From the NCBI GenBank assembly GCA_963826825.1, contig CAWGYV010000009.1, forward strand, positions 151,036 to 215,035: a stretch of 64,000 nt of DNA, in the 5' to 3' direction. Origin of the DNA: an uncultured Acidimicrobiia bacterium. GTDB taxonomy: Bacteria; Actinomycetota; Acidimicrobiia; Spongiisociales; DATADW01. Position numbers and translations under genes: made by a program. This document shows, piece by piece, positions 1 to 64,000 of this stretch; positions within the stretch are counted from its first letter, which is position 1, and each line of letters starts with the position of its first letter. The notes below the pieces were generated by a model. It did not search any database. It was not told where the DNA came from and saw only the letters and a program-made list of their open reading frames with translations.

Positions 1-642
1 GCTTGTTGCTCGGTCCGTTCCTGGGAAAGACGACAAGAAGTCGGCCCGGGCGGTCGCGGCCTCGTCGCGTTCCCAGCACCCGACGACATGATCGTTGACC
101 ACTCCCATGGATTGCATGAACGCGTACACGGTCGTCGGTCCGACAAACGACCAGCCGCGTCGTTTCAGATCCCGGCTCATCTCGATGGACTCGGGCGAGG
201 TGGAGCGGAGGCTCGGTGTCGTCTCGGTAACCGGCGGGGCGTAGCGCCATACGTACGAGGCGAGCGAGCCCTCCTCCTCGATCAACCGCAGCGCTAGGGC
301 GGCGTTGCCGATGACCGCGGTGATCTTGCCGCGGTGACGGACGATCCCCTTGTCGTCGAGAAGACGGGACACGTCGGCCTCGCCGAAGCCGGCGACTGTG
401 GCGATGTCGAAATCGTCGAAGGCGGCTCGGAAGGCGGGCCTCTTGCGCAGGATGGTGAGCCAGGACAATCCCGCCTGGAAACCCTCGAGGCTCAGTTTCT
501 CGAAGAGAAGACGGTCGTCGCCGACCGGGCGGCCCCACTCATCGTCGTGGTAGACGATGTACTCGGGTGGGCTTGCTCCCCACCAGCAGCGCGCCTTGCC
601 GTCGGCGCCGAGTACGGCTGCACCAACGTCGACTTCGGCCAT
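1..642 (-). CDS. tag: DNA-3-methyladenine glycosylase I; the C-terminal end runs off the window start
   Basis: Reverse translation from the ATG at 642-640 gives MAEVDVGAAVLGADGKARCWWGASPPEYIVYHDDEWGRPVGDDRLLFEKLSLEGFQAGLSWLTILRKRPAFRAAFDDFD...IVRHRGKITAVIGNA, the canonical Tag core. The frame stays open to base 1, so it is absent from the ORF track. Confidence 0.85.
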   Translation of the reverse strand, partial: MAEVDVGAAVLGADGKARCWWGASPPEYIVYHDDEWGRPVGDDRLLFEKLSLEGFQAGLSWLTILRKRPAFRAAFDDFDIATVAGFGEADVSRLLDDKGIVRHRGKITAVIGNAALALRLIEEEGSLASYVWRYAPPVTETTPSLRSTSPESIEMSRDLKRRGWSFVGPTTVYAFMQSMGVVNDHVVGCWERDEAATARADFLSSFPGTDRATS

Positions 643-653
643 GGCGGAATCCT

Positions 654-1429
654 ATGACCAACCCGTACGATTCGAGGATGGTCGACGGACCGGTGCAACC
701 CCTCCCTGCGCTCTACGAGCGGCTCGCCGAGTGGTGGCCGTTGTTCAGCCATCCTGATGACTACTTCGAGGAAGCGACCTTCTACGCCACGTTGCTCGCG
801 GACGGGTCACGGAGCAGGCGCAAGGTGCTCGAGTTGGGGAGCGGCGGCGGCAACAACGCTTTCCACCTGAGGCGGCACTTCGATATGACCTTGGTGGACC
901 TGTCGCCGGCGATGATCGAGGTGAGTCGGGCGCTGAATCCCGATTGCGAGCACGTCGTCGGCGACATGAGGACGGCAAGGCTCGGCGAGGCACTTCGATG
1001 CGGTCTTCGTACACGATGCCGTCATGTACCTCACCACCGAGGAGGACCTGCGAGCCACGATGGAGACCGCTCGCACTCATTGTTCACCCGGCGGCGTTGC
1101 GCTTTTCGTACCCGACCGGACCAGGGAGAGTCTCCGACCATCCACAGATCACGGCGGGCACGACGGCGAGGGGCGGGCCCTCAGATACCTGGAATGGACG
1201 TGGGATCCGGATCCGCGCGACCAGCAGTACGTCATGGACTTCGCCATCCTCCTCACGTGCCGGGGATGGCAGCGTTCGGATCGAGCAGGATCGCCACTTC
1301 CTGGGTGTCTTCCCCCGTGCCACCTGGCTTCGGCTGCTCGAAGAAGTGGGTTTCAAGGCGTCGGCCGTCGAGGTCCCCGACTCGGGTGAATGGCCCGAGG
1401 GTGCCGAGGTGTTTCTGGGACGCTGCTGA
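654..1429 (+). CDS. class I SAM-dependent methyltransferase, interrupted by two +1 frameshifts (about 990 and 1265)
   Basis: The ATG at 654 gives MTNPYD...VLELGSGGGNNAFHL...LVDLSPAMIEV...GDMRTARLGE. The protein continues in the frame of ORF 1024..1389 (HFDAVFVHDAVMYLTTEEDL...) and then of ORF 944..1429 (DGSVRIEQDRHFLGVFPRATWLRLLEEVGF). Removing one G from gagGcac and one from cgGGGat restores a single ORF. Confidence 0.8.
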
Positions 1430-1502
1430 CTGTGTGAACCATGGCGAAACTCGGGCCTAGGCGGTCCCGGTAGGTCCGTTCCGGCCGTAGATTTGTATTG
1501 CC

Positions 1503-3063
1503 ATGGCCACGACCGAAATACCTGTCGCTCCACCTCTGCCGGTGACCTCGAACCGCGGACGCCAAGCCATCTCCGGCCTGGTGGCGGCGTTGGCCGCCCT
1601 GGGCGCCGCCGAATTGGTGGCAGGGATGCTCACCGAGGTCCCTTCGCTGCTCGATGCCGTTGGGACATTCGTGATCGACACGGTGCCGCCTGGGGTGAAG
1701 GACGCCGCCATCGCCATCTTCGGCACCAACGACAAAACGGCCCTCCTCGTGGGATCGGTACTCATCATCTCCGGCATCGGTGCGGTGGTCGGGTTGTTGG
1801 CCGCTCGCTGGATGGGATGGGGGATCATCGCCTTCGCCGTTTTCGGGGTGGCAGGGGCGCTGGCTGCGATGCGGCTACCGGACGTGCCTTTGTTTGGCGT
1901 CTGGATCACGGCGATCGTCGCCGCTCTTGTAGGCACGACCGTCCTCGCCGGTCTGTTGCGGCTGGCCACCGCGACCGTCGCCCCAGGCGCGGACAGTGGA
2001 AGGCGGGCATTCATACTCGCCGCCGGCTCGGTGGTGGCGCTGGCTGCGCTGGCTGCTGCCGGCGGGCGCCTCCTCGCCGACCGGGCCCGACGAATGCTCG
2101 CCGGCAGGGAGGATGTGGTCCTGCCGGCGGCGACTGAGACAGTCGCCCCGCCCCCGGCCGAGACGTCGTTCCAGGTCGAGGGACTCTCTCCATTGGTCAC
2201 ACCCAATCCCGACTTCTACCGGATCGACACCGCGCTCACCGTGCCGAGAGTCGATCTGACGTCATGGCGACTCGGGTTCACCGGGATGGTGAGTCGCCCC
2301 TTCGAGATCGACTTCTCCGAATTGATCGAAATGCCCATGGTGGAGCGGCACATCACCATCGCCTGCGTCAGCAACGAGGTCGGCGGCAACCTGATCGGCA
2401 CGGCGAAGTGGCTGGGCGTCCCGCTTCAGGTGCTGCTCGAACGCGCTGAGCTGCAGCCCGGGGCTACCCAGATCGTGGGTCGTTCCGCCGATGGCTTCAC
2501 CGTCGGCTTCCCCACCGAAGCGGCGCTCGACGGGCGGGACGCATTGGTTGCGGTGGGGATGAACGATGAGCCGCTCCCCTTCGAGCACGGGTTCCCCGCC
2601 CGGTTGATCGTCGCCGGGCTGTACGGGTACGTGTCGGCCACCAAGTGGCTGACCGAGGTCGAGCTCACCTCCTGGGATGCCTTTGATGCCTATTGGGTAC
2701 CGCGTGGTTGGGCCAAGGAGGCCCCGATCAAGACCCAGTCACGCATCGATGTCCCGGTGGACCGGAGCCAGCATTCGTCCCGGCCAAAAGGTGATAGCCG
2801 GTGTCGCCTGGGCGCCGACCCGCGGGATCAGCGGTGTCGAGGTGAGGGTCGACGGCGGGCAATGGCAGCCCGCCGAGCTCGCCGCCGAGTTGGTCGACAC
2901 GACATGGCGGCAGTGGCAGATGCCATGGGAAGCAACTTCAGGACGGCACTCGATCATGGTCCGGGCCACCGACGGCAACGGTGACACCCAAACCGATGAA
3001 GTTGCACCCCCAGCCCCCGACGGTGCGACCGGATACCACTCGATCGTGTTCGGCGTGGAGTAG
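1503..3063 (+). CDS. molybdopterin-dependent oxidoreductase (sulfite-oxidase/YedY-type catalytic domain) with an N-terminal multi-TM region; +1 frameshift near 2760
   Basis: ORF 1503..2984 contains FYRIDTAL...ITIACVSNEVGG...GMNDEPLPFEHGFPARLIVAGLYGYVSATKWL. The C-terminal Ig-like dimerisation part (GISGVEVRVDGGQWQPA...WEATSGRHSIMVRATD) is in the frame of ORF 2677..3063. Confidence 0.85.
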
Positions 3064-3076
3064 GACGGGAGACCGC

Positions 3077-3252
3077 CTCCCCCATAGGAATCGATTCCCT
3101 CGCACGGGGGGAGTACCCGACGCCGCAGGCGTCGGGGGAGGGGGAATGGCGAACTCCCAACGGTGCGAAAGCCGCGCCAAGATCACTCTTTGGAAGCTCG
3201 TGCTCCCCACCGCTGCTTCGCAGCGGGTCCCTCCCCCCTTCGGGGGGACGGA
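3077..3252. terminator. cluster of four GC-rich hairpins between convergent genes
   Basis: Stems: ctccccc...gggggag (3077-3113) enclosing the perfect palindrome GGAATCGATTCC (3087-3098); cccgacgcc/ggcgtcggg (3116-3136); ccgctgc/gcagcgg (3210-3226); tcc-tcccccc/gggggga-gga (3228-3252). No U-tracts follow. Confidence 0.55.
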
Positions 3253-3276
3253 AGCAATTGGCCGCAAGGCGGATCC

Positions 3277-4744
3277 CTACCCCCCGGTTACCGGGGTGGT
3301 GCTGCGGGCGTAGGCGAGAACCGCAGCAGCGACGGCGTCGGAGTTGAGGTCGAGCACTTCGAGCGACACGTTGTCGAAGGTGTCGCATGCCTCGTGGTAG
3401 CAGGGGTCGTATTGCTCGCCGACCTGACCGCCGTAGACCGCCGCCTGCTCCGCCGTCTTGATCCCCTCGGCACCGGTGAACAGCCCACCAAAGGGGATTC
3501 CGGCATTGAAGAAGGCGGCGTAGTCGGAGCGGAAGCTGATCTCGGACGGTTCCGAGGCGAGCCCCCGATCGGCGTAGAAGTCCTCGAAGAAGGCCTCGAT
3601 GGCCTCCGACCCCGGGGGTCCGGCGAGCCCGAAGGCGGAGCCGTCGCCGTCGTAGATGAACCGGACGTAGTTGGGGGATCCGACCATGTCGAAGTTCAGG
3701 TAGAGGGCGATCCGATCGAGCTGGCCCGGAGCCAGGTTGGCGACGTAATAGTTCGACCCGATGAGGTTTGACTCCTCTGCGCTCCACCAGGCGAAGCGCA
3801 GCTTGTTTCGGGGGTTGATCCGGCGCATCTGCTCCGCCACCTCGAGCAGGGCGGCCGACCCGCTCCCGTTGTCGTTGATCCCGGGCCCGGCCGCAACCGA
3901 GTCGAGGTGCGCGCCCGCCATGACGACGTTCTCCGGATTGCCACCCCGCGACTCGGCGAAGACGTTCGATGTCGTCTCCGGGGCCCGGTACACGTCGGCG
4001 ACCATGTGCATCTCGAGCCCGGTGGTCTCTGACAACTCCACGCCCAATGCGTACGGGATGAGCATCACCGGGATCCCGCCGGAGTAGGCGTCGGTCAGGT
4101 TGCCGCCGAACAGACCGGTGCGGTCCTCGGTGTTGCCCTGGTTGAAGATGATCACACCGATCGCACCCGCTGCGGCGGCGTTCTCCGCCTTGAGCTGGAA
4201 GGTGCAGGTTCCTCGCTGGATGAGGGCGATGTTCCCGGCGGGGAAGTTGGCGAAGTCCTCGGTCTCGCAACCGCTCGTCGTCGTGTTCCCAAGCCCGAGT
4301 TGGAGGTCGACCGCAGTCACGGGTCCGGCCACGTCGCCCGGCTCGGTCTGTTGTGCCAGTTGGTAATCCACTCCCTCGACGTAAGTGACCTGCTCCGGCG
4401 ATGTCTGTTCGAGGGTGGAGGGGCCCAGCGGGTATGAAGGCGACGAACTCGAACTCCTGGATGGTGACCCGGTAGCCGGCGCGTCGCATACGGGTGGCGA
4501 CGTAGTCGGCCGACTCGTCGTAGCCGTCGAATCCGGCGACCCGGGTTCCGCCGTTGGCGTCTGCGATCTCCTGGAAGGCGGCCTGGTGCTCCCGCACTCC
4601 CTCGACCGTCACGCACTCGAGGAGCCTCTCTGTCGTGTTGTTCGGTCTGCGGTCGCACACCGCCGGTGTCACCTGCGCCGAGGCCGGAACCGCAGTCAAC
4701 AAGAAGAGGACCACGGTCAGAGCTGCAACGGCCTTGGATCGCAT
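3277..4744 (-). CDS. secreted M28-family aminopeptidase with a PA domain; +1 frameshift near 4429
   Basis: The signal peptide and N-terminus (MRSKAVAALTVVLFLLTAVPASAQ...AGYRVTIQEFEF) lie in the frame of ORF 2954..4744. The PA and M28 domains (GAHLDSVAAGPGINDNGSGSAALLE...WWSAEESNLIGS) lie in ORF 3277..4371. Confidence 0.85.
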
Positions 4745-4859
4745 GATGCCCCCTCAGGGTCGGGTCACGGGCTGTTGTCGATCCTACCGGACTGTCGCCG
4801 GCGCCCGCTGGGCGGGTACCACTCTCGAGCAGTGACCGGGGTTAGGATCGGTCACCGCC

Positions 4860-5684
4860 GTGCTCACCATCGCCCAGTTGTCCGACATCCACTGCGGCTC
4901 CCAGTATTTCGACCCCGACCTGCTCCGTCACGCCGTCGAGGAGATCCTCGCCCTCCAACCCGACATGGTCGTCGTCGCCGGCGACCTCACCCAGGAGGGC
5001 TACGCCAACGAGTTCCAGATGGCTCGTGACGCGCTGCGTCCCCTGGTCGACGAATTGCTCACCGTGGTCGTCCCCGGCAACCACGATGCCAAGAACGTCG
5101 GATATGTCCATTTCGAGGACCATTTCGGCAAGGGCGACGCCGGAAACGACGTGGTCGTTGACCTGGCCAGGGGTATCGAGCCGGAGCGGGTGACGCTGGT
5201 TGCCGTGGACAGCTCCAAGCCCGACCTCGCCGAGGGAGAGGTGGGGAGGGTCCGCTACCCCTGGATCCGCGAGCAGTTCACCACGCCTTCGGACCTGCGC
5301 ATATTCGCCCTCCATCACCACCTGGTGCCGGTCCCGGGGACGGGGCGGGAGCGCAACACCGTGTGGGATGCCGGCGATGTGCTGGCGGTGCTCGAGGAGA
5401 GCGAGGTCGATCTGGTCCTGTGTGGCCACAAGCACGTGCCCCACATCTGGGTGGTTGACGGGATCATGGTGGTCAACAGCGGGACGGTCTCGTCCTTCCG
5501 GCTCCGCGGTTACACCAGACCGTCGTACAACGTGGTCACCGTCGATTCCGAGGCCATCTCGGTGACGCTGATGTACCCGGGCAGCGGCGAGAAGCTGGCC
5601 GCCAGGTACGACCGAAACACACGGGTACTCGACCGCAATCCCGAGTTGGCAGGCATGTTCTCCAAGTCCAGTTGGGGCTGGTGA
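4860..5684 (+). CDS. metallophosphoesterase (calcineurin-like phosphoesterase)
   Basis: Intact ORF with the motifs LSDIHCG, AGDLTQEG, GNHD and GHKHVPH. Confidence 0.85.
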   Translation: MLTIAQLSDIHCGSQYFDPDLLRHAVEEILALQPDMVVVAGDLTQEGYANEFQMARDALRPLVDELLTVVVPGNHDAKNVGYVHFEDHFGKGDAGNDVVVDLARGIEPERVTLVAVDSSKPDLAEGEVGRVRYPWIREQFTTPSDLRIFALHHHLVPVPGTGRERNTVWDAGDVLAVLEESEVDLVLCGHKHVPHIWVVDGIMVVNSGTVSSFRLRGYTRPSYNVVTVDSEAISVTLMYPGSGEKLAARYDRNTRVLDRNPELAGMFSKSSWGW

Positions 5685-5986
5685 GCTACATCCGCTTCTT
5701 CCTCTCTGCGGTCTCCCCCGACGATGTCGAGGAGGTCGTCAGCCTCTTCGAGGCGGACGTCGTCCCCGCCTTCCGCGATCATCCCGACTGCCTCGGGATC
5801 GACCTGGTGATCGCAGAGGAGGCCGGGGTGAGCGGACTGGTCGAGGGTGGGGTGGTCACCCGCTGGACATCGGTGGAGGCCATGGAGGCCGCTCTCGACT
5901 CCCCGGCACTCGTCGGTAGCCAGGAACGCGTGCGGGGCATGCTCCGCCGCGAGCCGATCCGCAAGATCTACCGCGTGCTCGGCTGA
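5672..5986 (+). CDS. small ABM/Dabb-fold (antibiotic biosynthesis monooxygenase-like) protein
   Basis: 104-aa ORF with an ABM-like pattern (IRFFL..V.P..VEEV..LF...V.PAFRDHPDCLG..L......WTSVEAMEAAL). The start could be the GTG at 5681, overlapping the upstream stop. Confidence 0.5.
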   Translation: MGLVSYIRFFLSAVSPDDVEEVVSLFEADVVPAFRDHPDCLGIDLVIAEEAGVSGLVEGGVVTRWTSVEAMEAALDSPALVGSQERVRGMLRREPIRKIYRVLG

Positions 5987-7277
5987 GGCTCCCGGGGCGA
6001 GGCCAGCCGCTGCTTCCAATACGCCGGCCAGTGTCTCCATGCCGCCGTCGATCTCGACGACGTTGTGCAGCAGCCCGACCTCGATCCCGGCCGCGATCCG
6101 CCCAGGGGAGCACCACATCGGCTGCTGCGGCCTTCACCTCGGTGAGCACCAGATCGCACGGGGGAGTGGCTTCGAGGTCGGCAAGAAGGCGGTCGCGCCT
6201 CGAGAGGGTGTGGACCACGGAGACCGCCGCCGCACCGAGGCCGCGCAACTGGGCGGCCAACTCTTCGCCGGCGGTTTCTGGGGCGGTGGTGGCCACGATC
6301 AGCCGTCGGCCTTCCACCGGCACCGTCGGTTCGACCCGGTAGCGACCCTCGAAGATCGCCGCTCCCGGCGATACCCGGCGGACGGTCGCTGCGGCCGGGC
6401 CGCCGTCGTTCACCACGACGACGGCGTCGGCCAGCGCCAACCTGAAAGGGCCCAGGTAGCCGGTGATGTACTCGGGATCGAGCCGGGACCGCATCACCAG
6501 GACGCTCGCATCCGAGTGCGCCGGGGGGAGGGCGGTCCCGCTCCCCTCGAAGATGAGCAGCCCGGGGTCGAGGAGGTCCGCCGCGGCCACCCCTGCGGCG
6601 AACGTGTCGGCGACGGTGACCCCGGCAGGGCCGGCGCCGATACGCCTCGTCCCGACGGTGGGGACCCCGGCGAAAATGGCGTCCTCGACATAGTCAGAAG
6701 CGGCGTGGAGCCCGCGGCTCGCCAATGAGCGGAGCGCCTCGACGCCATCACCGAGATCTGTGGGGTCGAGGACTACGGGCGCCGCCGGTCCGCCGCGTCC
6801 CATCGTGACCACAACCGGATTTCTGCCCGTGCCCGACCAGTGGCGCGCCAGGGCGATCGACACCGCCGTCTTGCCCGTTCGCTTCCCAGTGCCCACCACC
6901 GCCACCGACGGTGTTGCCGTCAGCCGGGGCATGGGGGGAGGGTCGAACCGGAAGCCCCCACCGGCGTAGGCGACACCGGCGGCGAGAGCCACCCCGAGCA
7001 GGGCGAAGCGGGCCCGGTGATCGAGCACCGGTTCGTCGCTCATGTCGAAGACGATCTCGGGTCGGTAGTGCGCGATCAGGTCATCGAGGGTCTGCATCGG
7101 GTCGCCGGTGTGGACCGGGATCACAAGGTCGGGGGGGCCCGCCGTCTTCTCAGATCCACCCAGGAACAACGCGGCCACCGGCACCATGCCTCGTCGCTCC
7201 AACTCGGCCAGGCCGTCGAGCACCACAGATGGATGGTGCTCTCCGTCGATGAGGATCAGGGCCCGGGCGGGCGTCAC
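5968..7277 (-). CDS. cyclic 2,3-diphosphoglycerate synthetase-like protein; +1 frameshift near 6110 and probably another near 6000
   Basis: A GTG start overlaps the upstream stop (GTGA). The sequence has MTPARALILIDGEHHPSVV, the P-loop VVGTGKRTGKTAVS and TEVKAAA. The C-terminus continues in the frame of ORF 5510..6118 (GRIAAGIEVGLLHNVVEIDGG) and probably then in the frame of ORF 5968..6159. The exact 3' end is uncertain. Confidence 0.7.
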
Positions 7278-8218
7278 CCGGCGACGACCACCTGGTTCTC
7301 CCCGGTGATGCTGGTCACCTCTGCCACCACCAGATCGAGTACCTGTTGGATCGCCTCGTCGAGGTCGGCTGCGTCCACGAGTGAGAACCCGTGGGCCAGG
7401 GCCAAATCCTCCAGGTGGGCCTGGATCCTCCGGATCTCACCGAGGTTTCTCAGGTAGCGCTCCGGGCGGCGGCCATGCTCGCTCTCCAGGCGACCGATGA
7501 AGTGGGCCCTGTGCACCGAGGCATCTCTCAGGGTGAGCAGGACCTTCACCACCGCCGCTTCGAGGCGGAAGCGATGGAGCATCTCCTCGTCGAGCATCCC
7601 CGGCACGAGGTGGATCCCCTCGACGATGGAGTCCTTGTGCTCGGCGATCATCCTCCCCACCAGACCGTCGATCCCGGTCGCAACCGATCGGCTCTGGCGG
7701 AGGAAGCCGTCGATCAGTTGGTCCGACCCCCCGCCCACCTCGAACGAAGACGAGTGCAGCTCCGGCGCCTGCAGGGCAGGCATGAAGGTGCGCATCACCT
7801 CGCGCACGGTGTCGGTGGGAATGACCCTGGTGATGCCCAAGCGGGCCGCCAGCTTGGTGGCGACCGTCGACTTGCCCACGCCGGTGGCGCCGCCGATGAG
7901 GACCACGATGGGGCGTGGGGAGCGCTTCGCCGCTCTCCATGCAAGATAACGGCGCGCAATGTGGTCGCCCTCATGTCGGAGCAAGACGTTGCCGGCGATA
8001 CCGGAGAGCGTGTCGGCATCTACCGAGTCCCGTCCCAGGTAGAGCAGGTCGTGCTCGATCAACTCGGCGAGGTCGAAGGCACGGCCAGGCGGGATGCCCG
8101 TGGCCATTATCGAAGCGGCCATCAACCCTTTCGAGTAGGGCAGGTTGGCGCCCTCGCGATCGGCGACCAAGACGCGCCGTCGCACTTGCCCGTTGATGTC
8201 GGCTCTCCGGTGCGGCAT
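7274..8218 (-). CDS. 2-phosphoglycerate kinase-like protein (ATP-cone plus P-loop kinase)
   Basis: Intact 314-aa ORF. It has an N-terminal ATP-cone-like segment (RRVLVADREGANLPYSKGLMAASI), then LIGGATGVGKSTVATKLAARLGITRVIPTDTVREVMR and IVEGIHLVPG. Confidence 0.75.
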   Translation of the reverse strand: MPHRRADINGQVRRRVLVADREGANLPYSKGLMAASIMATGIPPGRAFDLAELIEHDLLYLGRDSVDADTLSGIAGNVLLRHEGDHIARRYLAWRAAKRSPRPIVVLIGGATGVGKSTVATKLAARLGITRVIPTDTVREVMRTFMPALQAPELHSSSFEVGGGSDQLIDGFLRQSRSVATGIDGLVGRMIAEHKDSIVEGIHLVPGMLDEEMLHRFRLEAAVVKVLLTLRDASVHRAHFIGRLESEHGRRPERYLRNLGEIRRIQAHLEDLALAHGFSLVDAADLDEAIQQVLDLVVAEVTSITGENQVVVAG

Positions 8219-8510
8219 GTCCTCCGCCCCCTCATGTCGGCCGGTCCCAGACCGGCGATCCGCGGAGAGCCAGCGAACTGGCCTCCTTCCTGCTGCCTAC
8301 GGGGTTAGCTGACGGGCTCGGGCCGGAAGGCGCCCTACCCGGTGTACCCGGGATTCGCCCCATGAGATTGGGTCCCCCGCCCCGATCGCACCCGACCGGG
8401 CTCGGCGTGACGGAGAGAATACCGAAATTTGGAGGTATGCGGACCCGGCGGCCGAAAAATTTGCCGCCCGCGGCGTCGGGCGGGATGGTCCGACCGACCA
8501 GAATCCCAGC

Positions 8511-10223
8511 GTGCGACCCGATCTCCACCTCGACGATGGCGACGTCGGTCTGCTCGACGGTGACCGGGGTGAGGGGGCGCGAATCGCCATGGAACTGGTC
8601 GTCGGAGCGGCCAAGGCCGTTGGTGCGGATCGACTGCTCGACATCAGCGGAGCGCACGTCGATGGGTGCCTCTACCACGGTCAGGCGGGTCTCGACTTCG
8701 CCCAACGGCTCGTCGGATCCGGTGCCAGGGTGGCCGTGCCCACCACCCTCAACGTGTCAACGCTCGACCTGCTCCATCCCGAGCGCTTTCGGGGGGATCC
8801 GGAATTGGCTGCGCAGGCCCGCAGGCTCATGGATGCCTACGTGGAGATGGGCTGCCGTCCTACCTGGACCTGTTCCCCATACCAGTTGATCGAGCGTCCT
8901 TCGTTCGGAGACCAGGTTGCCTGGGCCGAGTCGAACGCGATCGTTTTCGCCAACAGCGTCCTCGGGGCTCGTACCGGTCGTTACGGAGACTTCATCGACA
9001 TATGCGCCGCAATCACCGGTCGGGCCCCTGCCGCCGGGCTTCATCTCGACGCCGGGCGGCGAGCCCGTCTCGTGGTGCGTCTCGATGGCGTCCCCGACGA
9101 CTGGTTGGCCGATGACGCCCTCTATCCGGTGCTTGGTCATCTCCTCGGCCGGGTGGCGGGGTCGAGAGTCCCGGTGTTGGTCGGTCTCCCCCCCGAGACC
9201 GACGAGGACCGGTTGAAGGCGCTCGGTGCCGCCGCGGCATCGGCGGGCTCGGTGGCGATGTTCCATGCCGTGGGGGTGACTCCCGAGGCGTCCACCCTCG
9301 AAGACGCCCTCGGGGACCTCGAGCCCGAGTCCGAGGTGCTCGTCGATCCAGCATTGCTCTCGGCGGCCGCCGCCGAGCTCTCAACCACAAGCGGGGGGCG
9401 GCTCGATGCGGTGTGCCTGGGCACACCTCACGCTTCGAGGGCCGAGCTCGCCGAGCTCGCCGGGATGCTTGGTGGCCACAAGGTACGAGTCGACACCTAT
9501 GTCAACGCCGGTCGCGGAGACATCTCAGCTGCCCGATCACACGTCGAGATCCTCGAGGCCGCCGGAGTCCGGTTGGTCAGCGACACCTGCACCTATATCA
9601 CCCCGATTCTCGACCCCGCGGCGAGGGTGGTGATGACCGACTCGGCCAAATGGGCCTGGTACGCCCCGGCCAATCTCGGAGTGGAGGTGATGTTCGGCTC
9701 GCGCCGCGACTGCGTCGCCTCGGCGATAGCAGGCGAGGTTCGCCGGGAGTCTCCACTCCGGCCCGGCGGCGGTCCGATCCGTTGGGAGGAGTTCGCCCTG
9801 ACCGATCAACAGGAGTCTGCCCGTGCCGTCCTCGTTCCGGGAAGGGCCGGCGGCCCGGCTCTGCCCCTCCACCAGCCACTCTCGTTCTGGGGTGGAGTCG
9901 ACCCCACCGTGGGGCGGATCATCGATCCCCATCACCCCCAGTTGGGAGAGTCCGTCACCGGCCGGGTATTGGTCATGCCCGCCGGGCGCGGGTCCAGCTC
10001 GTCGTCGAGCGTCCTCGCCGAGTCGCTCCGGCTCGGTACCGGTCCGGCGGCGATCGTCCTATCCGAGCGGGACGTCATCATCGCCGTCGGGGCGATCGCC
10101 GCCTTCGAGCTCTATGGGGTGGTCTGCCCGGTTGTGGTCGTCGCCCCCGAGGAGGCGCCCCTTGTATCAGGGGTGCCGGTTGCGGTTGTGGCAGGCGACG
10201 GTGAGTTGAACGTCGTCTGGTAG
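8511..10223 (+). CDS. fused aconitase X (DUF521 large domain plus DUF126 swivel domain)
   Basis: Intact 570-aa ORF. It contains LLDISGAHVDGCLY, WAESNAIVFANSVLGARTGRYG and TDSAKWAWYAP, followed by the DUF126-like tail LSFWGGVDP..G.I.D..HP..G.S..G..LVMP.GRGSSSSS. Confidence 0.8.
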   Translation: MRPDLHLDDGDVGLLDGDRGEGARIAMELVVGAAKAVGADRLLDISGAHVDGCLYHGQAGLDFAQRLVGSGARVAVPTTLNVSTLDLLHPERFRGDPELAAQARRLMDAYVEMGCRPTWTCSPYQLIERPSFGDQVAWAESNAIVFANSVLGARTGRYGDFIDICAAITGRAPAAGLHLDAGRRARLVVRLDGVPDDWLADDALYPVLGHLLGRVAGSRVPVLVGLPPETDEDRLKALGAAAASAGSVAMFHAVGVTPEASTLEDALGDLEPESEVLVDPALLSAAAAELSTTSGGRLDAVCLGTPHASRAELAELAGMLGGHKVRVDTYVNAGRGDISAARSHVEILEAAGVRLVSDTCTYITPILDPAARVVMTDSAKWAWYAPANLGVEVMFGSRRDCVASAIAGEVRRESPLRPGGGPIRWEEFALTDQQESARAVLVPGRAGGPALPLHQPLSFWGGVDPTVGRIIDPHHPQLGESVTGRVLVMPAGRGSSSSSSVLAESLRLGTGPAAIVLSERDVIIAVGAIAAFELYGVVCPVVVVAPEEAPLVSGVPVAVVAGDGELNVVW

Positions 10224-10691
10224 CCGCCGAGGAGCTCGCCGAACCGGTCGTCCCAGTCCAAGGATCTCCCCTCGATCGCGGCCCCGAGCAGATCGAGATA
10301 GGCGTGCCACCCGGCGCCGTAGCCGGGAGCCTGGCCGACGCCGAGCAGGCGGTGGGTGAGGGTCAAGACGGTGCGGTCGCCTTCGGCCCGCAGTTCGAAA
10401 CGCACCACGCTGTCGGGCTCACCGGGGAAGCGCCACTCGTACTCGATGAGGTGGGGCGCCTCGAGCCGCTGGATCCGTCCCGTGGACAAGCCCGTCATCG
10501 GTCTCGTCGAAACGATGCTCGACGGTTCCCCCCACCCGAAGGTCGATCTTGGTAGCTGCCAGCCATCGCTCGAGTCGGTCCGCCTCGGTGAGCCATCGCC
10601 AGGTCTCGGCGATGTCGGCGTCGACGCTCCGTTCGAACCGAACGGTGGCGTGTTGCGGATCACGCTCGATGAATGTCCCGTGGTCGCTCAT
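10112..10691 (-). CDS. SRPBCC/AHSA1-family protein; +1 frameshift near 10490, 3' end uncertain
   Basis: The N-terminus (MSDHGTFIERDPQHATVRFERSVDADIAETWRWLTEADRLERW) is in ORF 10419..10691. The rest (RIQRLEAPHLIEYEWRFPGEPDSVVRFELRAEGDRTVLTLTH...) is in ORF 10112..10663. The start overlaps the arsR stop by 4 nt. Confidence 0.7.
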
Positions 10692-11008
10692 CGGTCCTCC
10701 CGGTCTCGCATCGAGATCTCTTCTGCCAGACGTCCCAGTCGTTCGTCCCAGTCATGCGCCGTTCTGTCGAGCCATCTCTCGACCTCGGCCAGCCCGGCTC
10801 GTTCCATCGAGTAGATGCGTCGCTGCGCCTCGCGCCGATAGCTCACCAGCCCGGCCTGGCGGAGGACACGAAGGTGGCGGGAGACCGCAGGCTGCGACAG
10901 CCCCGGGAACGCCGCCACCAGGCTCCCCGCGGTCCGGTCACCGGATGCAAGCAACTCGAGCAAGCGGCGGCGGGTGGCGTCCGCCAAGGCCGAGAACTGA
11001 TCTGTCAC
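10688..11008 (-). CDS. ArsR/SmtB-family transcriptional regulator
   Basis: Intact 106-aa ORF with ALADATRRRLLELL...SQPAVSRHLRVLRQAGLV. Confidence 0.85.
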   Translation of the reverse strand: MTDQFSALADATRRRLLELLASGDRTAGSLVAAFPGLSQPAVSRHLRVLRQAGLVSYRREAQRRIYSMERAGLAEVERWLDRTAHDWDERLGRLAEEISMRDREDR

Positions 11009-11026
11009 CCGTGCAGTTTATCGATG

Positions 11027-11044
11027 TCTTGTTATATAACAAGA
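11027..11044. promoter_or_regulatory. 18-bp perfect AT-rich palindrome, candidate ArsR operator
   Basis: TCTTGTTATATAACAAGA lies 19 nt upstream of the arsR start, in an otherwise GC-rich region. Confidence 0.55.
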
Positions 11045-11051
11045 TGAAGAA

Positions 11052-12233
11052 CTAAAGGACGTCGGTGGGTCGCGGCACGAAGTCCCGGTCGAGCCGGAAA
11101 GGGTTGTCATCGATCCGGCCGGTGATGAGGTCGACCAGGTGACGGCTCCCCGCCGGACCCCCCATGATTCCATGACCGCTGTAACCGCAATTCGTCCACA
11201 GCCCGGGCACAGCGGTTTCGCCAAGGAGGGGTCGGTGGTCGGGTGTCATGTCGTACTGCCCGGACTGGACCATCCATGACACCGAGCCATCCCGCCAGGC
11301 ATCTGCCCAGAATGGAGCAACCTTGGCCAGGGACACCGGGCTCGACGGGTCGAGCAGCCGGAAGGCGAAGGCGGCGTCAGGTGGCACGTCTTCCAGCGGC
11401 GGTCCGGGTGGGGTGGATGGGTCGGTGTGGAGCAGGTAGGCGCCCGCCAGGGCAGGGCGCCAATGGGCACCGGTGTCGTCGTCGATCGTCATCGGCGCCC
11501 ACTGCGGGACTGCCGGTAGATCGGGGACGACGACCTTGTGCCTGATCACCGCCTCGAGCGGCAGGTCGACGCCGGCCATCGCTGCCACCACACCGGAGAA
11601 CGGCCCGGCGGCGATCACAACGGTCTTCGCCGACAAGGTGCCCATCGACGTCTCAACAGCGGTGATCCCTTCGCCGGTCACACCGAATCCGGTCACCTCG
11701 CACGAGACCACCACATCGGCGCCGGATCCCTCGATGAGCCCGAGCGCCAACTGTCTCGGGTCGAGGAAGCCGTCACCGCCTCGGAAACGTGCCTGGAGGA
11801 CATCTGAGCCGACGAAAGGGAAGCGGGAACGGACCTCGTCGCCCCCGAGCAACTCGATGTCCGTCTGCCCCCAGCTGTGCTGTAGCTCGACCAGCCGGCG
11901 TTGCTCCTCCATCCGCTCCGGCGACGTCGTTGCCCACAGATAGCCCTGGCGGCGAACCATCGGGTCGTAGCGGCGCTGGCCGGTCACCTCGGCGAAGTCA
12001 TCGAGCAAGGCCACCGTCTCGCGGACCAGATCCATCTCCTCTCGGTTGTCGAACTGGAGACGGAAGGCTCCGGTGCTGGCCGCGGTGGTGTGGGTCACGG
12101 GTGCCGGGCGGCGCTCGAGGATCACGGGGTGGATGCCTGCACCTGCAGCGTGGAAGGCGGTGGACGCACCGGCGATGCCCCCGCCGACGATGACTATCTC
12201 GGCGGTACGGGGGAGAGCAGCTGTGATCTGCAC
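11052..12233 (-). CDS. FAD-dependent oxidoreductase (DAO family, sarcosine/glycine-oxidase-like)
   Basis: Intact 393-aa ORF with the dinucleotide fold IVIVGGGIAGASTAFHAA and a C-terminal GYSGHGIMGGP. Confidence 0.8.
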   Translation of the reverse strand: MQITAALPRTAEIVIVGGGIAGASTAFHAAGAGIHPVILERRPAPVTHTTAASTGAFRLQFDNREEMDLVRETVALLDDFAEVTGQRRYDPMVRRQGYLWATTSPERMEEQRRLVELQHSWGQTDIELLGGDEVRSRFPFVGSDVLQARFRGGDGFLDPRQLALGLIEGSGADVVVSCEVTGFGVTGEGITAVETSMGTLSAKTVVIAAGPFSGVVAAMAGVDLPLEAVIRHKVVVPDLPAVPQWAPMTIDDDTGAHWRPALAGAYLLHTDPSTPPGPPLEDVPPDAAFAFRLLDPSSPVSLAKVAPFWADAWRDGSVSWMVQSGQYDMTPDHRPLLGETAVPGLWTNCGYSGHGIMGGPAGSRHLVDLITGRIDDNPFRLDRDFVPRPTDVL

Positions 12234-12243
12234 GGACGGCCTT

Positions 12244-13215
12244 TCAGCTCCAGTCGAGCATGGAACGCGCCGCCCAATAGATCTCGGGGCTCATTGCCAG
12301 CGGTTGCAACGATTCGACCTCGCCCGGCGAGAGGCGCACGCCGACCGCCTCGAGGTTGGAACGGAGTTGGCCGGGGGTCACCGCACCGGATAGCACCATG
12401 TCCACCCACGGTTGGATCAAGATGGCGGCGATAGCGACAGCGTCCGCTCCCACTCCGTGATTCCGGGCCACCTCGGCGATCTCGGGCGGCGCCGTCTCGC
12501 CGACCAGCCTGCCGTTGGCGAGTGCTTCCTTGACCATCACCCCCCAGCCTGCCTGGTGCGCCGCTTCGAGGGCGGACCCCGCCGAGGTCTCGAGGACGTT
12601 CCACGTCGCCTGAACCTGCTGAAACGGGTTGACCCCATCCACCTCGGCCGCCAACGCCCGCTCCACCGCCTCCGCCTGTCTGGGCCCGCTGGTGGTGAGC
12701 CCAATCACCACACCCTCTTCCTCGTTGATCCGGACGAGTTCGGCGAGAACAGCCTGATCCTCGAGCACGCCGGTGTCGAGCGTGGCCGAGTGGATCTGGT
12801 ATAGGCGGAGGCTGCCCCCCAGCAGTCGCCGGCTCTCCGCCCATTGCTCCTGCAGGGCGGTCAGCGAATGGTCCTTCACCTCGTGGACGGGGGCGTCCAT
12901 CTGCCAATCACCGACGTAGCGGTAACCCCACTTGGAGCCGATGGTGAGGTCGCTGGACCGATGGTCCTCGAGCCATCCCGCCAGGAACTGCTCGGCCAGC
13001 CCATAGGAGCGGGCCACGTCGACGTACCCCAGTCCGAGCGCCGCGGCGAGGTCGAGCATCCGGTTGGTCTGCTCGCTCATGGCGTCCTCGGTGCGATGCG
13101 TCCCCAGGTCGCCAGAGCGGTGGGGTGTTATGTATGCGGGCCGGCCCAGCGCAGCCAGCCCAAGCCCGATTGGCGTGACCGAGAGCCCAGTGGATCCCAG
13201 GGGTCGTCGTTCCAC
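12244..13215 (-). CDS. aldo/keto reductase
   Basis: Intact 323-aa ORF containing MERRPLGSTGLSVTPIGLG, DVARSYG and LYQIHS. Confidence 0.85.
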   Translation of the reverse strand: MERRPLGSTGLSVTPIGLGLAALGRPAYITPHRSGDLGTHRTEDAMSEQTNRMLDLAAALGLGYVDVARSYGLAEQFLAGWLEDHRSSDLTIGSKWGYRYVGDWQMDAPVHEVKDHSLTALQEQWAESRRLLGGSLRLYQIHSATLDTGVLEDQAVLAELVRINEEEGVVIGLTTSGPRQAEAVERALAAEVDGVNPFQQVQATWNVLETSAGSALEAAHQAGWGVMVKEALANGRLVGETAPPEIAEVARNHGVGADAVAIAAILIQPWVDMVLSGAVTPGQLRSNLEAVGVRLSPGEVESLQPLAMSPEIYWAARSMLDWS

Positions 13216-13244
13216 CGCGGCGAGTCAAGCATCTCGCAATTCCA

Positions 13245-14090
13245 TCACCGGTCGGCCGGAGACCTGGCTCGCGAACGCGCCAACAGCTCTGGTGGGATGC
13301 GAGGTTTGTCCTTCGGCGTGTCGGTTGGCGACGCCGGCTCATTGGCGGCCCGGGCGCGGGACCGTTCGAGCAGTTCTGGCGGTATGCGCGGTTTGGCGGG
13401 CGACTCGCCGGCATCGGTGGCCTCTTCCGGCCCGGCGGGCGCCGTGGAGGGTCTGGCGCGGGTTCGCTCGAGCAGCTCGGGTGGGATGCGGTTCTTGGCC
13501 GGGGCCTGGGGCGTCTCGGCGACCTCTGCACCGGTTGGCGAGTCGACCGGCACCACCCGGCGCGACGTCGGCCCCCCGGCCTTGATCACTCTGAGCACGA
13601 TCAGGCCGATCACCGCGGTCAACGTCGTGGCGTACATGACCACCATCACGGGGTGCCCCGTATCGGTGCCGGCGGTGATCCCATGGAGCGCGGCCGCCAG
13701 GAAGCAGCCAAAGGTGGCGAAGTGGAGGGTGCGCCAGGCGCGCTGGCCGATCCGATGGCGCAGGTAGAACGATGGTGTGATCACCGCCAGTGCCCAGAAC
13801 GCCACGACGCCCAGGGCGACGGGAACCGGTCGGAAGGTCGAGGCGCCCGGGATCAACAGGTGGCGCAGGTCGAAATCGATGAACTCCTCCAGCCAGAGAC
13901 TCACCATGTGGACGAGAGTCGCTGCCACGGCTGCCAGCGACAACGACTCGTGTACCCAGGTGAGATCGCGGGCCGACGCCGAGCGGTCGAGCACCTTGCT
14001 GGCGAGCAGCAGCCCCCAGATGGTCGCAGCCGAGAGCAACAAGTAGGCGGCGACCCCCGAGCCGCGCGCCAGCATCCAGATCGGGTTCAT
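13245..14090 (-). CDS. ferric-reductase-like transmembrane domain protein (MsrQ/FRD-type) with a repeat-bearing C-terminal tail
   Basis: I prefer the ATG at 14090 (MNPIWMLARGSGVAAYLLL...) because it overlaps the ApbE stop as ATGA. It has multi-TM segments with conserved His (WVHESLS, TLHF, ALHGI). The tail carries three K(P/N)RIPPELLER(S/T)RAR repeats. Confidence 0.75.
   Translation of the reverse strand: MNPIWMLARGSGVAAYLLLSAATIWGLLLASKVLDRSASARDLTWVHESLSLAAVAATLVHMVSLWLEEFIDFDLRHLLIPGASTFRPVPVALGVVAFWALAVITPSFYLRHRIGQRAWRTLHFATFGCFLAAALHGITAGTDTGHPVMVVMYATTLTAVIGLIVLRVIKAGGPTSRRVVPVDSPTGAEVAETPQAPAKNRIPPELLERTRARPSTAPAGPEEATDAGESPAKPRIPPELLERSRARAANEPASPTDTPKDKPRIPPELLARSRARSPADR
13263..13496 (-). 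repeat. three in-frame copies of a 15-aa motif (KPRIPPELLERSRAR) at about 93-nt spacing in the FRD-protein tail
   Basis: Copies lie at 13263-13307, 13350-13394 and 13452-13496, separated by Pro/Ala/Ser-rich linkers. Confidence 0.8.
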
Positions 14091-14917
14091 GCCGCCACCT
14101 CCAACCCCGAGGTGGCGAAAACCGATCCGTCCCACCAAACAACCAGACCGGCACGCACCCAGCTCTGCTCCTCAGCCCACTCCAGCGAGTCGACACCGGA
14201 GAGGAGCATGGCCTTGGCGGCCGCCTCCGCCTCGACCGCGGTGGCGGCGATCGCAGTGGCCGACTGGACGGGCGACTCGACCGGCTCGCCGGTTCTCGGG
14301 TCGACCAGATGGCTCGCCGTGCGGTCCCCTGCCCGCCACCGGCGCCGGGTGGTCGAGCTGGTGGCCAGGGCCCCTCGCCCAACCCTCACCATGGCAGCGG
14401 CCGATCCGTCTGGGTGGAGGACCTCTACCCGCAGGTCGGGATGATCGGAGCGGAGGTCGCCACCGGCGTTGACCACGGTCGCCAGGCCTGCCTCCACGGC
14501 ACGGTCACAGGTCCATCCTTTGGCCACCCCGCCGAGATCCAGCCGCGTCCCCTCGCTTCTCCATACAGCTCCTGCACCCAGAGTCCAAGAGCCGGCCGGC
14601 ACCGGTCCGGGGTTCGCCTCGGTGTCGGTGACCAGCTCGAAGCTGCGGTCGTACCCCCAGGCTTCGACTGCGGCGCCGATGGACGGGTCGACGAGCCCAT
14701 TGGTCCTGATGCGGGCTTCATCAGCCGCGGTGAGGACGGTGTGGAGGAGTGGTGAGACAGCCGTCCACCCTGAGTGGCTGCGGTTGAGGCGCGACAGCTC
14801 GCTGTCTTGGCGGAACCGGCTGCACACATCCTCCACCTGCTCGAACCAGACAGCGACCTGGTCGGCGCTGCCGCCGTGAACCCATACGTTGGTGCCCATG
14901 GCCCGAAACGAGGTCAT
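14087..14917 (-). CDS. apbE: FAD:protein FMN transferase (ApbE family), with no signal peptide or lipobox
   Basis: Intact 276-aa ORF that starts directly at the conserved MTSFRAMGT segment. It also has DLGGVAKGW and SHLVDPRTGEP. Confidence 0.8.
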   Translation of the reverse strand: MTSFRAMGTNVWVHGGSADQVAVWFEQVEDVCSRFRQDSELSRLNRSHSGWTAVSPLLHTVLTAADEARIRTNGLVDPSIGAAVEAWGYDRSFELVTDTEANPGPVPAGSWTLGAGAVWRSEGTRLDLGGVAKGWTCDRAVEAGLATVVNAGGDLRSDHPDLRVEVLHPDGSAAAMVRVGRGALATSSTTRRRWRAGDRTASHLVDPRTGEPVESPVQSATAIAATAVEAEAAAKAMLLSGVDSLEWAEEQSWVRAGLVVWWDGSVFATSGLEVAA

Positions 14918-15297
14918 GAGCCCGAGCTCTGGGTGCTTGGCGCCGGTGCCGGGGCGGGTGCGGGAACGGGCGTCGGGGCCGGCGCCGGTGCCGGCGCTGG
15001 GGTGATCGATTCCTCGCTGTCCGCTCGTTCTGAGGTCGGTGCCTTCGGCTCCTCGTGGCGGATGACGACCAGCCCCTTCGCCGGTGCCTTGGGGAGGGGC
15101 GCCGCCCGTACGAGGGAGGTCGTGACCGTTGTGACGACCGGCTCGGGCTTGGGTGCTGGCTCGTCGGCCGAGGCGAGACGCGCCATCCCGGCGGCTGTGG
15201 CGGCGACGGCAGCAGCAGCCCAGGCAATGATCCGGGTGACCCTGCCCGGGTGGAGCCGGGTGGCCGCGGCTGATCGACTCCTTGGTCTGTCGGTCAT
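14914..15297 (-). CDS. single-pass membrane protein with a Pro-Ala repeat tail
   Basis: 127-aa ORF with a TM segment (IIAWAAAAVAATAAGMA) and the tail PAPAPAPAPTPVPAPAPAPAP. Its start and stop overlap the neighbouring genes by 4 nt. Confidence 0.55.
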   Translation of the reverse strand: MTDRPRSRSAAATRLHPGRVTRIIAWAAAAVAATAAGMARLASADEPAPKPEPVVTTVTTSLVRAAPLPKAPAKGLVVIRHEEPKAPTSERADSEESITPAPAPAPAPTPVPAPAPAPAPSTQSSGS

Positions 15298-15644
15298 TTG
15301 CCCACCGTCAGTGCGGTCTGTTCGGCTCGGAGCACCGCAACTACGGAGTCGGGGATGCGCCGTAGCTGAGCCGGTGCGACGACACGGCTCGCCCCGCTCT
15401 CGGCGAGCACCCGCTGCACGGCGGCGTCCAGCCCGGAGACGCGTGGCTGGCCGGCCGCTGACGGCTGGGCCACGGTCGTTTGAGGTGCGGAGCCCGCCGT
15501 CGAAGGAGGGGTGGACGTGGCGGGCTTTACCGCACCTCCCACGGTGAACAGCAGCACCGCGAGCGAAGCCGCAGTCACCATGAAGGGGACGACCAGTCGC
15601 CTCAACAAGCCGTGGCCCGACTTGGCCGAATCAGTCATCGTCAT
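15294..15644 (-). CDS. small single-pass membrane protein carrying an SGAS motif (candidate flavinylation site)
   Basis: The ATG at 15644 or 15638 gives MTMTDSAKSGHGLLRRLVVPFMVTAASLAVLLFTVGG...VLAESGASRVV. The upstream part of track ORF 15294..15971 is Arg-rich and looks non-coding. Confidence 0.55.
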   Translation of the reverse strand: MTMTDSAKSGHGLLRRLVVPFMVTAASLAVLLFTVGGAVKPATSTPPSTAGSAPQTTVAQPSAAGQPRVSGLDAAVQRVLAESGASRVVAPAQLRRIPDSVVAVLRAEQTALTVGK

Positions 15645-16194
15645 CGTCCCAGTCGTCATCGTCCCAGTCGTCGTCATCGCTGTCGTCATCGCTGTCGTCA
15701 AGGTCGCTGTCGTCCCATTCGTCGTCGGAGTCATCATCCGAGTCGACCACCGGGGCCGCAGGCGCCTGAGACACAGCCGGCGCTGCTGCCACAACGGGCG
15801 CCGCCACCGTCTCGATGACGACCTCGGGTATGGGCTTGCTCGAACCGGGGAGCGGTTTCCCCCGCGCCTCGCAGATCGGGCGCAGAGCGGCGAGAGCCGC
15901 CTCTTCGATCTCGCTGGCCTTGCCGGCCCTGGCACGCTTGACCAGGGCCCTTCCATCCGCACCGCAGGCAAGCCGGTAGTCGCGGCCGCTGGCTGCTGCG
16001 GCGACGGTCTGTGGCGCCGCCGCCGTCTTCACCCCGGCGGGGGCTGCAACGGCCACCGGTTCCTGGTTCGCCGCGGCAGGTGCCGGGTCGTCTGGCGGTG
16101 CCGACAGCGCCACTGCCACCAGGGCGATGGCGGGCACCGTCACGGCCCCGATGATGAGCGAACGGGTCAATGCGCGTCGTGGTTTGGCTTCCAT
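15631..16194 (-). CDS. single-pass membrane protein with an extreme Asp/Trp-rich C-terminal tail
   Basis: I prefer the start MEAKPRRALTRSLIIGAVTVPAIALVAVAL. The protein ends in DSDDDSDDEWDDSDLDDSDDDSDDDDWDDDDWDDDDD. An alternative start lies at 16239. Confidence 0.6.
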   Translation of the reverse strand: MEAKPRRALTRSLIIGAVTVPAIALVAVALSAPPDDPAPAAANQEPVAVAAPAGVKTAAAPQTVAAAASGRDYRLACGADGRALVKRARAGKASEIEEAALAALRPICEARGKPLPGSSKPIPEVVIETVAAPVVAAAPAVSQAPAAPVVDSDDDSDDEWDDSDLDDSDDDSDDDDWDDDDWDDDDD

Positions 16195-16332
16195 GTTTCC
16201 CCTCGTCGACAGGCGCCATCGTCGGGGTCGCGAGGTCAAGACCTCATCAACGAGCGGTCAACGGAGTCAACAATCCCCCCGCTCCCCGAACCGATCGGAA
16301 GTACCGTCTTCGGGCTCCCCACGAGGATTCCG

Positions 16333-18087
16333 ATGATCCCGGTTCGCCGCTACTGGAAGCTGCTACGCGACTATCTCCGCCCACACCGGGCCGGGGTCGT
16401 CGTCCTTGCCTTCCTGGTCGCCGGCGGGATAGCCCTGCAGTTGGTCAACCCGCAGTTGATGGCGCAGATCATCGATGGTGCGGTTGCAGGTGATGATGCC
16501 TCCAGGCTGGTTGGTCTCGCCGTGCTCTTCATGGTCTTGGCGATGGCTCAACAGGGGCTCGGTTTGGCCGCCACCTGGGTCGGGCAGCGGATCGGGTGGG
16601 CGGCGACGAACGAGTTGCGCGCCGACCTGGCCGACCATTGCGTCAGGCTCGACCTCGCATTCCACAAGCAGCGAACTCCGGGCGAGCTGATCGAGAGGAT
16701 CGACGGGGACGTGACCGCCCTGTCGAACTTCTTCTCGCAATTCGCCGTCCATGTCGTCGGCAACATCGTCCTTCTGGTCGGGATCCTGGTGCTGCTCATG
16801 ATCGAGAGCCTGTGGATCGGTCTGGTGATGGTCGTTTTCGCCGCCGTCTCGATGTTCGCCACGCTCCGGGTCCACCATCTCGCCGTTCCGTGGTGGACCG
16901 GGTTCCGTGTCCGCAGCGCCGAGTTCTTCGGATTCGTCGGAGAGATCCTCGGTGGCACCGAGGAGGTGCGGGCCAACGGGGCCGCATCCTTCTTCATGGG
17001 CCGGCTCATCCGGATCCTCCGCTCCTGGCTCCCCGATCAGCTGCGCGCCGGGGCCGGGTGGTCGGCCCTTTGGTCGGCCAACGTATTCATCTTCGCCTTC
17101 AGCACCGCTCTCATCTACTGGATGGGGGAGCGCTTGTTCGGTGCGGGTGATCTCACCATCGGATCGGTCTATCTCGTCTTCACCTACGTGGAGTTGTTGC
17201 GGATGCCGATGGAGCGGATTCGGGACCAGATGGAGGACCTGCAGAAGGCAGGTGCCGGTATCAACAGGGTGGAAGATTTGTTCTCGGTGTCGACCAAGGT
17301 CGAGGATCTGGGAACTCACCACCTTCCCGCCGGCCCTCTATCGGTCAGGTTCGACCACGTCACCTTTGGCTACGACGACGAGGATGCCGGTGGAGGACCG
17401 GTGCTCGACGACGTCTCCTTCGAGGTCGGGAAGCAGGTCGTCCTCGGCGTGCTGGGACGAACCGGTAGCGGGAAAACCACGGTCGCCCGGTTGATCACAC
17501 GGTTGTACGACCCCGATCAAGGCTCCGTGGCGGTGGGTGGCGTGGCTCTGCCCGATGTCGAGGCGACTGATCTCCGGCGGCGGGTGAGGATGGTCAGCCA
17601 GGACGTACAGCTCTTCCACGCGACGCTGCGCGACAACCTCACGCTCTTCGCCCAATCGGTCGACGACGACCGGCTGCTCGGTGTCCTCTCCCAACTCGGC
17701 CTCGGCGACTGGACCATGGCCCTTCCGTCGGGTCTCGACACGGTCTTGCCACCTGGCGGGGGAGGATTGTCAGCGGGCGAGGGCCAGCTGCTCGCATTCG
17801 CCCGCGCCTTCCTCGCCGATCCCGGTTTGGTTGTGCTCGACGAAGCGTCATCGCGGCTCGACCCGGCAACCGAGCGGCTGATCGAACGCGCCGTCGACCA
17901 ACTACTCGATGGCCGCACCGGGATCATCATCGCCCACCGGCTCGCCACATTGGAGCGGGCCGACGAGATCATGATCGTCGATCGCGGCCGGGTTGTTGAG
18001 CACGGTCCGCGTGGCGAGCTCGCCGCCGATCCATCGAGCCGGTTCGCCCACTACCTCCGGGTCGGGCTGGAAGAGGTGCTGGCGTGA
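16333..18087 (+). CDS. ABC exporter, fused permease/ATPase subunit 1
   Basis: The ATG at 16333 ([21 protein letters not shown]) fits type-I exporter N-termini. It has Walker [10 protein letters not shown], signature LSAGEGQ and Walker B LVVLDEA. The upstream 270 aa of the track ORF is a GC-frame artefact. Confidence 0.85.
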
Positions 18088-19895
18088 CCGGCCGTCCGAT
18101 CCCGGCGGCAAGGGTCATGGCCCGGCTGATGCGGACCGAGCCGTGGCGCTATGCGGCCAACGTCACCCTCTGGGTGATCATCTACCTGGCGCCGATCGTG
18201 CCCGGGTTGCTCACCAAGTGGTTCTTCGACAACTTGACCGGGGATGCACCGGCTGGGCTCGACGTGCCCACGCTCATCGCACTGCTCCTCGGGTACGCGG
18301 TCTTCCGGGTGGTGAACATCTTTGTCGCCATATGGAACGACGTGAACTTCCGCTTCCGCATGGCATCACGGCTCCGGATCAACATGATGAGCCGGATCCT
18401 CGAGCTGCCCGGTGCCACGGCGGTCCCCGGGTCGACCGGCGATGCCATCACCCGTTTCAGGGAGGACGTGGAGCAGATCGAGGAGACGGTGAGCTGGACG
18501 GTGGATGTCATCGGCTCGATCCTCTTCTCCACGGTCTCCTTGTGGGTGCTCGCCACGATCGATGCCCAGCTCACGCTTGTCGTGTTCGCCCCGCTCATCG
18601 TTGTCGTCGTCCTGGCGGAGCGGGCCGGCTCGATGGTGGAGCGAGCCCGCCGCCAGGCGCGTGACGCCACCGGCGAAGTCACCGGTGCCATCGGCGAGAT
18701 CTTCGGGGGAGTACAGGCGGTGAAGCTGGCGGGGGCCGAGGATCGTGTGGTCGGCCATCTCCGCCGGTTGAACCAGGGGCGTCTCAAGTTCATGGTGCGC
18801 GATCGGGTCCTCGAGGAGGGACTGGAAGCTCTCTTCTGGAACACGGTCAACCTCGGCACCGGCCTCGTGCTGTTGCTTTCGGCAGACAAGATCGGACAGC
18901 CCGGAGGGTTGACCGTGGGTGATTTCGCCCTGTTTGTCTACTTCATGGGTTTCATCACCGACAACGTCCATGTCCTCGGGTTGTTCATCGCCCGGTTCCG
19001 ACAGGCCCGGGTAGCAACCGACCTCATGACCGGATTGTTGGGTGGGGCCGCCCCCCAGCGGTTAGCGGAACCGGTAGACCTGCACCTCGACGACACCGAT
19101 CCGGTGATCACATCATCGCCTGCGGGTCCGCACGAGCGACTCACCCTTCTCGAGACGAGAGGCATCACCTATCGCCACCCCGACACCGGGCGTGGCATCA
19201 GTGAGGTGGACCTGACCATCCCGGCCGGGACCTTCACCGTGGTCGCAGGCAGGATCGGGTCTGGCAAGACGACCCTCCTCAGAGCGGTGCTGGGCCTCGT
19301 CGTGGCCGATGCGGGAGAAGTCCAGTGGAATGGGGCGCGAGTCATCGACCCCGGCGCGTTCATGGTTCCCCCTAGGGCCGCCTACACGCCCCAAGTGCCG
19401 CGCCTCTTCTCCATGACCCTCCGCGACAACCTGGATCTCGGGCTGGAACACGACGACACGCAGATCGCTGCCGCTCTGCGCACCGCGGTACTCGACGATG
19501 ACGTCGCCGACATGCCCGACGGCCTCGACACCAAGGTAGGCCCGCTCGGTGTCCGCCTCTCCGGGGGCCAAGTCCAGCGCGCCGCCACGGCCCGCGCCCT
19601 GCTGCGCCGCGCCGACCTGCTCGTGTTCGATGATCTCTCGTCTGCGCTCGACGTCGAGACCGAGCGGACCCTTTGGGCCCGGCTCTTCGCCGATCAAGAC
19701 GATGTCACCTGCCTAGTCGTGTCGCACCGCCGAGCGGCCCTGCGCCGTGCCGACCAAATAGTGCTCCTCGAGGAGGGAAGAGTGGCGGCGGTGGGCTCGC
19801 TCGACCACCTCCTGGCGACCAGCGATGTGATGCGCGCCATCTGGTCCGCCGATCAATCGAGCAGGGATACCGTGGAACTGGCGCCCGTCGCATAG
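18084..19895 (+). CDS. ABC exporter, fused permease/ATPase subunit 2
   Basis: The GTG start overlaps the upstream stop. It has Walker [10 protein letters not shown], signature LSGGQVQ and Walker B LLVFDD. Confidence 0.85.
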
Positions 19896-19904
19896 ACGGC
19901 AGAG

Positions 19905-19932
19905 CGTCCGCCGTCCGCCGTCTGCCGTCTCG
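19905..19932. repeat. degenerate heptanucleotide tandem repeat: (CGTCCGC)2 CGTCTGC CGTCTCG
   Basis: It lies directly after the ABC gene stop. ACGGCAGA (19896-19903) pairs with TCTGCCGT inside the tract. The unit is the same as at 23149-23211. Confidence 0.7.
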
Positions 19933-19979
19933 TCTTCAGCCCGTCAACCTTTGTCTTGCACTACGAACAACTCCACATT

Positions 19980-20009
19980 TTGACAACCTAAAACCCTGCC
20001 CTCTAGGGT
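19980..20009 (+). promoter_or_regulatory. candidate sigma-70-type promoter: TTGACA, 18-nt spacer, TAGGGT
   Basis: The hexamers lie at 19980-19985 and 20004-20009, 10 nt upstream of the GTG at 20020, implying a very short leader. The spacer carries ACCCT...AGGGT dyad symmetry. Confidence 0.4.
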
Positions 20010-20019
20010 CGAAAATCCC

Positions 20020-20688
20020 GTGTCTATCAACCAACAGGAGCGGGAGACGCTCAAGGCGATCTGGCGGCTCGCCCCGAATGGAGGCGAGGCGCGCACCGGC
20101 GATCTCGCTGCCGCGTTGGGGTGCAGCCCGGCCACTGCGACGAGCAGGGTGAAGCGTCTCACCACGGACGGCCTGGTTGATCACGCGCCATATCAGGGCG
20201 TGACCCTCACCTCAGAGGGCCGTCGTCTGGCTGTGGCGGCGATCCGCCGGCACCGGATCGTCGAGCGGTTCCTGGCGGACACGCTCGGGTACCGGTGGGA
20301 TGAGGCTGATGCCCTATCTGTGACCTTCGAGCACCATCTGCCACAGGAGGTCGAGGAGCGTCTCTTCGTGGCGTTGGGCCGACCTGCCACCTGCCCGCAC
20401 GGTTTCTCCATCCCCCCAGGAGATGCCGATAGCCTTCCGGTCCTACCGACGCTCGACACGTTGGAGCCGGGAGACGTCGCCGAGGTGGCGATACCGGGCA
20501 CAACCAACCCCGACGTGGTGAGCTTTCTCAACGAGTTGGGGATTCGCCCCGGTGTCGAGGTCCAACTGACGGAAAAGCAGAGGTTCGAGGGGCCGCTCAC
20601 CTTGAGTGTCGCCGGCAGCGAGCGCACTTTGGGGAACCGGTTGGCCCGCGAGATCTATGTCCGACCGAAGAAGGAGAGCAATCGATGA
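20020..20688 (+). CDS. DtxR/MntR-family metal-dependent transcriptional regulator with a FeoA-like C-terminal domain
   Basis: Intact 222-aa ORF with TSEGRRLAVAAIRRHRIVERFLADTLGY.WDEADALS..FEH.L..EVEERL and CPHG. Confidence 0.85.
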   Translation: MSINQQERETLKAIWRLAPNGGEARTGDLAAALGCSPATATSRVKRLTTDGLVDHAPYQGVTLTSEGRRLAVAAIRRHRIVERFLADTLGYRWDEADALSVTFEHHLPQEVEERLFVALGRPATCPHGFSIPPGDADSLPVLPTLDTLEPGDVAEVAIPGTTNPDVVSFLNELGIRPGVEVQLTEKQRFEGPLTLSVAGSERTLGNRLAREIYVRPKKESNR

Positions 20689-23000
20689 GCGTCGTTCTGG
20701 CCGCGGAGGGCGGCTTCCAGGAATTCACGCTCGGCACCGCCGAGTGGTTCTGGCTGATATTCGCCGCGGTGACTGCGGTGATCGCCCTCATCGTTGGACT
20801 TGCCCTGTCGCGCACCGTCATGAGGGCGGACCAAGGTACGCCGAAGATGATCGAGATCGCCAAGGCAATCCAGGAAGGGGCGATGGCCTACCTGAAACGC
20901 CAATTCCGCACGATCGTGCTGATCTTGCTTCCGGTCGGCGCAGTGGTCTTCCTGACATCGACTGCGGTATTTGATCTCGACGGGACCGCGGTCCTCACCT
21001 TTGCCCAATCAGGCGCCTACCGAACGCTGGCGTTCATCGCCGGCTGCTTTCTCTCCGGGCTCACCGGTTTCATCGGGATGAGCCTGGCGGTACGTGGGAA
21101 CGTCCGAACCGCGGCGGCGGCCAAGACGGGATCGCTTCCTGCGGCGTTGCGGATCGCCTTCCGCACCGGCGGGGTGGCGGGGATGTTCACCGTCGGGCTC
21201 GGGCTACTCGGGGCGACCTTGATCATCATGATCTTCCAGAACGTCTCGTCGGCGATCCTCATCGGCTTCGGGTTCGGGGGCTCGTTGATCGCCCTCTTCC
21301 TCCGTGTCGGCGGCGGAATCTTCACCAAGGCGGCAGACGTGGGCGCCGACCTGGTGGGCAAGGTGGAGCAGGGGATCCCGGAGGATGACCCGCGCAACCC
21401 CGCCACCATCGCCGACAATGTCGGCGACAACGTCGGCGACTGCGCCGGCATGGCCTCCGACCTGTTCGAGAGCTACGAGGTCACCCTCGTTGCGTCGATC
21501 ATCCTCGGTGTGGCCGCCTTCGCCTCGATCGGCGCCAACCCGGTGCTCGGGTTGATCTTCCCGGTGATCGTGCGCGCCATCGGCGTGCTCGCGTCGATCG
21601 CCGGGGTGTTCGCGGTGCGCGCCACCGACCGGGACCGGACCGCCATGGCTCCGATCAACCGGGGCTTCCTCACCGCCGGGATCCTCACCGTCATCGGGAC
21701 TCTCGGGGTGGCTCTGTTCTATGTGGGCAACGACAACGGCGGTGAGGGTTGGAAGGTGTTCGCCGCAGTGGTCGCCGGGCTGATCCTGGCTCAGGTGGCG
21801 AGCCGGCTCACCGAGTATTTCACCTCGACCGAGGAGAAGCCGGTCCAGGAGATCGCCGACGCCACCCGCACCGGTCCCGCCACCACCGTGCTCGCTGGGA
21901 CGAGCATTGGGCTCGAGTCATCGGTGTGGGCGATCGTTGCCATCGCCGGTGCCATCGGTGTTGCCGTCGGGCTGGGCGGGGGGAACCTGATGTTCTCGCT
22001 CTATCTGGTGGCGCTCACCGGGATGGGGATGCTTGCCACCACGGGTGTCGTGGTCTCCGAAGACACCTTCGGCCCGGTCGCAGACAACGCCGCGGGGATA
22101 GCCGAGATGTCCGGCGAGTTCCAGGGTGAGGCGCAGCGGATCATGGTGAGCCTCGATGCGGTGGGCAACACCACCAAGGCGGTCACCAAGGGTTTCGCCA
22201 TCGGATCTGCGGTGATCGCCGCGGTGGCTCTGTTCGCCTCTTACATCGAGACCATCGGTGGCGAGCTGAGCCTCGGCCTCGAGGGGAGTGCCCTGTTCCA
22301 GGACGTGGCGACCTCGATCAACTTGGCGAACCCGGTGACCTTCATCGGGCTGCTCATCGGTGGCGCCGTTCCTTTCCTCTTCGCTTCGCTTGCGATTCGA
22401 GCCGTTAGCCGAACGGCCGGTGTGGTCGTGGAGGAGGTTCGGCGGCAATTCGCCGACGGCAAGATCATGTCGGGGCTGAAGCGGCCGGACTATGCACCGG
22501 TGATCGACATCTGCACCCGCGCCTCGCTGCGCGAGTTGGCCACACCGGCGCTTTTGGCGGTGCTCACCCCGCTGATCATCGGGTTCGGTATCAACTACTT
22601 CGCGCTTGGTGCGTTCCTGGCGGCGGTGATCCTCACCGGACAGCTGATGGCCAACTATCTGTCGAACGCAGGCGGTGCCTGGGACAACGCCAAGAAATAC
22701 ATCGAGGACGGGCATCTGGGCGGCAAGGGATCGGAGTCACACAAGGCGGCGGTGATCGGCGATACGGTCGGCGACCCGTTCAAGGACACGGCCGGGCCCG
22801 CCCTCAACCCGTTGATCAAGGTGATGAACCTGGTGTCGCTGCTGGTTCTCCCGGCGGTGATCGCCCTCCAGAACAGCGGGTGGCGCTTCGTCGTCGCCGG
22901 GGTTTCGCTGATCGTGTTGCTGGTGGCGATCTTCATTTCGAAGCGCAGCGGTGCCGTACTCCGCCCCACCGAAGAAGAGCCGGTCCGAGCAGCGGCGTAG
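20685..23000 (+). CDS. hppA: membrane-bound H+(or Na+)-translocating pyrophosphatase
   Basis: Intact 771-aa ORF with GGGIFTKAADVGADLVGKVE, DNVGDNVGDCAGMASDLFESY and IGDTVGDPFKDTAGPALN. The ATGA overlaps the regulator's stop. Confidence 0.95.
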   Translation: MSVVLAAEGGFQEFTLGTAEWFWLIFAAVTAVIALIVGLALSRTVMRADQGTPKMIEIAKAIQEGAMAYLKRQFRTIVLILLPVGAVVFLTSTAVFDLDGTAVLTFAQSGAYRTLAFIAGCFLSGLTGFIGMSLAVRGNVRTAAAAKTGSLPAALRIAFRTGGVAGMFTVGLGLLGATLIIMIFQNVSSAILIGFGFGGSLIALFLRVGGGIFTKAADVGADLVGKVEQGIPEDDPRNPATIADNVGDNVGDCAGMASDLFESYEVTLVASIILGVAAFASIGANPVLGLIFPVIVRAIGVLASIAGVFAVRATDRDRTAMAPINRGFLTAGILTVIGTLGVALFYVGNDNGGEGWKVFAAVVAGLILAQVASRLTEYFTSTEEKPVQEIADATRTGPATTVLAGTSIGLESSVWAIVAIAGAIGVAVGLGGGNLMFSLYLVALTGMGMLATTGVVVSEDTFGPVADNAAGIAEMSGEFQGEAQRIMVSLDAVGNTTKAVTKGFAIGSAVIAAVALFASYIETIGGELSLGLEGSALFQDVATSINLANPVTFIGLLIGGAVPFLFASLAIRAVSRTAGVVVEEVRRQFADGKIMSGLKRPDYAPVIDICTRASLRELATPALLAVLTPLIIGFGINYFALGAFLAAVILTGQLMANYLSNAGGAWDNAKKYIEDGHLGGKGSESHKAAVIGDTVGDPFKDTAGPALNPLIKVMNLVSLLVLPAVIALQNSGWRFVVAGVSLIVLLVAIFISKRSGAVLRPTEEEPVRAAA

Positions 23001-23003
23001 TTC

Positions 23004-23025
23004 GCCCGGCGGCAGGCCGCCGGGC
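23004..23025 (+). terminator. 9-bp GC hairpin immediately after the hppA stop
   Basis: GCCCGGCGG-cagg-CCGCCGGGC; no U-tract follows. Confidence 0.5.
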
Positions 23026-23062
23026 GTGTCCGAACGAGCGGCCTTTGGCCGCGCCCTTTGTG

Positions 23063-23125
23063 CTGATTGGGCTGTACACGCCAGCCCAATCAGGCCGAGG
23101 GGGGTGACAGGAGCCACCCCCCTCG
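23063..23125. other. two further perfect hairpins stacked back to back
   Basis: CTGATTGGGCTG-tacacgc-CAGCCCAATCAG (23063-23093) and CGAGGGGGGTG-acaggagc-CACCCCCCTCG (23096-23125). Confidence 0.6.
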
Positions 23126-23148
23126 AGCACCCCCCATAGAGACTGCTC

Positions 23149-23211
23149 TTCCGCCTTCCGCCTTCCGCCTTCCGCCGTCCGCCGTCCGCCGTCCGCCGTC
23201 TGCCGTCTACG
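23149..23211. repeat. nine-unit heptanucleotide tandem repeat: (TTCCGCC)4 (GTCCGCC)3 GTCTGCC GTCTACG
   Basis: Read directly from the sequence. It ends 12 nt upstream of the metX ATG. Confidence 0.9.
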
Positions 23212-23222
23212 GTTTCGCCCAC

Positions 23223-24392
23223 ATGGATCTGGGTGGGTCGATCGGTGCCGTAACCACCCGGTTCTTCACCTATGGAGGACCGGACGACCCGGTGCGCCTC
23301 CAGAACGGCGCATCGGTTGCCCAGGTGACGCTGGCGTACGAGCTTTACGGCGAGGTCTCCCCGGCGAGAGACAATGTGGTACTCGTCATCCATGCTCTCA
23401 CCGGGAGCCAGCACGCCGCCGGGTGGAACGAGATGGTGGGCGGCATCAGCGACCGTTGGACCGAGGAGTGCTGTCCGGGGTGGTGGGACCCATTCATCGG
23501 GTCGGGCCGCGCCATCGACACCGACCGTTTCGCCGTCCTCTGCGTCAACTACCTGGGTGGCTGCTACGGGTCAACCGGCCCGGCCAGCCTCGACCCGGCG
23601 ACGGGCCGGCAATACGGGTCGACCTTTCCGGCGGTGACCTTCGACGACATCGTCGACAGCCAGGTACGGCTGCTCGACCACCTCGGGATCGATCGTCTCC
23701 ATGCCGTGGTGGGGGGGTCGGTCGGCGGGCAGATGTGCCTCAGCCTCGCCACCCGCTACCCGCAGCGCGTCTCGATCGTCATCCCGATCGCCACCGGGCT
23801 GCAGACCACGGCGCTGCAGCGTCTTCACAACTTCGAGCAGAAGGTGGCCATCCTCCACGACCCCGACTTCGCCGGCGGTGACTTCTACGACGGTCAGCCG
23901 CCCGACCGCGGCCTTGCTCTCGCCCGGATGATCGGCCACAAGACATTTGTCTCGCTGTCCGCCATCGAGGAGCGCGCCAGGGGCGAGGTGACATCGCCGG
24001 GAGACGCTCTCGGCGGCCGGATCCGGCACCCGCTGGAGTCGTACATGTGGCACCAGGGAAGCAAGTTCGTCCGCCGATTCGACGCGAACACCTACCTGCT
24101 GCTCATGGAGGCGTGGCAGCGATACGACCTGGTAGCCGAGCACGGCGGTTCGGCCGTACCCGCGTTCGCCCGCTGCCGGCACCAGCGCTACATGGTCTTC
24201 AGCATCGACTCAGATGTCTGCTACTACCCGGAGGAGCAGGAGGCGCTGGTCGGTGTGCTCAAGAGCGCCAAGGTTCCGGTGCGACGGATCACGGTACATT
24301 CCGACAAGGGTCACGATTCGTTCCTTCTCGAGCCGGAGTTGTTCGCACCCCACCTCGCCGACACGCTGGAGCGGGAGTGGAAGGTCGAATGA
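23223..24392 (+). CDS. metX: homoserine O-acetyltransferase
   Basis: The ATG at 23223 gives MDLGGSIGAVTTRFF...AYELYGEVSPARDNVVLVIHALTGSQHAAG...GGSVGGQM...KGHDSFLLE. The upstream part of the track ORF reads through the heptamer repeat and is rejected. Confidence 0.9.
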   Translation: MDLGGSIGAVTTRFFTYGGPDDPVRLQNGASVAQVTLAYELYGEVSPARDNVVLVIHALTGSQHAAGWNEMVGGISDRWTEECCPGWWDPFIGSGRAIDTDRFAVLCVNYLGGCYGSTGPASLDPATGRQYGSTFPAVTFDDIVDSQVRLLDHLGIDRLHAVVGGSVGGQMCLSLATRYPQRVSIVIPIATGLQTTALQRLHNFEQKVAILHDPDFAGGDFYDGQPPDRGLALARMIGHKTFVSLSAIEERARGEVTSPGDALGGRIRHPLESYMWHQGSKFVRRFDANTYLLLMEAWQRYDLVAEHGGSAVPAFARCRHQRYMVFSIDSDVCYYPEEQEALVGVLKSAKVPVRRITVHSDKGHDSFLLEPELFAPHLADTLEREWKVE

Positions 24393-24436
24393 GGTCACCT
24401 GGGCTGACAGGCCCCTGCTGGTAACGTCGCCGCTCG

Positions 24437-25078
24437 GTGACGACTAACCAATGGTGGCTGCTGCTCGTATTGCCCGTGGGGGCATACCTGATCGGCTCGA
24501 TACCCTTCTCCTATCTCGTCGGAAGGGCCTCTGGCGTAGACCTCAGAAAAGAGGGCACGGGTAACCCCGGGGCAGGAAATCTCCGCCGAGTGGTCGGATT
24601 CTCGGCAGCGATGACCGCCGGACTGCTCGACGGGTTCAAGGGTCTCTTCATCGTGTTGCCGCTGCTCGGGAATGTCCCAGATCTCGTGCTCATCCTCACC
24701 GCACTCGCCACCGTCGTGGGTCACAACTGGTCGGTGTTCATGGGCTTCAGATCGGGTCGGGGACTGGCCACCGCGGCTGGAGTGGTGCTCGCCATGTCGC
24801 CGCTACTCCTCCTCTGGCCCACGCTGTGGGGGATCGCCGGATGGTGGATCGGGGGAGGGATCGCCGGGTTCATCGGGTGGACCGCTCTTCCCTTCGTAGC
24901 GGCGTTCATGGACTTGCCCCAGGTGCCGCAGGTGGCGGTCCCGGTGACGGCGGGGCTCGCCGTGCTGATCCTCGTTCGCCGGATGCAGGGCAACGCCGAT
25001 GCGCTCGGTGGATGGCACGCCGCCGCCCACCGGATGGTGTTCGATACCGACCGCGCCGTAAGCAAGCTGGACGGGTGA
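24437..25078 (+). CDS. plsY: glycerol-3-phosphate acyltransferase PlsY
   Basis: Intact 213-aa ORF with YLIGSIPFSYLVGR..GVDLR..GTGNPGAGN and GHNWSVF.GF.GG.GLAT. Confidence 0.9.
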   Translation: MTTNQWWLLLVLPVGAYLIGSIPFSYLVGRASGVDLRKEGTGNPGAGNLRRVVGFSAAMTAGLLDGFKGLFIVLPLLGNVPDLVLILTALATVVGHNWSVFMGFRSGRGLATAAGVVLAMSPLLLLWPTLWGIAGWWIGGGIAGFIGWTALPFVAAFMDLPQVPQVAVPVTAGLAVLILVRRMQGNADALGGWHAAAHRMVFDTDRAVSKLDG

Positions 25079-25080
25079 GG

Positions 25081-26073
25081 GTGCAGCTTCCGAAGTCGCG
25101 CTGGCTGCAATGGCCGGCGTGGGTGGCGCTGGGGGTCGGCGCCTACCTTGTCGCCGTTGGTTTTCTCGGTGAGCGAACTCGCCTCCCCGCCTTCGATCTG
25201 ACGGTTTGGCTTGCGCTGCTGGCGTCGCTGCTCGCCCACACCGCAGCCATCGCCGCGTTCGGGCTCAACTTCATCGAGGCGGCATCGCTTTCCGGTATCG
25301 CGGTGAGTCGGTGGGGTGGCTTCAAGGCCGCTCTGGTGGCGACAGGGGTTGCCCGTCTCATTCCCGCCGGCGGCGTCTTCACCCCGGCCGCCATGGCGTG
25401 GACGGTCCGATCGGAGGCACCCAGGACCGGTGGCCCGGCGGCGAGGGCGACCGTGCTCGCCTATGGCTCATTGCTGGTGGTCACCGGTGTCGGCGCCCTG
25501 TGGGTGGCCTTGCTCGGTCTGGAGACCTCGTTGACCGTGTCGATGGTGGTGCTGGGAATCGTCCTCGCCGTGCTCGGTGCCTTGGTTTGGGCCGGCTCGG
25601 GCCGACTGGCATCGCTGGTCGATCTGCTCCCCGCTGGAGCGCGCAAGCGGGTTTCGGCGACGCTCATCGACCGACGAGTGACTTTCGTCGAGGTGATGAC
25701 CGTGCTGGCCCGGACCGGTTTCGAGGTGCTGGCACTCGGACTGGTGCTGAGACCTCTTGGGATCGCCCTGCCGGTGCCCGCCCTGCTGGCGGTATACGGC
25801 TTCTCCCAACTCGTCGGGGGCCTCCCCGGCCCCCCGGGTGGGATAGGACTGGTCGAAGCCGGTCTGATCGGGGCGCTGGCTGCTTTTGGCATCGATCCCC
25901 AGACAAGCCTTCCCGCCGTGCTCGTCTATCGGCTGGTGTCGTACTGGATCCCGGCCGCAGCCGGGTTGCTCGCCGGCGGCGCCGCCTTCGTAAGAGCCGG
26001 TAAGCCGACACCTGCCGAGGTCACCGCTTCGCCTGTCCCCGAAAACCTGGAGTCGGCAGAGGTCTGGCGGTAG
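25081..26073 (+). CDS. UPF0104 / lysylphosphatidylglycerol-synthase-TM-region (flippase-like) membrane protein
   Basis: The GTG at 25081 follows the plsY stop. It is a polytopic protein ending with the typical GGLPGPPGGIGLVEAGLIGAL...VLVYRLVSYWIP. Confidence 0.7.
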   Translation: MQLPKSRWLQWPAWVALGVGAYLVAVGFLGERTRLPAFDLTVWLALLASLLAHTAAIAAFGLNFIEAASLSGIAVSRWGGFKAALVATGVARLIPAGGVFTPAAMAWTVRSEAPRTGGPAARATVLAYGSLLVVTGVGALWVALLGLETSLTVSMVVLGIVLAVLGALVWAGSGRLASLVDLLPAGARKRVSATLIDRRVTFVEVMTVLARTGFEVLALGLVLRPLGIALPVPALLAVYGFSQLVGGLPGPPGGIGLVEAGLIGALAAFGIDPQTSLPAVLVYRLVSYWIPAAAGLLAGGAAFVRAGKPTPAEVTASPVPENLESAEVWR

Positions 26074-26081
26074 GGCGGGCG

Positions 26082-26869
26082 TCAGGCGGTCTGTGTCTGG
26101 GGCTGACGCCCCGGTCCGGGCGGGCCGGCGAAGCACTGGGCGATCTCCATCCACTGCCGGGCGATCGGGCCGTCAATGACCAGTGCGGTGTCGTCCTACG
26201 TGGCGCCGTTGGGTCACCACCAGTGAGAAGTCCTCGAGCGTGCCGACCACCGATTGGGTGTCGGTCTCGTTCCAGCGGTGCACCTCTCCGTCCGGTGTCG
26301 GTCAGTTCGACTCGGACGCGGTGGTCGGGGACGGCGAGCCCTCGGTTCTGGAAACTCCATCCGAACGTCTTGACGCCCAGCGCGGCGACGTGGCGAAGGG
26401 GGCCACCCACCTGGAAGTGAACACCAACGGCATCGGCGACGTCGGTCCCGTGGGCGAACGTCTCCATGACCCGCGCCCCGACGAAGGTGCGGCTCGCCAT
26501 CGACGGACCGAACCAGACGACCCGGCCCGCCGGGTCGAGCCCCCGGAATGCATCCTGGGCGACACCCCGCGCTCGGCGCCACCAATCGAGCACCTCAGGA
26601 CCCGATTTCTCCCGGCCGAGGTCGATGGCCACGGCCATGTACCCGTCGACCCCGCCGCTGAGCATTTCGTTGAGCGTGGAGGCGAACCTCTCCGGGTCCC
26701 TCGCCGCTAGCTCTGCCTGCTCCTCGAACCAGGCGAGATGGCTGACCGTGTCGCCGATGCTCCATCCCTCGGCGGGTGTCGGTCGTCGCCACCCTTCCTC
26801 GTCGAGCGGTTCGAGGATTGCGTCGAGCGAACGCTCTATCTCATCCAGGTCGGCGACGACGTCGTCCAC
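26082..26869 (-). CDS. DinB-like / mycothiol-dependent maleylpyruvate-isomerase N-terminal domain protein (TIGR03084-like); two +1 frameshifts (about 26310 and 26205)
   Basis: The GTG at 26869 gives VDDVVADLDEIERSLDAILEPLDEEGWRRPTPAEGWSIGDTVSHLAWFEEQA...METFAHGTDVADA. The tail is restored as DGEVHRWNETDTQSVVGTLEDFSLVVTQRRHV, then DDTALVIDGPIARQWMEIAQCFAGPPGPGR. Confidence 0.7.
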
Positions 26870-26934
26870 CGTGTCGACGCTACTCGGGTCGACGCACCGG
26901 GTCGACGCTCGGGGAGGGCCACATGTCTGGGGCC

Positions 26935-28904
26935 TCACTCCACCACGACCAGGATCTGGTCGGACTCCACCTGGTCCTCTTGTCTTGGCCTTCAGCGAGG
27001 TCACCCTTCCGGCGTGGGGGGCACGGAGGGTGTGCTCCATCTTCATCGCCTCGAGAACCAATAGCGCCTGTCCTGGCTCCACCGGGTCGCCCTCGGCGAC
27101 GAGCACCTTCACCACCCTGCCCGGCATCGGGGCGTGGAGCGAACCAGGAGTCTCATCAATCGTCGTCTCGGCAAAGCGGGGGTGCTCGACGAGGTGTGAG
27201 CACCCCTCCGGACCATCGACCCAATGGACCCAACCGTGGCGATTGACGCGGTAGCTGCGCCGAACTCCGCCCGATTCGATGTCAACCGTGCTTCCGGTCA
27301 CGGTGCCGACTGCCAGGTCCGGCATCGACACGCCGTCGACCTCGACCTCGAGACCGGCACGGGCGAACCGATACCCCACTTCCACCGGTCCATGCGGTCC
27401 CTCGAAGAGGACCCGTTGGGGTTGCGAAGGGTTGTTACGCCATCCAGAGGGGAGGCCGGACAGAATGGTGGGTGAACCGCGGCGCTCCACCTGGGCGGCC
27501 ACCGCCGCGGCCACGGCGTGGAGCGCGGTCTCAGCGGGGCTGGGGAGCGGCCGGCCCAGTTCGGCTGGATCGTGACGGTCGAAGAAACCGGTGTCGGCCT
27601 CGCCAGCGACGAACTCGGGGTGGCGGAGCACCCGGACGAGCAGGTCCCTGTTGGTGGTGACACCATGGATCTCGGCGCCGGCAAGCGCCGCCGCCAAGAC
27701 CGCAACGGCCTCGGAGCGGGTGGGGGCGTGGGCTATCACCTTGGCAAGCATCGGGTCGTAGTGGACGGTCACCTCGGACCCGTCCTCGACACCGGCGTCC
27801 ACCCTGACCCGCCGGTCGGAGATGCGGAAGCGGTGCAGCGTCCCGGTGGCGGGGAGGAAGTAGGTGGCGGCGTCCTCGGCGTAGATCCGGGCCTCTACGG
27901 CGTGGCCCCGCATCTCGGCGGCGGTTGCCTCGGGGGGAAGCGGTTCGCCCTGGGCGACGAGCAACTGGAGCCGGACAAGGTCGAGCCCGGTTACCGCCTC
28001 GGTGACCGGGTGCTCCACCTGGAGCCTCGTGTTCATCTCGAGAAACCAGAACCCGTCGTCGTGGAGCAGGAACTCGACGGTCCCCGCCGAGACGTAACCC
28101 ACCGCCCGGGCGGCGGCGATGGCCGCATCGCCCATGCGACTCACGCAACTCCTCGTCGACTACCGGAGAAGGCGACTCCTCGATGATCTTCTGGTGGCGG
28201 CGCTGGATAGAGCAGTCGCGCTCGAACAAATGGGCGACGGTTCCGAGGTTGTCGGCGACCACCTGGATCTCGACATGGCGCGCCCCTTCCATGAATTTCT
28301 CCAGGAAGACGGTGGGATCGCCAAACGCCGCCCCAGCCTCTCTGGCTGCACCCTCCACCGCCCCGGCCAGATCGCCTCGATCCCTGACCACGCGCATCCC
28401 CTTGCCCCCGCCGCCGGCAGAGGCCTTGACCAGTACCGGCCATCCGGTCTCGTCGGCCGCCCGGTCGACGGCTTGGTTGTCTAGGCCGGTCAGGTCGATC
28501 GACGGGAGGGTGGGGACACCGGCCTCCTCCATGATCCTCTTCGCCTCCAGCTTCGATCCCATTGCGGCAATCGCCGCTGGTGGAGGTCCCACCCACACCA
28601 GCCCAGCATCGACGGTTGCCTGAGCGAACGATGCGCTCTCGGCGAGGAACCCGTACCCGGGATGGACCGCATCGGCCCCGGTCAGCTTTGCCGCGGCGAT
28701 GATCAGGTCGGAACGCAGGTAGGAGTCGGCCGGAGCGCTCCCACCGAGAGGGATCGCCTCGTCGGCCTCGGCGACGAAGGGCGCATCCGAATCCGGCTGG
28801 GAGAACACGGCGACAGTGGCGATTCCCATCGTCTTGGCGGTGCGGGCGACCCGTCGGGCGATCTCGCCGCGGTTGGCCACGACCAGCTTGGTGATGCGGG
28901 TCAC
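26935..28904 (-). CDS. acyl-CoA carboxylase alpha subunit (biotin carboxylase plus biotinyl carrier domain, methylcrotonyl-CoA-carboxylase-like); +1 frameshifts near 28139 and 26985
   Basis: The GTG at 28904 gives VTRITKLVVANRGEIARR...KASAGGGGKGMRVV...ERDCSIQRRHQKIIEE. The protein then reads MGDAAIAAARAVGYVSAGTVEFL...EMNTRLQVEHPVTE and EAMKMEH, with the end restored as DQVESDQILVVVE-stop. Confidence 0.85.
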
Positions 28905-28947
28905 GATCGCTGAGCGTAGTTGTGGCGCCCGAGCGGCCGACCCGACA

Positions 28948-30546
28948 TCACATCCGGAAGACGCCGAACTCGGTGGTGCCGCGGACCGCGGCGGAGTGCG
29001 CTGCCGACAGCCCCATCCCGAGCACCGTCCGGGTGTCCCGAGGGTCGAACAAACCGTCGTCTCGCACCCGGGCGGTGGAGAAGTAGGCAAGCTCCTCGTG
29101 CTCGATCTGTCGTTCGATACCAGCACGCATCGCCGCGTCTGCCTCCTCGTCCGGCGCGCGGCCCTGCGCCTCGGCGGCCTGCCGTCCGATGATCGACATG
29201 ACACCGGCGAGCTGCTTGGGGCCCATCACCGCCACCTTGTGGGTCGGCCAGCCAAAGACGAATCGGGGGTTGTACGACTTGCCACTCATCCCGTAGTTGC
29301 CCGCCCCGTAGGAGAAACCCGCCATGAGCGCGATATGGGGGACGGTGGAGTTGGCGACGGCATTGATCATCTTGGCGCCGTCCTTGATGATCCCGCGCTG
29401 CTCGTAGTCCCGCCCCACCATGTAACCGGTGGTGTTGTGGACGAAGATGATCGGGGTGTCGTATCGGTTGCATAGTTGGATGAACTCGGTGGCCTTGTGC
29501 GCCTCCTCGGAGAAGATCACCCCTTGTTGGTTGGCCACCACCCCCACCGGGAACCCGTGGATCGATCCCCATCCGGTGACCATCGAGGTGCCGTAGAGCG
29601 CCTTGTACTCCTCGAACCGGGAGCCGTCGAGCACCCGGGCCAGCACCTCGCGCATGTCGAAGGGGACCCGGAGGTCGCGAGGGATGATGCCCAGCAGGTC
29701 CTCGGGGTCGTGGACCGGCTCGTCGCCGGGCATGGTCGGCCCAGGTCCCAGCTTGCGCCAGTTGAGGTGGACGACGATCTCACGGCCGATCCGGATGGCG
29801 TCCTGCTCGTCGAGGGCGAAGTAGTCCGAAAGACCCGAGGTGCGCGAGTGCATCTCGGCGCCCCCCAATTCCTCATCGGTGGACTCTTCGCCGGTGGCCA
29901 TCTTGACCAGCGGCGGCCCGCCGAGGAACACCTTGGCACGCTCCTTGACCATCACCGCGTAGTCGCACATCGCCGGCACATACGCTCCGCCGGCGGTGGA
30001 GTTGCCGAAGACGATGGCGATGGTGGGGATGCCCTTCTTCGACAGTTGGGTGAGGTTGCGGAACCACTTGCCGCCGGTGATGAAGACCTCGGCCTGATCG
30101 GGCAGGTCGGCGCCGCCCGATTCGACCAGGTTGACCAGGGGGAGGCGGTTCTCCATCGCTATGTCCTGGGCGCGCAGCGACTTGGCCAGCGAGTAGCGGT
30201 TCGACGACCCTGCCTGGCTGGTCGGATCGTGGGCGGAGATGACGCACTCGACGCCGGAGACGACCCCGATCCCGGTGACCACGTTGGCGCCCAGCGGCTT
30301 GTCCGAGCCCCACGCCGCCAAAGTGGACAGCTCGAGAAAGGGCGAGTCCCTATCGAGCAGGAGTTCGATCCGCTCCCGAGCCAGCAGCTTGCCGCGGGAA
30401 CGGTGACGGGCCACGTACTTCTCGCCGCCGCCGGCGCGCGCCTGCGCCAGCAGTTGCTCGAACTCCTCGAGGCGCTCCATCATCCAGTCCCGGTTGGCGA
30501 CGAACTCGTGGTCGCTCCGGTCGACCCGGGTGGGCAGCAGCCGCAT
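28948..30546 (-). CDS. acyl-CoA carboxylase carboxyltransferase (beta) subunit
   Basis: The ATG at 30546 (MRLLPTRVDRSDHEF) begins an intact 532-aa protein with GKLLARERIELLLD, VVANQQGVIFSEEAHKATEFIQLC and PIIFVHNTTGYMVG. The upstream 283 aa of the track ORF are artefactual. Confidence 0.9.
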   Translation of the reverse strand: MRLLPTRVDRSDHEFVANRDWMMERLEEFEQLLAQARAGGGEKYVARHRSRGKLLARERIELLLDRDSPFLELSTLAAWGSDKPLGANVVTGIGVVSGVECVISAHDPTSQAGSSNRYSLAKSLRAQDIAMENRLPLVNLVESGGADLPDQAEVFITGGKWFRNLTQLSKKGIPTIAIVFGNSTAGGAYVPAMCDYAVMVKERAKVFLGGPPLVKMATGEESTDEELGGAEMHSRTSGLSDYFALDEQDAIRIGREIVVHLNWRKLGPGPTMPGDEPVHDPEDLLGIIPRDLRVPFDMREVLARVLDGSRFEEYKALYGTSMVTGWGSIHGFPVGVVANQQGVIFSEEAHKATEFIQLCNRYDTPIIFVHNTTGYMVGRDYEQRGIIKDGAKMINAVANSTVPHIALMAGFSYGAGNYGMSGKSYNPRFVFGWPTHKVAVMGPKQLAGVMSIIGRQAAEAQGRAPDEEADAAMRAGIERQIEHEELAYFSTARVRDDGLFDPRDTRTVLGMGLSAAHSAAVRGTTEFGVFRM

Positions 30547-30577
30547 CCAAACGAGCCTATCGCCTGATGTGTTGCCG

Positions 30578-30627
30578 CCAACCCGGGTTGGGAAGTACCT
30601 CTTGGGTAGCTGCCAACCCTGGGTTGG
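30578..30627. promoter_or_regulatory. two copies of the CCAACCC(T)GGGTTGG palindrome in a divergent intergenic region
   Basis: CCAACCCGGGTTGG lies at 30578-30591 and CCAACCCTGGGTTGG at 30613-30627. A third, identical copy lies at 54758-54772. Confidence 0.5.
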
Positions 30628-30708
30628 AGTGGTTGCAGGGGCGCGGTTCGAGCCCACGGTTCGTGTGTCGAGGGCTCCGCACCAACGGAGCGGGCTAGGG
30701 TCGCCGCC

Positions 30709-31263
30709 GTGGCGACGCCTGAAAGCCTGCCGTGGACCGGCAACGCCGACGCCGACCGGTTTCTCGCCGAGAGCGGGCTTGCGCTCCTCATCGGGATGCT
30801 GCTCGACCAGCAATTCCCGATGGAACGTGCTTTCTACGGTCCCTATCTCCTCCAGGAGAGGCTCGGCGAACCCCTCGATTGCACGCTGATCGTCGAGACC
30901 GATCCCGAACAGCTCGCCGTCATCTTCCGAGGGCCCCCGGCGATCCATCGCTATCCCGGTTCGATGGCCAAGCGGACCCAGGAGGTGTGCGGCGTCCTTT
31001 TGGAGAAGTACGACGGCGTCGCCGAGCGGCTCTGGGAGACAGCCGAGACCGGGGACGAGCTCTTCCGGAGGCTGCGCGAGCTGCCCGGGTTCGGCGTGCA
31101 GAAGGCGCGCATCTTCGTCGGCATCGTGGGAAAGCGACTTGGCGCCGGACCACCCGGTTGGGAGGAGAGTGCCGCCGACTGGCCGTCGATCGCCGACGTG
31201 GCGAAATGGGAGGATGTCGCCGATCTCAGGGCGCGCAAGAAGGAGATGAAGAGCGCTCGATGA
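30709..31263 (+). CDS. HhH-GPD-type base-excision DNA repair protein
   Basis: Intact 184-aa ORF with LLIGMLLDQQFPMERAF and LRELPGFGVQKARIFVGIVGKRLG. Confidence 0.7.
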   Translation: MATPESLPWTGNADADRFLAESGLALLIGMLLDQQFPMERAFYGPYLLQERLGEPLDCTLIVETDPEQLAVIFRGPPAIHRYPGSMAKRTQEVCGVLLEKYDGVAERLWETAETGDELFRRLRELPGFGVQKARIFVGIVGKRLGAGPPGWEESAADWPSIADVAKWEDVADLRARKKEMKSAR

Positions 31264-31285
31264 GACTGATCTGACCGTCACAATC

Positions 31286-31972
31286 GTGTCCGGCTCGTCG
31301 CCCCAACTCGCCCCCGATCTCCTCGCCTCTTGGCCCCTTGGCAAGTCGCTGGTGGTGGGGATCGCCGGAGGCTCGGCATCTGGCAAGTCCCTCATCGCCC
31401 ATGAGTTGGTGTCGCAGGTGGGAGCCGACTCGGTGGCGGTACTCGAGCACGACGGCTACTACCACCACCGCCCCGATCTGCCCTTTGAGGATCGGGCGGC
31501 GATCAACTACGACCACCCCGACTCCTTCGAGACCGATCTGATGCTGGGCCACCTCGAGGACCTGCTCGCCGGGCGGCGGGTGCTCAAGCCCCGATACGAT
31601 TTCGCCGCCCATCTGAGGATGGACGAGACCGTGGTCGTCGAGCCGCAGCCAGTGGTCCTGATCGAAGGGCTCATGATCCTCGCCGAGCCCGAGCTGCGCA
31701 GGCGGTGCGACCTCAAGATCTACGTCGATGCGGACGCCGACCTCCGGTTGCTCCGCAGACTGCGGCGCGATACCCGCGATCGGGGACGCACCTTCGCATC
31801 GGTCATCGACCAGTACGAGGCGACGGTCCGGCCGATGCACCTCCAGTTCGTCGAACCGTCGAAGCGTTACGCCGACATGATCATCCCAGAGGGCTTCAAA
31901 CCGAGCGCGGTGCGCACGGTCGGAGGGATGCTCCGGGATCACGTTCGGCAGTCGCCGTTGTCTACTGTCTGA
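31286..31972 (+). CDS. udk: uridine kinase
   Basis: Intact ORF with the P-loop GIAGGSASGKS, plus INYDHPDSFE, KPRYDF and RRLRRDTRDRGR. Confidence 0.9.
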   Translation: MSGSSPQLAPDLLASWPLGKSLVVGIAGGSASGKSLIAHELVSQVGADSVAVLEHDGYYHHRPDLPFEDRAAINYDHPDSFETDLMLGHLEDLLAGRRVLKPRYDFAAHLRMDETVVVEPQPVVLIEGLMILAEPELRRRCDLKIYVDADADLRLLRRLRRDTRDRGRTFASVIDQYEATVRPMHLQFVEPSKRYADMIIPEGFKPSAVRTVGGMLRDHVRQSPLSTV

Positions 31973-31977
31973 CCGCC

Positions 31978-32802
31978 ATGAGCGCCCGCCCGACCGTCGC
32001 CATCCTCGGCGCCGGTGCCATGGGTCAGGCACTGGCGCTCGGTTTGCTCCGGGCCGGCTGGGAGCCCGATGAGATCACGCTGGCAGCACGCCGCCCTGAA
32101 AGAGCCACCGATGTGGAAACGAGGGTGGGGGCACGATGTCTCCTCGACCCGGCCAAGGCGCTCGAAGGCGTAGATGTGGTGGTTGTGGCTGTGAAGCCGG
32201 TAGACGTCCCTGCCCTTCTGGGACAGATCAATGGCGCCGTCACCGAGCAACAGGTCGTTCTGACACTGGCCGCCGGGGTCCGATCTTCACGTCTCGAGGA
32301 GATCCTGGGCACGGTCGGGGTGGTCAGGGCGATGCCCAATACCCCGGCATTGGTGGGCGAGGGGATCACCGGGATCGCGCCAGGTCGTCATGCCGACCAG
32401 AACGCGGTCGACCTCGCCGCTTCGGTTCTCCGAGCGGTTGGTGAGGTGACCGTGATGGACGAGGCGCTCTTGGATGCGGTGACTGCGGTCTCCGGGACAG
32501 GCCCCGCCTACGCATTTCTCCTCGCCGAGGCGCTCACCGAGGCAGCGGTCCGTGAGGGTCTCCCCCGCGATCTCGCCGAGCGTCTGGTCAACCAGACGAT
32601 CAAGGGGGCAGGGGCACTGCTCGTCGAGACCGACCTCGGTCCATTCGAGTTGAGGTCCCAGGTCACCTCGCCTGGTGGGACCACGGCGGCTGCGGTCCAT
32701 ATTCTCGAAGAGCGCGGCTTTCGGGCGATCGTGGAAGATGCGGTCCGCGCTGCTGCCGAACGGGCCCGCCAGCTTGGCTCGGCCGCAGAAGCAGAGGACT
32801 GA
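31978..32802 (+). CDS. proC: pyrroline-5-carboxylate reductase
   Basis: The ATG at 31978 gives MSARPTVAILGAGAMGQALALGLL...RAMPNTPALVGEGITG...VSGTGPAYAFLLAEAL...VTSPGGTTAAAV. Confidence 0.9.
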   Translation: MSARPTVAILGAGAMGQALALGLLRAGWEPDEITLAARRPERATDVETRVGARCLLDPAKALEGVDVVVVAVKPVDVPALLGQINGAVTEQQVVLTLAAGVRSSRLEEILGTVGVVRAMPNTPALVGEGITGIAPGRHADQNAVDLAASVLRAVGEVTVMDEALLDAVTAVSGTGPAYAFLLAEALTEAAVREGLPRDLAERLVNQTIKGAGALLVETDLGPFELRSQVTSPGGTTAAAVHILEERGFRAIVEDAVRAAAERARQLGSAAEAED

Positions 32803-32803
32803 G

Positions 32804-33718
32804 GTGCCCGGCCTGTTCACAGGGGCGGTGATGGCGGCAACGCGCTTCCCGCCGGTGCGCGCCGCATTCACCGGCACCTCAGCCGGGCTGGCGCTTGCGC
32901 ATCGCTTTGTAGCCGGGGACACGCTGGCACAAGGGCTGCGGGCTGCCCGTGAGCTCAACGAGATGGGGATGCAGGCATCGCTGGATCACCTCGGTGAAGG
33001 GGTCGGCGACCCTGCGGCGTGCAGGAGCGCGCAGCGGATCTACCTCGATTGCATCGAGCAGATAGCCCAACAGAAGATCGACGCCAACATCTCGGTCAAG
33101 CTCACCCAATTGGGGATGGGGGTGGACGACGACCTCGCCCGGACGCAGCTCAAGGAACTTGCTACTGCTGCGGCCGACGCCGGGATGACGGTGACGGTGG
33201 ACATGGAGGACAGCCGTTGGACCGAGAAAACCGTTCGCCTCTACGCCGATGCGCAACAGGAGTCGGGAAACCTAGGGATCGCCCTTCAGTCATGCCTCCA
33301 TCGAAGTGTGGACGATCTGGCGGCCGTGGCGCCTCTCGGCGGGCACATCCGACTCTGCAAGGGCGCATACGCCGAGCCGCCAGAAGCGGCCATGCAGATG
33401 AAGGAGGCCGTGGATGGCAATTTCGCCCTTCTCATGGCGCGCCTCATGCCAGAGGAGGGCTGCATCCCGGCTATTGCAACCCACGATGAGCGTCTCGTCG
33501 AGATCGCACTGATCCTCGCCCAGGGCAGGAACAACCCATTCGAGTTCCAGATGCTCTACGGGGTCCGCAAGCCATTGCAGCGACGGCTGGTGGAGGCGGG
33601 CCAGAGACTCCGCGTGTATGTCCCCTACGGTTCGCAGTGGTACCCCTACCTCACCCGCAGGCTGGCGGAACGTCCCGCCAATGTTTGGTTCTTTCTGCGG
33701 GCCCTGTTCGGCGGCTGA
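32804..33718 (+). CDS. proline dehydrogenase (monofunctional PRODH)
   Basis: It contains FVAGDTLAQGLRAARELNEMGMQASLDHLGE, VDMEDS, IRLCKGAY and QMLYGV...YVPYG..WYPYLTRRLAERPAN. The start is the GTG at 32804 or the ATG at 32831. Confidence 0.85.
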   Translation: MPGLFTGAVMAATRFPPVRAAFTGTSAGLALAHRFVAGDTLAQGLRAARELNEMGMQASLDHLGEGVGDPAACRSAQRIYLDCIEQIAQQKIDANISVKLTQLGMGVDDDLARTQLKELATAAADAGMTVTVDMEDSRWTEKTVRLYADAQQESGNLGIALQSCLHRSVDDLAAVAPLGGHIRLCKGAYAEPPEAAMQMKEAVDGNFALLMARLMPEEGCIPAIATHDERLVEIALILAQGRNNPFEFQMLYGVRKPLQRRLVEAGQRLRVYVPYGSQWYPYLTRRLAERPANVWFFLRALFGG

Positions 33719-33762
33719 GCCCGCCCCGGCATATATGGCCATGCGACCAAGAGGAGTGAGAC

Positions 33763-34236
33763 ATGCAAACCGGTGATACGGCGCCCGCTTTCACACTCGC
33801 CGACGACACCGGCGCCGAGATGTCGTCAGCTGAGTTGTTTCGGAAGCCCACGGTCATCTTCTTCTACCCGGCGGCGATGACGCCGGGATGCACCGCCGAG
33901 GCATGCGACTTCAGGGACCGATACGAAGTGCTGCAGGATGCCGGGTACCAGGTGGTGGGGATCAGCCCGGACGCGCCGGAGCGGAATGCCAAGTTCAAGG
34001 CGAAGGAAGGACTCCCCTTCCCATTGCTCTCCGATGAGGACCACGCGGTAGCCGAGGCGTTCGGAGCGTGGGGGACCAAGACCCTTTACGGCAAGAAGTT
34101 CGACGGGCTCATCCGCTCCACCTTCGTCGTGGGCGACGATGGGAAGGTCGATCGGGCATGGCGCAACATCAAGGCTAAGGGACACGTCGCCAGGGTGGCC
34201 GAGGACCTACTCGGCGGTGGCCCGGAGACTGAGTGA
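33763..34236 (+). CDS. bcp: thioredoxin-dependent peroxiredoxin (Bcp type)
   Basis: Intact 157-aa ORF with FFYPAAMTPGCTAEACDFRD and GISPD. Confidence 0.9.
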   Translation: MQTGDTAPAFTLADDTGAEMSSAELFRKPTVIFFYPAAMTPGCTAEACDFRDRYEVLQDAGYQVVGISPDAPERNAKFKAKEGLPFPLLSDEDHAVAEAFGAWGTKTLYGKKFDGLIRSTFVVGDDGKVDRAWRNIKAKGHVARVAEDLLGGGPETE

Positions 34237-34284
34237 CTGGGCGGGTTTAGGATCGCTCCCTAACTCCCAGGAGGCGAGGCACCG

Positions 34285-35067
34285 ATGTTCAGGCGCATCT
34301 GGAGCTACATCAAGCAATGGTTTCGCGGCACGGCCGAGCGGGTCATGGACCCCGAGGTCGAGATCGAGATGGCCATCACCGAAGCCCGCAAGCGCGACCA
34401 GGAGCTCCGCAACCAGGCGGCCAAGGTGATAGCCCACCGGACCCAACTGGAGCAGAAGCTCGAGCAGTCGGCCGACTCGGTGGGCGAGACGCGGGAGATG
34501 GCAAAGCAGGCGCTGCTCAGAGGGGAATCTGGACGGACCGCAGGAGATGCTTCGGCGGAGAGCAAATGGAACCAGGCGGCGCAGAGCCTGGCGCTAAAGC
34601 TCCAAGCGGCCGAAAACAACCTCGAATCGCTCAAGGATCAGTACGAGATCGCCGTCGGTCAGGCCGACGCGGCCAAGGGCGCCGTCCAGCAGAACGCCAT
34701 GCGACTCCAAGAGCTCGCGGCGAAGCGGATGCAGCTCCTCGGGTCGCTGCAGCAGGCGCGCATGCAGGAAGCGGTCAACTCGGCGGTCGAGTCGATCTCG
34801 GCCAACATGGAGTCAGAGGCACCCTCGCTCGAGAAGGTCGAGGACAAGATCAATCAGCGGCTGGCATCTGCCAAGGCGCGCACCGAGTTGCGCGAAGCGA
34901 CGCCAGCAGGCGCCGAGGCCGAGTTGCGCGAGGCGATCTCGGTGGCTGGGGCCGACGCCAAACTCGAAGAGCTACGGCGCGAGCTGGGTCTCGAGACCCA
35001 AACCCCCGAAGCAGCCCCGGTCGAAGCGATGCCCGCCTCAGGCGACGGGGAGCAAACTCCCGAGTAG
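34285..35067 (+). CDS. pspA: PspA/IM30-family protein
   Basis: Intact 260-aa coiled-coil ORF beginning MFRRIWSYIKQWFRGTAERVMDPEVEIEMAITEARKRDQEL. Confidence 0.85.
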   Translation: MFRRIWSYIKQWFRGTAERVMDPEVEIEMAITEARKRDQELRNQAAKVIAHRTQLEQKLEQSADSVGETREMAKQALLRGESGRTAGDASAESKWNQAAQSLALKLQAAENNLESLKDQYEIAVGQADAAKGAVQQNAMRLQELAAKRMQLLGSLQQARMQEAVNSAVESISANMESEAPSLEKVEDKINQRLASAKARTELREATPAGAEAELREAISVAGADAKLEELRRELGLETQTPEAAPVEAMPASGDGEQTPE

Positions 35068-35091
35068 TACTCAGTACTCAGTACTCAGTAC
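35063..35091. repeat. heptanucleotide tandem repeat, (GTACTCA) about 4 units, overlapping the pspA stop codon
   Basis: gAGTA GTACTCA GTACTCA GTACTCA GTAC, read directly from the sequence. Confidence 0.85.
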
Positions 35092-35124
35092 CACCTGCCG
35101 CTCACCACCTATTCTCGGCGCCTC

Positions 35125-37314
35125 ATGACCGAGCCGGCGGGGACCGAGGAGCGCAAGCGGAGATTCACCGCCGCCGGGTTCCTTCTCGGTCTGGCGTTCG
35201 TGCTGGCGGGTGGGACGCTCTGGCTTTGGTGGCTGGGAGAGCTGTTCGAGGACACACGACCCGAGGTCGGACGCGAGGTTTTCGGCAACATCCCGGGTGC
35301 GGTGATAGTCCTCTTCTATGTCACTGTGACCGCCGCCGTGTTCATCGCGGCGTACCTGTTCTCCCTCAGAGCACGCAACTTGGGGAGGGGCGGCACCGAG
35401 CCCCGGATGGGTCAGTGGAAAGAGCGGGCCGTCCAGTTGGTACGCGGCCTTTCCATGCGGACGCTGATGCGCGACCCGGCTGCCGGGTTGATGCACTCGA
35501 TGATCTACTGGGGCTTCGTCGTTCTCTTCCTGGGGACGGTGACGCTCGAGATCGACCACATCCTCCCGGATCAGTTCAAGTTCCTCGAGGGGTCGGTCTA
35601 CCAGGGATACTCGGCGATCCTCGACCTGGCTTCGCTGATTTTCATCGGCGGTCTGGCGCTCGGAGCGCTCCGTCGCTACGGACAGCGGCCCTGGCGGATC
35701 CGCTCCAAGACGAGACCCGAAGACGGATGGATCCTGGCGATCCTCGCCGTCATCGGGCTGAGCGGGATCGCCACCGAGGCGGCTCGCATCGCTGTGGACG
35801 GCCGGCCCGCGTTCGAGGTTTGGTCCTTCGTCGGCTACCCGCTCAGCTTCCTCGTCCCCGAGACGGCGGCAGTTGCGCTCCACCGCACCCTGTGGGTGGC
35901 GCACGTTGTGGCTTTCGCCGGGTTCCTGGTGATCATCCCCACAACCAAGCTGCGCCACATGTTCACCTCGCCGGTGAATATGTTCCTCTCGCCCCACCAG
36001 CGCCCCAAGGGTGCAATGCGTCCTATCCCCAACCTCATGGAGACCGACGACATCGAATCGATCGGGGCGGCCGACGTCACCGAGTTCACCTGGAAGCAGT
36101 TGCTCGACACCGATGCCTGCACCATCTGCGGGCGGTGCACCTCGGTCTGCCCGGCGCAGCTCACCGGCAAGCCGCTCGACCCGCGCGAGATCGTCCTCAA
36201 GCTGGGTGAGGTCGCCGCTCTCACCGGCGACCCGGCGGTGTCGCCCCCGGTGGGCACGGTGGATGGCATCACGGTCAGCTCAGCGAGCGTCTTCGAGCGG
36301 ATTCAGCCCGAAGAGGTTTGGTCCTGCACTAGTTGCAAGGCGTGCGACGAGATCTGCCCGGTCAACATCGAGATCCTCGACAAGATCCTCGACATGCGGC
36401 GCCATCTCGCGCTGATGGCATCGGATTTCCCACCCGAACTAGGCAAGGCATACCTTGCCATGGAGAACCAGTCGAATCCGTGGGCGATGAGCCAGCAAAG
36501 CCGGGCCGACTGGACGGCCTCGCTCGACTTCGAGGTGCCGGTGCTCGGTCGCGACGGCGTCGACTCCGCCGACTATCTGTATTGGGTGGGGTGCGCCGGC
36601 TCCTTCGACGATCGCAATCGGCCGGTCACGCTCTCGATGGCGCGCCTGATGCACCACGCCGGACTCGACTTCGCCATCCTCGGGCCCCGGGAGCTGTGCA
36701 CCGGCGATCCGGCACGCCGATCCGGCAACGAGTACGTCTTCCAACAGCTGGCGCTACAGAACATCGCCACCCTCGACGAGTTCGGGGTACGCACCGTGGT
36801 GACTCAGTGTCCCCACTGTTTCAACACGCTGGCCAACGAGTATCCGCAGCTCGGCGGTTCATACGAGGTGATCCACCACAGCCAGCTCTTGTCAGAGTTG
36901 ATGCGGCGCGGTCTGGTCCCGTCCCCCGAGGATGACGCCGGTGCGATCACCTATCACGATCCCTGCTATCTGGGAAGGCACAACGACATCTACCTGCCAC
37001 CGCGTGAGGTAGCCGCATCGGGCGCCGCTGGGAGCCTCGTGGAGATGCCACGTAGCGGCAATAGGGCCATGTGTTGCGGGGCCGGCGGCGCCCGGTTCTG
37101 GATGGAGGAGCACACCGGGAAGAAGGTCAATGTCGAGCGGGCGGAGGAGGCGGTCGCCACCGGCGCATCGACCGTCGCCGTCGCCTGCCCGTACTGCCTG
37201 GTGATGATCGACGACGGGGTCAAGGAGATCGGACGTGGCGACGACGTCCGGGTCCAGGACATCGCCATGATCCTCGCCTCCGCCCTCAACCGCCTCCCAG
37301 AACCGGCCGACTGA
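35125..37314 (+). CDS. membrane-anchored Fe-S oxidoreductase (NarI-like TM domain fused to HdrD/GlpC-like 4Fe-4S and CCG domains)
   Basis: Intact 729-aa ORF. It has an N-terminal multi-TM region, two ferredoxin motifs (CTICGRCTSVCP, CTSCKACDEICP) and two Cys-rich CCG-type domains (WVGCAGSFD...CPHCFNTL; DPCYLGRHN...CCGAGG). Confidence 0.8.
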   Translation: MTEPAGTEERKRRFTAAGFLLGLAFVLAGGTLWLWWLGELFEDTRPEVGREVFGNIPGAVIVLFYVTVTAAVFIAAYLFSLRARNLGRGGTEPRMGQWKERAVQLVRGLSMRTLMRDPAAGLMHSMIYWGFVVLFLGTVTLEIDHILPDQFKFLEGSVYQGYSAILDLASLIFIGGLALGALRRYGQRPWRIRSKTRPEDGWILAILAVIGLSGIATEAARIAVDGRPAFEVWSFVGYPLSFLVPETAAVALHRTLWVAHVVAFAGFLVIIPTTKLRHMFTSPVNMFLSPHQRPKGAMRPIPNLMETDDIESIGAADVTEFTWKQLLDTDACTICGRCTSVCPAQLTGKPLDPREIVLKLGEVAALTGDPAVSPPVGTVDGITVSSASVFERIQPEEVWSCTSCKACDEICPVNIEILDKILDMRRHLALMASDFPPELGKAYLAMENQSNPWAMSQQSRADWTASLDFEVPVLGRDGVDSADYLYWVGCAGSFDDRNRPVTLSMARLMHHAGLDFAILGPRELCTGDPARRSGNEYVFQQLALQNIATLDEFGVRTVVTQCPHCFNTLANEYPQLGGSYEVIHHSQLLSELMRRGLVPSPEDDAGAITYHDPCYLGRHNDIYLPPREVAASGAAGSLVEMPRSGNRAMCCGAGGARFWMEEHTGKKVNVERAEEAVATGASTVAVACPYCLVMIDDGVKEIGRGDDVRVQDIAMILASALNRLPEPAD

Positions 37315-37316
37315 AC

Positions 37317-38775
37317 TCAGGGCCCCGCTCGCCATATAGCGGCGGAGCGGGGTCCAAGAGCGGCACGAGTGGTCCCGTCTTCGGTGGCGATGCCGCCGAA
37401 ACCCCAGAGCGTCTCGAACCGGTCGCCGATCGACGGGGTGCTCACCGATGCCGCGTCTTGCCCGGCGTTGACCGCAACCACCAGGCGTTCCTCTGGATGG
37501 TCGAGTAGGAACCAGTGGAGCCCGGCACCGATCCCGGTTGGAAGCCGCACATATTCGCCGTGACGGGACGCCGTGTGCGCGGCTGCGGAGTGCCACCAAT
37601 GAGCGGACCGAGGAGAGGATTTCCGAGTGCCAACTGTCGTGGTGGTCCCACGGGAACGCAGCGCGCGATGCCGGTTCCCGGCCTCCCTCCATCCCTATCT
37701 CGTCGCCGTAGTAGATACAGGGTGCCCCGGGGAAGGTGAGCAGCAGGACCATCGACAGCACCACCGCGGTGACATCGCCCCGCGCCAGGCTGAGGATCCG
37801 CGGGGTGTCGTGCGAGCCGAGCAGGTTGAGGTTCGCCCTGTTGGCGTGGTCCGGGTAGATGTCGAGCAGTCGCTCGACGGCAGAGCCGTAGGCCTCGGCG
37901 TCGAGTTGCGGGGTGATGGGGTAGTGGAGTCCCCGGGCAAGATCGGCATCGATTGCGTCGCCGATGGAGAAGGCGAGCGTCCACCCACCGAACAGGTAGT
38001 TCATGGTTGCGTCGAAGCGATCCCCATGTGCGATCCATTCGGTGGCGTGCTCCCAGATCTCGCCGACGATGTACAGGTCGGGGTTCACCGCTCGCACTCT
38101 TTGTCGAAACCCCTCCCAAAAGCCCGGCGTAGCTATCTCGGTGGGCACATCGAGCCGCCATCCGTCGATGCCCCGCGCCGCCCAGTACTCGCCCACCGTG
38201 TAGAGGTAGTCGACCACCTGGGGATTTGCCGTGTTGAACTTGGGGAGAGCGTGGAGCCCCCACCACGCCGCATAGTTGGGCGGCAGGTCCTCCTGGTAGG
38301 CCCTCATGGGAAAGCCATCGACGTGGAACCAGTCAATCCAAGGTGACCCGGCGCCGTTCTCCATGATGTCGTGGAAGGGGAAGAAGCCTCGCGAGGCGTG
38401 GTTGAAGACGCCGTCGAGCACCACCCTGATCCCCCGGGCGTGGCACGCCTCCATGAGCCGCTCGAACCCGTGATCCCCGCCAAGCAGCGGGTCGACCACG
38501 AAGTAGTCATGGGTGTGGTACCTGTGGTTGGACGCCGACCGGAAGATGGGGTTGAGGTAGATGGCGTTGGCGCCGAGCTCCTCGATCCAATCGAGCTTGT
38601 CGGCGATTCCGATGAGGTCGCCACCCTTGTAGCCGTGGTGGGTGGGCAACCCATCCCACGGCTCCAGGTTCCCCGGTTGCGGCACCAAACCGGAACGGGC
38701 GAACCGGTCGGGAAAGATCTGATAGAAGATGGCATCGGCCACCCATTCGGGCGGCCGGTCGGGGAGAGTCGGCAT
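37317..38775 (-). CDS. GH13 alpha-amylase-family glycoside hydrolase; +1 frameshift near 37560
   Basis: The ATG at 38775 gives MPTLPDRPPEWVADAIFYQIFPDRF...GGDLIGIADKLDWIEELGANAIYLNPIF...GWRLDV...GEIW...GSHDTPR. The C-terminal beta domain is in ORF 37317..37550. Confidence 0.85.
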
Positions 38776-38853
38776 CGGCGGGCAAGGGTAGAGGTGCCGC
38801 CAAGGCGAGCCATACGGCGGGTGAGTGCGGCCGAGATCTACTGTCCACCCGGG

Positions 38854-39711
38854 ATGGACCGGATACTCCGGATCGGCTACCAGGGCGAAGAGCTCTCCTA
38901 CAGCCACCAGGCGGCAGGTGAGCTCTACCCGGGATGTACGCGGACCGGGCTGGCGTCATTCTCCGACGCCTTCGCAGCCCTGGAGCGGGGCGAGGTGGAC
39001 CGCCTGGTCCTCCCTATCGAGAACTCGACCACGGGGAGCGTCCTCCCCGTGCTCGATAGGCTGCTCCGCTCATCGGCATCGATTGTGGCCGAGCACATGT
39101 TGGAGGTCCGCCACGCCCTGCTCGGTGTCCCCGGTTCGTCGCTCGACGGCGTCACCCGGGTTCGCTCCCACCCCGAGGCGTTGGGGCAGGCGGAACTGCT
39201 CATCGCCGAGCGGGGCTGGAAAGCGGTGGCGTCATCGGATACCGCCGGGGCGGTTCGTGAAGTAGCCGAGCAGGGCGACCCGCACGAAGCTGCGCTGGCG
39301 CCCGAATCAGCGGCTGAACGCTTTGGGTTGGAGGTCCTCGCCACCGAAGTCATGGACCGGTGGCACAACACCACCCGCTTCGCTGTACTGGCGCCCGGCC
39401 CCGAACCAGTGGCGATCGACGCCGACAAGACGACAATCAGCTTCATAACGCTTCATCAGCCGGGAGCGTTGGCGTTGGCGCTCACCGAACTCGGGCTGCG
39501 TGGTGCCAACCTCACCAGGATCGAGTCTCGTCCCAGCGAAGAGGCGTGGCGCCACCGGTTCTTTGTTGATCTGATGCACCCCCCAGGTCCCGACGGCTAC
39601 GCCGCCGTCTTCGAGCCGATCCCGGCGACGCTGGTGGAGCTACGCCATCTCGGCTCCTACCGGGCAGCGTCCACCTCCGAGCTCGGCGAGCGCAACGTGG
39701 AGGGGTCGTAG
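38854..39711 (+). CDS. pheA: prephenate dehydratase (PDT plus ACT domains)
   Basis: The ATG at 38854 gives MDRILRIGYQGEELSYSHQAA...LPIENSTTGSV...NTTRF...RIESRP. Confidence 0.85.
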   Translation: MDRILRIGYQGEELSYSHQAAGELYPGCTRTGLASFSDAFAALERGEVDRLVLPIENSTTGSVLPVLDRLLRSSASIVAEHMLEVRHALLGVPGSSLDGVTRVRSHPEALGQAELLIAERGWKAVASSDTAGAVREVAEQGDPHEAALAPESAAERFGLEVLATEVMDRWHNTTRFAVLAPGPEPVAIDADKTTISFITLHQPGALALALTELGLRGANLTRIESRPSEEAWRHRFFVDLMHPPGPDGYAAVFEPIPATLVELRHLGSYRAASTSELGERNVEGS

Positions 39712-40695
39712 CGACTCGACCATCCGAGCGGCCGGGCCGGTGCCGGGCACACCGAGCCTTTCGTCCTCGTCCAACACCACCGCCGGCTCCAACCCGATGA
39801 AACGGCGGGCCGCCACTGTCGCTGCTCGCCGATCCTCCACCCGGTTGAGCACCAGCCAGGGGATCGGGCCGCCCCACTCGGCAACGAGACGGGCGGTCCT
39901 CATCAGGCCGATGGGCGAGGCGCGGCTCACCAGCACCGCCGCGTCTGCCGTCACCAACACGGAGTCGTCGCCCATGACCGGTCCCCTGTCGGCGACGACC
40001 ATGTCGAACCCGGACCGCCCGGCCACGAGGAAGTCATCGACCGCGGCGGGCGGGCATGGCGGTCCTTCGCCAGGCACGACACTCAAATTGCCGACGCGGT
40101 GGGCTCCGTTCTCCAGCCAGCCGGCCTCGCCGCGAAGCCGCTCGGTGACCATCGCCAGCCCGTTTCCCGGAGGAAGCCCCAGCCGCATGCCGAGGCTGGG
40201 GGCGGCCAGGTCGAGATCGACGAGGAGCGTCCGCGTGATTCCGGCCAGTCCAGAGGCGAGTGCCAGTGCGATCTCGGTTACCCCTGGAGCGCCGCGCCCC
40301 CCGACGACTGCGGTAACCCTGCCTCGACCGCCGGAAACGTGCTTGCGGGCCGCCGCCAACCGAATCGACGCCAGCAGAGCTTGCAGAGGAGTGTGCTCCG
40401 GCGTCACCATCGCGCCCGAACCGGTGAAGCGAGCCGCCGCCGGCCTGTCTCCATCGGGAACCACACCAAGCACGGCGATCCCCCGGTCGCACCACGACCG
40501 CACTCGCGCCGGCGTCGCCCAAGTCGTCTCGGCACCTACCACCAACACGTCGACACGGCGCAGTCGCTCGAGATCCTCGGGTTGGTAGAGGCGCCCTACC
40601 ACCCTGATGCTCCCGGCGGCGCGCGCCATCGCCACCAGACGCGCTTCCCAGGGCCGTGCCGAGAGCACGGTGGCCACCATGGGTCGCTCGATCAT
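39640..40695 (-). CDS. Ssd/CpaE(TadZ)-like ParA/MinD-superfamily protein with a degenerate Walker A
   Basis: 351-aa ORF with an N-terminal receiver-like region, then VVGGRGAPGVTEIALALASGLA...LLVDLDL (no Walker A lysine). Its 3' end overlaps the pheA 3' end by 72 nt. Confidence 0.6.
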   Translation of the reverse strand: MIERPMVATVLSARPWEARLVAMARAAGSIRVVGRLYQPEDLERLRRVDVLVVGAETTWATPARVRSWCDRGIAVLGVVPDGDRPAAARFTGSGAMVTPEHTPLQALLASIRLAAARKHVSGGRGRVTAVVGGRGAPGVTEIALALASGLAGITRTLLVDLDLAAPSLGMRLGLPPGNGLAMVTERLRGEAGWLENGAHRVGNLSVVPGEGPPCPPAAVDDFLVAGRSGFDMVVADRGPVMGDDSVLVTADAAVLVSRASPIGLMRTARLVAEWGGPIPWLVLNRVEDRRAATVAARRFIGLEPAVVLDEDERLGVPGTGPAARMVESLRPLHVALAELGGGRCPVGAEMA

Positions 40696-41027
40696 GGCAC
40701 CGTCTCCATGCTGACGATATGGCGCAGGGCGACCACCTGTTCCTTATCGGGGGCGAGGACGACGGCGACGTCGAGCCCGACTCCACCGAGTCTCCCCACC
40801 CGACGGCTGCCATCGCAGCAGGTGATGACGACCCTGTCCCCGTTGTCCTCCGCCAGGATCAAACGGTCACGCATCGTCTCGTTGCGCCGTGCGATGGCGT
40901 GCGCCGCGGCTCGCTCGGCATCGAGCACAGACTCGAGCTGCGATCTCAGTCTGCGCGCCATTTCAACGAGGTCGGGGTGGCGGAGGGGATCATCTGGACT
41001 CAATGTCATGTGAGTAAGTTGTGTCAT
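40692..41027 (-). CDS. small hypothetical protein translationally coupled to the Ssd-like gene
   Basis: The start is at 41027 (MTQLTH) or 41009 (MTLSPDD). It has a helical N-terminus, then VVITCCDGSRRVGRLGGVGLDVAVVL..DKEQVVALRHIVSME (small beta-barrel-like pattern). The stop overlaps the next start by 4 nt. Confidence 0.5.
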   Translation of the reverse strand: MTQLTHMTLSPDDPLRHPDLVEMARRLRSQLESVLDAERAAAHAIARRNETMRDRLILAEDNGDRVVITCCDGSRRVGRLGGVGLDVAVVLAPDKEQVVALRHIVSMETVP

Positions 41028-41062
41028 CCTATATATCTCAAGATATCGCAAACATATATCGA
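41003..41062. promoter_or_regulatory. AT-rich divergent promoter region with three ATATC repeats
   Basis: cctATATATCtcaagATATCgcaaacatATATCgaac stands out in GC-rich DNA between two divergent operons. Confidence 0.4.
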
Positions 41063-41137
41063 ACGAGCCCGAATCGGACGAGTGCGTTTCGCGCTCCGGT
41101 CTCTCTGCGCGAGTCGAGCAGCGCTAGCCTCACCCCG

Positions 41138-41341
41138 GTGGACCCGATCCGGGTGACTATCCCAAAGGACTGGCTCTCGGTGGCCGACGTGTGCGCCTAC
41201 CTCGAGGTCTCGCCCTTCGTGGTGACCGCCCGGTTGAGGTCGGGCGACATCCCCGGGGTCAAGGTGGGACGGGAGTGGCGCGTGGCGTGTCAGGATCTCG
41301 AGGACTGGCTCAACCAGCACCGTCGAGCCGATGGCTGGTGA
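41138..41341 (+). CDS. excisionase/MerR-like helix-turn-helix DNA-binding protein
   Basis: [47 protein letters not shown]. The start is the GTG at 41138 or 41153. The stop overlaps the clpS start. Confidence 0.65.
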
Positions 41342-41634
41342 ATCTCACCGGGGCGCTGCCGGTACGCACCGACCGCCCAGACGTCGACGAGGTCGTGGTG
41401 GGCGACACCCCGTGGAACGTCGTCGTGTGGAACGATCCGGTGAACCTGATGGAGTACGTGGTCTATGTATTCCGCAAGCTCTTTGGCCACTCCGAGGAGG
41501 AGGCCACCCGGTTGATGCTCGCCGTCCATCACGAGGGGCGGGCGATCGTGGCATGCGGACCGAGGGAGAAGTCGGAGGTCGACTGCTACCGGCTGCACCA
41601 CTACGGGCTGTGGGCCACCCTGGAGAAGACGTGA
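41338..41634 (+). CDS. clpS: ATP-dependent Clp protease adaptor ClpS
   Basis: The GTG at 41338 begins a protein with [47 protein letters not shown]. Confidence 0.9.
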
Positions 41635-42087
41635 GGGAACCGTTCGCCGCCGATCGCAAGGGGCGGATCAAGGTCAAGCTCGACGTCAACGAGGTGGCGG
41701 TGCTCGGCCAGTTGGTGCCGCTGCTCGTCACCGAAGCGCCATCGCCCACCAACCCTCATGGCCGGCTGCCCGGTTTACCCGGGCTCTCCCGGGGACGACG
41801 ACGAGTTCTGGCGGCTGATGGGTGGCGAGCTGACCAGGGACAGGTTGGACGACCGGACCCGCTTCGAGGAGACCCTCGGTGCGGCCGACCGGGGAGTGGT
41901 GCTATCCAAGGACGAGGCAGAATCCTGGCTGCGCGTCCTGGGAGAGGCGCGGTTGGTCCTCGCCGCAAGGCTCGGGATCGACAAGGAGAGCGACTACGAG
42001 CGGGCTCGGGAGAACGGTGGCCCCGAGATGGCCACCCTCGACTACCTCGGCTACCTCCAGGCTTCGCTGGCCATGGCGCTCTCCTAG
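41631..42087 (+). CDS. DUF2017-family protein (usual ClpS neighbour in actinobacteria); +1 frameshift near 41770
   Basis: [33 protein letters not shown] is in one frame. [27 protein letters not shown]...[19 protein letters not shown] is in ORF 41758..42087. Confidence 0.7.
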
Positions 42088-43499
42088 TCGTGGTCCCCGG
42101 CGGTCAGCGTGTTCCGCTCGGGCTCGCTCAGGACAGACGAGACTCCGACATCGTCGGTTTGAGCTTCCGACCACCGAATGGCCCTGGCGAGTAGTGCTGC
42201 CGTCTGTCCGCGGGTGATCGTCGCCTCCGGGCAGAACGCCGTGCCGGTACAGCCGTTGATCACGCCGGCGGCGGCGAGCCGGTCGATGCTGCGCCGCGCC
42301 CAGTGGTCGTCGTCGTCGGTGAAGAAGTCCTGGCTGGTGCCCGGAGGGTCGTAGGCCCGGTCGAGAAAGGTGGCCAACTCGGCTCGGGTCACCGGGTCTT
42401 CCGGGCAGAAGAGACGCCGATCACATCCCATGGTGATCCCGCTGGCGGCGAGGCGATCGATGTACGCCTCGGCCCAGTGGTCGTTGTCGTCGCCAAAGTG
42501 GTTGCTGTCGGTCGTGGGGAGGGAGAGCACCCGTACGAGCAGCACCGCCATCTCCGCCCTGGTCAGCGTGTCGTCGGGACACGCAAGACGGCGTCTGCAG
42601 CCCTCGAAGAACCCGCGGGCGTGGAGGTCGATCAGGTCGGCCTCGTGGGTCGAGTTGTCATCGTCGGTGAATGGATCGATGCAACGAGGTCGCCCGTCGT
42701 CGGAGACGGCTATCTCGTCGAGCCTGAGCACCAGGCGGTTGGGAGTGGCCGACGTCCCGCCGAAGTACACGTCCATCCAGAACTCTTTGATCTGGACGAA
42801 CTTCTGCCCGGCGAGGCGGAAGCGCAGGTCGGCACGCCGGAAGGCCTTCTCACCGTCGATCCACCCTTCGATCACGCCGTCGGACTCGCCGAGCGTGTTG
42901 AGCCGCACGTGGCCCTCGATGCAGTGCCACCGCTGCCTCTCGAGCGAACCGGGGTCCCAGGCGAGGGCATTGCCACACTCGGTCGGCTGGTCGAGGTGGT
43001 AGCACGTACGATCCGATCGCCGTCTCCCCGACGCCGACGCCGTCGACGCCCGGTGGCAGCCAGTAGAGCCTCGCCGACCACCCGGGATTGCCCGGCACCG
43101 ACGGGATGCACCCTTTGGCCGAGGAGCCGTACACACCGGAGAGTCCGGGGAGCTTCCCCGAGTAGGTGGGACGCCAGTGCTCCAACCAGACGTAGTAGCG
43201 GAACCACGCTTCGGTGGGCCCCTTCCCCTTGAAGTTGTAGAAGGGACCGACACCACGCTGCTGACCGGCGGGGATCGCCACCTGTAGACCCGACTCGAGA
43301 AACCCCGGACCGAGACGGCTGTTGGCGAAGTCGGCCGAGCGCACGTCCGACCAGGGTGCATTGCCGCCGTCGGCGCTCCAGGGGTACTCCTCGAAGTGCT
43401 CGTCCATGATCCGATCGGCACGAGCGGGCGCGGCGGCACGGCGATCGAGGTGACGACTGCCACCACCACGATCATCAGGCTGAGCAGGCGATATCGCAT
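42084..43499 (-). CDS. secreted polysaccharide-lyase-like (PF14099-type) protein with three SLH-like C-terminal repeats; two frameshifts (about 43440 and 43010)
   Basis: The signal peptide MRYRLLSLMIVVVAVVTSIA and the SLH-like repeats (HWAEAYIDRLAASGITMGC..LFCPEDPVTRAELATFL) share one frame. The middle part (SGKLPGLSGVYG...GWSARLYW) is in ORF 42850..43512. Confidence 0.65.
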   Translation of the reverse strand: MRYRLLSLMIVVVAVVTSIAVPPRPLVPIGSWTSTSRSTPGAPTAAMHPGRTCARPTSPTAVSVRGFSSRVYRWRSPPVSSVVSVPSTTSRGRGPPKRGSATTSGWSTGVPPTRGSSPDSPVCTAPRPKGASRRCRAIPGGRRGSTGCHRASTASASGRRRSDRTCYHLDQPTECGNALAWDPGSLERQRWHCIEGHVRLNTLGESDGVIEGWIDGEKAFRRADLRFRLAGQKFVQIKEFWMDVYFGGTSATPNRLVLRLDEIAVSDDGRPRCIDPFTDDDNSTHEADLIDLHARGFFEGCRRRLACPDDTLTRAEMAVLLVRVLSLPTTDSNHFGDDNDHWAEAYIDRLAASGITMGCDRRLFCPEDPVTRAELATFLDRAYDPPGTSQDFFTDDDDHWARRSIDRLAAAGVINGCTGTAFCPEATITRGQTAALLARAIRWSEAQTDDVGVSSVLSEPERNTLTAGDHD

Positions 43500-43651
43500 T
43501 CTCGGCGACCACCGTAGGTTCGATTGACGATCGTCACCACTCACTCGAGGGCAACACAGCCGACATCGCCGCTCCGGCTCTGATAACTTCGGCTGGCGGT
43601 CCGACAGCGACAACGGAGCCGTTTCGCAGGGGGGTCTGAGGAGGAGGAGCT

Positions 43652-44155
43652 ATGCAGGTAGGCCTCACCGTCAACGGGCGACCCGTCAAGGTGGACGTGG
43701 AGCCCAGGACGCTCCTCGTGCACCTCATCAGGGACAATCTCCACCTCACCGGCACCCATGTCGGTTGTGAGACTTCGTACTGCGGGGCCTGCACGGTTCT
43801 GGTGGACGGGACGACGATCAAGTCATGCACCATGCTGGCCGTGCAAGCCGAAGGCACCGAGGTGACGACCATCGAGGGACTGGCAAGCGACGGCAAGCTC
43901 CACCCGGTCCAGGAGGGGTTCTGGGAGCGTCACGGTCTGCAGTGCGGCTTCTGCACCCCCGGGATGATTCTGTCGGCTGTGGGGCTGCTGGCGGACAATC
44001 CGGACCCGTCCGAGGACGAGATCCGCCACGGGATCGACGGCAACCTCTGCCGCTGCACCGGCTACCACAACATCGTGCGCGCCATCGAGTACGCCGCGGC
44101 CACGATGCGCGGCGACACCCCGGCGCCTGCCGAGTGGGAAGAGGTGCCGGTATGA
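43652..44155 (+). CDS. coxS: (2Fe-2S)-binding small subunit of a xanthine-dehydrogenase/CODH-family Mo-hydroxylase
   Basis: Intact 167-aa ORF with [12 protein letters not shown] and CGFCTPGM...CRCTGY. Confidence 0.9.
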
Positions 44156-46508
44156 CCACCACCAGGCTCTTCGGCAAGGCGATCAAGCGCAAGGAGGATC
44201 CGGCGCTGATCGCGGGCACCGGCCGCTACGTGGAGGATGTGCGGCTCCCCGGCGAGTTGTCGGCGGCCTTCGTACGCAGCCCGTACGCCCGTGCAGTGGT
44301 CAACTCGATCGATGGCTCTGCTGCTCTCGAGATGCCGGGCGTACACGCCGTTTACACGATCGAAGACGTTCGCCATCTCGGTCCACTGCTGGCGCAGGTC
44401 CCGGTGGGAACCTTGAAGCCGCTCCTGGCGGACGGTCAGGTGCGCCATGTCGGCGAAGCGGTCGCCATGGTGGTGGCCGACGACAAGTACCTGGCCCGCG
44501 ACGCCGCCGATGCGGTCGAGGTCGACTACGACCCGATGGACGCAGCCGTGGACCTCGAGGATGCCGCCACCGACCGGATCCAGGTCCACGACGCGTCGAA
44601 CGTCGTCCACACCTGGGATGCGGGGGACGCCGACGGCTGTGCCGAGGCGTTCGGCAGGGACGACGTGGTGGTGGTGGAGCGCAAGTTGATCAACCAGCGG
44701 CTCATCCCGGTCGCGATCGAGCCCAGGGCGGTGCTTGCGGAGTGGAACGACGGCTACGGCAAGGTGAACGCTTGGTCCACCACTCAGATCCCCCATGCCG
44801 TGGCAGGCGCCATCGCCACCACGTTCGGTCTGGACGCCAACGACGTGCGGGTGATCGCACCCGAGGTCGGCGGTGGGTTCGGTTGCAAGCTCAACGTCTA
44901 TCCGGACGAGATCCTCTGCACATTCGCCAGCAAGATGCTGGGGAGCCCGGTGCGTTGGACTGAGACGAGGCGGGAGGCGGCTGTCGCCACCATCCAGGGG
45001 AGAGGCTGGGTGGCCACCGCCAAGATCGCGGCGACCAAGGACGGCGACATCCTCGCCTACGAGTTGGTCGGGCTGGCCGACATGGGCGCATACACGCAGA
45101 ACTTCACCATCGCCATCCCGGTGCTGGGACAGTTCACCGCCTCCGGCCAGTACGACATACCCAACGTCCACTTCAAGATCGACTGCGTGTACACCAACGA
45201 ACCTGTCACCGATGCCTACCGGGGAGCCGGGCGACCCGAGACCGCCTACTACCTGGAGCGTGCCGTCGACGCCCTGGCCGCTGAGCTCGATATGGACTCG
45301 GCAGAGTTGCGGAAGCGCAACTACGTCAAGCCCGAGGATTTCCCCTTCGAGACCAAGCTCGGAATGGTGATGGACTCCGGTCAATACGCCGCCACGCTCG
45401 GACCGTCTCCTGGAGATGGCCGATGTCGGCGGTCTCCGCGAGGAGCAGGCCAAGGCGAGAGAAGAGGGGCGCTGTCTCGGGATCGGGCTCACCACGTACG
45501 TGGAGAACTGCGGGCTGGCCCCTTCGGCCATGTTCGAGGGCGGGTTCTCCTGGGCGGGGTACGGACTGCCGTCGGCCTTCAACGAGTCGGCGGCGGTGCG
45601 GGCCAACCCCGACGGAAGCGTCACCGTGGTGACGGGCACGGGGCCAACCGGGCAGGGACACGAGACCACCTGGGCTCAGATCGCCAGCGATACGCTCGGG
45701 GTTCCATTCGACCGGGTAAAGGTCCGTCACGGCGACACCCACGACTCACCCATGGGCATCGGCACCTTCGGCAGCCGGTCTGCCGCCGTCGGGGGCCCGG
45801 CCGTTGCCCGGGCTGCAGGACGGGTTCAGGAGAAGGCCGCAAAGATCGCCGCCCACATGCTCGAGGCGGCCGCCGAGGACATCCGGTTCGAGGACGGCAA
45901 GGCCTTCGTGGCCGGGTCGCCGGACCAATCGGTGGACTGGGACGATCTGGTCGCCACCGCCTATCAGCAGTACCAATTGCCCGAGGGCGTGGAGGCCGGG
46001 CTGGAGGACATCGCCTTCTACGACCCGACCAACGGGACATGGCCGTACGGCGCCCACATGGCTGTGGTGGAGGTCGACACCGGAGACGGGCAACGTCGAG
46101 CTGCTGCGTTATCTGTCGGTGGACGACTGTGGGACTGTGATCAACCCGATGATCGTCGCCGGCCAGATCCATGGAGGGATCGTCCAAGGGATTGGTCAGG
46201 CGCTCTTCGAGGAGGCCGTCTACGACGAGAACGGGAGCCTGTTGACACCATCGTTGGCCGACTATCAGATCCCGACGGCGGCGGACATTCCGTCGTTCGA
46301 GATGGACCATACGGTGACGCCGACCGACGCCAACCCACTCGGCGTGAAGGGGGTCGGCGAGGCGGGGACCATCGGCTCGGCACAGACCATCGTGGCCGCC
46401 GTGCTCGACGCCCTCCGCCCGCTGGGGGTGACGACCATCGACATGCCGCTTCGACCAAGGAGGGTGTGGCAGGCGATCCAGGATGCACGGCAGGGAGGTG
46501 ATGGCTGA
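44152..46508 (+). CDS. coxL: molybdopterin-binding large subunit, form-II CoxL-like (AYRGAGR loop); +1 frameshifts near 45398 and 46083
   Basis: The ATGA overlaps the coxS stop. It reads [20 protein letters not shown]... and has the AYRGAGR loop at 45214-45234. It continues in ORF 45416..46501 and then in the frame of ORF 45804..46508 ([19 protein letters not shown]...[12 protein letters not shown]). Confidence 0.85.
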
Positions 46509-47369
46509 TGTACCCGAGGCCCTTCGAGTATGTCGCCCCGGCGACCATCGACGAGGCGCTAACCGTCCTCGCCGACAACCCGGGGGCGAAGGTGCTGTCA
46601 GGCGGGATGTCGCTGCTCCCTCTGATGAAGCTGCGTCTTCTCTCCCCAGAGTTGGTGGTTGACATCGGGCGGATCCCCGGCCTCGATCAGATCGAGGACA
46701 AGGGTGACCACATCTCCATCGGGGCGTTGGTCCGTCACAATCAGATCGCGTCGAGCGATCTCATTCGTGAGCACGCCGACGGCGTTGTCGCAGGCGGCGT
46801 CGTGGACCGGTGACGTCCAGGTGAGGAATCGAGGAACACTGTGTGGCTCGATGGCCCACGCCGATGTGGCAGCCGACCAGCCAGCCGCGGTGATCGCCCT
46901 CGGAGCCACCTTGGTGGCGCGGTCGTCGGGGGGTTCTCGCCAGATCGCAGCCGGCGACTTCGTCGTCGACGTCATGACCTCTGCATTGGAGCCAGACGAG
47001 ATCCTGGTGGAGATCAACGTGCCAAAGCGCGATGGTGGGTCCGCATACGACAAGATGGGGCGGCGAGGTGGCCACTCCGACTACGCGGTGGCCGGGGCTG
47101 CCGCATGGTTGCGGCGGGAGAACGGGAGCGTCGCAGAGGCATCGGTGGCGCTGACCGGTGTCGGTACCAAGCCGACATTGGCTCACGGCGTGATCGAGGC
47201 GATTCAGGGTGCGGATGCCAGCGAAGACGCCATCGCCGCCGCGGCGGAACGTGCCGCCGAGGGGGTGACGGTTCTCGAGGACCTGTACGGTTCGGTGGAG
47301 TACAAGACCCACCTGGCCAAGGTCTTCGCCCGCAGGGCGCTGAGTCAGGCGCTGGCGGCGGCGAGCTGA
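46508..47369 (+). CDS. coxM: FAD-binding medium subunit (CoxM-like); +1 frameshift near 46776
   Basis: [44 protein letters not shown], then the frame of ORF 46659..47369 (GDVQVRNRGTLCGSMAHAD...YKTHLAKVFARRAL). Confidence 0.85.
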
Positions 47370-47386
47370 GGCAACCGCCGCCACGA

Positions 47387-47416
47387 GAGAGGAGGCCCTC
47401 CTGGGGGCCTCCTCTC
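47387..47416. terminator. 12-bp perfect GC hairpin after coxM
   Basis: GAGAGGAGGCCC-tcctgg-GGGCCTCCTCTC. Confidence 0.6.
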
Positions 47417-47438
47417 GCGTCTCCATCGTTGATCCGTT

Positions 47439-47464
47439 CGGCTGCTCGCTCCGATCAGCAGCCG
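47439..47464. terminator. 8-bp hairpin just beyond the rhodanese gene stop
   Basis: CGGCTGCT-cgctccgatc-AGCAGCCG. Confidence 0.4.
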
Positions 47465-47465
47465 G

Positions 47466-47786
47466 TCAGGTCTCTTCGACCTCGAACCCCTGCTCGGCCC
47501 AGGCGACGATCCCGCCCTCGAGGTTGACCACGTTGTCCATTCCAGCCTGCTGGGCGAGCGCCTCGACCACACGTCCCGAGCGGGCGCCGGTCCGGCAGTA
47601 GACGACCACGGTGCGGTCGTCCGGTACCTCGGCCCACCAGGTGGCGAACTCGGTCATGGGATGGTGTACCGCACCGGCGATGCGGGCCTCGTCCCACTCG
47701 ATCTCCTCGCGCACGTCGATGAGCATGGCGCCGCCGCCGAGCAGGTCGGGCACATCGGCTGGGTCAACCGCTGGGATGTCGGGCAA
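47466..47786 (-). CDS. single-domain rhodanese (sulfurtransferase)
   Basis: Intact 106-aa ORF with the active-site loop YCRTGARS. A TTG start is preceded by AGGTGA. Confidence 0.85.
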   Translation of the reverse strand: MPDIPAVDPADVPDLLGGGAMLIDVREEIEWDEARIAGAVHHPMTEFATWWAEVPDDRTVVVYCRTGARSGRVVEALAQQAGMDNVVNLEGGIVAWAEQGFEVEET

Positions 47787-47793
47787 CGATCAC

Positions 47794-48201
47794 CTATGCG
47801 TCGGTGACCTCGATCGTACCGGTCATGTTGGAGTGGATCGAGCATACGTAGTCGTATGTGCCCGGGGTGTCGATCGTGACGGTGGCGCTCGATCCCGGGG
47901 CGATCTGGCCGGTGTCGAAAGCGCCGTCCGGCTGGGTCCATGTATGAGTCGCCTCGCCGTTGTTGACCACGGTGATCTCGGTACCGACGGCGACGCTGGC
48001 CGGCGCGCTGAACTCGAAGTCGATGATGCTCACCGATGCGGCGCCGCCTCCGCCGTCCCCGGCCGGTGCCGCGGTGGTTCCGGACCCGCCCCCGGCCGTG
48101 GTCTCGGACCCGCCCGCTGTGGTGGCGGTCCCGCCAGACCCGCTACATGCAACCAAAGCCAGCAGAGCCACCATCGCCAGCACGCCAAAGCTGCGTTTCA
48201 T
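47794..48201 (-). CDS. cupredoxin (type-1 blue copper) lipoprotein
   Basis: It has the lipobox LLALVAC, a Gly/Thr linker, and the ligand pattern H...C-S-I-H-S-N-M (C-x2-H-x2-M spacing, as in amicyanin-type sites). Confidence 0.75.
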   Translation of the reverse strand: MKRSFGVLAMVALLALVACSGSGGTATTAGGSETTAGGGSGTTAAPAGDGGGGAASVSIIDFEFSAPASVAVGTEITVVNNGEATHTWTQPDGAFDTGQIAPGSSATVTIDTPGTYDYVCSIHSNMTGTIEVTDA

Positions 48202-48285
48202 CGTTCCTCCTCCGGCAATCGTCCGGTGACACTACGACGTCGGGAGAGGAGTGGTTCGCCGCCGACCACTAACGTTGCCCCTTCG

Positions 48286-49176
48286 ATGGCCAATCCGCTC
48301 CCCGCCGACGTAGATGCCGTACAGCAAGCTCTCGACGGGAGCGAGTACATCGCCGATCGCAGCCTGGCGATCGCCATCCACCTCGGTCTTCAGTTGGGCA
48401 GGCCACTTTTCCTCGAGGGCGAGGCCGGCGTTGGAAAGACAGAAGTGGCCAAGGTGCTGGCCGGGTTCCTCGATGCCCCGCTCATAAGGCTGCAGTGCTA
48501 CGAGGGTCTCGACGCCGGACACGCCCTCTACGAATGGGACTACGCCAGGCAGATGCTCGCCATACGGCTGCTCGAGGCGCGCGGCGAGGGCCAAGCCGCC
48601 GACGTCAAGGACATCATGAGCCGCGACTACCTGGTGGCGCGCCCGCTGCTCAAGGCGGTCGAACTGGCGGCCCTGGGGGAGCGGCCCGTGCTGCTCATCG
48701 ACGAGATAGACCGGGCCGACGAGGAGTTCGAGGCCTATCTGCTCGAACTGCTCTCCGACTTCCAAGTCACCATCCCCGAGGTGGGGACCATCGCCGCCGA
48801 GGATCCGCCCGTGGTCATCCTCACCTCCAACCGCACACGTGAGATACACGACGCACTGAAGCGGCGGTGCATCTACTACTGGATCGACTACCCCACCTTC
48901 GAGCGCGAGGTCGCCATCGTCGGACGCAAGGTCCCAGGCATCAGCGATGTCCTCGCCTCAGAGTTGGCGAGAGTGATGGAGCGGTTGCGCGAGATGGATC
49001 TGTTCAAGCCTCCCGGAGTGGCGGAGACGCTCGACTGGGCGCAAGCACTCAACGTGCTCGACGCCACCCGGCTCACCCCTGAGGTGATCGAGCAGACCAT
49101 CGGTGTGGCGCTCAAGTACCGCGAGGACATCGAACGGGTGCGCTCCACCGGGTTGGAGTCGCTCCTCGCCGGGTGA
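48286..49176 (+). CDS. MoxR-family AAA+ ATPase (CoxD-like)
   Basis: The ATG at 48286 gives MANPLPADVDAVQQAL... with Walker A GEAGVGKT, Walker B LLIDEIDRA and TSNR. Confidence 0.9.
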   Translation: MANPLPADVDAVQQALDGSEYIADRSLAIAIHLGLQLGRPLFLEGEAGVGKTEVAKVLAGFLDAPLIRLQCYEGLDAGHALYEWDYARQMLAIRLLEARGEGQAADVKDIMSRDYLVARPLLKAVELAALGERPVLLIDEIDRADEEFEAYLLELLSDFQVTIPEVGTIAAEDPPVVILTSNRTREIHDALKRRCIYYWIDYPTFEREVAIVGRKVPGISDVLASELARVMERLREMDLFKPPGVAETLDWAQALNVLDATRLTPEVIEQTIGVALKYREDIERVRSTGLESLLAG

Positions 49177-49223
49177 GCCAGAACTCACCGATTGGATTAT
49201 GTTCCCCCTCATAGAGGGGTCCA

Positions 49224-50330
49224 ATGATCGACGCTGAAACGCTCGACCGGCTCGCCGAGGCGGAGGCGCCGGTGCTCTCCGTCTATCTGTCCCGACCGAT
49301 GCAGGTCAACCCGTCCGCTCGGCTCACCGATCTGCTCCGCCCGATCCGCGAGGCTGCGGCCGAGGGCGAGCACCGTGAGGAGAAGGCGATCCGGCAAGCG
49401 GTCCGGTCGGTGCTGGACCTGAGTTGGCGGTTGGAGACGGAGCCGGCGCCGGGTGTGGCCATATTCGCCACCAATGGAGAGGTGAGCTACGAGGCACTTC
49501 CCGGCGAGGTCTGGGATGTGGCCATGCTGGCCGACACCCCATACCTCCGACCGATCCGCGCCCTGCCCGAGCCGACCGTGACCCTGGTCGCCACCACCGA
49601 CAGACGCAGGGCAGACATCTTCGTCAAGAGGGACGGAGAGATGGAACCGGCCGGGGTGGTCGAGGAGGAGACTGGGCACAAAGCCAACTACGGCGGATGG
49701 AAGGGACTTGCCGAGCACGGGGCGCGCAAGGCCGCAGAGGAGATGGCACGGAGGCACTTCGATCGAGTCGCCGAGCGGTTCTTCGAGATGCACAAGGGCG
49801 ATCCGGTGACCTGGGTGGCCATAGGTGGCCACCAGGGACAGGTCGAGGAGCTTGCCGGGCACCTCCACCCCTACCTCCGGGAGCGGATGCTCGGAACCTT
49901 CGTGATCGACCCGGCGACGGCGACCGCCCATATCGTGAAGGAAGCCGTGACGACTCTCGAAGAGGCGGCACGGGACCGAAATTCCAGGGCGGTGGCCGAG
50001 CAGCTGGCTGCCGGCTCTGAATCCGGGCAGACCGTGGCCTGGGGTATCGACCAGGTCCTCGCAGCCGCCAACCTGGCTGCAATCGATCTCCTCGCCATCG
50101 CAGGTACCCAGCCCGAGCCCGGTGTTGTGTGCCCGGCGTGCCGGTGGATCGGTCGAGGCACCAAGAGATGCCCGGTTTGCGGCACAGAGACCCGCCATCA
50201 CCCCGACATCGCCGCCGAAGCGATCGAGCGGGTCATCGGATCGGGCGGACGACTCGTCTATCTCCCCGATGGCTCACCGGTCGATGGGGCGGCTGCATCG
50301 CTCCGTTTCCCGCTGCCAGTGGTCGACTGA
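49224..50330 (+). CDS. eRF1/Pelota-superfamily (bacterial aeRF1-like) protein with GGW in place of GGQ and a CxxC...CxxC insert
   Basis: Intact 368-aa ORF. It has an N-terminal APVLSVYLSRP and a central TLVATTDRRRADIFV...GHKANYGGWKGLAEHGARKAAEEMARRHFDRVAERF (GGW at 49692-49700). The C-terminal domain has TVAWGIDQVLAAANLAAIDLLAI, CPACRWIGRGTKRCPVCG (50130-50183) and the ending GAAASLRFPLP. Order and spacing mimic the eRF1/Pelota M and C domains. Confidence 0.65.
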   Translation: MIDAETLDRLAEAEAPVLSVYLSRPMQVNPSARLTDLLRPIREAAAEGEHREEKAIRQAVRSVLDLSWRLETEPAPGVAIFATNGEVSYEALPGEVWDVAMLADTPYLRPIRALPEPTVTLVATTDRRRADIFVKRDGEMEPAGVVEEETGHKANYGGWKGLAEHGARKAAEEMARRHFDRVAERFFEMHKGDPVTWVAIGGHQGQVEELAGHLHPYLRERMLGTFVIDPATATAHIVKEAVTTLEEAARDRNSRAVAEQLAAGSESGQTVAWGIDQVLAAANLAAIDLLAIAGTQPEPGVVCPACRWIGRGTKRCPVCGTETRHHPDIAAEAIERVIGSGGRLVYLPDGSPVDGAAASLRFPLPVVD

Positions 50331-50345
50331 GCCAGGCTGGCGACA

Positions 50346-51482
50346 GTGACCGCCTTCGCCGACAACCTGGTGCTCTTCGTCCGCCACCTCCGTGGGCTCG
50401 GATTCCGGCTCCCTCCGCAGTCGGCGGGGGAGTTGTCGAGAGCCGCGGTCGCCGTTGGGTTGGAACGACGGGAGGACGTGTATCACGCCTTCCGATCGAT
50501 CATCGTGATCCGCCCCTCCGAGGTCCCCCTTTTCGATGAGGCATTCGACCTCTTCTTTGGCAGGGGGACGTCGGTGACACCGGCACCCGTGATTTCGACC
50601 ACGCAGGCAGCTTCGGTGACGACCGGGCTTTCGGTGGTTTCCTCGGGTGCCGTGGGTCCCGAGGCAGAGGATGTTGCCGATCGAAGCGGGGCGTCTGCAG
50701 CCGAGCGGCTTGGGCGGCGTGACTTCGGCGAGATGTCGGCCGCCGAGAGCGAAGAGGTCCGCCGTCTCATCGCCAGGATGGTGTGGAGACCGGCCGATGC
50801 CAGGAGCCGGCGTTTCGCTCCGGCGCGGAACGGTTCCCAACCGGACCTTCGTCGAACACTGCGCCGGGCCGTGGGCACGGAAGGGGAGTTGCTCAGGCTC
50901 GCCATGTCGGAGCGCCGCCGCCGGCGGCGGCCGCTGATCATCATCGCCGACGTGAGCGGCTCGATGGAGCGGTACGTCGAGATGCTGCTCTACTTCGCCC
51001 ATGCCGCCCGCGACCGTCTGGGCCATCTCGAAGCATTTGTCTTCTCGACCCGTCTCACCCGGATAACGCGCCAGCTTCGACGGCGCGACCCGGCGCGGGC
51101 CATCGCCGAGGTCGCCGGGCACGTCATCGACTGGTCGGGTGGAACCCGGATTGGAGAGGCGCTCCACACCTTCAACATCGAATGGAGCCGGCGGGTGGGG
51201 CGGGGCGGGCCGGTGGCGCTGATCGTGTCCGACGGTTGGGATCGGGGCGACCCCGAATTGCTCCGCGAAGAGATGGCACGTTTCGCTCGCAGCGTCCATC
51301 GGGTGGTTTGGCTCAACCCGCTGGCGGGACGCGAGGGCTACGCCCCCGAGACGAGGGGGATGCGAACGGTGCTTCCCTATATCGATGACCTCCTCCCTGC
51401 CGCAAACCTCACCCACCTCGTGGATGTGATCCGGCTCCTAGAGTCACTGCCGGCGCGTCGACGGGAGGTAGCGAGAGCATGA
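50346..51482 (+). CDS. VWA-domain protein, CoxE type
   Basis: Intact 378-aa ORF with the MIDAS-containing segment [13 protein letters not shown], plus WSGGTRIG and [11 protein letters not shown]. Confidence 0.85.
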
Positions 51483-51787
51483 AGGACGCCCTCGAGATCT
51501 ACGACCGCTGGATGGCGGATGGAAAAGACGTGGCGGTTGCGACGGTTGTGCGCGTCTCGGGGTCGGCGCCCAGACCTGAGGGTGCCAAGTTTCTCGTCTC
51601 GTCGGAAGGCGACATGGAGGGGTCGGTGAGCGGAGGGTGTGTCGAGAACGATGTGTTTCTCCACGCCCAAGAGGTGCTGGCAGGCGCCGAGCCGCGACTC
51701 GTCACATATGGCATCGCCGACGACGAGGCATTCGAGGTGGGGCTGGCTTGCGGGGGGACGATTCAGGTCTACGTCGAGCGATGGTGA
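51479..51787 (+). CDS. XdhC/CoxI N-terminal-domain protein
   Basis: 102-aa ORF with [36 protein letters not shown]. The start overlaps the VWA gene stop. Confidence 0.75.
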
Positions 51788-52566
51788 GCCCCCACCTCGA
51801 GGCGATCCGCCGGCTGCACAAGGAAGAGAGGCTTGGCGCCGCGGTCACCGTGCTCACCGGGCCCGATGAGGGGTCCCACGCGGTTCTCGATGCCGAGCAG
51901 GGCGTGATCGAGGGGAAGCTCCCACCCGGTCTCGAGGAACACATCCTCGACGATGCGCGCCAACTCATGGACCAGGAACAGAGCCGGACGCTCGAATACG
52001 ACGAAACATCGGTGTTCATCGAGACCCTGGCACCGCAACCGCGGTTGGTGATATTCGGAGCGGTGCACATCGCCCAGCCGCTCGCCGTCTTCGCCAACGA
52101 GCTCGGCTTCCGCGTCACCGTCTCCGATTCGCGCCCGGCCTTCACCACCACCGAGCGATTCCCCGACGCTGAGGTGGCGGTCGGGAGACCCGAGGATGTC
52201 CTAACCGATCTCGACCTCGACCGCCGTACCTACGTAGTGGTCCTGAGCCACGACGCCCGTTTTGAGGACCCTGTGTTCCCGGCCGTGTTGCAGAGCCCGG
52301 TGCGCTACATCGGCGCCATGGGGAGTCGGCGCACGCACGCGGCGCGCCGCCAGCGCCTCTTGGCCGGAGGTTTCGACACCGATGCGATCGACCGGATCCA
52401 CGGCCCCATCGGGCTCGACATCGGAGCAGAGGCCCCGGCCGAGGTTGCGATCTCCATCCTCGCCGAGATGATCCAGGTGCGTTACGGGGCGGGCAGCGGC
52501 CGTTCTCTCCGCGGGCGTGAGGGGCGGATCCATCGCCAAAGAACCGACGACGAGGGCGACATCTGA
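51781..52566 (+). CDS. XdhC-family maturation factor (second N-like domain plus Rossmann-like C-domain)
   Basis: ATGGTGA overlaps the previous ORF. It contains [34 protein letters not shown] and [14 protein letters not shown]. Confidence 0.8.
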
Positions 52567-52591
52567 TCCGTTTCCAAACCGCCGGTTCGAG

Positions 52592-53227
52592 ATGACGGTC
52601 GCAGCCCTGGTCCTTGCTGGCGGCGGTTCTCGTCGGCTGGGTCGACCCAAGCAATTACTCCCTTGGGGAGGCGTGACACTGCTCGATCATGTCCTCGACC
52701 AGGTGCGGCGCTGGGGGATAGACGAGATCTGGGTCGTGCTGGGCGCTCATGCCGAGGAGGTGCGCGACCAGGTTGACCTCACCGGGGTGGGTGTCGTCGA
52801 GAACCCGGAGTGGGAGGAGGGGCTTGCCTCCTCGCTGCGGGCGGGTCTGGATGCGATCGGCCGGTTGTCAAAGATGGACGGTGCGCTGATCGTCATGGGA
52901 GATCAGCCCGACGTGAGCAACGATGTGGTGGCGGAATTGGTCGCCGCCTACCGACCGGGGAAAACGGCCGCCGTGGTCCCCAAGTACCGGTATACCCAGG
53001 GCAACCCTGTCCTCGTCGACCGGTTGCTCTGGCCGCGGTTGATGAGTCTCGAAGGGGACGAGGGTGCCCGCCGGTTGCTGGAAGCGCATCCCGACTGGGT
53101 AACCGAGGTCTGGTTGGAGCACCTCCCGCCGAGAGATGTCGACACCAGTTTCGACGTCGAGGAACTTCAGCCACGCCACGTTCGGCACGAGGTGGACGAG
53201 GGGCGCTCGCCAAGGAGTGGCGTCTAG
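52592..53227 (+). CDS. MobA-like NTP transferase (molybdenum cofactor cytidylyltransferase, MocA-like)
   Basis: The ATG at 52592 gives MTVAALVLAGGGSRRLGRPKQLLPWGG.TLL...GDQPDV. Confidence 0.8.
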   Translation: MTVAALVLAGGGSRRLGRPKQLLPWGGVTLLDHVLDQVRRWGIDEIWVVLGAHAEEVRDQVDLTGVGVVENPEWEEGLASSLRAGLDAIGRLSKMDGALIVMGDQPDVSNDVVAELVAAYRPGKTAAVVPKYRYTQGNPVLVDRLLWPRLMSLEGDEGARRLLEAHPDWVTEVWLEHLPPRDVDTSFDVEELQPRHVRHEVDEGRSPRSGV

Positions 53228-53262
53228 TCTCGTCAGACTCCGGATCGGCATGAGAAAGGACT

Positions 53263-53670
53263 GTGATGGCTTCGATTGCCGCCATAGTGAGCATCGGCGC
53301 CAAGGACGCCGCCAAGCTCCGGAGAAGCGGAGTGCGCACCACTGAGGCGCTGTTGAGGCGAGGCGCCACCCGGCGCGGCCGCGCCGAGCTAGCCACCCAA
53401 TCGAATTGTGCAGAGGCCCAGATCCTTGCGTGGGTGAACCGCGCCGACCTCATGAGGGTACGAGGCGTCGGTCCGGAGTACGCCGACCTGCTCGAAGCTT
53501 CCGGGGTGGACACCATCAAGGAGCTCGCCCGACGTAAGCCGGCCGCTCTCGCCGCCAAGGTGTCCCAGATCAACGAGCAGAAGAAGCTGGTGCGGCGGCT
53601 CCCCACCGAGGCGATGGTCGAGCGCTGGGTCGAGCACAGCGGTCAACTCGACGGCAGAGTCACCTACTGA
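53263..53670 (+). CDS. DUF4332-domain protein
   Basis: Intact 135-aa ORF with an HhH-like LMRVRGVGPEYADLLEASGVDTIKELA. Confidence 0.6.
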   Translation: MMASIAAIVSIGAKDAAKLRRSGVRTTEALLRRGATRRGRAELATQSNCAEAQILAWVNRADLMRVRGVGPEYADLLEASGVDTIKELARRKPAALAAKVSQINEQKKLVRRLPTEAMVERWVEHSGQLDGRVTY

Positions 53671-53686
53671 GGGATCAGAATTTAGG

Positions 53687-53713
53687 GACGAGGGACCGGC
53701 ATGGTCCCTCGTC
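53687..53713. terminator. 11-bp perfect hairpin between convergent genes
   Basis: GACGAGGGACC-ggcat-GGTCCCTCGTC. Confidence 0.6.
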
Positions 53714-53798
53714 TTATCGGCTCCGACCGGCCCGGACTCGTTGCACCTCCTAGGAGGATTCGGTGGTGCCGGCCCGGGCTCGGTCAGGAGAGTTGTGG

Positions 53799-54308
53799 TC
53801 AGGCTGCGGTCGACGTGCCCTTGGTCGTGGACTTGGTCGATGCTGGCTTGCGGGCGGCAGGCTTGCGGGTGGTGGTGCCGGAAGCTGCCTTGGCTGCCTT
53901 CTCCACCGAGTCGAGCGCTTCGCTGGTCGCCTTCTTGACCGTGCTCTCCGCCTTCTCGGCACCCTCGTCAATCTCGACCTTCACCGCCTGGGCGGCTTCG
54001 ACCGGCTTCTCGGGGTTGAAGTTCTGACGCCAGGTGGCAACGAGGTCCTCCAACTGGCCGCGCAGCTTGCCGACCTGTTCGGAGATGTTGTCCACGTCCA
54101 CCCGGGAGGTGAAGTCCTCGACCAGTTTCTGGTCGGCGATCCGGCCGACGACCTTCTCACCTTCTGTTGCCCAGGTTCCGTACTCCTTGCGGAAATCACC
54201 GGCGAACTTGGTGCTCAGTTCGGTGAGGGTGTCGGTCAGCTTGCGGGTGGCCACCACGGGCGCACCCACGGCGGCGTAGAACGCCGTCTTGGTCCCATCC
54301 AGTTTCAT
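53799..54308 (-). CDS. HbhA-like (heparin-binding-hemagglutinin-like) coiled-coil protein with a Lys/Ala/Thr-rich tail
   Basis: Intact 169-aa ORF with FYAAVGAPVVATRKL and the tail TTRKPAARKPASTKSTTKGTSTAA. It is coupled to an upstream XRE gene, as in the mycobacterial Rv0474-hbhA arrangement. Confidence 0.65.
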   Translation of the reverse strand: MKLDGTKTAFYAAVGAPVVATRKLTDTLTELSTKFAGDFRKEYGTWATEGEKVVGRIADQKLVEDFTSRVDVDNISEQVGKLRGQLEDLVATWRQNFNPEKPVEAAQAVKVEIDEGAEKAESTVKKATSEALDSVEKAAKAASGTTTRKPAARKPASTKSTTKGTSTAA

Positions 54309-54682
54309 GGTTTCTCCTTCCGGACCTCGACTAGGTCCCCGACCAGCGTCCGGTACAGGTCAAGGAGCAGTTGTTTGTGTCGCACGGAGAGCTGCGGGTC
54401 TGCCTCGACCGATTCGATTACGGTCGGAGGTTGCGGCCCCTGCTCGATGAGCCCGGCCTGTGAATAGAGCGATTCCGCCTGGATCGACAGGGCCCGGGCG
54501 ATCGACTTGAGGATCTCAGCCGAGGGCTTGCGCAGCCCCCGTTCGATCTGGCTGAGGTAGGGATTGGAGATGCCCGCCTGACTCGCCAGCCGGCGGATCG
54601 AGACGTTGGCCCGCTCCCGCTGCTGACGAATGAACGACCCAACGGCCGATCCGGTCTCTTCCCTGTCCTCGAGGTCGGTCAT
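54305..54682 (-). CDS. XRE-family helix-turn-helix transcriptional regulator
   Basis: Intact 125-aa ORF with IRRLASQAGISNPYLSQIERGLRKPSAEIL. Confidence 0.85.
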   Translation of the reverse strand: MTDLEDREETGSAVGSFIRQQRERANVSIRRLASQAGISNPYLSQIERGLRKPSAEILKSIARALSIQAESLYSQAGLIEQGPQPPTVIESVEADPQLSVRHKQLLLDLYRTLVGDLVEVRKEKP

Positions 54683-54757
54683 GTGGTAGCAAACGTAGCA
54701 GTAGGTGCTAGCAAATGCAAGCGCTTTGTGAACGAATTCACGTTGTCTCTTGGCTCG

Positions 54758-54772
54758 CCAACCCTGGGTTGG
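54758..54772. promoter_or_regulatory. third copy of the CCAACCCTGGGTTGG palindrome
   Basis: Identical to 30613-30627. It lies in the XRE-HbhA upstream region, next to an AT-rich stretch (GTAGCAAACGTAGCAGTAGGTGCTAGCAAATGC). Confidence 0.5.
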
Positions 54773-54787
54773 GGGGTACGCCTCGGG

Positions 54788-55966
54788 TCAGTAGGGGCGA
54801 CCCCGCAGGGTGATCATCTCGTCGAGCGCCGCCTGGATCTGGGTACGGACCCGCTCCGCCAATTCCAAGGCGGCGAGCCCGTCGAGGTCTCCCGGGGTGG
54901 TTGCGATAGGAGGAAGGAACCGGATCATCCACCGAACGGGGAGCGGTATCGGGTTGACCCAGACCGCCATCTCGTCGACCCGTTGTTCGGGGAAGACGGT
55001 TCTCACCAACTTGGCCAGGGCCTGTGAGGTGAAAAGTGCGGGGTGGGTCTCTTCCGATCCCAGGATGGCCACGGGGACGATCGATGCTCCCGATTCAGCG
55101 GCGAGGGATGCGAACCCGCCACGCCCGAACCTGCGGAGCCTGTATGACTCTGACACTGGCTTCTGAAAGCCTCGTACCCCCTCGGGAAACACTCCGAGGA
55201 GCTGGCCATTGCCCAAGACCCATCGGGCGTCCTGGCGCGAGGCGTATGCAGCCCCGATCTTTCGGTACAGATGCGAGACGAAGGGCATCAGGTTGAAAAA
55301 CTCGGTCCCCACGACCCGCACACGGCGGGGGACAGCCGGCTCGTTGAGCATGGCAAGGTGGAGCATGACGGCGTCGTATGGGATAGCCGCCCCTCCGTGG
55401 TTGGCGGCAAGCACGGCGGGCCCGGTCGCAGGGACGTGCTCGATTCCTTCGACGCGCACCCGGAAGTATTCGAAGTAGAGGCTGTTCCCGAGGTGCCAGG
55501 CGAGCTCGGCCAGGACCGGGTCGAGTCCGAGCGCATCGATGTCGTAGCTTGCCAGCCTCAGGTGTCGAACCAGTGCCGGCCAGGTGTCTGTCCCCAGCCT
55601 GCCAAGCGCCGGGACGGCGAGGTCCGACGAGTCGACCCCTCCGTGGAGCGAGCATCGCTCCTCGCCCTTGACCGCATGTAGGCCGCAGGTGAAGCCCTCC
55701 AGGGTCCGATGCGGACAAGCGCGGTCGTTGTCGACCATGTCGGCGAGCCGGGCGGCCAGGGCCGTCCGACGGGTGGCGGCATCCGGTTCCTCGCCGAGCG
55801 CTCGCGTCTCGGGGAGCCCGGCGCGCCTCCGCAACTCGGCGGCGATCAGCCCCGCCAGATGGGCGGCGGAGGCATCGGGCGGCGCCTCGACCCCGAGAGC
55901 GGCCGCCACCGATTCCAGTTCGGTGGCATCGAGCGCCTCGAGGGCGAACACGATGGGGTCGCTCAC
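54788..55966 (-). CDS. lysophospholipid (1-acyl-glycerol-3-phosphate-type) acyltransferase-family protein
   Basis: I prefer the GTG at 55966, preceded by GGAGGA, over the track start at 56041, which overlaps the upstream gene. It contains VLAANHGGAAIPYD and GVFPEGVRG. Confidence 0.75.
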   Translation of the reverse strand: MSDPIVFALEALDATELESVAAALGVEAPPDASAAHLAGLIAAELRRRAGLPETRALGEEPDAATRRTALAARLADMVDNDRACPHRTLEGFTCGLHAVKGEERCSLHGGVDSSDLAVPALGRLGTDTWPALVRHLRLASYDIDALGLDPVLAELAWHLGNSLYFEYFRVRVEGIEHVPATGPAVLAANHGGAAIPYDAVMLHLAMLNEPAVPRRVRVVGTEFFNLMPFVSHLYRKIGAAYASRQDARWVLGNGQLLGVFPEGVRGFQKPVSESYRLRRFGRGGFASLAAESGASIVPVAILGSEETHPALFTSQALAKLVRTVFPEQRVDEMAVWVNPIPLPVRWMIRFLPPIATTPGDLDGLAALELAERVRTQIQAALDEMITLRGRPY

Positions 55967-55983
55967 TCGGGCCAATCCTCCAT

Positions 55984-56931
55984 TCAGACCGCCAAGGCCG
56001 AGTCGAGCCGGCCGTAGCCGGCGAGGACCGTTTGGCGGCAATCGAGCATCGATGAGAAGCCGAGGATCTCGCGCATTCTCGTGGTGTCCACCACTCTGCC
56101 GTGGTGGAGCATGGATAGAAGATGGCGTTGTTTGGCCACCTCGCTCGCCCCAAGCACGCGCAATGCCCTCTCGAACTGCGGGCGGGGGATCGGCCGGACC
56201 CGACGCCGGCCCAACCGGAGGATGCGTGACAGGTAGAGCTGGCCTTCCGCAGCGACGTTGAAGGTTCCCGGAACCGGATTGTCGAGCGCATGGAGCACTG
56301 CCCTGACGGCCTCGTCCTCATGGATCAACTGGATACGGGGGTCCCACCCGAGAACCGTCGGGACGGTCTGCATCCGCAGGTAGTGCGATATTCCGTTGCC
56401 GACGGCCTCGCCGAAGATTCCCACAAAGCGGAGCACCGTGAAGTCGACATGCGGCATCTTCTTGGCGACGTCGGCCACGAACCGTTCCACCTCTTCCAGA
56501 TTCCGCTCGTAGCGATGGGTGGTCCGCTCTGCGACCTCGGTCGACTCGTCGAGGATGGACGGGTGACGTGGGCCCGCCCCGTATATGGCGGTGTCCGATT
56601 TGACCACGACCTGGCGGACCGTCCCCACCCTCGAGATGGCGCCGAACAGAGCCTGGGCTCCCAGAACCATGCCCTCGCGGGATCGGACCCTCCCCAGCTC
56701 AGCGATGCGGTCGAGGGTCTGGAGATGGATCACCACATCAGGACGGAGATCTATGACGCTCCGGGCGAATTCGAGCGTGTCGAGCGATGCCTTGAGCAGC
56801 GGGGTGGCGAAGGCCACGCGGGGCTTGAGTTCGTCCACGGGAACCACGGTGGTGTCGGGCCGTCCCTCCAGCCGCTGGACCAGCCGTCCCCCCACCCATG
56901 TGGCTGCACCGGTGACCAGGATGGTCGCCAT
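55984..56931 (-). CDS. NAD-dependent epimerase/dehydratase-family protein
   Basis: The ATG at 56931 gives MATILVTGAATWVGGRLV, a Rossmann N-terminus. Confidence 0.8.
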   Translation of the reverse strand: MATILVTGAATWVGGRLVQRLEGRPDTTVVPVDELKPRVAFATPLLKASLDTLEFARSVIDLRPDVVIHLQTLDRIAELGRVRSREGMVLGAQALFGAISRVGTVRQVVVKSDTAIYGAGPRHPSILDESTEVAERTTHRYERNLEEVERFVADVAKKMPHVDFTVLRFVGIFGEAVGNGISHYLRMQTVPTVLGWDPRIQLIHEDEAVRAVLHALDNPVPGTFNVAAEGQLYLSRILRLGRRRVRPIPRPQFERALRVLGASEVAKQRHLLSMLHHGRVVDTTRMREILGFSSMLDCRQTVLAGYGRLDSALAV

Positions 56932-57014
56932 CGCGACGAGTGTACGGAGGGCGGCGTTACCAATAGCCGGGAGGATCGGGTAGCGACCCGGGGCGACCTG
57001 GCACAATCCGGCCG

Positions 57015-58028
57015 ATGATCATCGTCATGCGGTCGGCGGCGACCGACGAGGACATCGCCGCCGTCTGCGAACGGCTTCGCCGGATCGGGTGCGAGGCACA
57101 CGTCTCCAATGGCCGCGACCGGACGGTGATAGGGGCGGTCGGCGATCGCGATCGGATCCAGCAGTTGCCTTGGGAGGCGATGTCGGGGGTGGAGCGGGCG
57201 ATCCCGGTGCTCAAACCGTTCAAGCTGGTGAGCCGCGAGTTCCAGCAGAGCGATACGGTGGTGAAGGTTGGCGAGGCGCGCATCGGCGGGGGTTCTTTCG
57301 CACCTATCGCCGGTCCGTGTGCCGCCGAGACGAGGGACCAGGTCCTGCGCACCGCAGAGGCGGTGAAGAAGGCCGGCGCCACCGTGCTCCGTGGCGACGC
57401 CTTCAAGCCCCGCACCTCGCCCTACTCGTTCCAGGGGCTTGGTGAGGAGGGACTGGAACTTCTCGCCGAGGCGCGCGAGGCATTCGAGATCCCGTTCGTC
57501 GCCGAGGTTGTCGACCCGAGACATGTCGGGCTCGTGGCGTCATACGCCGACATGATCCGGGTGGGAACCCGGAACATGGCCAACTTCAGCCTGCTGGCCG
57601 AGGTTGGGACGGCGGGAAAGCCGGTGCAGCTCAAGCGTGGGCTGACTGCAACCGTCGAGGAGTGGCTCAACGCCGCCGAGTACATCTTCATGTCGGGCAA
57701 TCACGAGATCGTGCTGGTCGAACGGGGGATCAGGACATTCGAGACAGCGGCGCGCAACACGCTCGACATCACCGCCATCCCGGTGGTGAAGGAGCTATCG
57801 CACCTCCCGATTCTGATCGACCCCTCACACGCCGCAGGGAGGCGGGAACTGGTGGCCCCGCTGGCGCGGGCTGCCGTCGCCGTGGGCGCAGACGGGTTCA
57901 TGGTGGACGTCCACCCCGCTCCGGAGTCGGCTTTGGTCGATGGCGCACAGGCCTTGCTTCCCTACGAGTTTGCCGCGTTGATGGACCAGGTTCGGGCCTT
58001 GGCCGACGCTCTCGGCATCACCGTCTGA
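57015..58028 (+). CDS. aroF: 3-deoxy-7-phosphoheptulonate (DAHP) synthase, type I-beta, with an N-terminal regulatory domain
   Basis: Intact 337-aa ORF with IAGPCAAE, LRGDAFKPRTSPYSFQGLG, IRVGTRNM and LIDPSHAAG. Confidence 0.9.
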   Translation: MIIVMRSAATDEDIAAVCERLRRIGCEAHVSNGRDRTVIGAVGDRDRIQQLPWEAMSGVERAIPVLKPFKLVSREFQQSDTVVKVGEARIGGGSFAPIAGPCAAETRDQVLRTAEAVKKAGATVLRGDAFKPRTSPYSFQGLGEEGLELLAEAREAFEIPFVAEVVDPRHVGLVASYADMIRVGTRNMANFSLLAEVGTAGKPVQLKRGLTATVEEWLNAAEYIFMSGNHEIVLVERGIRTFETAARNTLDITAIPVVKELSHLPILIDPSHAAGRRELVAPLARAAVAVGADGFMVDVHPAPESALVDGAQALLPYEFAALMDQVRALADALGITV

Positions 58029-58029
58029 A

Positions 58030-58350
58030 GTGAAGGCTGGCGTCGTCGGCACCGGTCTGATCGGCACATCGATCGCTCTCGGGTTGACCGATCTCGGATG
58101 GGGGGTGGTGGGCTGGGATCCGGACCCCGTCGCGTTGGAAGGGGCTGCCGGGAGGGGGGCGATAGCGCAGTCCGCAGCCTCCGCCGAGGATGCGATCGAG
58201 GAGGTGGACCTGGTCGTGCTCGCCGGGCCGCCCGCCGCCATCGTCGACCATCTGGGCCGGCTACACACCTCCGCCCTTGTGACCGACGTTGCCGGTGTCA
58301 AGCGTCCTGTCGTGGCCGCCGGGGCACACCTCGATAGGTTCGTCGGCGGG
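58030..58350 (+). pseudogene. tyrA: prephenate dehydrogenase, N-terminal fragment only (about 107 aa)
   Basis: MKAGVVGTGLIGTSIALGL...LVTDVAGVKRPVVAAGAHLDRFVGG. Similarity stops exactly where the conserved GGHPMAG motif should continue. Confidence 0.7.
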
Positions 58351-58791
58351 CCACGCCACCGTGCGGAACCGCATTCCGCCGCATCAGCAGCTTGTCGGGT
58401 ATCGACGCGAGACGCTTGACGGCCACCGCGAGGATCGGAAGCCAGGCAGGAAGCTGCCGAGATTCGGCGCGTGGAGAAGTCGGCGAGATGGACGCCCGCG
58501 AGGAGCATCACGAGCAGAGCCGCGAAACCCCAATGTGAGATGCAGGATTGTCGCGGGAAATACGGCATCCGGCCCTTCCCCTCCCCGGACGATGACGTAT
58601 TGGTTGAAGCCCCATGCTGTCATCCAGTTCGCCGTCAGCGCGAGCGCCATGGCCGCGGCCACTTCGCCCATGACGGCCGGAGAAAGGTAGCGGGCGACGA
58701 CGATTGTGCCGACGAGCCCGACGATTCGGCAGGCGACGCCGAGACCGATGGTCCACATCGCTCCGGAAGCGGCTTGGCGACCAATGTTCAT
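58351..58791 (-). pseudogene. polysaccharide/oligosaccharide flippase (Wzx/MOP family), N-terminal fragment with internal frameshifts
   Basis: MNIGRQAASGAMWTIGLGVACRIVGLVGTIVVARYLSPAVMGEVAAAMALALTANW... The trail can be followed through three frames (..GFAALLVMLLAGVHLADF.., ..WLPILAVAVKRLASIPDKLLMRR.., MRFRTVA) until it hits the tyrA fragment. Confidence 0.6.
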
Positions 58792-58906
58792 GAGAAGTGG
58801 GACCGACTATCGAAGGAGGCCCGACGCGATATTACACCGGCCTGCGTACACGAGGAACGTTCTCTTCCCTGGAGTAACGTGCGTGGGCGAGAGTCGTTCT
58901 CCGCGT

Positions 58907-59143
58907 TCACATCAACACACGCGCGAACCAGACGAGCGGTGTCGCTAAGACGATCGAGACGGCGCTCACCGTCGCAAGACCGAACGCTGCGAACGGCGCC
59001 ACCCTGAACAGCCCGAGCCACTCGGCGACGAGCGGCGTGTCCTTCGCCTCGAGCCACGCGAACACGTGCGCGTCGATGCGCCGGCGCCGGCCCACGGTCG
59101 GCTCGAGTGCCGTCCAGGCGTCGGCGAGCTCTTCGTCGTTCAT
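58907..59143 (-). CDS. small membrane protein, possible anti-sigma factor
   Basis: 78-aa ORF with a C-terminal TM segment. Its ATG overlaps the reconstructed stop of the ECF sigma gene (ATGA). Confidence 0.45.
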   Translation of the reverse strand: MNDEELADAWTALEPTVGRRRRIDAHVFAWLEAKDTPLVAEWLGLFRVAPFAAFGLATVSAVSIVLATPLVWFARVLM

Positions 59144-59579
59144 GACGTTCCTCCATCGGGACTCAGCAATGCCTCGATGCGCGCGCCGAGCGCGCGTGCG
59201 CGCCCGCTCGAGAATCTTGCGGATCGTCGCGGGCTCGAGGCCGAGGGTGGCCGCGATTTTCGCTCGCGTTGCGCTCGGCGCCGTAGCGCAGACTCACGAT
59301 CGCGCGCTCGCGCTCGGGCAGCTCGCCGAGCGCGATGAGCAGCGCGCGCCGTTGCCGCGCGCGGTCGAGATCGTCTGCCGGATCGGCTGTGTCGTCGGGC
59401 GTCTCGGGCAGCTCACCCGTGGCCGTGAGCGCGGGACGGCGGCGGCGAAACCGGCGGCGCGCCGTGTTGACGGCGATTGTCGTGACCCAGGCCGCGAAAC
59501 GCGCGTCGACACGCGGCGTGTATTTGTGGAGCGACGTCAGCACTGTCAGCAGGGCATCCTGGGTCACGTCGCTCGGCAT
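59140..59579 (-). CDS. ECF-type sigma-70-family factor, short N-terminus, two frameshifts near 59200-59270
   Basis: It contains [44 protein letters not shown] (region 2) and [14 protein letters not shown], with a restored [20 protein letters not shown] (region 4). Confidence 0.6.
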
Positions 59580-62308
59580 CGGCTCGCCTCTTTCCAGTTC
59601 TCGCCCACGCCCGACGTCGACCGTCAGCGGCACGCGCAGCGCGACGGCGCCCTCCATCCGTTCGCGCACCAGCGCGGCGGTCTCGTCGGCCGCTGCCTTC
59701 GGCGCTTCGAACAGCAGCTCGTCGTGGACGGTGAGGATCATCCGCGCCGGCGATGCCGCTGCGCGACGAGCGCTCGATGCACGTCGATCATGGCGCGCTT
59801 GAGGATGTCGGCAGCGCTGCCCTGAATCGGGAAGTTGACCGCGTAGCGCTCCGCGCCCGCCCTGATCTGGAAGTTGCGGCTCGTCAGATCGGGCACCAGG
59901 CGGCGCCTGCCGAACATGGTCTTCACGACGCCGCTCTCGCGCGCGGTGGCGAGCAGGTTGTCGATGAAGGCGCGGACCGACGGGAAGCCCGCGAAGTAGG
60001 CGTTGATGAATTCCTGCGCCGCCTCCTGCGACACGCCGATGTCCTTCGCCAGCGTGAATGCGGTCTTCCCGTAGAGCAGCGCGTAGTTGATGATCTTCGC
60101 GCGGCGGCGCAGCTCGTGCTCGCCGAGCCCGCTGTTCTCGCCGAAGACCGTCGCCGCGGTGCGATCGTGGATGTCGATGCCCTGCGTGAAGGCGTCGACC
60201 AGCGCCGTCGTCGCCCGAGAGGTGCGCGAGCACGCGCAGCTCGATCTGCGAATAATCCGCTGAAATCAGGACGTTGCCCGGCTCGGCGATGAACGCCCCG
60301 CGGATCGCGCGACCGAGCGCGGTGCGGATGGGAATGTTCTGCAGGTTCGGATCGCTGCTGCTCAACCGCCCGGTCGCGGCGACCGCCTGGTTGAAACAGG
60401 TGTGGACGCGGCCGGTGTCGGGGTCGACCAGCTGCGGCAAGCGCGTCGATGTACGTGCCCTTCAGCTTCTGCAGCGCCCGCCACTCCAGGATCAGCCGCG
60501 GCATGTCGTGCGTCAGCGCCAGCTCCTCGAGCACTTCGACCGCGGTCGACGCCGTCTTCGTCTTGATGTTGCGCTTGAGGGTCGGCAGCTGCAGCTTGTC
60601 GAAGAGAATGCGCGACAGCTGCTGCGGCGAGTTGATGTTGAACTCCTCGCCGGCCATCTCGAAGATCTGCGCGCTGCGCGTCGCCAGCTCCTGCTCGACG
60701 TGCTGCGACTGCGCCGAGAGCGCCCGCCCGTCGATGTGAATCCCCGCCCGCTCGACGTCGACGAGCACCGGGATGAGCGGCATCTCCATGATCGCGGTAG
60801 AGCGGCTCCAGCTGATCCTGGCGGATCAGCGCGATCAGGGCCGGATCGAGCTGCAGCGCCAGATCGGCGCGCTCGCCCGCGTAGTTCAGCGCCGTGTCTC
60901 TCGGGATCGCGCGGAAGGACACGGCCTTGGCGCCTCTGCCGCAGACGTCTTCCTCGCTGCAGCGCCTTGTAGCCGGCGTGCTCGAGCGCCAGGTCCTCGA
61001 GCGGATGGCTCGACCGGGTCGCGTCGAGCAGGTAGCTCGCAATCATGGTGTCGGTCTCGAGGCCGTCGAGCGCGACGCCGTGCCGCGCCAGCACGATGGC
61101 GTCGAACTTCAGGTCGTGGCCGACCTTGCCGATTGCCGCGTCCTCGAGCACCGGCTTCAGCGCCGCCAGCGCCTCTGCCGTGTCGAGGCCGCCGTCGAGC
61201 GCCGCTGCCGATGCGCCGAACAGATCCTCGGCGCCTTGCGGATCCGCGGCCAGCGGCACGTAGCGCGCGCGCCGTGGCGCGGTCGAAAACGAGAGCCCGA
61301 CGATGCCGGCGCGCATGGCCGACGGCGCATCGGGCAGCACGCGCAGCGCGAACCGTCCGGCGCTGCGCAGTTCCTCCGACCAGCGCCTGCAGCCCTTCGG
61401 CCGTAGTCGACGACCGCGTAGTCCTTGCCGACCGTATCGGCGGTCGGCGCGTACTCCATCACCAGCGAGCGAAAGCCCATGCGGGTGAAGTGCTCGAAGC
61501 AGCGCTCACGCGTCGGGCCGCGATAGCGCAGCGCGTCGGGATCGAACTCCACCGGCACGTCGATCCTGATGCGCGCCAGCTCGCGGCTCTGCCGCGCATC
61601 GTCGGCATGTTCGAGCAGGCCTTCGCGATATCGCTTGTTGGTCACCTCGGAGGCATGGGCGAGCAGCTCTTCGAGCGTGCCGTAGCGCGCGATGAGCTCG
61701 CGCGCGCCCTTCTCGCCGATGCCGGGCACTCCCTTGATGTTGTCGATCGAGTCGCCCATCAGCGCGAGCACGTCGACGACCTGCGACGGCAGCACGCCGA
61801 ACTTCTCCTTCACGCCCTCGGCGTCGAACCAGGTGCCTTCGTCGCGAGGGTTGTAGACCGTGATGCCGTCGTGCACCAGCTGAAAGAAGTCCTTGTCGCC
61901 GGTGACGATCGCCACCTCGAAGCCGGCCGCCACGGCCTTCGTCGCCAGCGTGCCGATCACGTCGTCGGCCTCGTAGCGCTCCGAGGTGATGATCGGCACG
62001 CCGAGCGCCTCGCAGGCCTCGTGCACCCACGGGATCTGCTCGGCGAGATCCGGCGGCATCGGCGTGCGATTGGCCTTGTAGTCGGAGACCAGATCGTCGC
62101 GGAACGTGCGCCCGGGCAGGTCGAACGACGCGCCGATGAACTGCGGCTGATGATCCTGAATCAGCTTGCGCAGCATGTTCACGAAGATGTAGACGGCGTG
62201 CGTGGTCTTGCCGCCGGGGCCGCTCAGGCCGCCGCCGCGCATCGCGTGATACGCGCGGTACATCTGCGAACTGCCGTCGATCAGGAAGACACGGGCTGAC
62301 GTGGACAT
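59564..62308 (-). CDS. polA: DNA polymerase I, fragmented by at least 7 frameshifts
   Basis: The 5'-nuclease domain is in ORF 61157..62308 ([16 protein letters not shown]...). The 3'-5' exonuclease-like and polymerase domains are scattered over ORFs 60513..61340, 60362..61042, 59923..60789, 59163..60440 and 59738..60034 ([65 protein letters not shown]). The end is restored as GENWKEAS. Confidence 0.85.
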
Positions 62309-62360
62309 GGATGGGCGGGAAGCGAAAAATCCGCGAGAAAAAGCAGTATATCATCGCGGA

Positions 62361-63168
62361 ATGGTCTCAGCGGCTCACGCGCGCCGTGCGGGAACGTCGC
62401 GCGCGAAGCAATGGGTCGTCCTCGCGATCGTCATCGCGGCGGCGGCGGTTGTGTGGTTTCGCGCCGGCGTGGTGCGCGACGTGTTCGGCAGGCAGTACCA
62501 GTACGAAGAGGACCTGACGATCGACGTCGACGGCTCAGGCACGCTGACGATCAACGCGTCGCTCGCCGCGCTCAACACGCTGCGCGGGCTCGACGTCGAC
62601 CCGCTGGCCTCGTCGGTCGATCGCGACCGCATCCGCGCGCTCTACCAGTCGAATGTCGCGCGCGTCATCTCGGTGCCGCGGCCGTGGACCCGGCACGGCC
62701 GCCAGTTCGTCCAGATCAATCTCGAGTTCGACGACGTGCGGCGGCTGCACGAAGCCGCGCCGCTGTCGTGGTCGCGCTACGAGCTCACCGCCGGGAACGG
62801 CCAGCACCTGTTCCGCCAGATCGTCGGCGCCTCGGCGCTGAAGCCCGGCACGCTCAAGAACGTCGGCTGGGACGGCGGCGAGATCGTCGCCTTCCGGCTG
62901 CATCTGCCCAGCCGCATCCTCGAACACAACGCGCGCGATCTCGAGAAGAACGAGCCGACCGGCATCCATCGCGGCAACATCCTCGGGTGGGAACAGCACC
63001 TCGCCGATCGCCTCGACGGCAAGCCGGTGACGATCGAGGTGCGCATGGACAGCCAGTCGATCCTCTACCGCACGCTCTTCCTGTTCGCGGGCGCCTTCAC
63101 CGCCGCCGTGCTGACGCTGGTCCTGCTGATCTGGTGGACGATGCGGCAGGGGCAGGGAGTCTGCCTGA
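62361..63168 (+). CDS. hypothetical membrane protein (N- and C-terminal TM helices); 3' end inferred
   Basis: The ATG at 62361 begins a protein with the TM segments WVVLAIVIAAAAVVW and LFLFAGAFTAAVLTLVLLIWW. As sequenced, the frame runs on to 63446 through an inverted repeat. One G fewer in the GGGG run at 63149-63152 gives RQGRESA-stop at 63166-63168. Confidence 0.45.
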
Positions 63169-63175
63169 CGCGTGT

Positions 63176-63311
63176 CAACTCCCAACTTCCAACTGCCAAC
63201 TCCCAAGGCGAACTCCCAACGTGCTCAACTGTCGAGCCGACGTTCCGGCAATTTCGCTTGGGCGTTGGCGTTGGGAGTGCCTTGGAAGTTGGCCTTGGAA
63301 GTTGGCAGTTG
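63176..63311. repeat. long imperfect inverted repeat whose arms are tandem CCAACTN-type heptamers
   Basis: The left arm is CAACTCCCAACTTCCAACTGCCAACTCCCAAGGCGAACTCCCAACG. The reverse complement of the right arm is CAACTGCCAACTTCCAAGGCCAACTTCCAAGGCACTCCCAACG. The loop is about 33 nt, and the element lies between convergent genes. Confidence 0.8.
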
Positions 63312-63312
63312 T

Positions 63313-63837
63313 CTACCGCCCGTCAGTCCGCAGCTCGTTGCTCAGCGAACGTTCGCCCAGCCCGGTGGCCAGCGACCGCGCCATCGACCGCTCCACCTGT
63401 GTGCCGACGGTGCCCTTCAGCGTCACGTGGCCGCGTTCCACGATGATGTGAATGGGCGGGCTGGACATCGCGGCGTACGACCAGAACGACGGATTGCCGT
63501 AGATGGCCTTGGCCACCCGGTGGCGCAGGTCGTCGTCTTCCGGCAGCGGCGGCAGCACCAGGATCTCGTTGCGCAGCTCGCGGACGCCGTCGAGGCGGGC
63601 GACGCGCTTTTCGATCTCCGAGCGCTTGGCTGCCGCAGTCACCTTGCCCGTCAACACCACCGAGTCCCCTTCGACGCGCGCATCGACGTCGTCGAAGATG
63701 GTGACGTGCGGGCACTCGCGGATGGAGCGGACCACGGCGCCGCCGAGCATCGAGGCCGCGGGCGCCGCCTGGGCGAACGCCACCGCCGCCACGCTCTGGA
63801 GCGCGAGCGCGCATGCGATCAAGGTTCGAGTCTTCAT
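63313..63837 (-). CDS. secreted BON-domain protein (OsmY-like, two BON domains)
   Basis: Intact 174-aa ORF with the signal peptide MKTRTLIACALALQSVAAVAFA and the motifs VVLTGKV...RLDGVRELRNEI and VTLKGTV. Confidence 0.75.
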   Translation of the reverse strand: MKTRTLIACALALQSVAAVAFAQAAPAASMLGGAVVRSIRECPHVTIFDDVDARVEGDSVVLTGKVTAAAKRSEIEKRVARLDGVRELRNEILVLPPLPEDDDLRHRVAKAIYGNPSFWSYAAMSSPPIHIIVERGHVTLKGTVGTQVERSMARSLATGLGERSLSNELRTDGR

Positions 63838-64000
63838 ATGGATCCCGTCGCTCGGGGCGGGGAGCTCAATGGCGCGGGCACTGCCTGCTATCGCAAATGG
63901 AGTGCCACGGGCAGATGCCAGAAATGGGCGTATTTCGCAGGAATTTGCGGAAATGCAGCGGGGAAACTGACGTGAGCCGGGGTCAGGTGAGCGCGGGCGA

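Follow-up and report, generated by a model that had tools for sequence, protein, structure and literature searches.

The 64,000-nucleotide stretch of DNA analysed here (the window) was found to encode homologues of the two enzymes that produce cyclic 2,3-diphosphoglycerate (cDPG), a 2-phosphoglycerate kinase (2PGK) and a cDPG synthetase (cDPGS), behind a c-di-AMP riboswitch and close to a metallophosphoesterase gene. The preferred reading is of a bacterial cDPG pathway linked to osmotic and potassium signalling, with the phosphoesterase as its catabolic arm and the frame breaks in the synthetase as artefacts; the probability of this reading is put at roughly 0.6. The riboswitch and the conserved phosphoesterase, both overlooked in the preliminary description of this DNA, are the most informative features for function. 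The host appears to be a soil-type actinobacterium of the class Acidimicrobiia that carries clear counterparts of both archaeal cDPG-making enzymes. The genomes nearest to it are metagenome bins from the environment that carry the label Acidimicrobiia, and a soil survey is the probable source of some; the host is presumably not a thermophile.

The operon is read from the minus strand. The riboswitch aptamer (ydaO class, Rfam RF00379; 8279..8417) lies in its 5' leader and is followed by the kinase homologue (7274..8218; 314 aa, intact) and the synthetase homologue (5968..7277; GTG start at 7277, stop TAG at 5968-5970). The stop codon of the kinase and the start codon of the synthetase overlap in a GTGA at 7274-7277, which is legible directly in the sequence. 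A coupled pair with the motifs GGATGVGKST, LIDGEHHP and GTGKRTGKT had been described at these positions; the pair, its coupling and all three motifs were found, as was the divergent fused aconitase-X (AcnX) gene on the plus strand (8511-10223). The GC content of the pair (0.67-0.72) is like that of the flanks.

The aptamer matched RF00379 over the full length of the model (positions 1-134 of 134) at 84.5 bits against a gathering score of 38 (E=3.4e-19). It lies on the coding strand, with 60 nt separating it from the kinase ATG downstream. The same element was present at the same place in congeneric loci L003-L011, with an invariant core in 7/7 congeneric genomes; its 3' half is identical in the 7 genomes and a compensatory change was seen at one pair. 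No second RF00379 match was detected in the host genome, which also encodes a DAC-domain diadenylate cyclase. Riboswitches of the ydaO class are known upstream of potassium and amino-acid transporter genes and of cell-wall enzyme genes, and in Streptomyces rpfA the binding of c-di-AMP leads to premature transcription termination (PMC10117811). The leader resembles those of Bacillus subtilis kimA and Streptomyces rpfA (both RF00379) in its full-length aptamer, conserved core and position in a coding-strand 5' leader, and differs from them in that the genes it would govern are a solute-synthesis pair. No published link between an RF00379 riboswitch and 2PGK was found in the literature searched. 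That the riboswitch generally accompanies cDPG loci in bacteria was rejected, since all 78 loci of lineages outside the host genus lacked it. Within the leader, no U-tract terminator and no clear sequestering helix were found, and folding was no better than that of shuffled sequence (z=0.24); promoter and terminator scans of the locus gave nothing convincing. A possible anti-Shine-Dalgarno pairing, of CUCUCCGC against GCGGAGGA, was noted in this leader, which folds no better than its shuffles.

The following mechanism is proposed. The kinase would convert 2-phosphoglycerate to 2,3-diphosphoglycerate (2,3-DPG), as suggested by its homology and its tight coupling to the synthetase. The synthetase would join the two phosphates in an ATP-driven ring closure to give the cyclic pyrophosphate cDPG, a step suggested by homology to a solved enzyme with 10 of 11 mapped residues kept. 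Throughout the genus both genes would be transcribed behind the riboswitch; the aptamer is present, and its effect is predicted by analogy with known leaders. Since the described members of the class switch genes off when c-di-AMP binds, the operon would be on at low c-di-AMP. It would thus be expressed together with potassium and solute uptake, and cDPG would act as an anionic compatible solute and K+ counter-ion. In the least secure step, the co-inherited metallophosphoesterase may reopen the cDPG ring or dephosphorylate 2,3-DPG.

The same enzymes may instead make 2,3-DPG and cDPG as a reserve of phosphate, carbon or energy, or as a protectant against oxidation or desiccation, and not as an osmolyte; this was judged rather unlikely. 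In its favour, the module occurs in Rubrobacter, a radiation- and desiccation-resistant genus. Outside the host genus the module lacks the riboswitch, so the osmotic link is shown for this lineage only. Storage roles have been discussed for methanogen cDPG: that of Methanothermobacter as a store of carbon and phosphate, and that of Methanothermus fervidus, whose synthetase is reversible, as a possible energy store (PMC1224877). cDPG also protects DNA from hydroxyl radicals (PMC10690619). Against a purely storage or protective use, the sole detectable c-di-AMP riboswitch of the organism is dedicated to this operon. c-di-AMP is a messenger for potassium and osmotic balance, and the placement of the operon behind this riboswitch therefore groups it with the potassium and osmotic functions of the riboswitch class. 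Moreover, storage or protection and an osmolyte role are not mutually exclusive.

One or two frameshifts had been suspected near the 3' end of the synthetase gene; the assembly contains exactly two. Both are single-base insertions, in CC at 6089-6090 and in AA at 6014-6015, and in each the extra base turns a single base into a two-base run seen in 0/9 congeneric loci. The frame is shifted twice, and the conserved C-terminus (...QRLASPREPQPSTR) with its stop codon is legible in the third frame only. Intact congeneric synthetases are 435 aa long.

Taken at face value, the breaks would make the synthetase a true, recently formed pseudogene in this population, with the pathway dead here and intact in sister species. 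In the assembly, out-of-frame sequence takes the place of the last ~45 residues, and the affected region in the archaeal enzyme includes a hinge (residues 420-427). Helix alpha14 of the archaeal enzyme, which we take to be near the C-terminus, contributes to the adenosine pocket. The gene would also have acquired two independent breaks within 77 nt. Decay of the gene was nevertheless considered unlikely. Both breaks are one-base homopolymer expansions that the other genomes of the genus lack. Elsewhere the gene has no stop codons and 98% identity to an intact relative, and the kinase, riboswitch and phosphoesterase are all intact. In the same assembly (78% 'complete', 24 contigs) further unique 1-nt insertions interrupt an AHSA1 gene, and the gene for an M28 peptidase is split over two frames. 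Two more genomes of the genus, both of low completeness and in few contigs, also have a split synthetase gene, broken at different places. The closest genomes, all metagenome bins, have contig names resembling Flye long-read output and are probably long-read assemblies. Because the homopolymer expansions are unique to an assembly that breaks other genes likewise, both frame breaks are most probably long-read assembly errors, and the synthetase is probably intact in the organism. In practical terms, the apparent frameshifts in this window, most likely assembly noise, should not be taken for gene decay.

The assembled synthetase matched the structures of M. fervidus cDPGS (PDB 8ORK and 8ORU) with E=1.6e-65 over residues 5-390 of the window ORF, and the intact 98% identical relative (P0001, 435 aa) aligned to the same enzyme over residues 5-406. 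The window and archaeal synthetases share their length class, the N-terminal DGEH domain, the P-loop GTGKRxGKT and the residues that contact 2,3-DPG, Mg and phosphate. Of the ligand-contact residues named in PMC10690619, E45, K46, K145, R146, K149, T150, D208, T353, E404 and K406 are identical in the window protein. D208 is an Mg ligand, E45 and K46 come from the partner subunit, and K145, R146, K149 and T150 lie in the Walker A motif GTGKRxGKT. The eleventh, E305, which contacts ADP in the archaeal enzyme, is replaced by Gly. Pfam and NCBIfam scans of the synthetase gave nothing useful; a Pfam match was lacking because PF27272 (CpgS_N) was absent from the models scanned, and this family appears in precomputed annotations.

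For the kinase, the best profiles were the NCBIfam 2PGK models PRK12337 (2.2e-75, 254 bits) and PRK04220 (1e-70, 238 bits), both scores being below the curated cut-offs of 603 and 343 bits, respectively. The protein is identified by these matches as a 2PGK homologue, and exact functional equivalence is not established by the profiles. An N-terminal ATP-cone followed by a P-loop had been reported in it. The P-loop is clear; the ATP-cone match is weak (Pfam PF03477, E=0.0043, 18 bits against a gathering score of 25.8). ATP-cone matches are carried by the archaeal operon partner kinases. The kinase is 32% identical to the gene located after cDPGS in Pyrococcus furiosus.

These scores bear on whether the bacterial proteins act on other substrates and yield another cyclic or pyrophosphorylated acid, in which case the bacterial proteins would be misnamed in the databases. 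The synthetase shares only ~37% identity, and the kinase 31-32%, with the characterised archaeal enzymes. The kinase falls under the curated family cut-offs and belongs to a family that includes other specificities, such as mevalonate-3-phosphate 5-kinase. A change of substrate is nevertheless doubtful. The window protein has the identical residue at each position aligned to a 2,3-DPG, Mg or phosphate contact given for the archaeal structure, and 9 of the 10 kept residues do not vary among 9 aligned bacterial and archaeal sequences (the exception is the position aligned to T150). The same two-gene pairing is found in archaea, and in the tree the archaeal and bacterial sequences fell into a single family, and no distinct group of paralogues was seen.

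The pair is not peculiar to the host genome. In a sample of 401 Actinomycetota genomes, cDPGS was counted in 227, 2PGK in 228 and the phosphoesterase in 226, and all three genes were present in about 227 (~57%). By-family tallies of the phosphoesterase equalled those of cDPGS and 2PGK to within one genome per family. Kinase and synthetase were neighbours in 73 of the 80 named Actinomycetota loci. Database matches to the synthetase run into the thousands, and many are already automatically named cDPGS. The physiological role of the pair in bacteria had been thought uncharacterised, and no published report of the pathway, or of cDPG, in a bacterium was found in the literature searched.

The association of these enzymes with hyperthermophilic methanogens also had to be revised. 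cDPG has been stated to occur 'exclusively' in hyperthermophilic methanogens (PMC10690619) and to be restricted to methanogens (PMC10690619, PMC12136491). The cDPGS family was found to be near-universal in Methanobacteriales, including the mesophilic Methanobacterium and Methanobrevibacter, and to occur in Thermococcales and Theionarchaea. When the locus was compared with the cDPG pathway of M. fervidus and Methanothermobacter (8ORK, 8ORU; PMC10690619, PMC12136491), homologues of both enzymes were present here. The differences are that the host is bacterial, that a c-di-AMP riboswitch is present and that E305 is substituted. The two genes overlap in one operon here, whereas cpgS and the kinase gene are separated in Methanothermobacter and Methanobacterium. 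The cDPGS-2PGK operons of P. furiosus and Theionarchaea resemble the locus in their adjacent and overlapping kinase and synthetase genes, and in Theionarchaea a homologous phosphoesterase comes after them. The Theionarchaea phosphoesterase is fused in tandem and has a CBS protein before it. Gene order is synthetase then kinase in P. furiosus, Theionarchaea and most Actinomycetota, and kinase then synthetase in the host genus.

Synthetase identity was 82-98% within the genus, 50-58% within the order, 38-47% to other classes and ~37% to archaea. The tree was made without an outgroup, and its archaeal sampling consisted of Methanobacteriales and one Thermococcales sequence, so the direction of an ancient transfer between domains is not resolvable from it. 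Transfer from archaea to bacteria had been proposed for checking by phylogeny, and the tree gave no sign of a recent archaeal transfer into the host lineage. Recent horizontal acquisition of the pair from a methanogen or other archaeon, a reading favoured by the first recognition of the family in archaea and by its patchy occurrence within the host order (4 of 12 sampled families), is very improbable, given that the nearest relatives are all Acidimicrobiia (clade support 100%) with identity declining with taxonomic distance, that Methanobacteriales form their own clade far from that of the window, that the other 5 genomes of the genus all have the cDPGS gene at this position and that the base composition of the pair is like that of its flanks.

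The calcineurin-like metallophosphoesterase (4860..5684, plus strand; 274 aa; Pfam Metallophos, 1.1e-19) is convergent with the synthetase and retains all metal-binding motifs (DIH, GD, GNHD, HHH, GHKH). It adjoins cDPGS in 31 of the 80 named Actinomycetota loci and is 36% identical to the tandem phosphoesterase of the Theionarchaea cDPGS-2PGK-CBS operon. Methanothermobacter has two homologues; in its archaeal phylum cDPGS was present in 140/151 genomes, so the archaeal sample cannot discriminate co-occurrence with the phosphoesterase. No characterised close relative was found, the nearest solved structures being the class III enzymes GpdQ (PDB 2ZO9, 3D03) and Rv0805 (PDB 2HY1) at E about 5e-9. 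The window protein shares the calcineurin-like fold motifs with these over ~165 aligned residues; the similarity is remote, and the uncharacterised subfamily to which it belongs co-travels with cDPGS and 2PGK in Actinomycetota and in the Theionarchaea operon. The protein is a candidate cDPG or 2,3-DPG hydrolase, which would be the breakdown enzyme of the pathway.

A wider proposal is offered tentatively, at somewhat less than even odds: far from being peculiar to hyperthermophilic methanogens, cDPG would commonly serve mesophilic soil Actinomycetota as a compatible solute and K+ counter-ion. A three-gene module would make and degrade it, with the phosphoesterase as the long-missing cDPG hydrolase, and in the host genus c-di-AMP would switch synthesis directly through the riboswitch. 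The papers found present cDPG as protecting a few hot-spring methanogens from heat and as an extremolyte that is hard to make and of industrial interest. If common mesophilic soil Actinomycetota do make it, the role of cDPG would have to be rethought in terms of osmotic and potassium balance, desiccation or phosphate economy, and many new moderate-temperature enzymes would become usable for its production. The conserved phosphoesterase would then provide a concrete candidate for the breakdown enzyme; to our knowledge, no gene has been assigned to this activity. The riboswitch would provide a direct link from c-di-AMP signalling to solute synthesis, and we know of no earlier case in which this riboswitch class controls the synthesis of an osmolyte rather than its uptake.

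Two other neighbours of the pair were considered. AcnX was rejected as a functional partner, as it is adjacent in 2 of 80 loci, both in the host genus. A small ABM-domain protein (5681..5986, plus strand; Pfam ABM, 6e-5) was rejected as a core member of the module, being found in 7 of 80 loci, all within the host order. It comprises 101 aa from a GTG at 5681, where a GTGA overlaps the phosphoesterase stop codon, or 104 aa from a TTG at 5672. The 3' end of this gene overlaps that of the synthetase by 19 nt, and the gene was also called in L003 and L004.

[quoted passage not shown] The pair itself, claimed in the preliminary description, was confirmed. The 2PGK homologue lies at 7274-8218 on the reverse strand (ATG at 8218, 314 aa); the cDPGS homologue runs on the same strand from GTG 7277 to TAG 5968-5970, its frame broken twice in the window assembly. 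At the junction, ...GCC GGG TGA, the GTG start lies within the end of the kinase frame, and the proposed translational coupling is borne out by this GTGA shared between stop and start. The best profile matches of the kinase were two NCBIfam 2-phosphoglycerate kinase models (2.2e-75 and 1e-70), with scores under the NCBI curated cut-offs for both. Its P-loop, GGATGVGKST, was found as described, and the N-terminal ATP-cone described with it gave a faint match (18 bits, E=0.0043). Residues 5-390 of the synthetase matched Methanothermus fervidus cDPGS (PDB 8ORK, 8ORU) at E=1.6e-65. PF27272 (CpgS_N) was the precomputed annotation on every synthetase homologue. The putative enzyme assignment of the pair, made by homology, is well supported.

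In M. fervidus cDPGS, 2,3-DPG, Mg2+ and the nucleotide phosphates are held by E45 and K46 (from the partner subunit), K145, R146, K149, T150, D208, T353, E404 and K406 (PMC10690619). Counted along HMMER alignments, 10/10 of these contact residues are identical in the window protein, where they are carried by the motifs GGSEK, GTGKRTGKT, HAASD, ATTAP and TEVKAAA. When eight bacterial sequences were aligned with the archaeal enzyme, nine of the ten positions were listed as invariant, all but the one aligned to T150. Of the residues listed, only E305, which contacts adenosine or ribose, differs in the window protein, which has Gly there.

A complete c-di-AMP riboswitch aptamer (RF00379) was detected by Rfam scan at 8279-8417 on the reverse strand (84.5 bits against a gathering score of 38), its 3' edge 60 nt upstream of the kinase ATG. 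It is the sole such element in the window genome, which also encodes a DAC-domain diadenylate cyclase. The riboswitch occupies the same place in every locus compared from the window organism's genus. Seven genomes whose nearby coding sequences are 78-96% identical share one and the same 3' half of the element, and a compensatory change was seen in one stem pair. No such riboswitch was found within about 4 kb of 78 loci from other families and classes, and it is therefore an innovation of this genus, the gain coinciding there with an inverted gene order, kinase to synthetase. Genes known to follow riboswitches of this class encode potassium transporters, amino-acid transporters and cell-wall enzymes, and in the Streptomyces rpfA leader c-di-AMP binding leads to premature transcription termination (PMC10117811). 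By analogy with that leader, low c-di-AMP would leave the operon switched on. cDPG in methanogens is a polyanion accumulated with K+, which would fit a role here as a synthesised compatible solute and counter-ion. Searches of the leader turned up no clear expression platform. No paper linking a c-di-AMP riboswitch to 2PGK was found. A GC-rich hairpin followed by CAAATTTTTC was also seen at 8454-8483 on the reverse strand; it sits in the divergent intergenic region, upstream of the riboswitch, and no reverse-strand gene precedes it.

A calcineurin-like metallophosphoesterase gene (4860-5684, 274 aa), in which no metal-binding motif is missing, converges on the synthetase gene. Its stop codon overlaps, through GTGA, the start of a small ABM-domain gene that comes next. 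Phosphoesterases 45-73% identical to it adjoin the synthetase in 31/80 loci; in distant classes the three genes share one strand, the phosphoesterase first, then synthetase and kinase. Across 401 genomes drawn evenly from the phylum, the phosphoesterase was present in 226 (E<=1e-40). Its family tallies equalled those of the synthetase and kinase within one genome per family, and the same large families were without any of the three. Methanothermobacter has two homologues (40-45% identity). A Theionarchaea contig (L099, 5001-9165) carries a four-gene operon that encodes cDPGS, 2PGK, a protein with a CBS domain and a metallophosphoesterase of two tandem domains; each half of the latter is homologous to the window phosphoesterase (36% identity, 6e-51). 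Adjacency, co-occurrence and these archaeal homologues are evidence that the phosphoesterase belongs to the cDPG module. Its nearest solved structures, the phosphodiesterases GpdQ and Rv0805, are remote. Membranes of Methanothermobacter are reported to contain a cDPG hydrolase activity (PMC1224877), to which, to our knowledge, no gene has been assigned. The window phosphoesterase may be regarded as a reasonable candidate for a cDPG hydrolase.

The rarity implied for the pair in bacteria was not borne out. At least 2,916 proteins matched the synthetase query at E<=1e-10 (8,000 candidates scored), mostly from Acidimicrobiia bins, and many already bear the name cDPG synthetase at NCBI or JGI. The gene was present in 5/5 other genomes of the genus and in 4/12 sampled families of the order Spongiisociales. 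In the 401-genome sample, synthetase homologues were found in 227 genomes and kinase homologues in 228, with nearly equal tallies by family. Named loci with the module come from Acidimicrobiia, Rubrobacter, Euzebyaceae, Coriobacteriia, Geothermincolia and Thermoleophilia; the kinase adjoins the synthetase in 73/80, usually in the order synthetase to kinase. Among archaea, nearly all Methanobacteriales have a cDPGS family member, the mesophilic Methanobacterium and Methanobrevibacter among them, and the family also occurs in Theionarchaea and in Thermococcales such as Pyrococcus furiosus. The family is therefore confined neither to hyperthermophiles nor to archaea. A literature search found no treatment of a bacterial cDPG pathway, and the papers found give cDPG as exclusive to hyperthermophilic methanogens. 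In both Methanothermobacter and Methanobacterium (L090, L091) cpgS is flanked by a UPF0058 gene and a RimB-like gene, with the kinase and phosphoesterase homologues elsewhere on the chromosome. P. furiosus has an overlapping cDPGS-2PGK operon (L098, 5001-7185); cDPG is not known to be among its reported solutes.

Archaea-to-bacteria transfer had been raised as a possibility, and a maximum-likelihood tree of 86 sequences (unrooted, with narrow archaeal sampling) gave no sign of a recent event. The window's relative sits in a fully supported clade of eight, six of which carry the label Acidimicrobiia; the sister of this relative, L010, goes under 'uncultured Actinomycetes' yet belongs to the same genus by GTDB grouping. 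The next large group comprises other Acidimicrobiia. Methanobacteriales form one separate clade; together with Rubrobacteria, Thermoleophilia, Coriobacteriia and Geothermincolia it makes up a supported group. Synthetase identity declines steadily with taxonomic distance and the base composition of the pair is that of its flanks, which together favour an old, vertically inherited presence in Actinomycetota over a recent acquisition from archaea. The cDPGS genes of three bins labelled Burkholderiales, Eubacteriales and Acidobacteria (L027, L049, L079) nest within actinobacterial clades, which suggests mis-binning, mislabelling or occasional transfer.

The two 3' frameshifts of the preliminary description are present in the assembly and are probably artefacts. 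By three-frame translation, synthetase homology runs in the starting frame up to ...AAADVVLPWADR, shifts to a second (...GIEVGLLHNVVEIDGGMETLAGVLE) and ends in the third (...QRLASPREPQPSTR, stop TAG 5968-5970). The segment order is exactly that of P0001, an intact 435-aa relative (98% identical) from another assembly. The window DNA was aligned first with two congeneric contigs (three-way) and then, over a 180-nt region, in a ten-way alignment; these placed window-only extra bases in CC 6089-6090 and AA 6014-6015, each a single base turned into a two-base run. Other window-only 1-nt insertions occur in the divergent intergenic region at 8366 (inside the aptamer loop region) and 8460. A further one at about 10478, in the three-way alignment, splits an AHSA1/SRPBCC gene (10112-10691, reverse strand, downstream of arsR) that is intact in the congeneric loci L003 and L004 (191-192 aa). 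An M28 peptidase gene with a PA domain (2954-4744, reverse strand) is split over two frames, with a 1-nt indel near 4433 in alignment with L003; in that 95% identical relative the gene is likewise called as two pieces, which is more evidence of indel errors in both assemblies. L003 carries private 1-nt insertions in other genes. The window genome is a bin of 24 contigs, 78% complete by score. The named relatives nearest to it are bins with "MFD..." labels, whose contigs are named in Flye style; they are probably long-read assemblies from a soil survey. Within the genus the synthetase gene is split at quite different positions in two few-contig, low-completeness genomes and intact in three. Because of these private insertions, the incomplete bin, the Flye-style relatives and the differing splits, the breaks are probably homopolymer errors of long-read assembly.

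The fused AcnX protein noted as a neighbour (8511-10223, forward strand) had its best match, at 524 bits, in a cis-3-hydroxy-L-proline dehydratase model whose cut-off is 700. AcnX adjoins the cDPG operon in 2/80 loci, in this genus only, and is therefore probably an incidental neighbour unrelated to the operon.

Follow-up and report, generated by a model that had tools for sequence, protein, structure and literature searches.

Flavinylation by ApbE underlies many extracytosolic redox systems, and an N-terminal lipoprotein or secretion signal is typical of the ApbE family, although not universal. MsrQ-like flavinylation-associated gene clusters are common in Actinobacteria and have been linked to iron reduction (Meheust et al. 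2021, eLife, PMC8238504). In about 4% of ApbE-bearing genomes, termed 'orphan', there is no known acceptor, implying unidentified substrates (Meheust et al. 2021, PMC8238504). Acceptors can also be very short: engineered Flavin-tags of seven residues work best when placed at a protein terminus and do not need the Asp of the motif (Tong et al. 2021, reviewed in PMC12052999), while ApbE-associated FMN_red proteins bear flavinylation motifs on unstructured C-terminal extensions (Huang et al. 2024, bioRxiv 10.1101/2024.03.13.584918).

The stretch of DNA analyzed here (the window; 64,000 nt, from an uncultured Acidimicrobiia bacterium) carries five minus-strand genes that we interpret as one operon for a membrane electron-transfer module. 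Its core consists of a small tail-tagged protein (g3), a leaderless ApbE and a five-helix, NOX-type, di-haem ferric-reductase-domain (FRD) protein. A literature search for this gene arrangement found nothing beyond papers from the Light laboratory and the ApbE review.

Gene order and junctions of the operon

The genes lie in the order g1 (15631-16194), g2 (15294-15644), g3 (14914-15297), an ApbE-family FAD:protein FMN transferase (14087-14917) and an FRD-type di-haem membrane protein (13245-14090), all on the minus strand, with g1 and g2 taken from ORF calls. Read directly in the sequence, the junctions g2/g3, g3/ApbE and ApbE/FRD are each an ATGA (15297-15294, 14917-14914 and 14090-14087, respectively), and the g1 stop codon (15633-15631) overlaps the start of g2, by 14 nt if g2 begins at ATG 15644 or by 8 nt if it begins at ATG 15638. 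The first-pass annotation had taken this chain of stop/start overlaps for one translationally coupled unit, and both the junctions and their conservation bear this out. It had set the limits of the run at 13245-16239; the five-gene run stands, but its upper end should be drawn in by about 45 nt, as ATG 16194 (MEAKPRRALTRS) is a more likely start for g1 than TTG 16239 because it matches the starts in relatives.

A check of related genomes recovered the same gene order in all five of the same genus and in further families of its order and class, so that the arrangement is not a matter of chance; the operon is conserved across Acidimicrobiia, and the 4-nt coupling of ApbE to g3 and to the FRD gene is kept across the class. 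This type of ApbE occurs in 90 of 150 good Acidimicrobiia genomes sampled, and the operon type is widespread in soil Acidimicrobiia. The three-gene core (tail protein, leaderless ApbE, FRD) is also present in other Actinomycetota, Chloroflexota and Bacillota, and g2 is absent from it in the other phyla. An FTR1 permease gene adjoins the module in Ectobacillus, and a ferredoxin gene does so in some relatives (L021, L027 and L029).

As first described, g1, g2 and g3 are all single-pass membrane proteins, with one transmembrane (TM) helix or anchor each, and searches of Pfam and NCBIfam returned nothing above noise for any of them. The g1 protein (187 aa from ATG 16194) has a TM helix (aa 9-30), after which come a linker, a small domain of three helices with two invariant Cys (15865-15987, minus strand; aa 70-110, C77 and C108) and a poly-acidic tail rich in Asp, Trp and Ser (15634-15744, minus strand; aa 151-187). 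The AF2 model places the TM helix at the same residues and the helices at 70-110 with pLDDT above 90, and a Foldseek search with this model gave no PDB match with E below 5. Across the 37 g1 sequences of alignment A4 the invariant residues are P21, C77, A100, L101, L104, R105 and C108, and in 37/37 homologues the N-flank is net positive and the C-flank net negative; the three-helix domain is probably disulfide-bonded and extracytoplasmic. In 41 of 48 non-redundant homologues, Asp and Glu together make up at least 40% of the last 40 residues, often with His, Trp or Tyr as well, a composition suggesting that the tail may bind cations.

The leaderless ApbE and its di-haem partner

The ApbE protein (276 aa) matches PF02424 over profile positions 1-258 of 266 (156.7 bits against a cut-off of 25.6, E 1.1e-45), and begins only three residues before the F-x-A-M-G-T core. 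The lack of a signal peptide or lipobox, remarked upon in the first-pass annotation, was confirmed: upstream and in frame, as far as the stop at 15308-15310, there is no ATG, GTG or TTG and no hydrophobic segment, and a hidden signal peptide or wrongly called start was rejected on these grounds. Homologues fall into more than 100 clusters with lengths of 270-283 aa, the two longer database homologues being miscalled starts, and a signal peptide is lacking in all relatives examined. Alignment with Vibrio cholerae ApbE (6nxi) equates H257 with H203, S241 with S187 and D285 with E231, the last a change of Asp to Glu; in alignment A2, S187 and E231 do not vary, and H203 reaches at least 90% conservation. 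Two changes affect the Mg-ligand positions: D285 to E231, and Thr to Lys in the main clade.

The FRD protein (281 aa) has five predicted TM helices and, by charge, an N-out, C-in orientation. Its score against PF01794 is 21.8 bits, below the 28-bit cut-off (an Ectobacillus homologue from the same type of cluster scores 36.7 bits), but the protein carries four putative haem-binding His, H47/H61 (x13) and H123/H136 (x12), which are located on two TM helices and each conserved in 98% or more of 64 homologues. The haem His of NOX2 have spacings of x13 and x12. The cytoplasmic tail of the FRD protein contains three KPRIPPELLxRSRAR repeats; KPRIPPELL was considered as a docking motif of the core and discarded, as it was found in 1 of 44 homologue tails (L030), in a scan that left the window's own protein aside.

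The statement that no canonical FMN-binding-domain substrate is present could be extended to whole genomes. FMN_bind (PF04205) had no match in the source genome (G000, 78% complete) or in five relatives (G001, G004, G007, G031 and G038), four of which are 92-100% complete, and DUF2271 (PF10029) had none in the source genome or in four relatives 92-100% complete. DUF3570 (PF12094) was also without a match in G000 and five relatives, in a search whose control matched nowhere either. Full D-x-x-[ST]GA[ST] motifs occur seven times in the source genome, and by eye we assign these to a phosphoglycerate-kinase-like motif, to motifs of ABC transporters and to other unrelated contexts. Genomes with this type of operon belong to the orphan class described above. 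The ApbE might modify an unrecognised cytoplasmic protein encoded elsewhere, its operon neighbors being merely co-regulated, but this is very unlikely given the absence of FMN_bind from the source genome and its near-complete relatives, the apparently unrelated contexts of the seven motifs, and the class-wide 4-nt coupling to g3 and FRD. A precedent for it lies in known ApbEs that are cytoplasmic and have cytoplasmic targets (PMC12052999).

Candidate flavin acceptors within the operon

The first-pass annotation had pointed to the sequence LAESGASR in g2 as a candidate ApbE target. The g2 protein (116 aa) consists of a TM helix (aa 12-36), a disordered linker and a small helical C-terminal domain (aa 74-107); its AF2 model has a mean pLDDT of 70 and gave no PDB match with E below 5 in Foldseek. 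Homologues are present in 58 related loci, and in alignment A3 residues L80, L105 and L112 are invariant and G84 nearly so. The SGAS motif (15387-15398, minus strand; aa 83-86) sits where the first helix of this domain ends. An [ST]GA[ST] sequence at this site is confined to the window's own genus (WIN, L017-L020 and L028), where it reads ESGAS, DSGAS or ETGAS, whereas outside the genus (58 loci in total) its place is taken by STGNT, GNGYA, AHGSA, ENGFT, DSRHV and so on, with only the Gly (G84) near-invariant. The Asp position of the canonical motif is occupied by the invariant L80, so that D-x-x-[ST]-G-A-[ST] is neither present in full nor conserved. In the source genome [ST]GA[ST] occurs at 0.14 per 1000 aa, corresponding to about 0.14 copies expected by chance in the five operon proteins, and the SGAS of g2 is, on sequence grounds, probably a chance motif.

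That ApbE flavinylates Ser86 in this loop, with g2 serving as the module's flavin carrier, is accordingly a proposal that we regard as extremely improbable. The retention of the motif in all six same-genus loci is in its favor, as is the position at a helix end or loop in the AF2 model, where it would be accessible; set against these are the invariant Leu, the chance expectation, the loss of the motif in every other lineage even though g2, ApbE and FRD are conserved there, and the existence of the three-gene core in other phyla without any g2. The first-pass annotation had named loss of either the motif or the gene order as telling against its proposal: the SGAS motif is not conserved, while the gene order is.

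A likelier acceptor, judging from conservation, is the C-terminus of g3. This protein (127 aa) has an Arg-rich N-terminus, a TM anchor at about aa 22-41, a Pro/Ala-rich linker and a terminal S-x-G-S, and carries a conserved strand motif, P-x-x-P-x-x-G-L-x-x-x-R, at aa 69-80. In alignment A1 the invariant residues are R19, P69, P72, G75, L76, R80, S124, G126 and S127, the last three standing within an otherwise divergent, low-complexity tail. The tetrapeptide SSGS-COOH (14917-14928, minus strand; aa 124-127), the stop codon of which overlaps the ApbE ATG, is the candidate non-canonical acceptor. A terminal S-x-G-S-COOH occurs in all Acidimicrobiia loci but one. Tails ending in [ST]xG[ST] were counted in 55 of 73 non-redundant loci, which are related and not independent events, and further loci have TGGS or TGSS near the end. 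Another 13 homologues from metagenomes all end in SSGS or SGGS, and only 2 of 2568 ORFs in the source genome end like the g3 tail. In other Actinomycetota, Chloroflexota and Bacillota the tails end in TGG[ST]-COOH, which compared with [ST]GA[ST] is a change of Ala to Gly; a Chloroflexota subgroup ends in TRSSR, which is not the motif, and the tail of a paralogous cluster in G007 ends in SNGSR. Among the roughly 150 loci sampled, canonical [ST]GA[ST] tails next to a leaderless ApbE were not found, only TGG[ST] and S-x-G-S tails.

The Ser at position -4 is encoded by AGC, AGT, TCG or TCT and the Gly by all four of its codons (GGC, GGA, GGG and GGT), and since Ser switches between codon families (AGY/TCN) the tail is under selection at the protein level. 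The motif is also retained at junctions with ApbE that lack the ATGA overlap, one of them in Neobacillus, where a 55-nt gap separates the two genes. The tail motif is not a side effect of the overlapping start codon or of a ribosome-binding site, as the codon-family switching and these non-overlapping junctions show. A g3-ApbE fusion produced by frameshifting at the ATGA was likewise dismissed, there being no conserved slippery site, a Gly codon that varies, no fused homologue among the 120 best matches, and a motif that persists in non-overlapping gene pairs. Export of ApbE via Tat by hitch-hiking on g3 was also rejected, as a twin-Arg is not conserved in alignment A1.

Several points weigh against the g3 tail as the acceptor. 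S-x-G-S departs from the proven [ST]-G-A-[ST] motif, and D-x-x-[ST]-G-A-[ST] is not found in g3, the Gly being shifted and the Ala missing, so that the tail has a resemblance to the canonical motif and not membership. The protein has no fold that could shield a flavin, and there are the Chloroflexota tails ending in TRSSR. In g3 the N-flank carries a net charge of +3.3 and the C-flank one of -1.7, in 14/14 sequences, and the positive-inside rule predicts the tail to lie outside the cell. Since ApbE lacks an export signal, enzyme and tail are predicted to be on opposite sides of the membrane.

This conflict would disappear if the clade's ApbE had no protein acceptor in the operon, and instead, as a cytoplasmic, FAD-binding protein, served the FRD cytochrome directly, the g3 tail then having a role in docking, processing or cell-wall contact. 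Such an ApbE might be a docked flavoprotein, or a flavin-delivery or FAD-pyrophosphatase partner on the inner face, comparable to Fre for E. coli MsrQ. The absence of a leader throughout the clade, the altered Mg-ligand positions and the lack of a canonical motif conserved anywhere in the cluster would all fit, but the His, Ser and acidic residue of the transferase are all kept, and the pairing of ApbE, across phyla, with a Ser/Thr-Gly tail resembling an ApbE site would be left without explanation. We consider this direct role unlikely.

A tethered-flavin model and its relation to known systems

Given a haem-type FRD, a flavinylation-linked transmembrane electron-transfer module, as put forward in the first-pass annotation, is still the natural reading of the locus, but with g2 removed from the role of flavin carrier. 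Our model, which we hold at about even odds from the comparative sequence data, is that ApbE attaches FMN to the tail of g3, and that the flavin so tethered is fed by the FRD haems and passes electrons to an external acceptor, with g1 and g2 as accessory proteins. ApbE would transfer FMN from FAD to a Ser of the C-terminal tag of g3, which would be a natural 'flavin tag'; the FRD haems would carry electrons across the membrane to the FMN, held on its Pro-rich leash outside the cell; and the flavin would reduce an external acceptor, most likely Fe(III). Both g1, with its probably disulfide-bonded three-helix domain and a poly-acidic, possibly cation-binding tail, and g2, with its small helical domain, would be lineage-specific accessory subunits on the outer face. 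As ApbE appears to be cytoplasmic, the tag would need to receive its FMN before the short tail crosses the membrane; failing that, ApbE would have to reach the outside by some route. A link to iron is suggested, by analogy, by the FTR1 permease beside the Ectobacillus module and by the association of MsrQ-like clusters with iron reduction (PMC8238504). In a more specific and tentative version, which is possible but doubtful, the cytoplasmic ApbE, drawing on the FAD pool of the cell, would flavinylate the last Ser of g3, after which the tail would be threaded out to become a leash-held shuttle between the di-haem cytochrome and external iron.

If the g3 tail is an acceptor, the recognised ApbE motif would be widened, a flavoprotein could consist of only an anchor, a leash and a tag, and the place of flavinylation relative to export would become a testable question. 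A likely ferric-reductase system would also be named in a poorly cultured class, and a leash-held shuttle, if true, could dispense with both an FMN-binding fold and a flavin exporter and would occur in at least three phyla. Should the tail not be an acceptor, a conserved leaderless ApbE beside a di-haem cytochrome still needs explaining.

The operon resembles MsrQ-like clusters (PMC8238504) in having apbE beside a PF01794-type haem membrane protein of the six-helix class, with electrons proposed to cross the membrane to a flavinylated partner. Those clusters have an FMN_bind acceptor and, in most cases, an MsrQ-like protein with an NAD-binding domain, and were chosen for components that bear signal peptides, whereas here there is no FMN_bind, DUF2271 or NAD domain, ApbE is leaderless, the FRD is a bare five-helix protein and three unnamed single-pass proteins are present. 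The operon lies outside the operational definition of an MsrQ-like cluster (a PF01794 gene with a signal-peptide-bearing ApbE or an FMN_bind gene), and because its ApbE has no signal peptide and there is no FMN_bind gene, it would have been filtered out of that survey (Meheust et al. 2021). The two His pairs (x13 and x12) on two helices would hold two stacked haems, as in NOX/FRE cytochromes and E. coli Fre-MsrQ, but without a fused FAD/NADPH dehydrogenase domain or an MsrP-type partner. The cytoplasmic ApbE of Klebsiella pneumoniae likewise has no signal peptide and acts inside the cell (PMC12052999); its target is a soluble cytoplasmic fumarate reductase with an FMN_bind domain, whereas here that domain is lacking and every partner in the operon is a membrane protein with external domains. 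Flavin-tags and the FMN_red extensions indicate that a short terminal peptide can be an ApbE acceptor without a surrounding FMN-binding fold; in those cases the motif is the canonical D-x-x-[ST]-G-A-[ST], while the candidate in this operon is S-x-G-S-COOH (in other phyla, TGG[ST]-COOH) at the end of a membrane-anchored, low-complexity protein.

Operon structure and distribution

The window has a high GC content (~68%) and belongs to an Acidimicrobiia metagenome-assembled genome (MAG) of 3.16 Mb that is 78% complete. Its minus strand carries five consecutive ORFs: three for small membrane proteins, g1 (15631-16194, 187 aa, from an ATG at 16194), g2 (15294-15644, 116 aa) and g3 (14914-15297, 127 aa), followed by ApbE (14087-14917, 276 aa) and a ferric-reductase-domain (FRD) di-haem protein (13245-14090, 281 aa). 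A TTG at 16239 is a less likely start for g1, because its relatives begin MEA(N/K)PRR. Direct reading of the sequence revealed ATGA overlaps at the g2/g3, g3/ApbE and ApbE/FRD junctions, and an overlap of 14 nt between g1 and g2 (8 nt if g2 begins at the ATG at 15638), so that the chain of five genes joined by stop/start overlaps described in the first-pass annotation is borne out.

The same gene order, g1-g2-g3-ApbE-FRD, occurs in 5/5 genomes of the genus, in further families of this taxonomic order, and in Acidimicrobiia loci with an ApbE identity of 48-94%. ApbE proteins of this type occur in 90 of 150 sampled high-quality Acidimicrobiia genomes (65 of 94 genera), and a three-gene core of anchored tail protein, leaderless ApbE and FRD protein is present in other Actinomycetota, Chloroflexota and Bacillota (e.g., Neobacillus and Ectobacillus). 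Among organisms in culture, Herpetosiphon has it as well as these two genera. One relative, G007, carries both the five-gene operon and a second, paralogous cluster adjoining a two-component system (L035, G007:C12:193500-204500, at about 4090-6490), in which the genes for a leaderless ApbE and an FRD protein are accompanied by one for a g3-like protein whose last residues are RVVVVRSNGSR and one for an anchored, beta-rich protein that has an acidic tail. A gene for a PLP-dependent Met-gamma-lyase-like protein also adjoins this cluster. At several related MAG loci there are frame breaks within genes, with tblastn matches split over frames (g3 in L017, g2 and ApbE in L028/L062, and g1-g3 in L033), and such breaks probably reflect assembly or indel errors in long-read MAGs, not genuine pseudogenes.

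ApbE and its candidate acceptor

ApbE matches PF02424 in a profile search (E 1.1e-45). The catalytic residues of the Vibrio cholerae enzyme are His257, Ser241 and Asp285 (PMC12052999), and in an alignment to its structure (6nxi) these correspond to H203, S187 and E231 of the window protein; across ten sequences of the ApbE clade, neither S187 nor E231 varies, and the conservation of H203 is at least 90%. Three residues precede the F-x-A-M-G-T core. Ahead of the start, the reading frame stays open as far as a stop at 15308-15310, but a search of this stretch for ATG, GTG or TTG found none, and its translation is Arg/Gly/Pro-rich and non-hydrophobic. Close homologues (more than 100 database clusters) are likewise 270-283 aa in length. 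Together, the position of the start, the lack of an upstream start codon or hydrophobic string, and the matching homologue lengths show that this ApbE is truly leaderless, in agreement with the first-pass annotation. Two longer homologues owe their length to miscalled starts.

That annotation had also reported no canonical FMN-binding-domain substrate, and the wider search agrees: no FMN_bind (PF04205) match came up in the window's own genome (78% complete) or in five relatives, four of them 92-100% complete, and no DUF2271 match in the genomes searched for it (this one and relatives). In a DUF3570 search the control matched nowhere. Genomes with an orphan apbE imply unidentified substrates (Meheust et al., PMC8238504).

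The target originally proposed was the sequence LAESGASR in g2. Homologues of g2 were found in 58 loci, and [ST]GA[ST] occurs at the SGAS position (15387-15398) only in the window's genus; elsewhere the site reads STGNT, GNGYA, AHGSA, ENGFT, DSRHV and so on. Of the residues at the site, G84 alone is nearly invariant across 35 aligned sequences, and the position of the motif's Asp is taken by an invariant Leu. In the AF2 model of g2 (mean pLDDT 70), a disordered linker connects the TM helix to three short helices, the first of which has G84 at its end; the fold has no match in the PDB. Since [ST]GA[ST] has a frequency of 0.14 per 1000 aa in an approximate set of ORFs from the same genome, about 0.14 copies would be expected by chance in the five operon proteins. 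The restriction to one genus, the invariant Leu and this chance expectation argue against g2 as the ApbE target, and its SGAS is best taken for a chance match or, at most, an addition peculiar to the genus.

The protein g3 begins with an Arg-rich segment and a single TM helix; a conserved strand motif (P-x-x-P-x-x-G-L-x-x-x-R) follows, then a linker rich in Pro and Ala whose length varies, and the last four residues are S-x-G-S. The invariant columns of a 14-sequence alignment include S124, G126 and S127, in a tail that is otherwise unalignable. Tails end exactly in [ST]xG[ST] at 55 of 73 non-redundant loci, and some others have TGGS or TGSS slightly further in, one to three residues short of the C-terminus; a further 13/13 metagenomic homologues end SSGS or SGGS. 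By comparison, 2 of 2568 ORFs in the same genome end in [ST]xG[ST]. The codons used for Ser(-4) are AGC, AGT, TCG and TCT, and Gly uses all four of its own codons, which suggests that selection acts on the peptide rather than the RNA. The motif is also kept at junctions that do not have the ATGA overlap with apbE, including one with a 55-nt gap in Neobacillus. We also considered a programmed frameshift that would fuse g3 and ApbE, and rejected it: the junction lacks a conserved slippery site, the 120 best homologue hits include no fusion, and the tail motif persists without the overlap.

Tails beyond Acidimicrobiia end in TGG[ST]-COOH, and the sole change from the proven [ST]-G-A-[ST] ApbE motif is Ala to Gly; the S-x-G-S of g3 likewise differs from the canonical motif. 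Among roughly 150 sampled loci, canonical TGAS tails were looked for and none was seen. In a Chloroflexota subgroup (L083, L086, L090, L091, L101, L109 and L115) the tail proteins end in (T)RSSR, not [ST]xG[ST], and may carry another kind of tag or serve another function. Flavinylation of seven-residue tags works best at a terminus, with the motif Asp nearly dispensable (PMC12052999), and in ApbE-associated FMN_red proteins the flavinylation motifs lie on a C-terminal extension that is unstructured (bioRxiv 10.1101/2024.03.13.584918). Tail conservation, codon switching and these precedents make g3 the most plausible candidate for the ApbE acceptor. Of the earlier picture of a flavinylation-linked module, we retain the module itself, the lack of a leader on ApbE and the absence of a canonical substrate, and abandon the g2 motif.

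Predicted membrane topology and the di-haem cytochrome

In g1, Cys77 and Cys108 are invariant and lie inside a three-helix domain (AF2 pLDDT above 90), which is followed in 41 of 48 homologues by an acidic tail, poly-acidic and sometimes His-rich; a search for a structural relative found none. The N-terminal flank of the TM helix is net positive and the stretch beyond it net negative in g3 (14/14), g2 (31/35) and g1 (37/37), from which the C-terminal parts of all three are predicted to lie outside the cell. ApbE and its presumed g3 target are predicted to be on opposite sides of the membrane. The short g3 tail might be flavinylated in the cytoplasm prior to translocation, ApbE might reach the outside via an unrecognised route, or it might have another role at the inner face of the cytochrome.

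The FRD protein scores 21.8 bits, below the 28-bit Pfam cut-off. At least 98% of 64 non-redundant homologues retain each residue of its pairs His47/His61 (x13) and His123/His136 (x12), which form the di-haem signature of the NOX/FRE type. Judged by its charge distribution, the protein seems to have five helices, the N-terminus facing out and the C-terminal tail facing in. The tail (13263-13496, minus strand) includes three KPRIPPELLxRSRAR repeats, and since a comparable motif was present in one of 44 scanned homologue tails (L030), in a scan that missed the window's own protein, it falls outside the conserved core. A gene for a 91 aa ferredoxin (CxxGxxxC ... CP(A/G)EC) is found directly upstream of g1 at three related loci (L021:3625-3900, L027:3452-3727 and L029:3527-3802), and its product is a candidate cytoplasmic electron donor to the FRD cytochrome.

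Gene neighborhood and relation to MsrQ-like systems

In Ectobacillus, a gene for an FTR1-family iron permease with REGLE motifs (L106:5620-6324, PF03239, E 1.6e-33) directly follows the tail-protein/ApbE/FRD core, which links the module to iron uptake. MsrQ-like clusters have been linked to iron reduction (PMC8238504), and from this, the FTR1 neighbor and the poly-acidic/His-rich tail of g1, we infer that the operon reduces external Fe(III). Divergent from the operon are two fused permease/ATPase ABC exporter genes (16336-19895, plus strand), MsbA/CydDC-like but below every NCBIfam cut-off. Homologues lie beside the operon in same-genus loci and in two loci of other lineages (L023 and L031), and the exporters may be functionally tied to it, perhaps by exporting haem, a thiol or flavin. 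A histidine kinase and an OmpR-type response regulator flank the ApbE-FRD cluster at L023, L025, L035 and L036, with only the regulator at L026 and only the kinase at L034; the pair is not beside the cluster in the window's genus. Their presence in several lineages suggests signal-dependent control of the module. On the other side, an aldo/keto reductase gene (12244-13215, minus strand) starts 29 nt past the FRD stop and is followed by one for a DAO-type FAD oxidoreductase (11052-12233, minus strand). This neighborhood is kept within the genus only, so the two genes probably do not belong to the module.

MsrQ-like clusters typically hold apbE together with an FMN_bind gene, and since the published analysis retained only signal-peptide-bearing components, clusters such as the window operon would have dropped out (Meheust et al., PMC8238504). 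We regard the operon as a so far undescribed form of these flavinylation-associated, MsrQ-like systems.

Follow-up and report, generated by a model that had tools for sequence, protein, structure and literature searches.

Results

A release-factor-like gene lies inside a cox cluster

The window analysed here, a 64,000-nucleotide stretch of a contig from an uncultured Acidimicrobiia bacterium (GCA_963826825.1, CAWGYV010000009.1), carries a coxSLM cluster on its plus strand (43652..47369). Its AYRGAGR motif marks the product as a form-II CO-dehydrogenase (CODH)-like molybdenum hydroxylase. The open reading frame (ORF) listing places coxS at 43652-44155 and coxM at 46508-47369; coxL (44152-46508), which lies between them on the same strand, is read in three frames, with breaks near 45400-45434 and 46080-46087. 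Upstream of the cluster, tblastn located ClpS and DUF2017 genes (41377..42084, plus strand), which serve as conserved markers of the chromosomal backbone. Downstream, Pfam matches identify a rhodanese (47466-47786) and a cupredoxin (47794-48201), both on the minus strand and divergent from the MoxR operon that follows. The rhodanese gene is found at the same place in relatives.

The MoxR operon includes a CoxD-like MoxR-class AAA+ ATPase gene (48286..49176, plus strand; AAA_5, AAA and AAA_3 matches), whose Walker A (GEAGVGKT) and Walker B (VLLIDE) motifs are both intact and whose orthologues at 68-78% identity lie in cox clusters. The protein scores 276 bits against the MadB_ATPase model, below its cutoff of 475; no explanation of the NCBIfam names MadB and MadC turned up in the literature. 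The CoxE-like VWA gene (50346..51482, plus strand; VWA_CoxE, PF05762, at 1.1e-57) encodes the MIDAS motif DVSGS at residues 202-206. It is followed on the same strand by a gene for an XdhC/CoxF-like molybdenum-cofactor (Moco) insertion chaperone (51479..52566), a MobA/MocA-like NTP transferase gene of the Moco cytidylyltransferase type (52517..53227; PF12804 at 1e-41), and a DUF4332 gene (53263..53670), the last recognised by Pfam labels on its orthologues and by tblastn matches across loci. The XdhC_CoxI and XdhC_C domains fall on separate ORFs, and tblastn with the intact XdhC of a relative (L001) shows that the gene is read in two frames, with a break near 51781-51799. With Walker A and B motifs, a MIDAS and an XdhC-type gene beside coxSLM, a maturation set of the CoxD/CoxE/CoxF type is present. 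CoxD, CoxE and CoxF of Oligotropha carboxidovorans act in maturation of the CODH active site (PMC3471820, PMC4240915). The window resembles that organism in having MoxR AAA+, VWA_CoxE and XdhC-type genes downstream of coxSLM on one strand, but differs in its form-II enzyme (AYRGAGR, S-L-M order) and in that its lineage has one or two unrelated genes (Peptidase_M15_4, baeRF10) between D and E.

The gene that separates D and E in the window, baeRF10 (baeRF-1 family 10, Balon-like), is an uninterrupted ORF that starts with ATG and encodes 368 amino acids (49224..50330, plus strand). The coordinates confirm the original prediction of an intact ORF on the same strand as its neighbours: 47 nt separate the end of the MoxR-type ORF (49176) from the baeRF10 ATG, and 15 nt separate baeRF10 from the GTG start of the VWA ORF (50346). 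All peptide strings quoted in that prediction are found in the ORF listing. The ratio dN/dS, measured against three relatives, is 0.15-0.18, and baeRF10 is therefore a real gene under purifying selection. A Shine-Dalgarno-like GAGGGG (49214..49219, plus strand) lies 4 nt upstream of the ATG, and a GGAGG-like purine-rich stretch precedes the ATG in seven relatives (L001, L002, L004, L042, L047, L096 and L126). A hairpin over the Shine-Dalgarno element (49205-49219) was considered and dropped, having a z of -1.8 and not being kept in the 84% and 69% relatives. A scan for promoters and terminators gave no signal between the MoxR, baeRF10 and VWA genes, and none above shuffled expectation.

The protein has an aeRF1-superfamily fold closest to ribosome-bound Balon homologues

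The baeRF10 protein matches the Pfam model baeRF_family10 (PF18854) over residues 106-242 with 41.4 bits, above the gathering score of 27.1, and nearly all of its homologues bear the same label. We compared it with three NCBIfam equivalog models of hibernation factors (NF052287, NF052288 and NF052289), and it reached the cutoff of none: the Rv2629-family RHF model matched over the full length with 59.7 bits against a cutoff of 320, the AOC03_06830 family model with 20.7 bits against 330, and the MSMEG_1130 family model gave no match at E<=0.01. With the single sequence as query, the PDB yielded nothing meaningful, and a family profile was needed; this profile matches Msmeg1130 (1.4e-26) and Rv2629 (2.7e-16) over the full length, and also matches aRF1, Pelota and eRF1.

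Structure prediction agrees with the profile matches. The AlphaFold2 model has a pLDDT of 93, with residues 150-170 as its sole low-confidence stretch, and divides approximately into an N domain (1-112), a middle domain (117-265) and a C domain (268-368). Foldseek returned 45 matches at E<=1e-3, all of them members of the aeRF1 superfamily, as the original prediction had proposed from the layout of the sequence. The top matches were 8v9l, 8v9j, 8rd8 and 8v9k, and ribosome-bound Balon homologues took ranks 1, 2 and 4-7. TM-scores were 0.75-0.78 for 8v9l_z and 8v9j_z, 0.72-0.75 for 8rd8, 8rdv and 8rdw, and 0.70-0.71 for 8v9k; the Balon homologues (Msmeg1130, Balon and Rv2629) thus span 0.70-0.78 over the full length, compared with 0.27-0.56 for aRF1 and eRF1, and they also rank before Pelota. 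The fold is that of the aeRF1 superfamily: the middle domain is RNase-H-like and the C domain is of the Pelota type. The protein shares its domain order with aRF1, eRF1 and Pelota/Dom34, but differs from aRF1 and eRF1 in having no NIKS string or GGQ and in a conformation closer to that of ribosome-bound Balon. Bacterial hosts of the baeRF-1 clade would still rely on RF1/RF2 (PMC6514570).

Bacterial aeRF1 homologues have a described function: Balon, Rv2629 and Msmeg1130 were shown in 2024 to be hibernation factors of the ribosomal A site (PMC10901736), which makes the earlier statement that no experimental function was known outdated. The window protein resembles these three in its three-domain fold, its full-length profile match, the absence of NIKS and GGQ, and a G-W-x-G-Y loop in common with Rv2629. 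Differences are an identity of only 14-22%, NCBIfam hibernation-factor cutoffs that are far off, and a subfamily with a strictly conserved aromatic residue after GG. In their aligned stretches, Msmeg1130 and Rv2629 have no cysteine at the four Cys positions of the profile, whereas the window protein has an intact four-Cys ribbon.

The aromatic loop and the zinc ribbon are features of the subfamily

At the tip of the middle-domain loop, where eRF1 has GGQ, the window protein has G157-G158-W159 (49692..49700, plus strand) within the string GGWKG. By column counts, the loop of the subfamily reads K-x-N-Y-G-G-[F/W]-x-G-[Y/L]-x-E. Among 63 aligned family sequences, GG is followed by F in 33, by W in 20 and by Q in none, and the alignment has no Gln at either the GG-x or the GGxS-Q position, the most distant cluster excepted. 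The motif GGxSQ is present in distant relatives only (P0082, P0085 and P0086; 17 of 121 representatives), and the Gln of GGWSQ in such relatives corresponds to Gly161 of the window protein. In the family profile the window loop aligns with GWNGY of Rv2629. We considered GGW as a recent Q-to-W change and rejected this, F or W following GG family-wide and Q never.

The C-terminal Pelota-type domain holds a four-Cys zinc ribbon (CPAC...CPVCG, C303..G320; 50130..50183, plus strand), in which, across the 63 sequences, C303 and C316 never vary while C306 and C319 are at least 90% conserved; it is retained in 85 of 121 full-length representatives. Classical aeRF1 carries a ZnR at the same site of the C domain (PMC6514570), and the window ribbon aligns in the family profile with the Cys insert of Halobacterium aRF1 (4af1). 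A local insertion of the Cys knuckle, which was also considered, is rejected on this conservation and alignment. The GGW and the knuckle of the original prediction are thus both real, but neither is peculiar to this locus nor is the ribbon a new insert.

The interleaved gene order is specific to a lineage

For gene order across relatives, we sampled loci with a back-translated motif pattern, K-x-N-[YF]-G-G-[FW]-x-G, which recovers only members with that motif; the sample consists of uncentred 8-kb blocks and includes 14 chance loci without a homologue, and its fractions are approximate. Among the matches listed, MoxR lies upstream of baeRF10 in 18 of 65 species-level genomes and VWA downstream in 16 of 75, while the remaining subfamily loci have XdhC, MocA or unrelated genes in place of MoxR/VWA. 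Also among the matches listed, MoxR and VWA occur together (12 of 12, vs 0 of 21 otherwise), and CoxM or CoxS is found in all 10 MoxR/VWA loci with enough upstream sequence. VWA_CoxE, XdhC or MocA directly follows baeRF10 in 68 of the 75 loci that could be read on the downstream side, and 72-79% of subfamily loci are without MoxR and VWA while the gene keeps the same chromosomal place, again among the matches listed.

This place is defined by a backbone in Acidimicrobiia that runs ClpS-DUF2017 ... baeRF-[VWA]-[XdhC]-MocA-DUF4332 ... DAHP synthase, and synteny extends over all 15 kb of the region throughout the class. The order ClpS-DUF2017 ... baeRF ... MocA-DUF4332-HTH-acyltransferase-epimerase-DAHP synthase is common to the window and to relatives without MoxR, VWA and cox genes. 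According to the context tables, MocA and DUF4332 are the most constant neighbours of baeRF10 in Acidimicrobiia, and they follow it even in a deep clade without any other cox gene. The ClpS-DUF2017 pair lies near baeRF10 in two relatives (L002 and L004) and directly beside it in Kribbella (L133). In Acidimicrobiia, baeRF10 is a backbone gene, and MoxR and VWA are facultative.

From the side of MoxR, 60 loci that hold its closest orthologues were informative. VWA is directly adjacent in 53 of them, as the original prediction had described for such pairs, and these orthologues sit in cox clusters of the usual D-E-F order. baeRF10 lies between MoxR and VWA in 1 of these 60 loci (about 2%), plus one short partial locus. 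Neither side of the linkage depends on the other.

The interleaved order MoxR-(PepM15)-baeRF-VWA is found in about 20 species-level Acidimicrobiia genomes, among the matches listed; the baeRF proteins of these genomes share only 30-43% identity with that of the window. In many relatives a Peptidase_M15_4 gene also lies between MoxR and baeRF10. The order appears basal in a neighbour-joining tree, and within the main Acidimicrobiia clade it looks ancestral and long-lived. A differently ordered block, PDZ-baeRF10-MoxR-VWA_CoxE-DsbA-like, occurs in Pseudonocardia sp. H11422 and P. acidicola, with baeRF10 proteins 69% identical and no cox genes within 6-7 kb on either side. No MoxR or VWA gene was seen near the homologues of P. 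aurantiaca (56%), Kribbella (46%) and four other clusters.

Outside the Acidimicrobiia synteny, several contexts are of a stress type: USP and CBS genes in Thermocatellispora, DUF308/HdeD, and a sigma factor, DnaJ, USP and DegQ in Azospirillum. Neighbourhoods of this type (RaiA, Hsp20, USP, HdeD and similar) have been reported for Balon (PMC10901736). In the window itself the context consists of cox and Moco genes, and no RaiA/HPF neighbour was seen. A plasmid collection held one distant homologue only.

Discussion

The idea of a new machine made up of the three genes has no good support in our analysis; their order is lineage-specific. The dedicated MoxR-aeRF1-VWA system put forward originally is mostly unsupported, given how few subfamily loci have MoxR or VWA among the matches listed; the linkage does recur, in part, through the Acidimicrobiia species and the Pseudonocardia block. 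PADLOC found no defence-system match for the trio, and a literature search found no paper linking coxD/coxE with a release-factor-like gene.

We lean towards the view that baeRF10 encodes a non-catalytic, Balon-type factor of the ribosomal A site, of the baeRF-1 clade, and that its position between CoxD and CoxE genes is an old, lineage-specific arrangement. On this model, starvation or stress would bring the factor into the A site of the 70S ribosome, as Balon, Rv2629 and Msmeg1130 do. The N domain would face the decoding centre, and the GG[F/W]xG loop of the middle domain, which has no catalytic Gln, would sit beside the peptidyl-transferase centre, where its aromatic residue may have a role. 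The C domain with its intact zinc ribbon would point towards the factor-binding site, possibly together with EF-Tu. Occupation of the A site would block translation and protect the ribosome, with no release of peptide. MoxR (CoxD) and VWA (CoxE), with XdhC/CoxF and MocA, would serve the neighbouring form-II CODH-like molybdenum hydroxylase, and the interleaving may bring about co-transcription at most, which is plausible if both functions are starvation-induced. We infer ribosome binding and hibernation from likeness to proven hibernation factors to which identity is low, as given above. Two observations sit uneasily with a Balon-type factor: family 10 was singled out as possibly catalytic by Burroughs and Aravind (PMC6514570), and the tight same-strand interleaving is long-lived, with a cox-free block in Pseudonocardia besides.

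Alternatively, the aeRF1-like protein might be a working partner (client, adaptor or regulator) of the MoxR-VWA pair. An AAA+ ring with a MIDAS-bearing VWA protein could, for example, place the factor on ribosomes or remove it from them, as Rea1/Midasin takes factors off pre-60S particles, or the factor could direct the chaperone towards a substrate that is nascent or bound to the ribosome. The tight order kept in about 20 Acidimicrobiia species among the matches listed, despite the low identity of their baeRF proteins, and its basal place in the tree would fit such a partnership, as would the independent Pseudonocardia block, for which chance by itself is a poor explanation; by a rough estimate, chance adjacency to one of a genome's few MoxR-VWA_CoxE pairs is rare. 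We nevertheless consider a partnership unlikely: most subfamily loci among the matches listed hold the gene at the same place without MoxR and VWA, 53 of the 60 closest-MoxR-orthologue loci have no such gene, the clusters of P. aurantiaca, Kribbella and four others have neither partner nearby, an unrelated peptidase gene occupies the same inter-gene slot, and neither PADLOC nor any other system model matches the trio. Its most ambitious form is less likely again: a MoxR-VWA machine of the CoxD/CoxE type would be the counterpart of Rea1/Midasin in bacteria and would have the Balon-type A-site factor as its client or adaptor, with ATP-driven exit from hibernation genetically coupled to a starvation-induced molybdenum enzyme. 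This form draws on the long life of the interleaved order and the independence of the cox-free Pseudonocardia block. As for the suggested analogy with Vms1/ANKZF1 and Cdc48, in both cases an aeRF1-superfamily protein is encoded beside an AAA+ ATPase, but the window protein has no PF18859 (acVLRF1) match and no GGxSQ, GxGGQ or VIM, its loop reading GGWKG, and MoxR, an ATPase of the AAA_5 type, has no relation to Cdc48 and is linked to baeRF10 only facultatively.

It is quite improbable that the protein is catalytically active, as a peptidyl-tRNA hydrolase or a factor for ribosome rescue, and releases stalled nascent chains, as Burroughs and Aravind proposed for family 10. Their 2019 study described a well-conserved Gln in this family and regarded the family as possibly catalytic (PMC6514570), and PF18854 assigns the protein to it above threshold; distant relatives from the same search have GGWSQ, and the window subfamily still has all three domains and, behind the loop, the arginine-rich helix. 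That Gln is, however, absent from the subfamily at both candidate positions (GG[F/W] for GGQ, and Gly161 for the Gln of GGxSQ), the experimentally non-catalytic Rv2629 has the same G-W-x-G-Y loop, and the model resembles Balon more than eRF1.

Repurposing of the fold off the ribosome for maturation of Moco or a molybdenum enzyme is very improbable: among the matches listed, the gene lies almost constantly just upstream of XdhC and/or MocA in Acidimicrobiia, and MocA and DUF4332 persist in the deep clade without any other cox gene, but the class-wide synteny of the 15-kb region means that adjacency to Moco genes carries little information, none of 12 distinct contexts examined outside Acidimicrobiia has Moco genes nearby, and the protein keeps features that are usual in aeRF1 proteins that bind ribosomes.

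If the protein is a Balon-type factor, it would add a zinc-ribbon, aromatic-loop branch to the Balon/baeRF-1 family of hibernation factors, placed in Acidimicrobiia, a class that is abundant in soil and sea and has few members in culture, and would correct what has been published on Pfam family 10, which was expected to be generally catalytic. If co-transcribed with a CODH-like enzyme, the factor would tie two persistence functions together. Should the factor instead prove to be a client of the MoxR-VWA machine, its importance would be far greater: an AAA+/MIDAS machine that acts on a ribosome-bound factor would be the first case in bacteria analogous to the remodelling of ribosomes by Midasin, and MoxR-VWA pairs would gain a new class of client.

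The aeRF1-like gene and its flanks

The baeRF10 gene (49224..50330, plus strand) is an uninterrupted open reading frame of 368 aa with an ATG start. The ORF list confirmed the peptides quoted in the original prediction, together with the gaps of 47 and 15 nt to the neighbouring genes and the plus-strand coordinates of the GGW codons (49692-49700) and of a CPAC...CPVCG cysteine knuckle (50130-50183). A gene for a MoxR-class AAA+ ATPase (48286..49176, plus strand; Pfam AAA_5/AAA) ends 47 nt upstream, and a VWA gene (plus strand; Pfam VWA_CoxE, 1e-57) begins with GTG at 50346, 15 nt beyond the baeRF10 stop; genes with Pfam matches to XdhC_CoxI plus XdhC_C and then to a MobA-like NTP transferase follow. 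MoxR has intact Walker A and B motifs, and the VWA protein has an intact MIDAS motif, DVSGS. Co-transcription is likely, given the tight spacing on one strand, and a scan for promoter-like and terminator-like signals found neither between the genes.

GAGGGG lies 4 nt 5' of the baeRF10 ATG, seven relatives have a similar purine-rich motif before the start, and comparison with three relatives (93%, 93% and 84% identical) gave a dN/dS of 0.15-0.18; baeRF10 is a real gene under purifying selection. An inverted repeat (CCCCTC-ATA-GAGGGG, 49205-49219) would sequester its Shine-Dalgarno sequence; it has a fold z-score of only -1.8, and relatives of 84% and 69% identity do not keep its left arm.

Relationship to bacterial ribosome hibernation factors

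Residues 106-242 match Pfam baeRF_family10 (41.4 bits against a gathering score of 27.1), with weaker matches to families 2 and 3 and a weak match to the NCBIfam aRF1/eRF1 model. The NCBIfam 'Rv2629 family ribosome hibernation factor' model matches the full length of the protein at a sub-threshold 59.7 bits (cutoff 320). A PDB search with the single baeRF10 sequence found nothing; a profile of 63 family members aligned end to end with Msmeg1130 (Balon; 1.4e-26) and Rv2629 (2.7e-16), and also matched Halobacterium aRF1 (1.7e-19), followed by Pelota and eRF1. An AlphaFold2 model built from the 63-sequence alignment (mean pLDDT 93, pTM 0.86) is soft only at residues 150-170, the GGW loop, and in a Foldseek search of the PDB ribosome-bound Msmeg1130, Psychrobacter urativorans Balon and Rv2629 took ranks 1, 2 and 4-7 (TM 0.70-0.78), ahead of aRF1 and eRF1 (TM 0.27-0.56) and then Pelota/Dom34. 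Together, these profile and structural matches establish the aeRF1 fold, as originally assigned, and make the bacterial hibernation factors the closest solved relatives. These factors, described in 2024, attach to the A site irrespective of mRNA; they have neither NIKS nor GGQ, keep the peptidyl-transferase centre inactive and bring in EF-Tu (PMC10901736). The window protein adds a new, still uncharacterised protein to this known and recently characterised kind, with remote homology to the proven factors. At E<=1e-3 the wider family has 1,323 representatives, of which 551 remain at E<=1e-10.

An aromatic loop and a retained zinc ribbon

The loop motif across the 63 aligned sequences is K-x-N-Y-G-G-[F/W]-x-G-[Y/L]-x-E, and the residue after GG is Phe in 33 of them, Trp in 20 and Gln in none. 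The GWNGY of Rv2629 aligns with this loop in the profile alignment. The most distant relatives (proteins P0082, P0085 and P0086) carry GGWSQ, the GGxSQ motif of VLRF-1-like families, and in a gap-free alignment their Gln falls on Gly161 of the window protein. Family 10 has been described as possibly catalytic, with a conserved Gln (Burroughs and Aravind, PMC6514570), a description that, on these alignments, fails for the GG[F/W] subfamily.

In the 63-sequence alignment, each of the four Cys is invariant or close to it, and they are kept in 85 of 121 full-length representatives (50% clustering). Classical aeRF-1 proteins have a zinc ribbon as an insert of the Pelota domain, and most baeRF-1 families have it in degenerate form (PMC6514570), and in the profile alignment the knuckle matches the Cys-bearing insert of aRF1 (4af1). 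It is therefore a retained ancestral feature and no new insertion. Both GGW and knuckle are present as predicted but are subfamily-wide rather than peculiar to this locus, and the zinc-ribbon, GG[F/W] subfamily is itself worth noting.

Gene neighbourhoods of baeRF10 and of MoxR

We surveyed neighbourhoods by individual homologue look-ups and a motif-pattern scan of one genome per GTDB species. At least 104 loci carry a baeRF10 homologue, mostly in Acidimicrobiia, in a sample biased by the motif pattern and with MAG taxonomic labels taken as given. Three orders recur: (a) baeRF-MocA-DUF4332; (b) baeRF-XdhC-MocA-DUF4332, often with an upstream Peptidase_M15_4 gene and a divergent rhodanese gene; and (c), the window type, coxSLM ... 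rhodanese-MoxR-(Peptidase_M15_4)-baeRF-VWA-XdhC-MocA-DUF4332. Among the matches listed, the downstream neighbour at 75 readable loci was VWA in 16, XdhC in 30, MocA in 22 and another gene in 7, and upstream MoxR was present at 18 of 65 readable loci and absent from 47. MoxR and VWA always co-occurred (12 of 12 loci with both sides readable, versus 0 of 21 otherwise), and CoxM or CoxS was found in all 10 state-(c) loci with enough upstream sequence, again among the matches listed.

About half of the state-(c) relatives have Peptidase_M15_4 between MoxR and baeRF10, and in state (b) it is found immediately 5' of baeRF10 (loci L001, 3853-5010; L011, L024, L048, L073, L086, L092, L111, L116, L118 and L137); tblastn found no match in the window. 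At one state-(c) locus (L024, 2280-3377), the best VWA match is on the strand opposite baeRF10, XdhC and MoxR, which could reflect a locally inverted segment or faulty assembly. In the window, a 169-aa Lys/Ala/Thr-rich ORF (53799-54308, minus strand) separates DUF4332 from the HTH regulator; the same slot in L001, L002 and L004 holds genes without any Pfam match.

The wider backbone of the window (ClpS, 41377-41631, DUF2017, ..., HTH, acyltransferase, epimerase and DAHP synthase, 57015-58016) is shared by relatives without cox, MoxR or VWA genes. In Kribbella, which belongs to a different class, ClpS-DUF2017 is directly adjacent to baeRF10 on its 5' side (L133, 5089-7155); the pair lies 4.4-6.3 kb 5' in Acidimicrobiia loci L002 (1-8137) and L004 (1873-8104), and about 7 kb 5' in the window (41377-50330), with the cox genes between. 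This hints at an old actinobacterial anchor position for baeRF10. In a rough NJ tree, state (c) is found on several of the deep branches, and (b) and (a) are nested among them. The tree suggests that the main Acidimicrobiia clade has long had the interleaved order, with repeated loss of MoxR, VWA and cox genes from around a persisting aeRF1-like gene.

For the reverse survey, metagenome contigs were scanned with a profile of state-(c) MoxR proteins. Of the best 80 orthologues (57-77% identity), 60 had enough downstream sequence: VWA_CoxE directly adjoins MoxR in 53, usually with XdhC after and coxS/coxM before, Peptidase_M15_4-baeRF intervenes in one (one more short contig begins likewise), and six have another arrangement. 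The two surveys show that the CoxD/CoxE pair almost everywhere does its work with no aeRF1-like gene beside it, and that this gene is kept where the pair is missing; the two are independent of each other. The proposal of an undescribed system is mostly not supported. The gene order is a peculiarity of the lineage, and the chance that it reflects real coupling is small.

A seemingly separate association in Pseudonocardia

Pseudonocardia sp. H11422 and P. acidicola carry the block PDZ-baeRF10-MoxR-VWA_CoxE-DsbA/Rv2466c-like (loci L009, 6565-11267, and L215, 5591-10262; VWA_CoxE of 478-482 aa). Their baeRF10 proteins are 69% identical to each other and ~30% to the window protein. The block lies among housekeeping genes (Obg, ProB), no cox genes occur within 6-7 kb on either side, its order differs from that of Acidimicrobiia, and its MoxR is only 44% identical to the window MoxR, lower than ordinary CoxD orthologues. 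Its MoxR and VWA proteins score 301 and 174 bits on NCBIfam MadB/MadC, above the window scores and below cutoff. The block looks like a second, separate association. It argues for functional coupling of baeRF10 with MoxR-VWA, but no such block surrounds baeRF10 in Kribbella, in an uncultured relative or in P. aurantiaca, whose protein is 56% identical to that of H11422. We therefore regard the coupling as unlikely. P. aurantiaca also has a second, shorter baeRF10-like protein fused to zf-UBP, adjoining GreA and G6PD (L132, 1686-2702); the 503-aa protein P0163 has the same domain pair.

CBS-domain and universal-stress genes adjoin baeRF10 in Thermocatellispora, recalling the Hrp1/USP setting of Rv2629; DUF308/HdeD lies near it in a soil metagenome relative and DJ-1/PfpI in P. 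aurantiaca, and an Azospirillum megaplasmid homologue has a sigma factor, DnaJ/CbpM, redoxin, DsbA, USP and DegQ nearby. Balon has reported gene neighbours of the same kinds, and these contexts, all of them in relatives, would fit a stress or hibernation role.

The Mo hydroxylase genes and a proposed mechanism

In the window, coxL (44152-46508) is split over three frames, with breaks near 45400-45434 and 46080-46087, and XdhC (51479-52566) over two, with a break near 51781-51799. Each is a single ORF in relatives, and the nearest of these are MAGs of one sequencing series (names MFD...), in which L047/P0005 has its baeRF gene scrambled as well; indel errors of assembly seem likelier than true pseudogenes. 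The Mo hydroxylase region (43652-48201) encodes a form II enzyme (AYRGAGR, order S-L-M), yet is accompanied by a full CoxD/E/F-type set. Beside it lie divergently transcribed genes for a rhodanese (47466-47786) and a cupredoxin (47794-48201), which could conceivably supply sulfur and copper to a CuSMoO2-type site; form II enzymes are not known to possess such a site.

By analogy with CoxD/E/F in CODH maturation (PMC3471820, PMC4240915), MoxR, VWA, XdhC and MocA probably mature the adjacent form-II CODH-like enzyme. The baeRF10 protein would bind a vacant or stalled A site, where its aromatic loop residue might pack on rRNA close to the peptidyl-transferase centre, much like the lasso loop of Balon, which wraps A2602. 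Translation would be blocked without peptide release. Aerobic CODH of actinobacteria is induced by carbon starvation. If the CODH here is likewise starvation-induced, one transcript would serve two persistence functions.
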